This document shows, one piece after another, positions 1 through 32,000 of a stretch of DNA of 32,000 nucleotides. The DNA comes from Candidatus Methylomirabilis limnetica (lineage in GTDB: Bacteria; Methylomirabilota; Methylomirabilia; Methylomirabilales; Methylomirabilaceae). The translations under genes were made by a program, and so were the position numbers. The notes under the pieces are model-generated. The model worked only from the letters and a program-made list of their open reading frames with translations, was not told where the DNA came from and made no database searches. The stretch lies in contig NZ_NVQC01000040.1 in assembly GCF_003044035.1 (NCBI RefSeq), positions 1-32,000 of the forward strand, given 5' to 3'. Within the stretch, counting starts at the first letter, position 1, and the number at the start of each line of letters is the position of its first letter.

Positions 1-127
1 TTGGTTGAAATAGCCATTGAGAAATCCTCCCGTTTTCTGCAAGGGGTGCAGACCGGATTTTACCAGATGCCACAAGGCTTACAGAGGATTTCATGTTAAA
101 TTCACCCACTCGATTACGCGAAGAGCC
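1..127 (-). mobile_element. Putative terminal segment of an ISL3-like insertion sequence (outer end at 127, runs off the window)
   Basis: Glucosidase homology stops abruptly at 127/128. On the minus strand the foreign DNA begins GGCTCTTCGCGTAATCGAGTG, resembling the GGCTCTTC...GAGTG terminal repeats I recall for ISL3-family elements. GGGAGG-N8-ATG (ATG at 17, minus) could be the transposase start. The segment is visibly AT-richer. The other end is not visible. Confidence 0.35.
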
Positions 128-460
128 GAAATAATATTCCTTCACGTCCTCGCCGTGATTGCCTTCGCTGTTGGTCAGCCCGAAGAGCCGTTCCTTGAGA
201 ATGGGGTCCTTCCCGTTCCACAGGGTGAGTGCGAAGCAGAGGCGCTGCTTGTCATCGGAGATGCCGGCCAGACCATCCTCTCCCCAGCGGTAGGCGCGCG
301 AGCGGGCATGATCGTGGGTGAAGAAATTCCAGGCATCGCCGTTCTCGCTGTAATCCTCGCGCACTGTCCCCCATTGGCGCTCCGAGAGATACGGCCCCCA
401 CTTCTTCCACTGCGCCGTCTTGCTGCGAGTCTCCTCCAGGCGACGATATTCGGCGTCCAT
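128..460 (-). pseudogene. N-terminal 111-codon fragment of a GH63/MGH1-like glucosidase
   Basis: Minus-strand ATG at 460 gives [38 protein letters not shown]...[21 protein letters not shown]. This matches the conserved N-terminus of bacterial GH63-like glucosidases (recalled). The match is lost after EYYF at 128. The frame is absent from the ORF track because it runs off the window edge. Confidence 0.6.
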
Positions 461-897
461 TATTTGTCTCTCCTTCTTGTCCACGACCTTGCGTTCGTTT
501 ACCCCTGGACTCCAGATCGACTTCCTGGGGCCCTTCATCCGCTTGAGCCTGTTGCATTTACTCTTACGCTCACTCGGCCTGGAAGCTCATCTGACGCTCA
601 CCGAAATGCGCCAGCTTGGCAGGCAGTTCCAGTAGGATTTCCCCCTTTCTCACGCACGAACTCTACCAAGGGCGGCAAGTCGCGTCAAGGCCAGAGAGCA
701 GAAAAGACGTTATTGACGCCACCTTCGCCTTTTCGGGACAGATAACCACTATATGATCTTGTCAGCCAGGCATGCTCATGCGGGAGTGCCGGAATATATA
801 CGGGGCCGCGTCGGAAGGCCTGAAGGAAAGCAAAAGCCACGCGGTCAGGGTTTAGTCCGTCCGTTCGAGCTTGAAGGACAGCACCGTTTGTCGTATC

Positions 898-1051
898 GTA
901 ACTACAAGGTAGATAGGCTGAAGGCTGAAGGCTTTTAGGGGTAAGTCATGCGTGATCAAAGAAAACTTAGAAAAGGTCTTGAATGGCTCGATTCGTGCCT
1001 TGCGAGATAATTTAGAACCTTCAGCCTTCAGCCTAAACACCTTGTAGTTAC
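898..1051 (+). mobile_element. MITE-like hairpin-ended miniature element, copy 1 (154 bp)
   Basis: Terminal inverted repeats GTAACTACAAGGT / ACCTTGTAGTTAC. Subterminal 17-bp arms of AGGCTGA heptamers. Perfect 8-bp flanking direct repeat GTCGTATC (890-897 and 1052-1059). Collinear second copy at 19020-19175. No transposase-sized ORF. Confidence 0.7.
948..1010 (+). CDS. Candidate 20-aa micro-ORF inside MITE copy 1 (MRDQRKLRKGLEWLDSCLAR)
   Basis: AGGGG-N6-ATG. The ORF is intact in both element copies. Three of the 5 nucleotide differences between copies are synonymous. Statistically weak (n=5). Confidence 0.25.
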   Translation: MRDQRKLRKGLEWLDSCLAR

Positions 1052-1225
1052 GTCGTATCATGGGCCGCACCTTGGGGGTGAAAGGGAATGTGATCGCGCA
1101 CCCCCTGCATCTCCGCTCCTCAAGCGACCCACAAGGTTCTTACTTCAGTCCTATCCGTTTTAGGGTGAGCCGTCAGGAGCGTTGGCAGCGATCCCGCATG
1201 CAGAAGGGGCCTGAGAGACACGTGG

Positions 1226-2296
1226 ATGAGCGTGGTGGAGCAGTGGACGTTTGTGAGGGAAAAGTCAGGCGATTTACTGTCCCCAAGCGTCCAACATGCC
1301 CTGCGCGTGTTGTTTCGTAACTACATGGACTCGCGGCTGGCGGTCTATAGTAAGCTGCCGGATCTGGACGCGGCCAGAGCGGAACTCGCCCGGTCCGAGG
1401 AGCTGCGACATAAGATTTGGAGCCGGGCGGTGGCCGTCGCGCTCATTGGCGCGCTGGCTCTCGGAACGACCGTGGCCCATGCCGCTGACTTCTCGACTTC
1501 GCTTGGGGCGGACGCGCTGCCGACGCAGCCGGCATTGACCGCTGAGCGGGCCAGGGGCGTCCCCACGGGCGAAGAAGTGAACACGGGGCAGGATCCCACC
1601 CGGCCCGTCACCCGAGTGGACGTGCGGTTCAAGTACCATGAGTCTGACCATAGGGCAGTGGACGGCGATTCGGTGCAGGTTCTGACCCTGCGGGCCGACT
1701 GGATGGTGCCGCTTGGGGGCGGCTGGGTGCTGGGCCTGCGCGGCGATCTGCCTCTGTCGTGGGACGACACGCCGAGCCTCGACAACCCGCGGGGCGTGCG
1801 GCAGTTCGGACTGTCGGACACCCTACTCCAGGGCTTCTTGATCACGCCGACGGCCGGCAAGTGGACCGCCGCCCTCGGCACCCAGGTGATCTTCCCCACG
1901 GCCCCCAAGGCCCAGATGGGCACGGGCAAGTTCCAGCTCGTTCCTTCGGCGGCCGTCAAGTACGATTTGGGTGGCTGGATTCCGAGGGCCTGGACGGCGC
2001 TCATCGTACGCCACGCCGTGGACGTGGGGCAGGCACAGGCCAGCCGTCCCTCCATCAACCAGACCATCGTGCAGCCGTTCCTGAATTTTGATTTGCCGTG
2101 CGAGTGGTTCTTGACCTTCTCACCCGAAATGCGGTACGACTGGCAGAGCGCTGACTGGCACATCCCGTTCAACGTGGAGGTGGGCACGATGGTGACCCGG
2201 CGGATCGTCATGTCCGTCGAATACAATGTGGCCATCGAGAAGAATCTGCCCTTGTATAAGCAGGCAGTGGAGTTCAGGGTAGGATACTTCTTTTGA
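1226..2296 (+). CDS. Putative outer-membrane beta-barrel protein (MetA-pathway/'transporter'-like OMP); start uncertain
   Basis: C-terminus ...VEFRVGYFF is typical of OMPs. A signal-peptide-like segment AVAVALIGALALGTTVAHA/ADF lies about 70 codons into the longest ORF. The remainder has an alternating beta-strand pattern. Candidate starts: ATG 1226, ATG 1325, GTG 1430 (GGAG 7 nt upstream). Confidence 0.6.
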   Translation: MSVVEQWTFVREKSGDLLSPSVQHALRVLFRNYMDSRLAVYSKLPDLDAARAELARSEELRHKIWSRAVAVALIGALALGTTVAHAADFSTSLGADALPTQPALTAERARGVPTGEEVNTGQDPTRPVTRVDVRFKYHESDHRAVDGDSVQVLTLRADWMVPLGGGWVLGLRGDLPLSWDDTPSLDNPRGVRQFGLSDTLLQGFLITPTAGKWTAALGTQVIFPTAPKAQMGTGKFQLVPSAAVKYDLGGWIPRAWTALIVRHAVDVGQAQASRPSINQTIVQPFLNFDLPCEWFLTFSPEMRYDWQSADWHIPFNVEVGTMVTRRIVMSVEYNVAIEKNLPLYKQAVEFRVGYFF

Positions 2297-2751
2297 CAGG
2301 CTGCCGAAAAAGGCCCCCATCGTTCGCCGCCTTGCATTTGGAACTTCCTGCCCCCTCCGGCGGGTTTGAGCAGCCTATGGGCCCAGACGCGTTTTTAGGC
2401 ATCTTGTTGAGGCTGCGAGCCCGCAGGGGGCCGCTCGCAATGGAAGTACTGCCACGCGCTTCCCGGAGGCCGTGGGGCGTCTGTACGATCTCGGCGTCCG
2501 TGAGCAGCGCCTGACTCGGTGCCGGCGTGCGCGGCGGCGAAGCGAGGCTGGGTGGAGTAGGACAGGGGCCGGCAAGGCAGAGGAGACAGGGCAAAAGGAT
2601 TTTTTGGCTGGAATCGGGAAGGTGATTAGGGGGACCTGCGCGATCGCCGTGTTGAGGCGCACCTCTTCGAGCGCTGCTTCCTGGCCCGGACGGCCAGAAA
2701 AACACGGGTCATAAAGAAATTGATTTCTTTACGGGCTTCTTGAAGAACTTC

Positions 2752-3132
2752 CTATTCAATTTTTTTAAACTTCTGCAGCTCATGTTCATCGTCTATCTCA
2801 GAAACCGGCCTGAGAAGACAAATCTTCTCGTTTACTTCAATGGCCTCTTGATACAGTTGCGCAAACTTTCTATAGTTTGCAACCTCCTTTTCGGTCTTCT
2901 CCAGTTCCGGCCCCATCCGAAGATTTTGAGCCCGACTCACCCCCTTTTGGGTCGTATTCCAAAGATACTGGGGCCCGTGTCCCGGGTGATCCGGTTGGAA
3001 GCAGGCGCAGTTCTTTTTCCCGCACCTGCGAAAGTTGACCGAAATCATCCCAGGACGAAAGTCGCCGACAGCCGACATCTGCAGGTAGATCTTGTCGCGG
3101 CGCTCTTCCAGTTGTTCAAGTGGTGTTGCCAT
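2752..3132 (-). CDS. DUF6788-like small protein with Cys/His cluster
   Basis: 126-aa ORF containing FRRCGKKNCACFQPDHPGHGPQYLW, a motif I associate with DUF6788 proteins. AAGGAGG lies 4 nt upstream of the ATG. The gene sits in a conspicuously AT-rich patch. Confidence 0.65.
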   Translation of the reverse strand: MATPLEQLEERRDKIYLQMSAVGDFRPGMISVNFRRCGKKNCACFQPDHPGHGPQYLWNTTQKGVSRAQNLRMGPELEKTEKEVANYRKFAQLYQEAIEVNEKICLLRPVSEIDDEHELQKFKKIE

Positions 3133-3134
3133 AA

Positions 3135-3179
3135 GGCCTCCTTATCTGATTGCTATGATAACAATCAGATTAGGAGGCC
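3135..3179 (-). promoter_or_regulatory. 18-bp inverted repeat covering the Shine-Dalgarno of the DUF6788-like gene
   Basis: GGCCTCCTTATCTGATTG (3135-3152) and CAATCAGATTAGGAGGCC (3162-3179), one mismatch, 9-nt loop. The gene's SD (complement of 3138-3144) lies in one arm. It could be an SD-sequestering hairpin or a palindromic operator. Confidence 0.4.
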
Positions 3180-3509
3180 AAATAAAAGGGAAAGTCAAGT
3201 TTACCGATAAATTTGTCTTACACCCTTCAGCATGAAACTGAGAGATCACTCAGACCATGGGTGGGTTCCCTGCCTCCAGGTCCTGGGGCATCGAGGTCTT
3301 GACGTTGTAACCATAGGAGAAAGTGGCATATCGTTCCCAGACCTCTCCGAAGGTCAGGGTAATCCCCGGATCGCTTCCCTCTTATGGCAGGCCCTTCAAA
3401 AGCTTGTCCATCTCCTTGGCTGAGAAGGTCCGAAGAGTCTCAGTCCTGACATTCCTCAATGTCCCTTGGTGCGTCTGACTTATCATAGGGTGGTGAGGGC
3501 GTCAAGTTC

Positions 3510-4073
3510 ATGCCCTCTCGCATATTTGGCCTTGAAGAACATGGCAAAACGTATAAGATGCTAAGGGAGTGGAATATTGGGAGGTCTTATGGCGGCACGT
3601 GGGGGTGGCAGTGCTCATTGGGCATAGCACAGGAGGTTGCCGTGGCAGACGAGAAACCAATTGTCGGACGCACGAAACATGGGGAGTTGACGCTTGACCA
3701 GATTGCCGAACTGCAACCTGGGTTAGGTCAGTTGATGCCGCTCATGAGCGAACGCTACTGGATTTGCTACTATGCCGCTAAAGGCGGTAATTGGGCGCTG
3801 GCCGCATACCAGCTCAATGGTCTGCGAAGCCTGTTCAAGAAGTCCAACACCACGCGGCCGAAGTACAAAGGGATGCTTGAGCGTTATGCCAAGGCAATCT
3901 TCGACCCGCTTGCGCAGTCCATAGAAGCCAAGAACTTCACCGAGTTCGAAGGGTGCTACCTGCAGGGTATTGAGCTGGCCAACGAGATGCACGTGACCAC
4001 CCATCACCCTGAGATTATCTGGAAGCTCCCGTCCACTCCTCCGCAGCATCTGGAGATGGGGCCTTGTGTGTAG
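3510..4073 (+). CDS. Hypothetical protein (187 aa), no family recognised
   Basis: Long ORF with coding-like composition (…MSERYWICYYAAKGGNWALAAYQLNGLRSLFKK…). GGTGAGGG lies upstream of the ATG. The exact start is uncertain. Confidence 0.55.
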   Translation: MPSRIFGLEEHGKTYKMLREWNIGRSYGGTWGWQCSLGIAQEVAVADEKPIVGRTKHGELTLDQIAELQPGLGQLMPLMSERYWICYYAAKGGNWALAAYQLNGLRSLFKKSNTTRPKYKGMLERYAKAIFDPLAQSIEAKNFTEFEGCYLQGIELANEMHVTTHHPEIIWKLPSTPPQHLEMGPCV

Positions 4074-4134
4074 CGCGGTGTTCCACAAGTCTTTCGACAT
4101 ATTCGATAGCTCAAGGCCATAAAATCCCCCCTAA

Positions 4135-4155
4135 CCCCCCTTTTGAAAAGGGGGG
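4135..4155 (+). terminator. C6T4-G-A4G6 perfect palindrome downstream of 3510..4073 (possible terminator hairpin)
   Basis: CCCCCCTTTTGAAAAGGGGGG lies 62 nt after the stop codon. There is no clean downstream T-tract, so function is uncertain. Confidence 0.3.
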
Positions 4156-4173
4156 AAGTCGAACAGGATACTC

Positions 4174-5055
4174 ATGAAACGGTTGACCGCTCTTGCCGTA
4201 GTCCTGCTTGTTTGCATGACCCTCGATTCGGTGGCTCAAGCGGAGCCCATGGATGCGCTGACGCTCCGTCAAGGAGACGTGAGGATAGTGAAGCTTGCCG
4301 ACGACGCGAAGGTTTCAGACCTTCAGGGTGTCATAGACACGGGCGGCGTGCCCTCCGCCATCCCGATGTTCAGCAAGGGGGGTGCGCTGTACGGAATTGT
4401 CGCGGTGGACTTGTACCAGCAACCCGGTGAATACCAGATGACGGTGTATGAGGCGGCAACCAAACGAGCGTTATCCGCGAAAGCACTCATCGTGAAACAA
4501 GGGGAATTCGAGAAGAGCATCAGCCCGAGCTGGAATGCACACGTCTTTACCAAACCTGAGCTAGAAAGGATCGCCAGCGAGAAACAGGCAATGGCTGAGG
4601 CCCTTCGTACCTCCTCGTCTCAGCCCCTTTGGCAGGATGGGACGATCTATCCGATTGAAAAAACCGATCATACCGGATTGATCACAACCCCCTTTGGCCA
4701 GATCCGGATGAATCCAGCCCAAGACTGGTTTCGGTTTCACCGGGGAACCGATTTTCAGGCCCCCAAGGGCTTTCCGATACGAGCGATTGCCACCGGGAAG
4801 GTCGCGCACCTCGGCCATGATTATCTGTTGGAAGGCAATATCACGGTGATCGATCATGGCCTGGGGATCTTTTCTTCGTACCTGCATCAGTCGTCGTTTC
4901 TCGTGAAGATTGGGGATGAGGTCAAGAAAGGAGACGTCATCGGACGAGTCGGGAGCACCGGGAACAGTAACGCGCCCCACTTGCACCTTGCGCTCAAGAT
5001 CGGCGGGGCAGTGGTCGATCCACTACAGTTTATTGAAGCGCTGCGAGGGCTATGA
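4174..5055 (+). CDS. Secreted M23 (LytM-type) metallopeptidase
   Basis: Signal peptide MKRLTALAVVLLVCMTLDSVAQA. M23 motifs HRGTDF and GSTGNSNAPHLHLAL. Confidence 0.9.
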   Translation: MKRLTALAVVLLVCMTLDSVAQAEPMDALTLRQGDVRIVKLADDAKVSDLQGVIDTGGVPSAIPMFSKGGALYGIVAVDLYQQPGEYQMTVYEAATKRALSAKALIVKQGEFEKSISPSWNAHVFTKPELERIASEKQAMAEALRTSSSQPLWQDGTIYPIEKTDHTGLITTPFGQIRMNPAQDWFRFHRGTDFQAPKGFPIRAIATGKVAHLGHDYLLEGNITVIDHGLGIFSSYLHQSSFLVKIGDEVKKGDVIGRVGSTGNSNAPHLHLALKIGGAVVDPLQFIEALRGL

Positions 5056-5408
5056 CCGCGATTATTCTCCCCGTCAAAGCTCTCCAGCACGAAATAGGCG
5101 CTGGAGGCGGGAAAAATCGATACATCCTTAATCGATTCTGTGTAAAAAGTTCCTACCTCCTCCTCACAGGTTCATGGACTACCTTACTGCCCCCAGGGTT
5201 CTAACCAGCGACAGTGCTTCTACAGTACCCGACAACCGACCCGGGAGCCCGAAGAGTGGAGACCGTCTAAGAAAGCGTGTGCTGTCACTGTTTGGGCCTC
5301 TCTTGTCGCCGTTCGCCTGGACTGACCAGTCCATCAAATCCTTTTCCTCGCCTCTAAGTTTCGACAATTACGGGGACGGCGTGAGGCTGATCTGGGGGGG
5401 CCGCCGAT

Positions 5409-5424
5409 TGGCAATGAACTTGCA
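5409..5424 (+). promoter_or_regulatory. Candidate sigma-54 (-24/-12) promoter for 5493..6134
   Basis: TGGCAATGAACTTGCA matches TGGCAC-N5-TTGCW at 10 of 11 specified positions with exact GG-N10-GC spacing. It ends about 70 nt upstream of ATG 5493. Confidence 0.45.
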
Positions 5425-5492
5425 CGTAGTTTGCTGCGAACGGCTGTCCGAGTGGTTCGTTCCCTTTAACCTCTACCTGGAGGAGTGAAGCT

Positions 5493-6134
5493 ATGCGAGT
5501 GTTGCGAAGAGGGCTTCTAGCCACCACCATTTGTCTTGCTGTATCAGTCTTTCTGTCGGCTGGTGTGAGCCATGCCAAGAAAGGCGGTTCGAAAATCAAG
5601 GTAGAGGTTGAAGCAGAGCTAGAGCCTTGCGGCGCAGTCGCTGCAGCTACCTCTCCGTGTGCCCCGAGCGGCACGCCGCCTGAGTCCGACGCCGAAGGGA
5701 AGGCGGAGCACAAGAAAGAGACCCATAAGGGGGTAATCAAGAAGGATGAGTTTAAAGGAAAGGTCAAGATTCCGGTCGATCCTGCATCTGCTTTGGGGAT
5801 CGTGGACGAGGATGCGGCGGAGGGGGCTGACATCCGCCTGATCTTGAGCCACGCTGATGGTCCCGGTTCCTTCACCGACTTCGCCGAGTGCCGTCTTGCC
5901 TTCGATGAGATCGAGGAAGAGGATGACGATGATGAGGTCCAGGCAGAGTACAAGGTGGATGTTCGGATAAAGAAAGGGGCTGTGCAAGCGAAGAAGGGTG
6001 TGTGCCACATAAATCTGGCAACTACCGCCGAGTTGGGTGTTCCTGATGCCCGGGCTGGCGATCTGGTAACAGCCACGCTTATTACAGGCGGCACTCGAAC
6101 TGATTTCCTGCAGGGCACTTTCGATCTGGATTGA
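5493..6134 (+). CDS. Secreted acidic hypothetical protein (213 aa)
   Basis: GGAGG SD. Signal peptide MRVLRRGLLATTICLAVSVFLSAGVSHA. Acidic run EEEDDDDE. No family recognised. Confidence 0.7.
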   Translation: MRVLRRGLLATTICLAVSVFLSAGVSHAKKGGSKIKVEVEAELEPCGAVAAATSPCAPSGTPPESDAEGKAEHKKETHKGVIKKDEFKGKVKIPVDPASALGIVDEDAAEGADIRLILSHADGPGSFTDFAECRLAFDEIEEEDDDDEVQAEYKVDVRIKKGAVQAKKGVCHINLATTAELGVPDARAGDLVTATLITGGTRTDFLQGTFDLD

Positions 6135-6171
6135 ACATCCGATTCTCTGAAGCTCCCACTACTAGGCGTGG

Positions 6172-6211
6172 CAAGGGGGTCGGGTAACAAACCGGCCCCC
6201 TTGTGCCTTTT
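6172..6211 (+). terminator. Rho-independent terminator after 5493..6134
   Basis: 12-bp stem CAAGGGGGTCGG / CCGGCCCCCTTG (one G-T pair), 8-nt loop, followed by TGCCTTTT. Confidence 0.6.
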
Positions 6212-6228
6212 CCAGACCTCAATTCCTC

Positions 6229-6258
6229 TTTACAATCTTCGAGTTATTGTGTTATTTT
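6229..6258 (+). promoter_or_regulatory. Possible sigma-70 promoter of the yebC-ruvCAB unit
   Basis: TTTACA (6229-6234), 18-nt spacer ending TGT, then TATTTT (6253-6258). About 25 nt upstream of ATG 6284. Weak motif match only. Confidence 0.3.
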
Positions 6259-6283
6259 CGCTTCGTGGCAAGGAGGCGAGGCT

Positions 6284-7033
6284 ATGTCTGGACATTCTAA
6301 GTGGTCGGGCATCAAACACAAGAAGGCTAAGATAGATGCCATTCGCGGCCGTGCGTTTACCAAGCTGATCAGGGAGGTCACGGTGGCCGCCAGGGTGGGT
6401 GGCGGCGACCCGATCGGGAATCCTCGTCTTCGATTGGCGATCGAGAGGGCCAAGGCTGTCAATATGCCCCAGGACAACATCCAGCGAGCCATCATGAAGG
6501 GTACGGGTGAGCTCCCCGGTGTATCCTACGAGGAGTATGTCTACGAAGGGTACGGGCCGGGAGGCGTCGCCGTCCTGCTTGAGGTGTTGACCGACAACAA
6601 AAATAGGACCGCCCCGGAGTTCCGCAAGGCATTTTCCAAGTACGGGGGAAACCTGGGTGAATCAGGATGCGTCGCGTGGCTGTTTGAAAAAAAGGGGCTG
6701 ATTCAAGTGGAAGCGGCCACGGTTGATGAGGATCGGCTGCTTAGCGTTGCGCTGGAGGCAGGCGCCGAGGATGTTCTCCGGTCAGACGATACCTTCGAGA
6801 TTATCACCGCGCCCAAAGACCTCGATCGGGTCAAAGAGTCTCTGGCGAAGGAAAAGATCGAGATCGCCGATGGAGAAGTGACTATGCTTCCGCAGACCAC
6901 CGTCAAGCTGGAAGGGAAGCAGGCGCAGCACATGCTACAGTTGATGGAGGCGCTTGAAGATCACGACGATGTCCAGAATGTGTACGCGAACTTCGATATC
7001 CCCGAAGAGATCATGGCGGCAGTGACCGGCTAG
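6284..7033 (+). CDS. yebC: YebC/PmpR-family transcriptional regulator
   Basis: Canonical N-terminus [22 protein letters not shown] with AGGAGG 7 nt upstream. The longer ORF from 6203 is a non-homologous extension. Conserved synteny with ruvCAB. Confidence 0.92.
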
Positions 7034-7090
7034 GCCTGTGGTGAGCTCTGTCGAACCATCGGGTCGCCAGATGATCCCGATGGAACTGCT

Positions 7091-16559: not shown

Positions 16560-17804
16560 TCACATCCCGAACTTGTGTGCCCGATTGGTAAAAAAGATCC
16601 CGGAGGGATGATCCGCCGGGAACTCCTTCAACACCGTAAAGGTCGCCGTATCGTAGACAACCACTTTGCCGCCGTCCATGAGAGAGACGTATGCAGCCTC
16701 TCCCTTGGGCGTGAACTGCGGGTGTGTGGCCCCTGGCCCGGGATTGAGCGTCTTGACAACCTTCATGCTGTCAACGTCAATGACATCGATCAGGTCCCCG
16801 TTTTTGCCAATAATGTCCACCCAGACCTGCCGTCCGTCAGGCCGCACTACGGTGTACAGCGCGGTGCCGCTGATCGGTATGGGCGTAAGCGGCGTCCAGT
16901 CGAGCGATGAATACACCAAGGCAACCTCACGCTTGAGCGCAGGAAGAAAAGCCAGCCTTCCAGTAAGAGCCCAGCCTTTGAGGTGTGGAATCTTCCACAG
17001 CGGAACCTCGGGACCTTTACCTTGCTCGGCAAGGATCGGAGCGACCCGCTCGAGCTTCCACGTGTCGAGGAGTCCCATCCAGTTCGAGTCCAAAAAACCC
17101 GCGAGGTAGTAGCGCCCGTCCGGACTTATCAGAGCGTCGTAGGGTGTCTTCCCAACATCGGTGAACTTGCGGATGACCGGAAACTCTTTTTTCCCCGCAT
17201 CCACAACCCATACACTGTTGGCGTCCATCAGGGAAAACACAAGCAGATTCCCTGGCGCGTCGACTAACCCCGCTACCCGTGACGGAACCTCCTTTCCGCT
17301 CGCATCCGTGTGCAGTGCCGGGATCGTCTTCACCAGCTCTAGCGTGCCGGCATCCAGAATGCGCACCTCGCCGGGAATGTAATTGCTGAGCGCCACGTAC
17401 TTGCCATCCTGGCTGATGACGCCGCCGACGGACAATCCCCCTGCGTTCACCTGCTTGACGAGCTTGAGAGTCAAGAGGTCAATCTTCGATACCTGGGCCT
17501 CGCGACCGATGACGTAGGCATAGCGTGCATCCGGGGAAAATTTCACCGTCGCATGGGTGAGGTTTCCGAGCCCGGAAATCCGCCCCAGAAGCTCGTGGCG
17601 GGAGGAGTCGATGACAAGGACACTACCGGCCAGTCGCTCGACGACGACCACCAACGACGCCGTGCCCCAACGCGGGTCATTGGCGCTCGATTGTATAGCA
17701 AGCCGAGAGCAACTCGATAGTAATGGCAAGCCGAGAATAAGGAGAAAGAGAAAGGCCTTAGTGGACCGAGGTGAGCGTGACGGCACGACCGTTCTCCTTT
17801 CCAT
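16560..17804 (-). CDS. nirF: NirF, cd1-like beta-propeller haem d1 biosynthesis protein (lipoprotein)
   Basis: Homologous to the d1 domain of NirS but has no CXXCH. Lipobox LLSSC. The GTG at 17786 has AAGGAG 7 nt upstream and may be the true start. Overlaps the nirJ 3' end. Confidence 0.85.
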   Translation of the reverse strand: MERRTVVPSRSPRSTKAFLFLLILGLPLLSSCSRLAIQSSANDPRWGTASLVVVVERLAGSVLVIDSSRHELLGRISGLGNLTHATVKFSPDARYAYVIGREAQVSKIDLLTLKLVKQVNAGGLSVGGVISQDGKYVALSNYIPGEVRILDAGTLELVKTIPALHTDASGKEVPSRVAGLVDAPGNLLVFSLMDANSVWVVDAGKKEFPVIRKFTDVGKTPYDALISPDGRYYLAGFLDSNWMGLLDTWKLERVAPILAEQGKGPEVPLWKIPHLKGWALTGRLAFLPALKREVALVYSSLDWTPLTPIPISGTALYTVVRPDGRQVWVDIIGKNGDLIDVIDVDSMKVVKTLNPGPGATHPQFTPKGEAAYVSLMDGGKVVVYDTATFTVLKEFPADHPSGIFFTNRAHKFGM

Positions 17805-18972
17805 CTGATGAGATCCCCAACTCCTCGTCGCTCAGGTAGCAGCCCGGATCGGAAGCCCACTGGTCCCCGGTCGTTGCCTCCGCTCTTACCCTTGAATTGC
17901 CACCGCAAAGCTCAAGATGCGGACAGCGAGCGCAGCGGCCCTTGAGGGCGCGGCTGCGATCTTTAAGCACACGCATTACCGGATCGGCGGTATCTTCCCA
18001 GATCGCCGCAAAACTCCTCTCGCGGACATTGCCGAAGGAGTAATGGCTCCAAAAAGGATCAGCATGGACGTTTCCGAGGCTATCGATGTTTGCCAGCGAG
18101 GTGCCGGAACTATTCCCTCCTTGACGTTTCAGGAGACGGAGAATCGATTGCGCCCGCACAGGATCGGACCGTCGCATCTTCAAGTAGACGTAGACGCCAT
18201 CGGCATCGTTATTGCCGGTGGTCACTTCGATCTTTACGCCGCGGCGATGAAAATCCACAGCCCTTTGCATGAGATAATCGAGCGCGCCTTGCTTTTCCTC
18301 AGGCAGAAGATCGTCATGGACGAGTCCTGCGCCCCGTCCCGCATAGACCAGGTGCGAAAAGTAGAGGCGGTCCAGTTTCTCATTCTCTGCCATGTCAAAG
18401 ATCGCCGGAAGATCGGGGAGTATCCGGCGGCAAAGAGCGGTCCGAATACCAACTTTTATCCCTTCATCGCGAGAGAGGCGTAGCCCTTGTAGTGCCAGAG
18501 CAAATGAGCCTTGCATTCCGCGAAAGCGATCGTGTACTTGCCCGATTCCATCCAGACTCACGCCAACGTAGGTAATGCCGGCAAGCCGCAGTCTCTTCGC
18601 CGCCGTGGCGTCTATCAATGTACCGTTCGTTGACAGCGCGCAACGCACCCCCAGATCTTGGGCGTACTCAGCGAGCGTGTAGAGATCTTCCCGATATAAA
18701 GGATCTCCGCCGGAAAGGACGACCACCGGAATCCTATAGCGACCCAGATCAGCAATCAGCCGCTTTCCTTCATCAGTCGTCAGCTCATCGGCGTAGGCGC
18801 GGTCCTGCGATTGGCTGTAGCAGTGCAAGCAATGCAGGTTACAGCGCCGCGTCATGTTCCAGATGACCACCGGATTTTGGGCAGAGGGCGTTAAAGACGA
18901 CCCCTCTTTCTGCCTCGAGGGTGTCTCAGGGTCCTGATCCGACCCGCACAATAGTTCCGTGATCCTCAGCAT
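17758..18972 (-). CDS. nirJ: Radical SAM haem d1 biosynthesis protein NirJ
   Basis: CNLHCLHC (CX3CX2C) radical SAM motif. C-terminal Cys cluster CARCPHLELCGG. Position between nirS and nirF. Confidence 0.9.
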   Translation of the reverse strand: MLRITELLCGSDQDPETPSRQKEGSSLTPSAQNPVVIWNMTRRCNLHCLHCYSQSQDRAYADELTTDEGKRLIADLGRYRIPVVVLSGGDPLYREDLYTLAEYAQDLGVRCALSTNGTLIDATAAKRLRLAGITYVGVSLDGIGQVHDRFRGMQGSFALALQGLRLSRDEGIKVGIRTALCRRILPDLPAIFDMAENEKLDRLYFSHLVYAGRGAGLVHDDLLPEEKQGALDYLMQRAVDFHRRGVKIEVTTGNNDADGVYVYLKMRRSDPVRAQSILRLLKRQGGNSSGTSLANIDSLGNVHADPFWSHYSFGNVRERSFAAIWEDTADPVMRVLKDRSRALKGRCARCPHLELCGGNSRVRAEATTGDQWASDPGCYLSDEELGISSDGKENGRAVTLTSVH

Positions 18973-19019
18973 CGTCGATGATCCAGAGCCTCAGCCCGCA
19001 CCGTTGATCAACCCAGAGG

Positions 19020-19175
19020 GTAACTACTCAGGTAGATAGGCTGAAGGCTTTTAGGGGTAAGCCATGCGTGATCATACAAAACTCCGAAAAGGTCTTGAGT
19101 GGCTCGATTCGTGCCTTGCGAGATAATTTAGAACCTTCAGTCTTCAGCCTTCAGTCTAAACACCTGAGTAGTTAC
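19020..19175 (+). mobile_element. MITE-like hairpin-ended miniature element, copy 2 (156 bp), in the nirS-nirJ spacer
   Basis: Termini GTAACTACTCAGGT / ACCTGAGTAGTTAC. Flanks CCCAGAGG (19012-19019) and CCCGGAGG (19176-19183). Core nearly identical to copy 1. Heptamer arms are unequal (10 nt left, 24 nt right). Confidence 0.7.
19064..19126 (+). CDS. Candidate 20-aa micro-ORF inside MITE copy 2 (MRDHTKLRKGLEWLDSCLAR)
   Basis: Same frame, length and stop as 948-1010, with AGGGG upstream. Confidence 0.25.
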   Translation: MRDHTKLRKGLEWLDSCLAR

Positions 19176-19205
19176 CCCGGAGGAAACATCATAACACGTA
19201 ATAGA

Positions 19206-19239
19206 CTACGGGGCGAGCCTTGAAGGGCTCGCCCCGTAG
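19206..19239 (-). terminator. Strong GC hairpin 27 nt after the nirS stop (terminator/attenuator)
   Basis: Perfect 14-bp stem CTACGGGGCGAGCC / GGCTCGCCCCGTAG, 6-nt loop. On the minus strand it is followed by U-rich GUCUAUUACGUGUUAUGAUGUUU. Confidence 0.55.
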
Positions 19240-19266
19240 GTCCTGCTCTCCGTGCATCAGCCCAGA

Positions 19267-20904
19267 TTAGTAAATATCGTGCACCGTATTGTAGACGTTA
19301 AACTTGCCTGTCGGCGTTACAATGCGCGGATCATCGATCCTCGCTACTTCTTGAAGCGTCTTATCATTATAGACGACGATCTCGCTCTTACCGTCTTTCT
19401 TCCCCCACACGCTTATCCATACCTCGTCCCCGGCCTTGTTGAACTCGAAATGGACCGCGCGCCCTTTGTCCGAAACCTTCCAGCACTTCGGATCTTTGTC
19501 CATGTTCGCTTTCTCGAAGACGCAGACTTGCTTTTGAATTGCCGGGTCACCGTTCAGGGCGTGGTCTACCCAGACATTTTTGCTCTTCGGGTGCGTCTTG
19601 ATAAACAGGCCGCCGCCTCCCAGGGTCTTGAGCTCCCTCACCTTTTTCCAAGCAGACTCCTTGTGCTTGGCCGGATCGGTTCCGTAGACAGTGACCTTGC
19701 CTTCGCCGAGATGCGGTGTGCCATTGACCGGACCGAATTTCGGATCGATCCAGTTGGCGCCACGCCCCGGATGAGGCTTGATTCCGGTTTCGAAGATCGC
19801 CTCCAGTTTTCCTTTCTCGACGTCGATCACGACCATCTTGTTCGCCATGTTAGCCGCTACCATGAAGTAGCGTTTGGTGCTGTCCCAGCCGCCGTCGTGC
19901 AGAAACTTCTCGCTTTCGATCTGGGTCATTTTGAGGTTCTTGAGATCCGAGTAATCGAAGAGCCAGACAAGCCCGGTCTCCTTGATGTTAATAACCCACT
20001 CGGGCTTGAAGTGCGACGCCACAATCGAGGCGACCCGAGGCTCGGGGTGGTACTCCTGGGCATCATAGGTGTTGCTCCGGCTGCTGACGACCTTCAATGG
20101 TTCCAGCGTCTGGCCGTCCAACACGATGATCTGCGGCGGCCAATAGCAGCCAATGACAGCGAGCTTGTCGGTGAAGTCACCGAGTTTTCCTTTATACTTG
20201 CTCGTGTCGATGGAGCGCGCATCGCTGCATGGCTTCACCTCCGCGATCTTATCCGGAACTTTCATCCACAGATCGATCATCGTCGCTCGGCCATCGCGGC
20301 CGATGGTGTACATGTAGCGCCCTGAAAAGGAACTGCGCGAGATATGTACCGCATAGCCGGTCTTGACAATGTTGACGATCTCCTTGGTGTCGCCGTCGAT
20401 TATCGCCACCTGGCCGGCATCACGGAGGGTCACGGCGAAAAAGTTCTTCCAGTCACGGTTATGTTCGGGCTTTGTGGGTCGCTGGTCTACCGGCACGGTC
20501 AGCTTCCAACTTTTCTTCATCTCCGCCATGCCGAGCTCGGGCGGTACGGGCGGGTCGTGCTGGATGTAGCGGGCCATCAGGTCGCTTTCGGCGTCCGAGA
20601 GAGTTCCTTGCCGACCCCAGTCCGGCATGCCGCCTCCCGTACCGTTCACGATGAACGCCTTCAGAACAGGAGTTGTTAAGGCACGGGTTTTCGCAGGCAG
20701 AAGGTTCGCGCCCGTCGCGCCTTTTCTTAAGACCCCGTGACAGCCCGCGCACCGATCAAAATAGATGCGCTTAGCCGTCTCAAGCTCACCCGCCGCCAGA
20801 GGTGGAAGCGGCGGAAGCTCCGGTGCCGCAGGTGCCTGCTGAGCCTGAGCCGGAACGATCCATAGCAACAGGGCTAATACCGCCAACATCGCCTTCCTCA
20901 CCAT
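19267..20904 (-). CDS. nirS: Cytochrome cd1 nitrite reductase NirS
   Basis: Signal peptide MVRKAMLAVLALLLWIVPAQA. Haem c motif CAGCHG. d1 beta-propeller. AAGGAG 6 nt upstream of ATG 20904. The longer ORF to 20976 lacks an SD. Confidence 0.95.
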   Translation of the reverse strand: MVRKAMLAVLALLLWIVPAQAQQAPAAPELPPLPPLAAGELETAKRIYFDRCAGCHGVLRKGATGANLLPAKTRALTTPVLKAFIVNGTGGGMPDWGRQGTLSDAESDLMARYIQHDPPVPPELGMAEMKKSWKLTVPVDQRPTKPEHNRDWKNFFAVTLRDAGQVAIIDGDTKEIVNIVKTGYAVHISRSSFSGRYMYTIGRDGRATMIDLWMKVPDKIAEVKPCSDARSIDTSKYKGKLGDFTDKLAVIGCYWPPQIIVLDGQTLEPLKVVSSRSNTYDAQEYHPEPRVASIVASHFKPEWVINIKETGLVWLFDYSDLKNLKMTQIESEKFLHDGGWDSTKRYFMVAANMANKMVVIDVEKGKLEAIFETGIKPHPGRGANWIDPKFGPVNGTPHLGEGKVTVYGTDPAKHKESAWKKVRELKTLGGGGLFIKTHPKSKNVWVDHALNGDPAIQKQVCVFEKANMDKDPKCWKVSDKGRAVHFEFNKAGDEVWISVWGKKDGKSEIVVYNDKTLQEVARIDDPRIVTPTGKFNVYNTVHDIY

Positions 20905-21296
20905 GTACTTCTCCTTTTGTTGAATGATGTCCCCGAGACTTTCATGGTTAGCGCTCTCTGATAAGGCATTAATCATGCTCTAGAGTCTACCGCCAGGCCT
21001 TTAGAATGCTAAGCAGTGCGTTTCGGTGTCTCATTATATCTCTCACCGCACTACCAAGCACGACGCGCGCTCTTGATGCGGGGCTATATCGCTTGCCACT
21101 ATCGCTCGGCCTGCACCATCCTGTCAAGAGTTTTCTTCAGCCCCCCCGTGTCGTGCCACCCGAGCCTGGCGTGTACCGCGCAACGGGGCGTGTTGCACAT
21201 TTCAGTTGAAGCGGCATCGGCGGCAATGGTAGTGTACTCGCAGGACGGCACGCCCACTTCGGGATGGCCGCATACGGATGAACGCGGAGAGACGAG

Positions 21297-22394
21297 ATGT
21301 TTCAGACCATTGAATGGACACCAGAGGGCGCCGTCCGGCTTCTGGATCAGCGTCGGTTGCCGGCGGAAGAGGTGTATGTCGAGTGTCGCGATGTGGCGGC
21401 CGTCGCACACGCGATCCGGACCATGCAGATCCGCGGGGCTCCGGCGATCGGCGTGGCCGGCGCGATGGGCCTGGCATTAGCGGCGCAGACCATTCGTGCG
21501 ACGTGTTTTGAGGCATTCTACGCGGAGTTGTTGCGCCAGGGCGAGGTGCTGCACAGGACCCGCCCCACTGCCGTGAACCTGGCGTGGGGGATCGAGCGGA
21601 TGCAGCGATGTGCGGCCGCACACAAGGCCCTCCCGGTGGCCGAGATCGTCCAGGCCCTCATCCGGGAGGCACAACAGATCCGGGAGGAGGACATCCTGGG
21701 CAACCGGGCGATCGGCGCGTATGGCCGAGGACTCATCCCCGATGGCGCCACCGTGCTCACCCACTGTAACGCCGGCGCCTTGGCCACCGCGGGCTACGGG
21801 ACCGCCCTGGGGGTCATCCGCGCGGCGCACGCGGCCGGCACCCGGCTGTCCGTGTGGGCCGGCGAGACGCGACCGTTTCTGCAGGGCGCCCGGCTGACCG
21901 CCTGGGAGTTGCAACAGGATGGCATTGCGGTCACGCTCATCACCGATAATATGACCGGCCACCTGATGCAGCGTGGGCAGATCGATCTCGTCATCGTTGG
22001 GGCCGACCGGATCGCCCGCAATGGCGACGTGGCGAACAAGATCGGGACCTACACCCTGGCTGTCCTGGCGCAGGCACACGGGCTTCCGTTCTATGTCGCG
22101 GCCCCCCTGTCCACCCTGGACCTATCGCTTGGCGACGGCATGGCGATCCCGATCGAGGAGCGCGATCCCGAGGAGGTAACCAGTTGGGCGGGCGTCAGGA
22201 CTGCGCCGGTTGGGGTCCGGGCGCACAATCCCGTCTTCGACATGACGCCTCACCGGTACATCACCGCCATCATAACCGATCGGGGGGTGGTACGGCCCCC
22301 GTACGATACGGGCCTGGCCGCTCTGGCCGGCCAGAGCGTCGTAACATCTACAGCGTCATTGCGTGATAGCGTCAAATCCACACATACGCCATAG
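21297..22394 (+). CDS. mtnA: S-methyl-5-thioribose-1-phosphate isomerase MtnA
   Basis: eIF-2B alpha/beta/delta-like family. [39 protein letters not shown]. Confidence 0.9.
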
Positions 22395-22404
22395 ATGTTG
22401 CATA

Positions 22405-22447
22405 CAATAGACGCAATAGACGCCGCCCGCAATGGACGCAATAGACG
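22405..22447. repeat. 9-mer repeat cluster at the mtnA/slt junction
   Basis: CAATAGACG x2, CCGCCCG, CAATGGACG, CAATAGACG. Same family as 9309-9335. Confidence 0.6.
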
Positions 22448-22469
22448 CCGCAGATGTACGCCTGCGGGC

Positions 22470-24686
22470 ATGACGGTGATGCTGATGCTACTGCTGGCAC
22501 CGCTGCACGCCACCGCCTCGCCTGAAACGCCACCAACATCTCTGTGGCAGGAGGCGCTTACGCGCATCGGGACCCACGATTACCATGGCGCGGCGCCCCT
22601 GCTTGACGATCTGCGGCAACGCGATGGCTTCGCCAAAGCCCACGAGGCCAACTTCCTCCTGGGCGTGGTGCTGTACCGACAGAAGCAGTGGCAGGAGGCC
22701 GCCGACGCATTGGAGGTGGCCGCAACGCAGGTGCCTGTACTTGGGGATTATGCCCTGTACTACGCCGCATCAGCCTATCAGACCCTTGGCCTGAACTCTC
22801 GGGCGCTGGCTGTACTGTCGCGCCTGCTTCACGAGCATCCGGGGAGCCTGCTCACCGAGCGAGCTCGACAAGAGCGCGCACGGCTTTATTCCGACGCTAA
22901 CCAACTCGCGCAGGCTGAGGAGGCGTACCGGGATTACCTGGCCCACGCCTCAGGCGAGGCGAGGCGACGGGAAGCGCAACTCGCGCTGGCAGAGATTGCC
23001 GTCAAGGCGGATAAGCGCCGGGAGGCCGAAGCACTGCTACGCGAGCTGTGGCTCAAGTGGCCGGCGAGCCGGGAGGCGGCTCGAGCCGGCGAACTCCTGG
23101 CCTCAATGGCAGAAGTACCACCCTTCACCCTTGATGAGCAGTTCGATCGGGCGCTCAGTCTGTACCGTAGCAGCCAGTACGCCCAGGCAATTACCGCGTT
23201 CACACCCTTCTTGCCTGTCCCCGACCCCGATCGGGGAAGCGATGGCTCGCCCCCTCTCGACAGAGCGCGGGACAGGTTTGCCTCTCGCGCAAGGCTCTGG
23301 AGCGGCGTCAGTTACTTTCACCGCCGGGACTACAGCCGAGCCATCAGCCTCCTGTCGCCTCTGGGTCAGGACCACTCCCTTCATTCGGCGGAAGCGCTGT
23401 ACTGGACCGGGCGAAGCCATGTCAGAGTTAACGACAGCGAAAAAGCCATCACAACGTGGACCCGCCTGGTCGACGCCTATCCGAATAGTCCCTTTAGCGC
23501 CGAGTCACTCTACCTGATGGCGCTCCAGTACAGTGACGATGGCAAACCGAAACGGGCTGTACGGGCTCTCACCAGGCTCCTCAGGGACCACCCGTCTAGC
23601 CAGTTCGCCGACGCCGCCCTCTGGACTCGGGCCTGGATCCATTATCGACAGTCGGCTCTTACGGAGGCACTTGCTGATCTGCAACGACTGCACGCGAGGG
23701 GTGCGTCAGCCTCGCGGTTTCAGGTGCAAGCTCTCTATTGGCAGGGCCGGGTCCTTGAAGGTCTGAAAAAGAGGGGGAAGGCTGTAGCGGCGTACCGAGG
23801 GCTACTCAGTACCCACAAGAACGAGGACTATTACGTCGAACAGACGCGTCTGCGCCTGAAGACGCTGGAGCCACAGTCTGCGCGTGCCCTCGCGCTCGCC
23901 ACGCCAAGCGAGCCTTCAGGGGTCAGTGGTCAGGGGTTAGCCGTTCCTGTACCCTGTACCCTATCCCCTCAACCCTGTTCTTCCGAGGTGGCCAAAGCCA
24001 GACTGCTCAAGGATCTGAACCTGCGGGAGGAGGCATCAGAGGAGTTCTGGGCCCTCGCAGGGCGGTCTGCGGAAGACCGCGGACTCTTATACGAGGCCTG
24101 TAGCGCGTTGCTCGACTTGGGTTATCTCGATAAGAGTGTGGCGATCGCGAAGCGCCTCCTTCGTCCGCTGTATGCCCACAGTCGGCCCGCGGGGCCGGTG
24201 CCGAGATATTGGGAGTTCCTCTACCCGCTCGGATATTGGGATCTGGTACGGGGGCAGAGCGCGCAGTATACCCTTGATCCATACCTGGTTGTTGCGCTGA
24301 TTCGGGAGGAGAGCGCGTTTAGCGAACGGGTAGTGTCGTCTTCCGGGGCTGTTGGGCTGATGCAACTGCTCCCCACAACCGCCAATTACATGGCCAATGC
24401 GAAAGGCAGCTCTGGGGATCCGACGAAGCTCGACACGCCGGCCAATAATATTGCGCTTGGCACTCGATACCTGGCGATGATGCTCGATGAGTTCAAGGGC
24501 AACTGGGCCAGGGCCTTAGCCGCATACAATGCTGGGCCAAACCAGGTGCGTCGCTGGTTGGGACGGTTGGGGGATCGCACTGATGACGAGTTCATTGAAG
24601 AGATCCCGTTCTCAGAGACGAGAGCGTATGTGAAGCGGGTCCTCGGAAGCTATTACCGCTATCGAGCGCAGTATAGTAAAGGATAG
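22470..24686 (+). CDS. slt: Soluble lytic murein transglycosylase (Slt70-like, TPR/superhelical N-domain + SLT domain)
   Basis: Signal-like MTVMLMLLLAPLHATASPE from ATG 22470. SLT motifs ESAFSERVVSSSGAVGLMQL and AYNAGP. The longest ORF begins at 22395 inside the 9-mer repeats. Confidence 0.85.
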   Translation: MTVMLMLLLAPLHATASPETPPTSLWQEALTRIGTHDYHGAAPLLDDLRQRDGFAKAHEANFLLGVVLYRQKQWQEAADALEVAATQVPVLGDYALYYAASAYQTLGLNSRALAVLSRLLHEHPGSLLTERARQERARLYSDANQLAQAEEAYRDYLAHASGEARRREAQLALAEIAVKADKRREAEALLRELWLKWPASREAARAGELLASMAEVPPFTLDEQFDRALSLYRSSQYAQAITAFTPFLPVPDPDRGSDGSPPLDRARDRFASRARLWSGVSYFHRRDYSRAISLLSPLGQDHSLHSAEALYWTGRSHVRVNDSEKAITTWTRLVDAYPNSPFSAESLYLMALQYSDDGKPKRAVRALTRLLRDHPSSQFADAALWTRAWIHYRQSALTEALADLQRLHARGASASRFQVQALYWQGRVLEGLKKRGKAVAAYRGLLSTHKNEDYYVEQTRLRLKTLEPQSARALALATPSEPSGVSGQGLAVPVPCTLSPQPCSSEVAKARLLKDLNLREEASEEFWALAGRSAEDRGLLYEACSALLDLGYLDKSVAIAKRLLRPLYAHSRPAGPVPRYWEFLYPLGYWDLVRGQSAQYTLDPYLVVALIREESAFSERVVSSSGAVGLMQLLPTTANYMANAKGSSGDPTKLDTPANNIALGTRYLAMMLDEFKGNWARALAAYNAGPNQVRRWLGRLGDRTDDEFIEEIPFSETRAYVKRVLGSYYRYRAQYSKG
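23921..23983 (+). repeat. Composite heptamer element inside slt (9 heptamers, 63 nt)
   Basis: GGTCAGT GGTCAGG GGTTAGC CGTTCCT GTACCCT GTACCCT ATCCCCT CAACCCT GTTCTTC. The last 35 nt match queA 10146-10180 at 30 of 35 positions. Confidence 0.7.
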
Positions 24687-24708
24687 GGTGGAGGGTGGAG
24701 GAAGGTGT
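24681..24708 (-). repeat. Partial ACCCT-type heptamer array at the slt/coaBC junction
   Basis: + strand GGATAGG GTGGAGG GTGGAGG AAGGTGT; the complement reads CCTCCAC CCTCCAC CCTATCC. Contains the slt stop TAG and the GTG at 24695. Confidence 0.45.
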
Positions 24709-24721
24709 GGACAACGGGCAA

Positions 24722-25945
24722 ATGACGCTACAGGGGAAACAGATCGTGCTGGGCGTGACCGGGAGTATCGCCGCCTATAAGGCCGTAGAGCTTGTGCGGG
24801 CGCTCACCACGGCGGGGGCCGGTGTTCGGGTCGTCATGACCGCCTCGGCCCAGCGCTTTGTGACCCCCCTGACGTTTGCCACCCTCTCGCGGCAGGCGGT
24901 AATGACCGACCGTGTGACCCTGGAGGACGAGACGACGATGCCGCACATCGCCACGGCGCATGAGGCCGACCTGCTCCTGGTCGCGCCTGCCACCGCCAAT
25001 ACCATCGCCAAGTTCGCTCAGGGGCTGGCCGACGATCTACTGAGCACCCTCTTCCTGGCGTGGACGCGGCCGGTTGTGCTTGCGCCCGCCATGGACGCGG
25101 CCATGTACCGCCACCCCGCCGTTCAAGAGAATCTGGCGCGATTGCAGGGCTGGGGGGTGCGACTTGTGGGTCCGGCGACTGGTGAGCTGGCCTCGGGCGT
25201 GTGGGGTCCCGGCCGTCTGTCCGAGATCGGCGAGATCGTGCAGGCCGTGACCGAGACGCTCTGTCCCGTACGCGACCTGTGCGGCGAGGTGATCCTGATC
25301 ACCGCCGGCCCGACGCGTGAGCCGATCGATCCGGTACGCTACCTCAGTACCCGCGCCTCCGGCAAGATGGGGTACGCCCTGGCAGAGGAAGCGGTGGCGC
25401 GAGGCGCGCGTACCATCCTGGTCAGTGGCCCGACCCACGTGAGCCCGCCTACGGGGGTCGAACTCATCCAGATCGAGACCGCCCTGCAGATGCGCACGGC
25501 TGTGCTGGACCGATTGGCCGAGGCTACGGTGGTGATCAAAGCAGCCGCGGTCAGCGATTATCGTGTCGCGCAGCCGGCTGACGCCAAGCTCTCGAAAGGC
25601 GAGGCGCCCCTGACGCTGGAACTGGTGCCTACTCCGGACATCCTTAAAGAGATTGGTGCTCAGAAGGGCGCACGGATTGTCGTCGGCTTCGCGGCCGAGA
25701 CCGGCGAGGTTGTGCGGCGGGCTCACCATAAGCTGATGGCCAAGCAGCTCGACCTGATCGTGGCGAACGACGTGAGCCAGGCCGGGGCCGGGTTCGCGTG
25801 CGACACCAATCTGGTGATCCTACTCGATCCGGCAGGGGGGGCTGAAGAGCTCCCACTGCTTCCCAAACGGCAGGTGGCGCGTCACATCCTCGACCGCGTG
25901 GTGGGCCTCCGGCAGCAGAAAAACAGGGTAGAGGGTGGAGGGTAG
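24722..25945 (+). CDS. coaBC: Bifunctional phosphopantothenoylcysteine decarboxylase / phosphopantothenate-cysteine ligase CoaBC
   Basis: Flavoprotein motif [11 protein letters not shown] near the N-terminus from ATG 24722. C-terminal CoaB domain ([25 protein letters not shown]). The GTG 24695 extension lies in the repeat. Confidence 0.93.

Positions 25946-32000: not shown

Follow-up and report, generated by a model that had tools for sequence, protein, structure and literature searches.

Two miniature transposable elements in Candidatus Methylomirabilis limnetica and their probable origin from an intervening-sequence protein cassette

Two repeats in the window, that is, the whole 32,000-nucleotide stretch of Candidatus Methylomirabilis limnetica contig NZ_NVQC01000040.1 that was analyzed, are genuine miniature transposable elements with recent mobility; very probably, they are mobile, internally deleted derivatives of a cassette that encodes a 23S rRNA intervening-sequence protein (IVP). 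The IVP cassette lineage to which they belong shows the whole signature of transposition, namely terminal inverted repeats (TIRs), constant 8-bp target-site duplications (TSDs), an exact empty site, nested insertions and a swarm of miniature copies, and this is direct genomic evidence for the transposition of the long-puzzling IVP cassettes. The overall explanation that we consider likely is that the repeats are MITE-like, non-autonomous DNA element copies that arose from an IVP cassette and are moved in trans.

Both the intervening sequences (IVSs) of 23S rRNA in bacteria and the protein that they frequently encode, S23p/IVP, have been known since 1990-93, and to our knowledge the IVP family has no known function. 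The origin of IVSs has been called unclear, and they have been proposed to be 'remnants of a transposition event' or a mobile element with an ORF needed for mobility (PMC4990558). Our literature search returned no link of Methylomirabilis to MITEs, no link of STRR/heptamer repeats to S23p/IVP, and none of the sequence strings of the element.

Organization of the two window copies

The two copies of the element are located at 898-1051 (copy 1, 154 bp) and 19020-19175 (copy 2, 156 bp), and both these positions and the shared layout, which had been proposed in an earlier note made from the sequence alone, were confirmed by the sequence and by alignment. Mean column identity between the copies was 84% in a 207-column alignment, and their 113-nt core was 94% identical. 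The TIRs are perfect in both copies, at 13 bp in copy 1 and 14 bp in copy 2. All of the features described below are on the + strand, except for the TSDs, to which no strand was assigned.

Copy 1 is bracketed by two identical TSDs, GTCGTATC, at 890-897 and 1052-1059. Between them lie, in order, the left TIR GTAACTACAAGGT, a 13-nt variant (898-910), the 4-nt spacer AGAT (911-914), a left heptamer arm of 2.7 AGGCTGA units (915-933), TTTTAGGGGTAAG, the core, TTTAGAACC, a right heptamer arm of 2.4 CCTTCAG units (1018-1034), the 4-nt spacer AAAC (1035-1038) and the right TIR ACCTTGTAGTTAC (1039-1051). The arms were delimited by Tandem Repeats Finder and the TIRs and the right spacer by the sequence itself; AGAT lies opposite AAAC and makes an internal loop of the hairpin in the predicted fold. 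Alignment with full-length cassettes identified, within copy 1, a ribosome-binding region TTTTAGGGGTAAGTC with its ATG at 948-950 (933-950), which comes from the parent IVP gene, followed by a 5' remnant of the IVP ORF consisting of the ATG and about seven codons (MRDQRKL.., 948-969). This remnant runs up to an internal-deletion junction, after which copy 1 lacks about 290 nt that the parent has, and is joined out of frame to a 3' remnant (..EKVLNGSIRALRDNLE, 970-1017), the parent C-terminus being ETEKVLNGLIRALRDNL.

Copy 2 is organized in the same way, and its termini are 14 nt long. The left TIR GTAACTACTCAGGT (19020-19033), which by family comparison is the 14-nt family consensus, is followed by the AGAT spacer and a short left heptamer arm (AGGCTGAAGGCT, 19034-19049), by a core in which alignment located the ribosome-binding site, ATG (19064-19066), IVP 5' remnant, deletion junction and 3' remnant (19049-19133), by a right heptamer arm of 3.3 CTTCAGT/CTTCAGC units (19135-19157, Tandem Repeats Finder), and by the AAAC spacer with the right TIR ACCTGAGTAGTTAC (19158-19175). 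The flanking 8-mers, CCCAGAGG at 19012-19019 and CCCGGAGG at 19176-19183, are identical at seven of eight positions. Variation in the number of heptamers per arm, to which the earlier note had drawn attention, is evident in copy 2, with about 1.4 units on the left and about 3.3 on the right. The note's description of a small mobile element of non-coding size also held, since the copies of 154 and 156 bp contain only a 20-codon chimeric ORF.

Copy 1 lies between divergent protein genes and copy 2 between nirS and a nirJ-like gene, antisense to both neighbors; the element adjoins key denitrification genes. There was no rRNA match in the window, and neither window copy occupies any of the 23S rRNA helices 9, 25 and 45. 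A promoter or terminator role was considered and rejected: one promoter-like site (9 of 12 positions) spans the right end and TSD of copy 1, and there is none at copy 2.

Target-site duplications and insertion polymorphism

Insertion of the element duplicates 8 bp of target. For copy 1, an exact empty site was found in L096, a strain about 98% identical to the window in the flanks, which is shorter by exactly 154+8 bp and carries a single GTCGTATC; copy 1 is accordingly an insertion polymorphism, present in the window and absent from this closely related strain. For copy 2, L076 has an element-free orthologous nirS-nirJ spacer of 133 nt versus 294 nt in the window, which is consistent with an empty site.

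Flanking 8-mers were also compared for 53 non-redundant paired copies from Methylomirabilis-like metagenome contigs. They matched at 8/8 positions in 13 copies, at 7/8 in 10 and at 6/8 in five, so that 23 of the 53 family members have duplications of 7/8 or better, while 25 matched at 5/8 or fewer, a group in which there are copies that are decayed, nested or rearranged as well as some cases of misplaced boundaries. The length of the duplication is constant and its sequence varies among copies. The earlier note had read the 8-mers of the window as target-site duplications and had suggested that flanking 8-mers be tabulated and empty sites sought; with duplications recurring elsewhere and empty sites in L096 and L076, that reading stands.

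The element family

A search for further copies, which the note had also recommended, recovered 66 family loci in public collections, comprising three copies from one MAG of Ca. Methylomirabilis and 63 loci in metagenomes. The ends are conserved among family members and the cores differ wholesale. Among 52 members, the TIRs were perfect in 11 and had one mismatch in 17; the spacer was AGAT at 69 left-type ends and GTTT/GTTC at 77 right-type ends. There are many nested insertions and there are minimal copies of 62-63 bp that consist of arms only.

One locus from the genome scan, L004 (Arsenophonus), was rejected as a chance 20-mer match. Two others labeled Patescibacteria, L005 and L006, are genuine copies in DNA of 58% GC; the flanks of L005 are shared with the metagenome contig L028 (Ga0209515), which makes the Patescibacteria label of this MAG doubtful.

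The parent cassette and its IVP gene

Full-length cassettes with the same ends are about 440-470 bp long and contain a sole ORF of 119 aa. Their order is a 14-bp TIR GTAACTACTCAGGT, a 4-nt spacer, a G-rich heptamer array, a ribosome-binding site, the ORF, a C-rich heptamer array, a 4-nt spacer and the second TIR. The ORF of the full-length copy L012 matched PF05635 (23S_rRNA_IVP, E=6.3e-33) and TIGR02436 (E=2.5e-33), as well as two related NCBIfam subfamilies and, weakly, Avd (NF033474, E=7e-5), and its nearest solved structure was 2gsc (E=4.5e-25). The cassette ORF codes for a four-helix-bundle protein of the '23S rRNA intervening-sequence protein' family, to which Xanthomonas XCC0516 belongs and the DGR protein Avd is distantly related; this IVP family comprises 17,543 clusters at 50% identity. 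Two features of IVS cassettes are present, a PF05635/TIGR02436 ORF in the parent and complementary ends that form a long stem. The pairing of the arms in the full-length copies L079, L080 and L083 gave Smith-Waterman scores of 28-55, versus shuffle maxima of 19-25.

In the alignment, the window copies correspond to the full-length element minus about 290 nt, with the ribosome-binding site, the ATG, seven further codons and about 15 last codons of the IVP retained. Because about eight first codons are fused out of frame to about 15 last codons, the window copies encode nothing functional. The earlier note had recognized a core of about 63 nt, which is present, but had missed its origin as fused 5' and 3' remnants of a PF05635 gene.

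The IVP ORF shows purifying selection, with dN/dS of 0.10-0.33 and dS up to 0.88. IVP proteins with 86-96% identity are found in MAGs whose assignments span several phyla, and full-length cassettes were found in contigs of differing G+C. Perfect 8-bp TSDs flank the full-length copies L079 (AGCTTGTG, in a MAG labeled Nitrospira), L080 (GTTACTTG) and L083 (AAATTGAA, in a MAG labeled Deltaproteobacteria, 47% GC). Inverted heptamer arrays likewise enclose distant IVP genes, the heptamer being specific to each lineage, and heptamer-array arms are present in L089, a classical IVS within an Azospirillum 23S rRNA gene.

Hairpin fold and terminal stems

The sequence GTAACTAC occurs five times in the window versus 0.16 expected, and four of the five occurrences are ends of the element. 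The remaining one, at 1317-1324, has no heptamer arm and is probably due to chance.

Each window copy was predicted to fold into one long hairpin, at -69.2 kcal/mol for copy 1 (z = -8.0) and -59.8 kcal/mol for copy 2 (z = -5.9), and none of 200 shuffles was as stable; the folding check proposed in the earlier note thus gave a strong single hairpin for both copies. The terminal stems of the two copies differ in both arms jointly, as the note had stated, but the compensatory evolution that it read from this difference is not a family-wide rule and was rejected. Among 52 non-redundant members, the 13-nt end variant was paired with itself just once, in window copy 1, and with the 14-nt variant seven times, and the stem change is therefore not a conserved compensatory pattern. 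Heptamer variants were equally frequent on left and right arms in the 52 copies, and the number of units was unequal between arms in 29 of them. There is no sign of RNA-level selection on the stem.

The strength of the fold, together with the ribosome-binding site and ATG and the fact that three of the five differences between the short ORFs of the window copies are synonymous, might suggest that the repeats are conserved structured regulatory RNAs or code for a real 20-aa peptide, MRDQRKLRKGLEWLDSCLAR. This reading is effectively refuted, and we give it hardly any credence, by the exact presence/absence polymorphism with TSD, by cores that change wholesale between constant ends, and by stem variants that are mixed rather than compensatory. 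As a peptide gene, the short ORF joins two stretches of the IVP gene that are out of frame with each other, and it has an in-frame stop (TGA) in L002 and indels in other copies; as for a known RNA family, there was no Rfam match at the gathering threshold in the window.

Search for a mobilizing enzyme and proposed mechanism

The earlier note had ascribed the insertions to a transposase and had proposed a search for an autonomous element with the same termini. The roughly 500 kb of DNA that was retrieved contained no transposase bounded by these ends; there, the terminal 14-mer always adjoined a heptamer arm and never a long ORF, and the only element sharing the ends was the IVP-bearing parent, which does not encode a transposase either. 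Within the retrieved loci there was accordingly no sign of an autonomous partner with the same ends.

Under the explanation that we favor, the element is resident in Candidatus Methylomirabilis (NC10) and neighboring lineages, and an internal deletion of about 290 nt in the parent, with both ends kept, would have given rise to the MITE-like, non-autonomous window copies. A DDE-type transposase provided in trans would insert them, making a cut with an 8-bp stagger and carrying out the strand transfer, a step that the fixed duplication length suggests and to which we assign about an even chance. The ends appear to suffice for the transposition machinery, since 62-bp copies of the arms alone exist. 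By analogy with the classical IVS of 23S rRNA, transcribed arms would base-pair to give an extended stem that RNase III could cleave; such cutting may make insertions in operons and rRNA genes tolerable and may release the IVP mRNA from full-length copies, the miniature copies yielding the hairpin alone. RNase III excision of IVS stems has been documented in Coxiella, Leptospira and Salmonella (PMC4990558).

No gene besides that of the IVP was found in any full-length element, and purifying selection on the IVP together with the same ends across phyla is more than a simple passenger gene would be expected to show. These observations fit a different possibility, that the cassette is (semi-)autonomous and the 119-aa IVP is an element-encoded transposition factor, the miniatures being mobilized by the IVP of full-length copies. 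It might, for instance, act as a pentameric ring that attaches to the heptamer arrays or the hairpin ends and brings in a nuclease or polymerase of the host. Proteins that are so similar across phyla would be expected if the unit carries its own needs, the selected gene is co-conserved with the ends up to dS of about 0.9, and lineage-own heptamers around distant IVP genes suggest a pairing of protein and arms; a requirement of the ORF for mobility had been put forward by Ralph and McClelland in 1993, as cited in PMC4990558. We nevertheless consider this reading rather unlikely, since no nuclease or strand-transfer chemistry is known in a four-helix bundle of this size, the IVP had no match to nuclease or transposase families and no PADLOC match to defence-system membership, and the fixed 8-bp TSD is a hallmark of DDE enzymes. 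The purifying selection could arise equally from a host benefit or from an addiction-type function.

A route through RNA, in which RNase III-like excision would be followed by reverse transcription by a host or DGR-type enzyme with the Avd-like IVP as cofactor and by integration with target duplication, appears very improbable. It draws on the distant homology of IVP to the DGR accessory protein Avd, on the excision of IVS elements as RNA (PMC4990558), and on the orientation of full-length copies, which are mostly co-oriented with flanking operon genes (L012, L079, L080 and L083, and six of the nine plasmid loci with annotated neighboring genes). However, TIRs that are intact right up to the TSD would not be expected after RNase III stem trimming, the constant TSD length is unlike target-primed retro-insertion, no reverse transcriptase was found near any copy, and copy 2 is antisense to both of its neighbors. 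In searches of other replicons, tblastn of the IVP gave no match in phages and blastn of the element gave no match in plasmids, and a phage or plasmid vector was rejected.

IS66 family insertion sequences have ends that begin with GTAA and generate 8-bp direct repeats. The element likewise has termini that begin with GTAA and a duplication of 8 bp, which recall this family and are taken here as a lead only, the match being just 4 nt long; unlike IS66 elements, it contains no TnpA or TnpB gene and no gene for the DDE transposase TnpC, and heptamer arrays are not known to adjoin the ends of IS66 elements.

Comparison with known systems

Transcripts of the Neisseria Correia elements are cut by RNase III. 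With these and other bacterial MITEs (enterobacterial ERIC/IRU, cyanobacterial Nezha), which are 60-200 bp long, the window copies share small size, TIRs, a fixed-length TSD, the lack of a functional ORF, dispersed copies in high number at intergenic sites, insertion polymorphism between strains and a hairpin transcript. Classical MITEs, however, derive from a transposase-encoding IS with the same ends, whereas here the parent codes for IVP alone and no IS partner was found, and the arms hold variable heptamer arrays.

Mobile insertion cassettes (MICs), such as MIC231 of Bacillus cereus, consist of IS ends around a passenger gene and have no transposase. The full-length element of about 450 bp is similarly composed of one non-transposase gene between two TIRs, with a TSD, but for MICs the cognate IS has been identified (IS231) and the cargo varies, while the cargo here is always one gene family under purifying selection and no cognate IS was found.

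The 23S rRNA IVSs with an S23p/IVP ORF (Leptospira, Coxiella, Brucella; PMC4990558) resemble the cassette in their PF05635 gene, their length of about 430-760 nt and their stem-forming ends, and in the Azospirillum IVS even in heptamer-array arms. In contrast to them, the window copies and their relatives lie in intergenic or operon spacers rather than in rRNA helices 9, 25 or 45, and they have outer TIRs, clear 8-bp TSDs and miniature derivatives, which are not established for rRNA IVSs (PMC4990558).

REPINs/REP (RAYT) and IS200/IS605-derived PATEs are also short hairpin repeats mobilized in trans by an enzyme encoded elsewhere, but they lack a TSD, insert 3' of a specific motif and have subterminal hairpins rather than TIRs, a pattern from which the present element departs in its constant 8-bp duplication. 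The tandem heptamers known as STRR in cyanobacteria and the GGGAATC arrays of Xanthomonas, which are frequently arranged as convergent pairs (PMC4692102), have the same 7-nt period, one G-rich strand, and intergenic positions, often as inverted pairs able to form stem-loops; in the literature consulted, they are described as simple sequence repeats or G-quadruplex motifs and are not linked to IVP genes or transposition.

Implications

The availability of a defined element, about 450 bp long, makes the old hypothesis of IVS mobility directly testable. The cassette also poses a puzzle for transposon biology, as its sole gene encodes a 119-aa helical protein, which implies either a trans-acting transposase across phyla or a new mechanism. 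The inverted heptamer arrays that flank distant IVP genes, among them one in a true rRNA IVS, suggest where the heptamer repeats of both cyanobacteria and Xanthomonas might have come from. More broadly, and as a tentative proposal that we think has the lesser chance of being correct, IVP cassettes might form a phylum-spanning class of small mobile elements with an Avd-like gene and inverted heptamer-array arms, in which no classical transposase is encoded and IVP serves as a mobility or maintenance factor. If so, 23S rRNA IVSs, the window miniatures and many inverted heptamer arrays of cyanobacteria, Xanthomonas and NC10 would be footprints of this class. On the practical side, assemblies of Methylomirabilis break within the element.

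Layout of the two copies

The sequence bears out the layout that the earlier note had described for the two miniature hairpin-ended elements. Copy 1 (positions 898-1051, 154 bp) reads GTAACTACAAGGT-AGAT-(AGGCTGA)2.7-TTTTAGGGGTAAG-core-TTTAGAACC-(CCTTCAG)2.4-AAAC-ACCTTGTAGTTAC, with GTCGTATC on either flank. Copy 2 (19020-19175, 156 bp) follows the same plan with 14-nt termini, a longer right arm and a shorter left arm than copy 1, and is flanked by CCCAGAGG and CCCGGAGG. The cores, of 113 nt, are 94% identical, and the window has five occurrences of GTAACTAC, where 0.16 would be expected. Each copy was predicted to fold into one long hairpin (z = -8.0 for copy 1 and -5.9 for copy 2), and neither was matched in an Rfam search. 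The G+C content of the elements is 43-45%, versus 58% for the window.

A sigma-70-like site at 1034-1061 (+), a 9/12 match to the consensus only, is aimed into the downstream ORF, with its -35 element in the right end of copy 1 and its -10 element across the target-site duplication (TSD). Relatives of the ORF at 1226-2296 (+) with ≤86% identity are 259-346 aa long (446 aa in one case) and span just ~70% of it. Translation thus probably starts at a point more distant from copy 1, beyond the first ~55-95 called codons.

Mobility

The element is mobile. In assembly GCA_973355545.1 (locus L096), the flanking protein is 99% identical to that of the window and identity is ~98% over the entire spacer around copy 1, and the locus is shorter by exactly 162 bp, i.e. 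the 154-bp element and one GTCGTATC, with a single GTCGTATC remaining at the site. At the site of copy 2, the nirS-nirJ spacer is 133 nt in a more distant relative (L076) versus 294 nt in the window, the length expected without copy 2 and one 8-mer; of the other relatives, one has unrelated sequence at this site and another a different miniature element. Among 53 non-redundant paired copies the duplication matched at 8/8 positions in 13, 7/8 in 10 and 6/8 in 5, while those without a clear TSD include nested, rearranged or decayed copies. The proposal that the flanking 8-mers are target duplications was thus confirmed by an empty site that is exact in L096 and consistent in L076, and by 23 of 53 copies matching at 7/8 or better.

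Target sites have a higher A+T content than the genome and show a weak bias towards G-N5-T-C. Insertions of copy into copy are frequent, and same-strain short-read assemblies break within the element. The element moves by insertion of DNA with duplication of 8 bp; mobility via RNA, which fits poorly with the intact terminal inverted repeats (TIRs) and the constant TSD length, is highly improbable.

Derivation from an intervening-sequence protein cassette

At locus L012, an element of 439 bp whose ends are those of the window copies retains an intact 119-aa ORF for a 23S rRNA intervening-sequence protein (IVP). Its product matched Pfam PF05635 '23S rRNA-intervening sequence protein' (E=6.3e-33) and TIGR02436 'four helix bundle protein' (E=2.5e-33), and weakly matched DGR Avd; the nearest solved structure is Xanthomonas XCC0516 (PDB 2gsc). 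Alignment with three full-length cassettes showed that the window copies are such a cassette minus ~290 internal nt. TTTTAGGGGTAAG is the ribosome-binding region, followed by ATG and seven further codons of the IVP ORF, and the remainder of the core is the final ~15 IVP codons (..EKVLNG[L/S]IRALRDNL). These remnants are joined out of frame, and the 20-codon ORF of the window copies, which is interrupted in other copies, is therefore a relic; a purely regulatory or peptide-coding element is effectively excluded. The window copies are classed as MITEs (miniature inverted-repeat transposable elements) with an IVP cassette, not an IS, as parent.

IVP is the sole gene in every full-length copy, and across ~500 kb of retrieved sequence only the heptamer arm was ever attached to the terminal 14-mer; the parent cassette is not a transposase-bearing IS. 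Full-length copies fit snugly between operon genes of like orientation, and perfect 8-bp duplications were found at three of them, L079 (AGCTTGTG), L080 (GTTACTTG) and L083 (AAATTGAA). The surroundings of L083, at 47% G+C, are clearly unlike NC10, and at locus L103 (63% G+C) the left end has decayed. Pairwise dN/dS of the IVP ORF is 0.10-0.33, and conservation of the ends persists at dS values as high as 0.88, which indicates that the protein is kept by selection and moves along with its arms. A protein search with IVP gave at least 7,980 matches, and the best 120, which were inspected for identity and host label, were all 86-96% identical, with MAG labels of NC10, Nitrospira/Nitrospirae, Syntrophobacterales and Deltaproteobacteria.

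Variation among family members

Searching with a core 20-mer identified three true copies in one Candidatus Methylomirabilis sp. MAG (L001-L003) and two in Patescibacteria-labelled contigs (L005 and L006; DATMXF01, 'Patescibacteria group bacterium' MAG); one further match was due to chance. L005 and L006 have ~58% G+C, typical of NC10, and the flanks of L005 were also found in metagenome contig L028 (Ga0209515); the label of this MAG is probably a binning error. The genes of the window itself indicate NC10: they include nirS and a nirJ-like radical-SAM gene, and the closest homologues are named 'candidate division NC10'. A second 20-mer identified 63 metagenome loci with the element.

Across family loci the ends are conserved and the interior varies wholesale. 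Other members are different deletion derivatives of 126-366 bp, and in the smallest, of 62-63 bp, nothing but the two arms is left; the ends suffice in cis. Their asymmetry is fixed, with the spacer AGAT at 69 left-type ends and GTTT/GTTC (reading outward) at 77 right-type ends.

Both arms of the terminal stem do differ together between the window copies, as the earlier note had observed, but the compensatory pattern it had proposed fails among 52 family members, in which the 13-nt terminal variant stood at both ends in a single case, window copy 1, and in mixed pairs in seven. Left and right arms have heptamer variants at equal frequency, and the number of heptamer units is unequal between arms in 29 of the 52 copies. 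The variation in stems and arms resembles what independent decay and slippage would leave, rather than selection for pairing.

At L021:2750-2998, truncated copies lie in head-to-tail tandem with a duplicated CTGAGTAGTTAC end at the junction, which may be the product of aberrant transposition or recombination. A second, unrelated miniature repeat (…CCCCGCGGCTTGCCGCGGGG… with …TTCATT ends; L077:1-60, L051 and L054) occupies the nirS-nirJ spacer position of copy 2 in one relative and is elsewhere nested within IVP-derived elements (L051, L054), suggesting insertion hot spots in common.

Heptamer arrays at distant IVP genes

Clustered at 50% identity, the IVP family (E≤1e-3) divides into 17,543 groups. 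A tblastn search of plasmids with IVP found homologues at 33-51% identity in 27 records, most of them from cyanobacteria, and flanks were examined in 10 of them. Inverted heptamer arrays flank eight of these ten IVP genes, with a unit specific to each lineage (AAGGGAA, AGGGTGT, TAGGGAG, CAGGGAA, CAGGTGA, CAGAGGG, TTAGCTG and GGACAGA). The arm alignment score was 33-63 versus a shuffle maximum of 20-29 at seven of the eight loci; at the eighth (L087) the arms were detected by a repeat finder, because the left arm lies partly beyond the scored window. As background, 50 kb of one Nostoc plasmid contains just seven perfect period-7 arrays, three of which abut the IVP gene. An unsystematic look at these relatives revealed no clear outer TIR or TSD.

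At one of the eight loci, on Azospirillum lipoferum 4B plasmid AZO_p2 (L089, 14010-15145), an unannotated IVP ORF has (GGACGGA/GGACAGA) heptamer arms, and its flanks, recognised by eye, are presumably a 23S rRNA gene in the region around helix 45, so that this would be a classical helix-45-type intervening sequence (IVS). At two more of the eight, in Pseudanabaena galeata pPg_01 (L086) and Anabaena sp. 90 pANA02 (L095), the IVP gene with long heptamer arrays is located between cas6 and cas4, within the CRISPR-Cas locus of each of these two different cyanobacterial plasmids. In Nostoc edaphicum pNe_5 (L100), a second pair of the same GGGAGTG/TCCCTAC heptamers, further out (43222-43241 and 48948-48966), encloses ribonucleotide-reductase genes, with an IVP cassette already between nrdB and nrdA. 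P0298, a predicted protein of 2,474 aa from the representative library, has 19 separate IVP-matching stretches; either it is a genuine protein of IVP repeats, or gene calling ran an ORF across a cassette array.

Possible mechanism

There is about an even chance that a DDE-type transposase provided in trans makes the staggered cut. Members of the IS66 family have GTAA ends and 8-bp repeats; the element is alike in both, although the resemblance of the ends amounts to just four bases. By analogy, the transcribed arms could be an RNase III substrate, in which case operon and rRNA insertions would be benign. The parent codes for IVP alone, and IVP could itself be the mobility factor, which we consider unlikely; the ORF was proposed in this role for rRNA IVSs by Ralph and McClelland in 1993 (as cited in PMC4990558), and the origin of IVSs is still described as unclear in a paper on the Coxiella IVS (PMC4990558).

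In the literature covered, which included few subscription-journal papers, there was no report of MITEs in Methylomirabilis, the sequences of the element appeared in no paper and heptamer repeats were nowhere linked with IVP/S23p. We tentatively raise the possibility that IVP cassettes, with their heptamer-array arms, constitute a widespread class of their own among mobile elements, one that may be transposase-independent.

Other heptamer modules in the window

Further heptamer-repeat modules lie within long ORFs, apparently in frame, at 10093-10180, 23910-23985 and 30684-30728, for example (CAGCGAT)2(CAGCAGT)2...(TACCCTA)2 TCCCCTA GACCCTG. In a QueA-like protein, one module accounts for ~30 additional aa, which lie between PPYIKR and DRERYQTVYA, and the two-part layout of the module was found again in a second ORF. 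Direct AGGGTGG/AGGGTAG heptamer arrays (24685-24701 and 25925-25954) are located at both ends of the ORF at 24695-25945.

Follow-up and report, generated by a model that had tools for sequence, protein, structure and literature searches.

Two housekeeping genes of the methane-oxidising bacterium Ca. Methylomirabilis limnetica, slt and queA, carry look-alike runs of heptanucleotide units, each read in a different frame. This raises the question of where such repeats come from and what role translation plays in shaping them. We analysed the 32-kb stretch of DNA that holds both genes (the window), together with related loci and genomes. With a probability of roughly two in three, we propose that the slt and queA segments are heptanucleotide SSR tracts, akin to STRRs and LSSRs, that belong to a population pervading Methylomirabilis and are tolerated in permissive loops. 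The repeats stem from this genome-wide, fast-changing population and not from protein evolution. Our data support that the tracts are generated and altered at the DNA level, translation being secondary.

Period-7 arrays pervade the window and related genomes

Seven was the only tandem period enriched in the window, at a density about three times that of control bacteria. A lag scan across the whole window returned three period-7 arrays at a score of at least 12 and nine at a score of at least 10; periods 4–6 and 8–12 yielded none, nor did shuffled sequences. TRF reported 11 period-7 arrays in the same 32 kb. In ~216 kb of Methylomirabilales DNA, which represents part of the genomes and to a large extent one syntenic region from several of them, TRF gave 65 rows of period 7 as compared to 11 of period 8 and 16 of period 9, the respective numbers for a 271-kb control from other phyla being 26, 25 and 48. 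Lag-7 self-identity amounted to 0.60–0.63 in the slt and queA tracts and 0.78 in a third tract within priA, with other lags at ~0.15–0.35. Head-to-tail 7-nt units thus extend beyond chance length, period 7 exceeds other periods in the sampled part of the genomes, and unit number varies among relatives (queA insert lengths, shorter slt orthologues), as characteristic of heptanucleotide SSRs.

Several unit families populate the window (NNACCCT, TCAGNNN, AGGCTGA and others), and those of slt and queA recur in intergenic DNA. Orthologous sites in M. oxyfera and other relatives also harbor arrays, built of different units. A contig scan with ACCCTNNACCCTNNNCCCTNNACCCT revealed NNACCCT arrays in many phyla among the matches listed. 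Our literature search returned no paper tying Methylomirabilis to heptamer repeats.

The tracts occupy fixed sites: some lie at gene junctions, others in a small number of permissive loops and linkers of proteins. At 24685–24701 (plus strand), AGGGTGG AGGGTGG AGG fills the interval from the slt stop to the coaBC start; the same interval contains AGGCTAA AGACTGA AGGCTGA AGGATGA in M. oxyfera and an inverted AGGGT/ACCCT pair in L128, whose slt is discussed below. The 3′ end of coaBC carries AGGGTAG AGGGTGG x2 (25925–25954, plus strand), 5 nt upstream of the UDG ATG, where M. oxyfera has ATAGGGT x4. Upstream of tgt lies AGCTGAA AGCTGAA CGCTGA (10765–10784, plus strand), swapped for other arrays in the near-identical strain L004. 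An inverted pair at 915–1034 consists of AGGCTGA x2.7 (915–933) and CCTTCAG x2.4 (1018–1034) around a ~85-nt core, a second copy of which adjoins the intergenic array CTTCAGT CTTCAGC CTTCAGT CT (19135–19157, plus strand). Within priA, an ORF in the frame of 30452 that runs off the 3′ end of the window, the in-frame array TCAGCGA TCAGCCG TCAGCCG TCAGGCA TCAGGCA TCAG (30690–30728, plus strand) encodes FSDQPSAVRHQAS; its orthologous position in M. oxyfera holds a different TCAG-type array. Another ORF, 14142–16511 on the minus strand, encodes a molybdopterin oxidoreductase.

Could the periodicity reflect selection for Pro-rich linkers, with the slt–queA resemblance being mere coincidence? The two peptides are rich in Pro and located in linkers or loops, and the slt peptide is conserved. 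However, codon-level selection cannot yield a 7-nt period, identical units turn up outside coding DNA as well as in three reading frames, and shuffles lack arrays, rendering this explanation hardly credible at all.

The slt and queA tracts share a unit family and probably not a discrete module

The slt ORF (22395–24686, plus strand) encodes a 763-aa protein with a TPR superhelical region and an SLT lytic transglycosylase domain, identical to PTL34864.1 (Ca. Methylomirabilis limnetica). As originally predicted, positions 23921–23983 comprise nine in-register heptamers over 63 nt (GGTCAGT GGTCAGG GGTTAGC CGTTCCT GTACCCT GTACCCT ATCCCCT CAACCCT GTTCTTC), although the run does not start on a codon boundary, its first base being codon position 3. 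The tract divides into a left arm of G-rich heptamers (23916–23941, plus strand; TCAGGGG TCAGTGG TCAGGGG TTAGC, translated as SGVSGQGLA) and a C-rich right arm (23942–23983, plus strand; the last six of the nine heptamers, CGTTCCT to GTTCTTC) encoding VPVPCTLSPQPCSS.

In the queA ORF (9589–10728, plus strand; QueA, 379 aa), the corresponding insert spans 90 nt or 30 codons (10093–10182, plus strand) and follows a single heptamer register from its first base. Its left arm (10093–10127, plus strand) reads CAGCGAT CAGCGAT CAGCAGT CAGCAGT CAGCAAA, which we refer to as ‘S’ class. The spacer (10128–10145, plus strand; AGACGATCTGACTTCTCC) consists of degenerate units whose lag-7 identity is still 0.51, and the right arm (10146–10182, plus strand) of ATACCCT ATACCCT ATCCCCT AGACCCT plus the tail GTTCTTTTG. 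While the 18-nt linker had made the insert boundaries appear ambiguous, orthologue comparison fixes them at 10093–10182.

Recounting identical bases between slt 23949–23983 and queA 10146–10180 confirmed the reported match of 30 out of 35. The frames do differ: GTACCCT starts at codon position 1 in slt, ATACCCT at position 3 in queA, the resulting peptides being VPVPCTLSPQPCSS and SPYPIPYPLDPVLL. Such a match is far above random DNA, yet not exceptional for two NNACCCT-family arrays, since 5.9% of pairs of unrelated ACCCT-type arrays from other phyla reach it. The sole unusual part is the 7-nt tail, matching at six of seven positions, a value attained by none of 135 background arrays.

A shared tail is what one would expect of a discrete mobile palindromic cassette of the RPE/MITE kind (TCAG block, ACCCT block, GTTCTT tail) that entered queA and slt in separate events and is kept up by transposition or conversion from master copies. 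Against this, no third copy of CCCTGTTCTT was detected in the window or in seven related loci. One single-mismatch match at 25919–25928 (minus strand) was dismissed, as it corresponds to conserved coaBC QKN codons adjoining an array. Moreover, the host gene conserves the CTT within the queA tail as a Leu codon (PxLL in many orthologues). The tail approximates the complement of AAAAGAC-CAGGGT, the left end of alleles with a ‘G’-class left arm. Target-site duplications were not visible at the boundaries of either tract—the queA flanks being the conserved host codons PPYIKR and LDRERYQ—and neither conserved termini nor a long consensus emerged, the copies having in common nothing but their unit family. 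The notion of one shared module with a fixed block order is thus not borne out: units vary by locus, the tail stays without a third copy, and 30/35 lies within the range of same-family arrays. What recurs is an architecture, namely an inverted array pair in which a G-/purine-rich arm precedes a C-rich one, with units varying by locus.

The queA insert turns over at a fixed address

The insert is lineage-specific. It is found in Methylomirabilales; PDB QueAs lack it, and so do 73 QueAs from other phyla. In our metagenome scan for relatives of queA, universal QueA motifs swamped the output; among the matches listed were one NC10 locus and 79 loci from other phyla, the latter serving solely as outgroup and control. 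The insert is predicted to form a disordered loop, as QueA residues 164–217 had pLDDT values below 50 and no predicted secondary structure. A queA from Omnitrophota provides an independent case, with CCCTATA x4.7 in another loop that is 7 aa shorter in its nearest relative.

Insert length was exactly 90 nt, in heptamer register, at seven of nine loci (eight of ten with L134). Across 112 orthologues, lengths of 30 (n = 41), 23 (n = 8), 16 (n = 3) and 9 aa (n = 1) occurred alongside a 31/24/17/10 series, i.e., in steps of 7 aa or 21 nt; a 15-aa deletion allele was present inside a 90% cluster. The original prediction held that frame is preserved only at multiples of 21 nt. This stands as a tendency but not as a rule, given the 90-nt queA insert and priA segments that are 6 and 8 aa shorter in two further relatives.

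In the relatives, the insert is an inverted pair of heptamer arrays that forms a strong predicted hairpin. Arm units differ by clade yet stay complementary (AGGGTA/TACCCT, AGAGCCG/GCTCTCG, ACAGTT/CCGTCAA), and the arm register shifts by one unit between classes (i + j = 83 vs 90). We folded ten DNA sequences individually, shuffling each arm separately. The AGGGTA/TACCCT alleles L004, L006 and L133 had minimum free energies of ~−44 kcal/mol (z −4.6 to −6.4), with 0 of 300 shuffles being as stable, and the AGAGCCG/GCTCTCG allele L131 reached −51.5 kcal/mol (z −4.9). By the same arm-wise shuffling, no hairpin was apparent in the queA of the window itself (z +0.15), L132 (−0.4) or L134 (+1.6), and L007 has lost one arm.

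Over 5 kb to either side of the queA tract, 100-nt segments of the window and L004 agree at 97–100%. Within the tract, the right arms agree at 93%, whereas the left arms agree at just 39%: left arm and spacer have been completely replaced, the S-class arm of the window giving way to NAGGGTA x4. Neither a simple frameshift nor an inversion converts the G-class into the S-class left arm. Arms of the same class are 82–96% identical, as compared to 46–66% for flanking third codon positions. On a tree of QueA (a single-gene NJ tree of metagenome-derived sequences), left-arm class requires 19 changes, close to the permutation mean of 18.6 (the minimum possible being 3), and therefore carries no phylogenetic signal.

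High within-class conservation above synonymous sites without phylogenetic signal is also expected of a mobile element with master copies. The cassette explanation further draws on the inverted-repeat architecture with strong hairpins in relatives, on unrelated cassettes at one site in near-identical strains, and on the L005 queA allele, which carries a different dispersed palindrome that is also intergenic in the window at 4120–4160. It has to contend with tracts at orthologous positions across deep divergence and with an slt tract that is ancient and protein-constrained (see below). Together with the missing insertion hallmarks described above, this makes a mobile cassette rather unlikely in our view, leaving us with heptanucleotide SSR tracts as the preferred reading.

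Alternatively, nucleic-acid structures might be selected to regulate expression or replication, be it a queA mRNA hairpin or a DNA G-quadruplex/i-motif of four G3 tracts, with complementarity under selection. The complementarity of arms made of entirely different units in different clades fits this idea, as does their conservation above synonymous sites. In addition, exactly four C3/G3 tracts occur in queA, slt and the coaBC–UDG array, where four-tract G4 motifs lie opposite the queA (10149–10172, minus strand) and slt right arms (23952–23975, minus strand) and on the plus strand at 25926–25949, reminiscent of the four-unit preference of G4-forming heptamers (PMC4692102). Yet the queA hairpin is missing from the window and the other alleles named above, the slt hairpin is weak (z −1.9) and absent in M. 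oxyfera, and the window shows no significant enrichment of G4 motifs (4 vs a shuffle mean of 2.4). Synonymous changes in slt orthologues destroy the period without penalty, and Rfam at gathering threshold found no family in the window (0 matches). We thus regard selected structures as distinctly improbable.

Heptamer SSRs are mutable and used by known phase-variable loci (PMC8262952), and some queA alleles (L132, L130) contain perfect four-unit arrays. Gain or loss of single heptamers could accordingly shift the frame and thereby turn queA, slt or priA on and off. However, the affected genes are housekeeping genes and the window arrays are short and imperfect. Consistent with the expectation that intragenic copies remain in frame, all of ~112 QueA and ~60 Slt predicted proteins are in frame across the tract, bearing in mind that predicted-protein databases under-report frameshifted alleles. 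Contingency loci are therefore very improbable, and the tracts are better read as tolerated SSRs.

The slt tract is old and co-opted

Compared to L128, an orthologue with 72% identity, the slt peptide PVPCTLSPQPCSS shows five synonymous and no non-synonymous changes in 13 codons, and the synonymous changes in slt orthologues, L128 included, erode the heptamer period. Two Cys residues of the C-rich peptide are conserved genus-wide. This C-rich tract is old, and purifying selection now acts on it at the protein level. The tract has been co-opted and is kept as P-C-x5-P-C-S-S, the expected translation of (CCCTGTA)n—a fate observed for slt only. The left arm behaves differently: its linker varies in length across orthologues, and in other lineages it is heptameric with other units (GGGAGGC, GGGTCAG, GGAGGTA).

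These observations qualify the idea that selection or the generating mechanism acts on nucleic acids and proteins merely tolerate the outcome. A DNA-level origin is borne out by the intergenic unit families, the lineage-specific queA insert and the arm replacement between near-identical strains; mere tolerance does not apply to slt. Likewise, orthologous Slt proteins might have lacked the segment, which does not hold for the conserved C-rich tract, while some left-arm linkers are indeed shorter, by exactly 7 aa. Variation in unit number, likewise a point to check, was seen in queA insert lengths and not among 18 close slt sequences.

Relation to known heptamer repeats

Heptanucleotide repeats are the commonest class of long SSRs in prokaryotes (Mrazek, Guo & Shah 2007, as summarised in PMC4679880 and PMC4692102). 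According to these summaries, such LSSRs consist of head-to-tail 7-nt units with a period-7 excess, are patchily distributed over taxa, mostly intergenic and presumably formed by slippage, all of which resembles the present tracts. Unlike LSSRs as portrayed there, Methylomirabilis tracts are often inverted pairs in a common register at orthologous sites, swap whole arms between near-identical strains, and in several instances lie in frame within housekeeping genes.

The G4-forming heptamers GGGNATC and GGGGA(C/T)T of Xanthomonas and Nostoc (Rehm et al. 2015, PMC4692102) resemble our arrays in that each 7-nt unit contributes one G3–4 tract, four units are preferred, and gene ends are nearby. 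The three G4 motifs described above each have four G3+ tracts, as in the Rehm et al. heptamers; their units (AGGGTAG, AGGGTGG, AGGGTAT) depart from that consensus, the motifs are predicted, and in two of the three four-tract arrays, which lie within ORFs, the G-rich strand is the antisense one. TAACTGA direct repeats of marine Beggiatoaceae occur inside ORFs in the stop-free orientation alone (MacGregor 2015, PMC4679880). The same restriction, at permissive positions, applies here, and ..CTGA heptamers (AGGCTGA, AGCTGAA) similarly fill gaps that separate an upstream stop from the following start codon. The unit differs, however, and inverted pairs are undescribed there.

RPEs are palindromic repeats inserted in frame in housekeeping genes (Ogata et al. 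2000, via PMC10969869). As recounted in that source, they show that palindromes can insert in this manner into unrelated housekeeping genes and be translated at structurally permissive sites, which lends the cassette explanation a precedent. RPEs, as described there, are ~150 bp long, with a family consensus and a peptide conserved between copies, whereas slt and queA have a 7-nt unit family in common, with differing frames and peptides and no third tail copy.

The short tandem arrays of a few heptamer families dispersed in one genome also resemble the STRRs of heterocystous cyanobacteria such as Calothrix and Anabaena, whose heptamers (CCCCAGT, TTGGTCA, CAACAGT) are described as intergenic. 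The window units differ from these, and the phylum is NC10/Methylomirabilota.

A model for tract formation

A typical tract would be an inverted pair in which about four G-/purine-rich units are followed by a degenerate spacer that keeps the 7-nt register and then by four to five C-rich units. The changes observed at the DNA level are 21-nt (three-unit) steps, block replacement of whole arms and clade-specific units with complementary arms. Replication slippage may be one type of event underlying them. Intrastrand template switching between the arms could keep or restore complementarity, and tracts elsewhere with units of the same family may act as donors in ectopic conversion, although no donor copy of the swapped block emerged. 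Plain slippage leaves unexplained how four units are exchanged for four unrelated ones at constant length.

Translation acts as a filter alone, as in-frame stops are absent and tract length is a multiple of three. In G-class queA arms, exactly those units that would read in-frame TAG are CAG and GAG. The sense-strand TCAG.. and ..ACCCT units in ORFs would largely be forced, as the opposite orientation brings in TGA or TAG. With translation merely filtering, the frame is set by the position of the tract in each gene, and so the slt and queA peptides are unrelated.

Arm replacement, the constant 90-nt length, the lack of phylogenetic signal and the conservation of arms beyond synonymous sites would also accommodate a more far-reaching reading. 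Here, an active, largely sequence-independent process would install or swap ~four-unit inverted heptamer cassettes at fixed addresses, essential ORFs included, in Methylomirabilis and perhaps many other phyla, which would make them a novel sort of convertible micro-cassette or mobile repeat; or compensatory evolution would maintain the queA hairpin as a conserved functional element at the RNA or DNA level. We deem this quite unlikely and favor tolerated heptanucleotide SSR tracts.

The preference of bacteria for 7-nt repeats, and the origin and spread of these repeats, has been a question ever since heptamers were found to dominate among long SSRs. The queA locus constitutes a natural experiment in this regard: the repeats stay at one address within a conserved enzyme, occur with S, G and K arms and as deletion forms among near-identical strains, and come with a built-in read-out in that frame has to be preserved and stops avoided. 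The tracts inflate apparent protein divergence—QueA being ‘92% identical’ despite 97–100% identity of the flanking DNA—and are usable as strain markers for Methylomirabilis populations. Within proteins they meet two fates, a rapidly replaced disordered loop in queA and a co-opted peptide with two conserved cysteines in slt.

Period-7 arrays in three reading frames

The slt gene (22395..24686; TPR and SLT domains) contains nine same-register heptamers at 23921-23983, with the sequence exactly as originally noted, and the last 35 nt of these match queA (ORF 9589..10728) positions 10146-10180 at 30 of 35 positions. The noted difference in frame was likewise borne out: GTACCCT is read from codon position 1 in slt and ATACCCT from position 3 in queA, and an array in priA (30690-30728) starts at codon position 2, the third frame among the window tracts. 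The 63 nt in slt do not, as had been thought, form 21 whole codons, their first base being a codon position 3. The ORF at 14142..16511(-) was rejected as priA, being a molybdopterin oxidoreductase.

Lag-7 self-identity was 0.60-0.78 in the slt, queA and priA tracts versus ~0.15-0.35 at other lags. Scanned by lag over its full length, the window gave arrays at period 7 alone, and its shuffled sequence gave none; TRF called 11 period-7 arrays in the 32 kb.

Protein-level constraint on the slt tract

The slt product is identical to PTL34864.1 (Candidatus Methylomirabilis limnetica), and every Slt homologue retrieved came from Methylomirabilis/NC10. Length variation in the linker is confined to the left part (SGVSGQGLA), which is heptameric in each lineage with differing G-rich units; a shortening by exactly 7 aa occurs in several orthologues, and no difference in length was seen among 18 close Slt sequences. 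In the C-rich part, P-C-x-x-S-P-x-P-C-S-S is conserved genus-wide. Over the 13 codons PVPCTLSPQPCSS, comparison with a relative whose Slt is 72% identical (L128) revealed 5 synonymous and 0 non-synonymous differences, the synonymous changes disrupting the 7-nt period. The two Cys lie 7 aa (three units) apart, and 7/9 residues match PCTLYPV, the translation of (CCCTGTA)n. Cys spacing, translation match and synonymous-only changes together argue that the C-rich tract is an old heptamer array now kept by protein-level selection; the suggestion that proteins merely tolerate the tract is thus wrong for slt. Its hairpin is weak in the window (z about -2) and absent on folding the M. oxyfera sequence.

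At 22405-22448, within the opening 20 codons of slt as annotated, a degenerate 9-nt tandem repeat (CAATAGACG x5) precedes the signal-peptide-like MTVMLMLLLAPL. The true start may lie downstream of the annotated one; the lengths recorded for this protein in databases run from 733 to 777 aa.

Family membership and the slt-queA match

When 135 unrelated NNACCCT-family arrays were compared with slt, the average was 23.6/35, and 5.9% of unrelated array pairs reached at least 30/35; given family membership, the slt-queA match is not unusual. Only the tail stands out, its 6/7 being reached by 0/135 background arrays, and neither the window nor 7 related loci hold a third CCCTGTTCTT copy. A single module of fixed sequence is therefore not established, the common design being an inverted pair; the two tracts may nevertheless be related by direct copying. 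Stop codons are present in the complementary orientations (..CTGA, ..TAG..), and every 21 nt of a heptamer array pass through all three frames, so that TCAG../..ACCCT is the only orientation an ORF can keep unless some units have been edited. This restriction, also noted for TAACTGA repeats (PMC4679880), explains much of the shared block order and orientation.

Heptamer arrays across genomes

In 216 kb of Methylomirabilales sequence (the window plus 14 loci), TRF returned 65 period-7 and 9 period-14 rows, versus 11 and 16 for periods 8 and 9; in 271 kb around queA of 79 other bacteria, periods 7/8/9 gave 26/25/48. A few unit families—AGGGTAT/ATACCCT; AGGCTGA/TCAGCCT and TCAGCGG; AGGTGCG; GGTTCAC/GTGAACC; GAGAGCC/GGCTCTC—reappear at several loci, commonly as inverted pairs. 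The syntenic M. oxyfera locus has arrays at the window's sites with different units: AGGCTGA for AGGGTGG in the slt-coaBC gap, ATAGGGT for AGGGTAG at the coaBC-UDG junction, and a different TCAG-type array for the TCAGCGA/TCAGCCG/TCAGGCA units of priA. A relative (L132) carries at 6920-7053, near a methyltransferase gene start, a 134-nt array of ~19 GGTGCGA-type heptamers, a family common to the queA left arms of L005 and L134.

Intergenic arrays span the whole gap between a stop codon and the following start. Those at 24685-24701 and 25925-25954 (AGGGTGG/AGGGTAG) run from the upstream stop to 5-10 nt before the next start, and a possible role in translational coupling is suggested because they create GGAGG/GGTGGAG Shine-Dalgarno-like strings.

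Among the matches listed in a contig scan (L008-L127), NNACCCT arrays of at least 4 units are spread over many phyla (Cyanobacteriota, Acidobacteriota, Planctomycetota, Bacteroidota, Verrucomicrobiota, Patescibacteria, Aliivibrio fischeri and others) and often form one half of a G-rich/C-rich inverted pair. An Omnitrophota contig (L190, Ga0105164_10004340) represents an independent case in an unrelated phylum: AGGGTAT/ATACCCT inverted pairs at gene junctions and an in-frame queA array (260-358, 1408-1495, 2291-2323). The latter, CCCTATA x4.7 (peptide SSLYPIPYTLYPK), occupies a loop other than the Methylomirabilis insert site; in the nearest relative this loop is 7 aa shorter.

The closest known systems are the heptanucleotide long SSRs of many prokaryotes and cyanobacterial STRRs. 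Three others are alike in part: G4-type heptamer repeats have four G-tracts, TAACTGA repeats lie between stop and start and obey the orientation rule, and Rickettsia palindromic elements place palindromes in frame within housekeeping genes. By sequence, the tracts here fall outside STRRs, GGGNATC repeats and RPE/MITE. We found no literature report of such heptamer repeats in Methylomirabilis.

The window also holds other repeats. A ~95-nt conserved sequence lies within 855-1075 and 19060-19195, and once in a relative (L005, 12425-12560); it resembles a small-ORF 3' end (..KGLEWLDSCLAR*), and TCAGCCT-type heptamers come after each copy, together with 'AAACACCT(G/T)..GTAGTTAC'. The 855-1075 element looks MITE-like because inverted AGGCTGA/TCAGCCT arrays flank it, as do inverted outer sequences (aactacaaggt/accttgtagtt). 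At the yajC 3' end, 12201-12246 is a tandem repeat of 24-nt period (2 copies, 78% match).

Architecture of the queA insert

The insert (10093-10182) is present in nearly all Methylomirabilales orthologues, with 34 residues in Methylomirabilis versus 7-13 in QueAs of other phyla (n=73), and is lineage-specific. It measures exactly 90 nt in 7/9 loci, in heptamer register from the first base. AlphaFold2 assigns residues 164-217 a pLDDT <50 and no secondary structure; QueA structures in the PDB are without residues ~170-197.

In relatives the architecture is an inverted pair of arrays. With each arm shuffled separately, L004, L006 and L133 (NAGGGTA x4, NNACCCT x4-5) fold at about -44 kcal/mol (z -4.6 to -6.4; 0/300), L131 of a distant clade (AGAGCCG x4, GCTCTCG x5) at -51.5 kcal/mol (z -4.9), L005 (AGGTGCG x4, right arm a different palindrome) at -38.9 kcal/mol (z -2.9) and L130 (CACAGTT x4, CCGTCAA x4) at -18.5 kcal/mol (z -2.5). 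No hairpin was detected in the window (CAGCGAT and ACCCT-type arms; -13.6 kcal/mol, z +0.15) or L132 (CAGCGGT and ACCCT-type; -21.8 kcal/mol, z -0.4), and L007 has a C-rich arm (48 nt) with no left arm.

The palindrome in L005, a 94%-identical relative, is a full C6/G6 copy in frame within the insert (10535-10582, peptide SPHLPFTKGGHGGIW); it also occurs between genes in the window at 4120-4160 (AAAATCCCCCC..CCCCCCTTTTGAAAAGGGGGG). A second family of dispersed repeats appears to occupy this site. Several database QueA entries on long contigs (P0210, P0211, P0214, P0215, P0218) begin only at residue ~60 and have 320 aa; start calls may differ, or the upstream part may be disrupted in some strains.

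Turnover of queA arms

Insert lengths in 112 QueA orthologues group into two series, 30/23/16/9 aa and 31/24/17/10 aa, each stepping by 21 nt. Left-arm class showed no phylogenetic signal on the QueA tree, for which the insert was masked (19 changes versus a permutation mean of 18.6; minimum possible 3), and same-class arms are 82-96% identical across genomes with flanking third codon positions only 46-66% identical. For 5 kb on each side of the insert, L004 matches the window at 97-100% in every 100 nt, yet their left arm and spacer are wholly unlike, as are four bases past the last ACCCT; the adjoining intergenic array region is likewise replaced. In G-class (NAGGGTA) arms, two units that would otherwise give in-frame TAG read CAG and GAG. 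Within the GTTCTT tail, CTT encodes a conserved Leu, many orthologues reading PxLL; the tail ACCCTGTTCTTTTG is a near-complement of AAAAAGACAGGGT, the left end of G-class alleles, which would fit template switching between arms.

The 21-nt steps, the arm replacement between near-identical strains and the edited TAG units support the predicted DNA-level origin. Most likely, slippage, template switching and conversion would act on a dispersed heptamer-repeat population, with translation filtering the changes inside genes. Constant-length block replacement between near-identical strains goes beyond what slippage alone explains, and is the aspect that best deserves pursuit.
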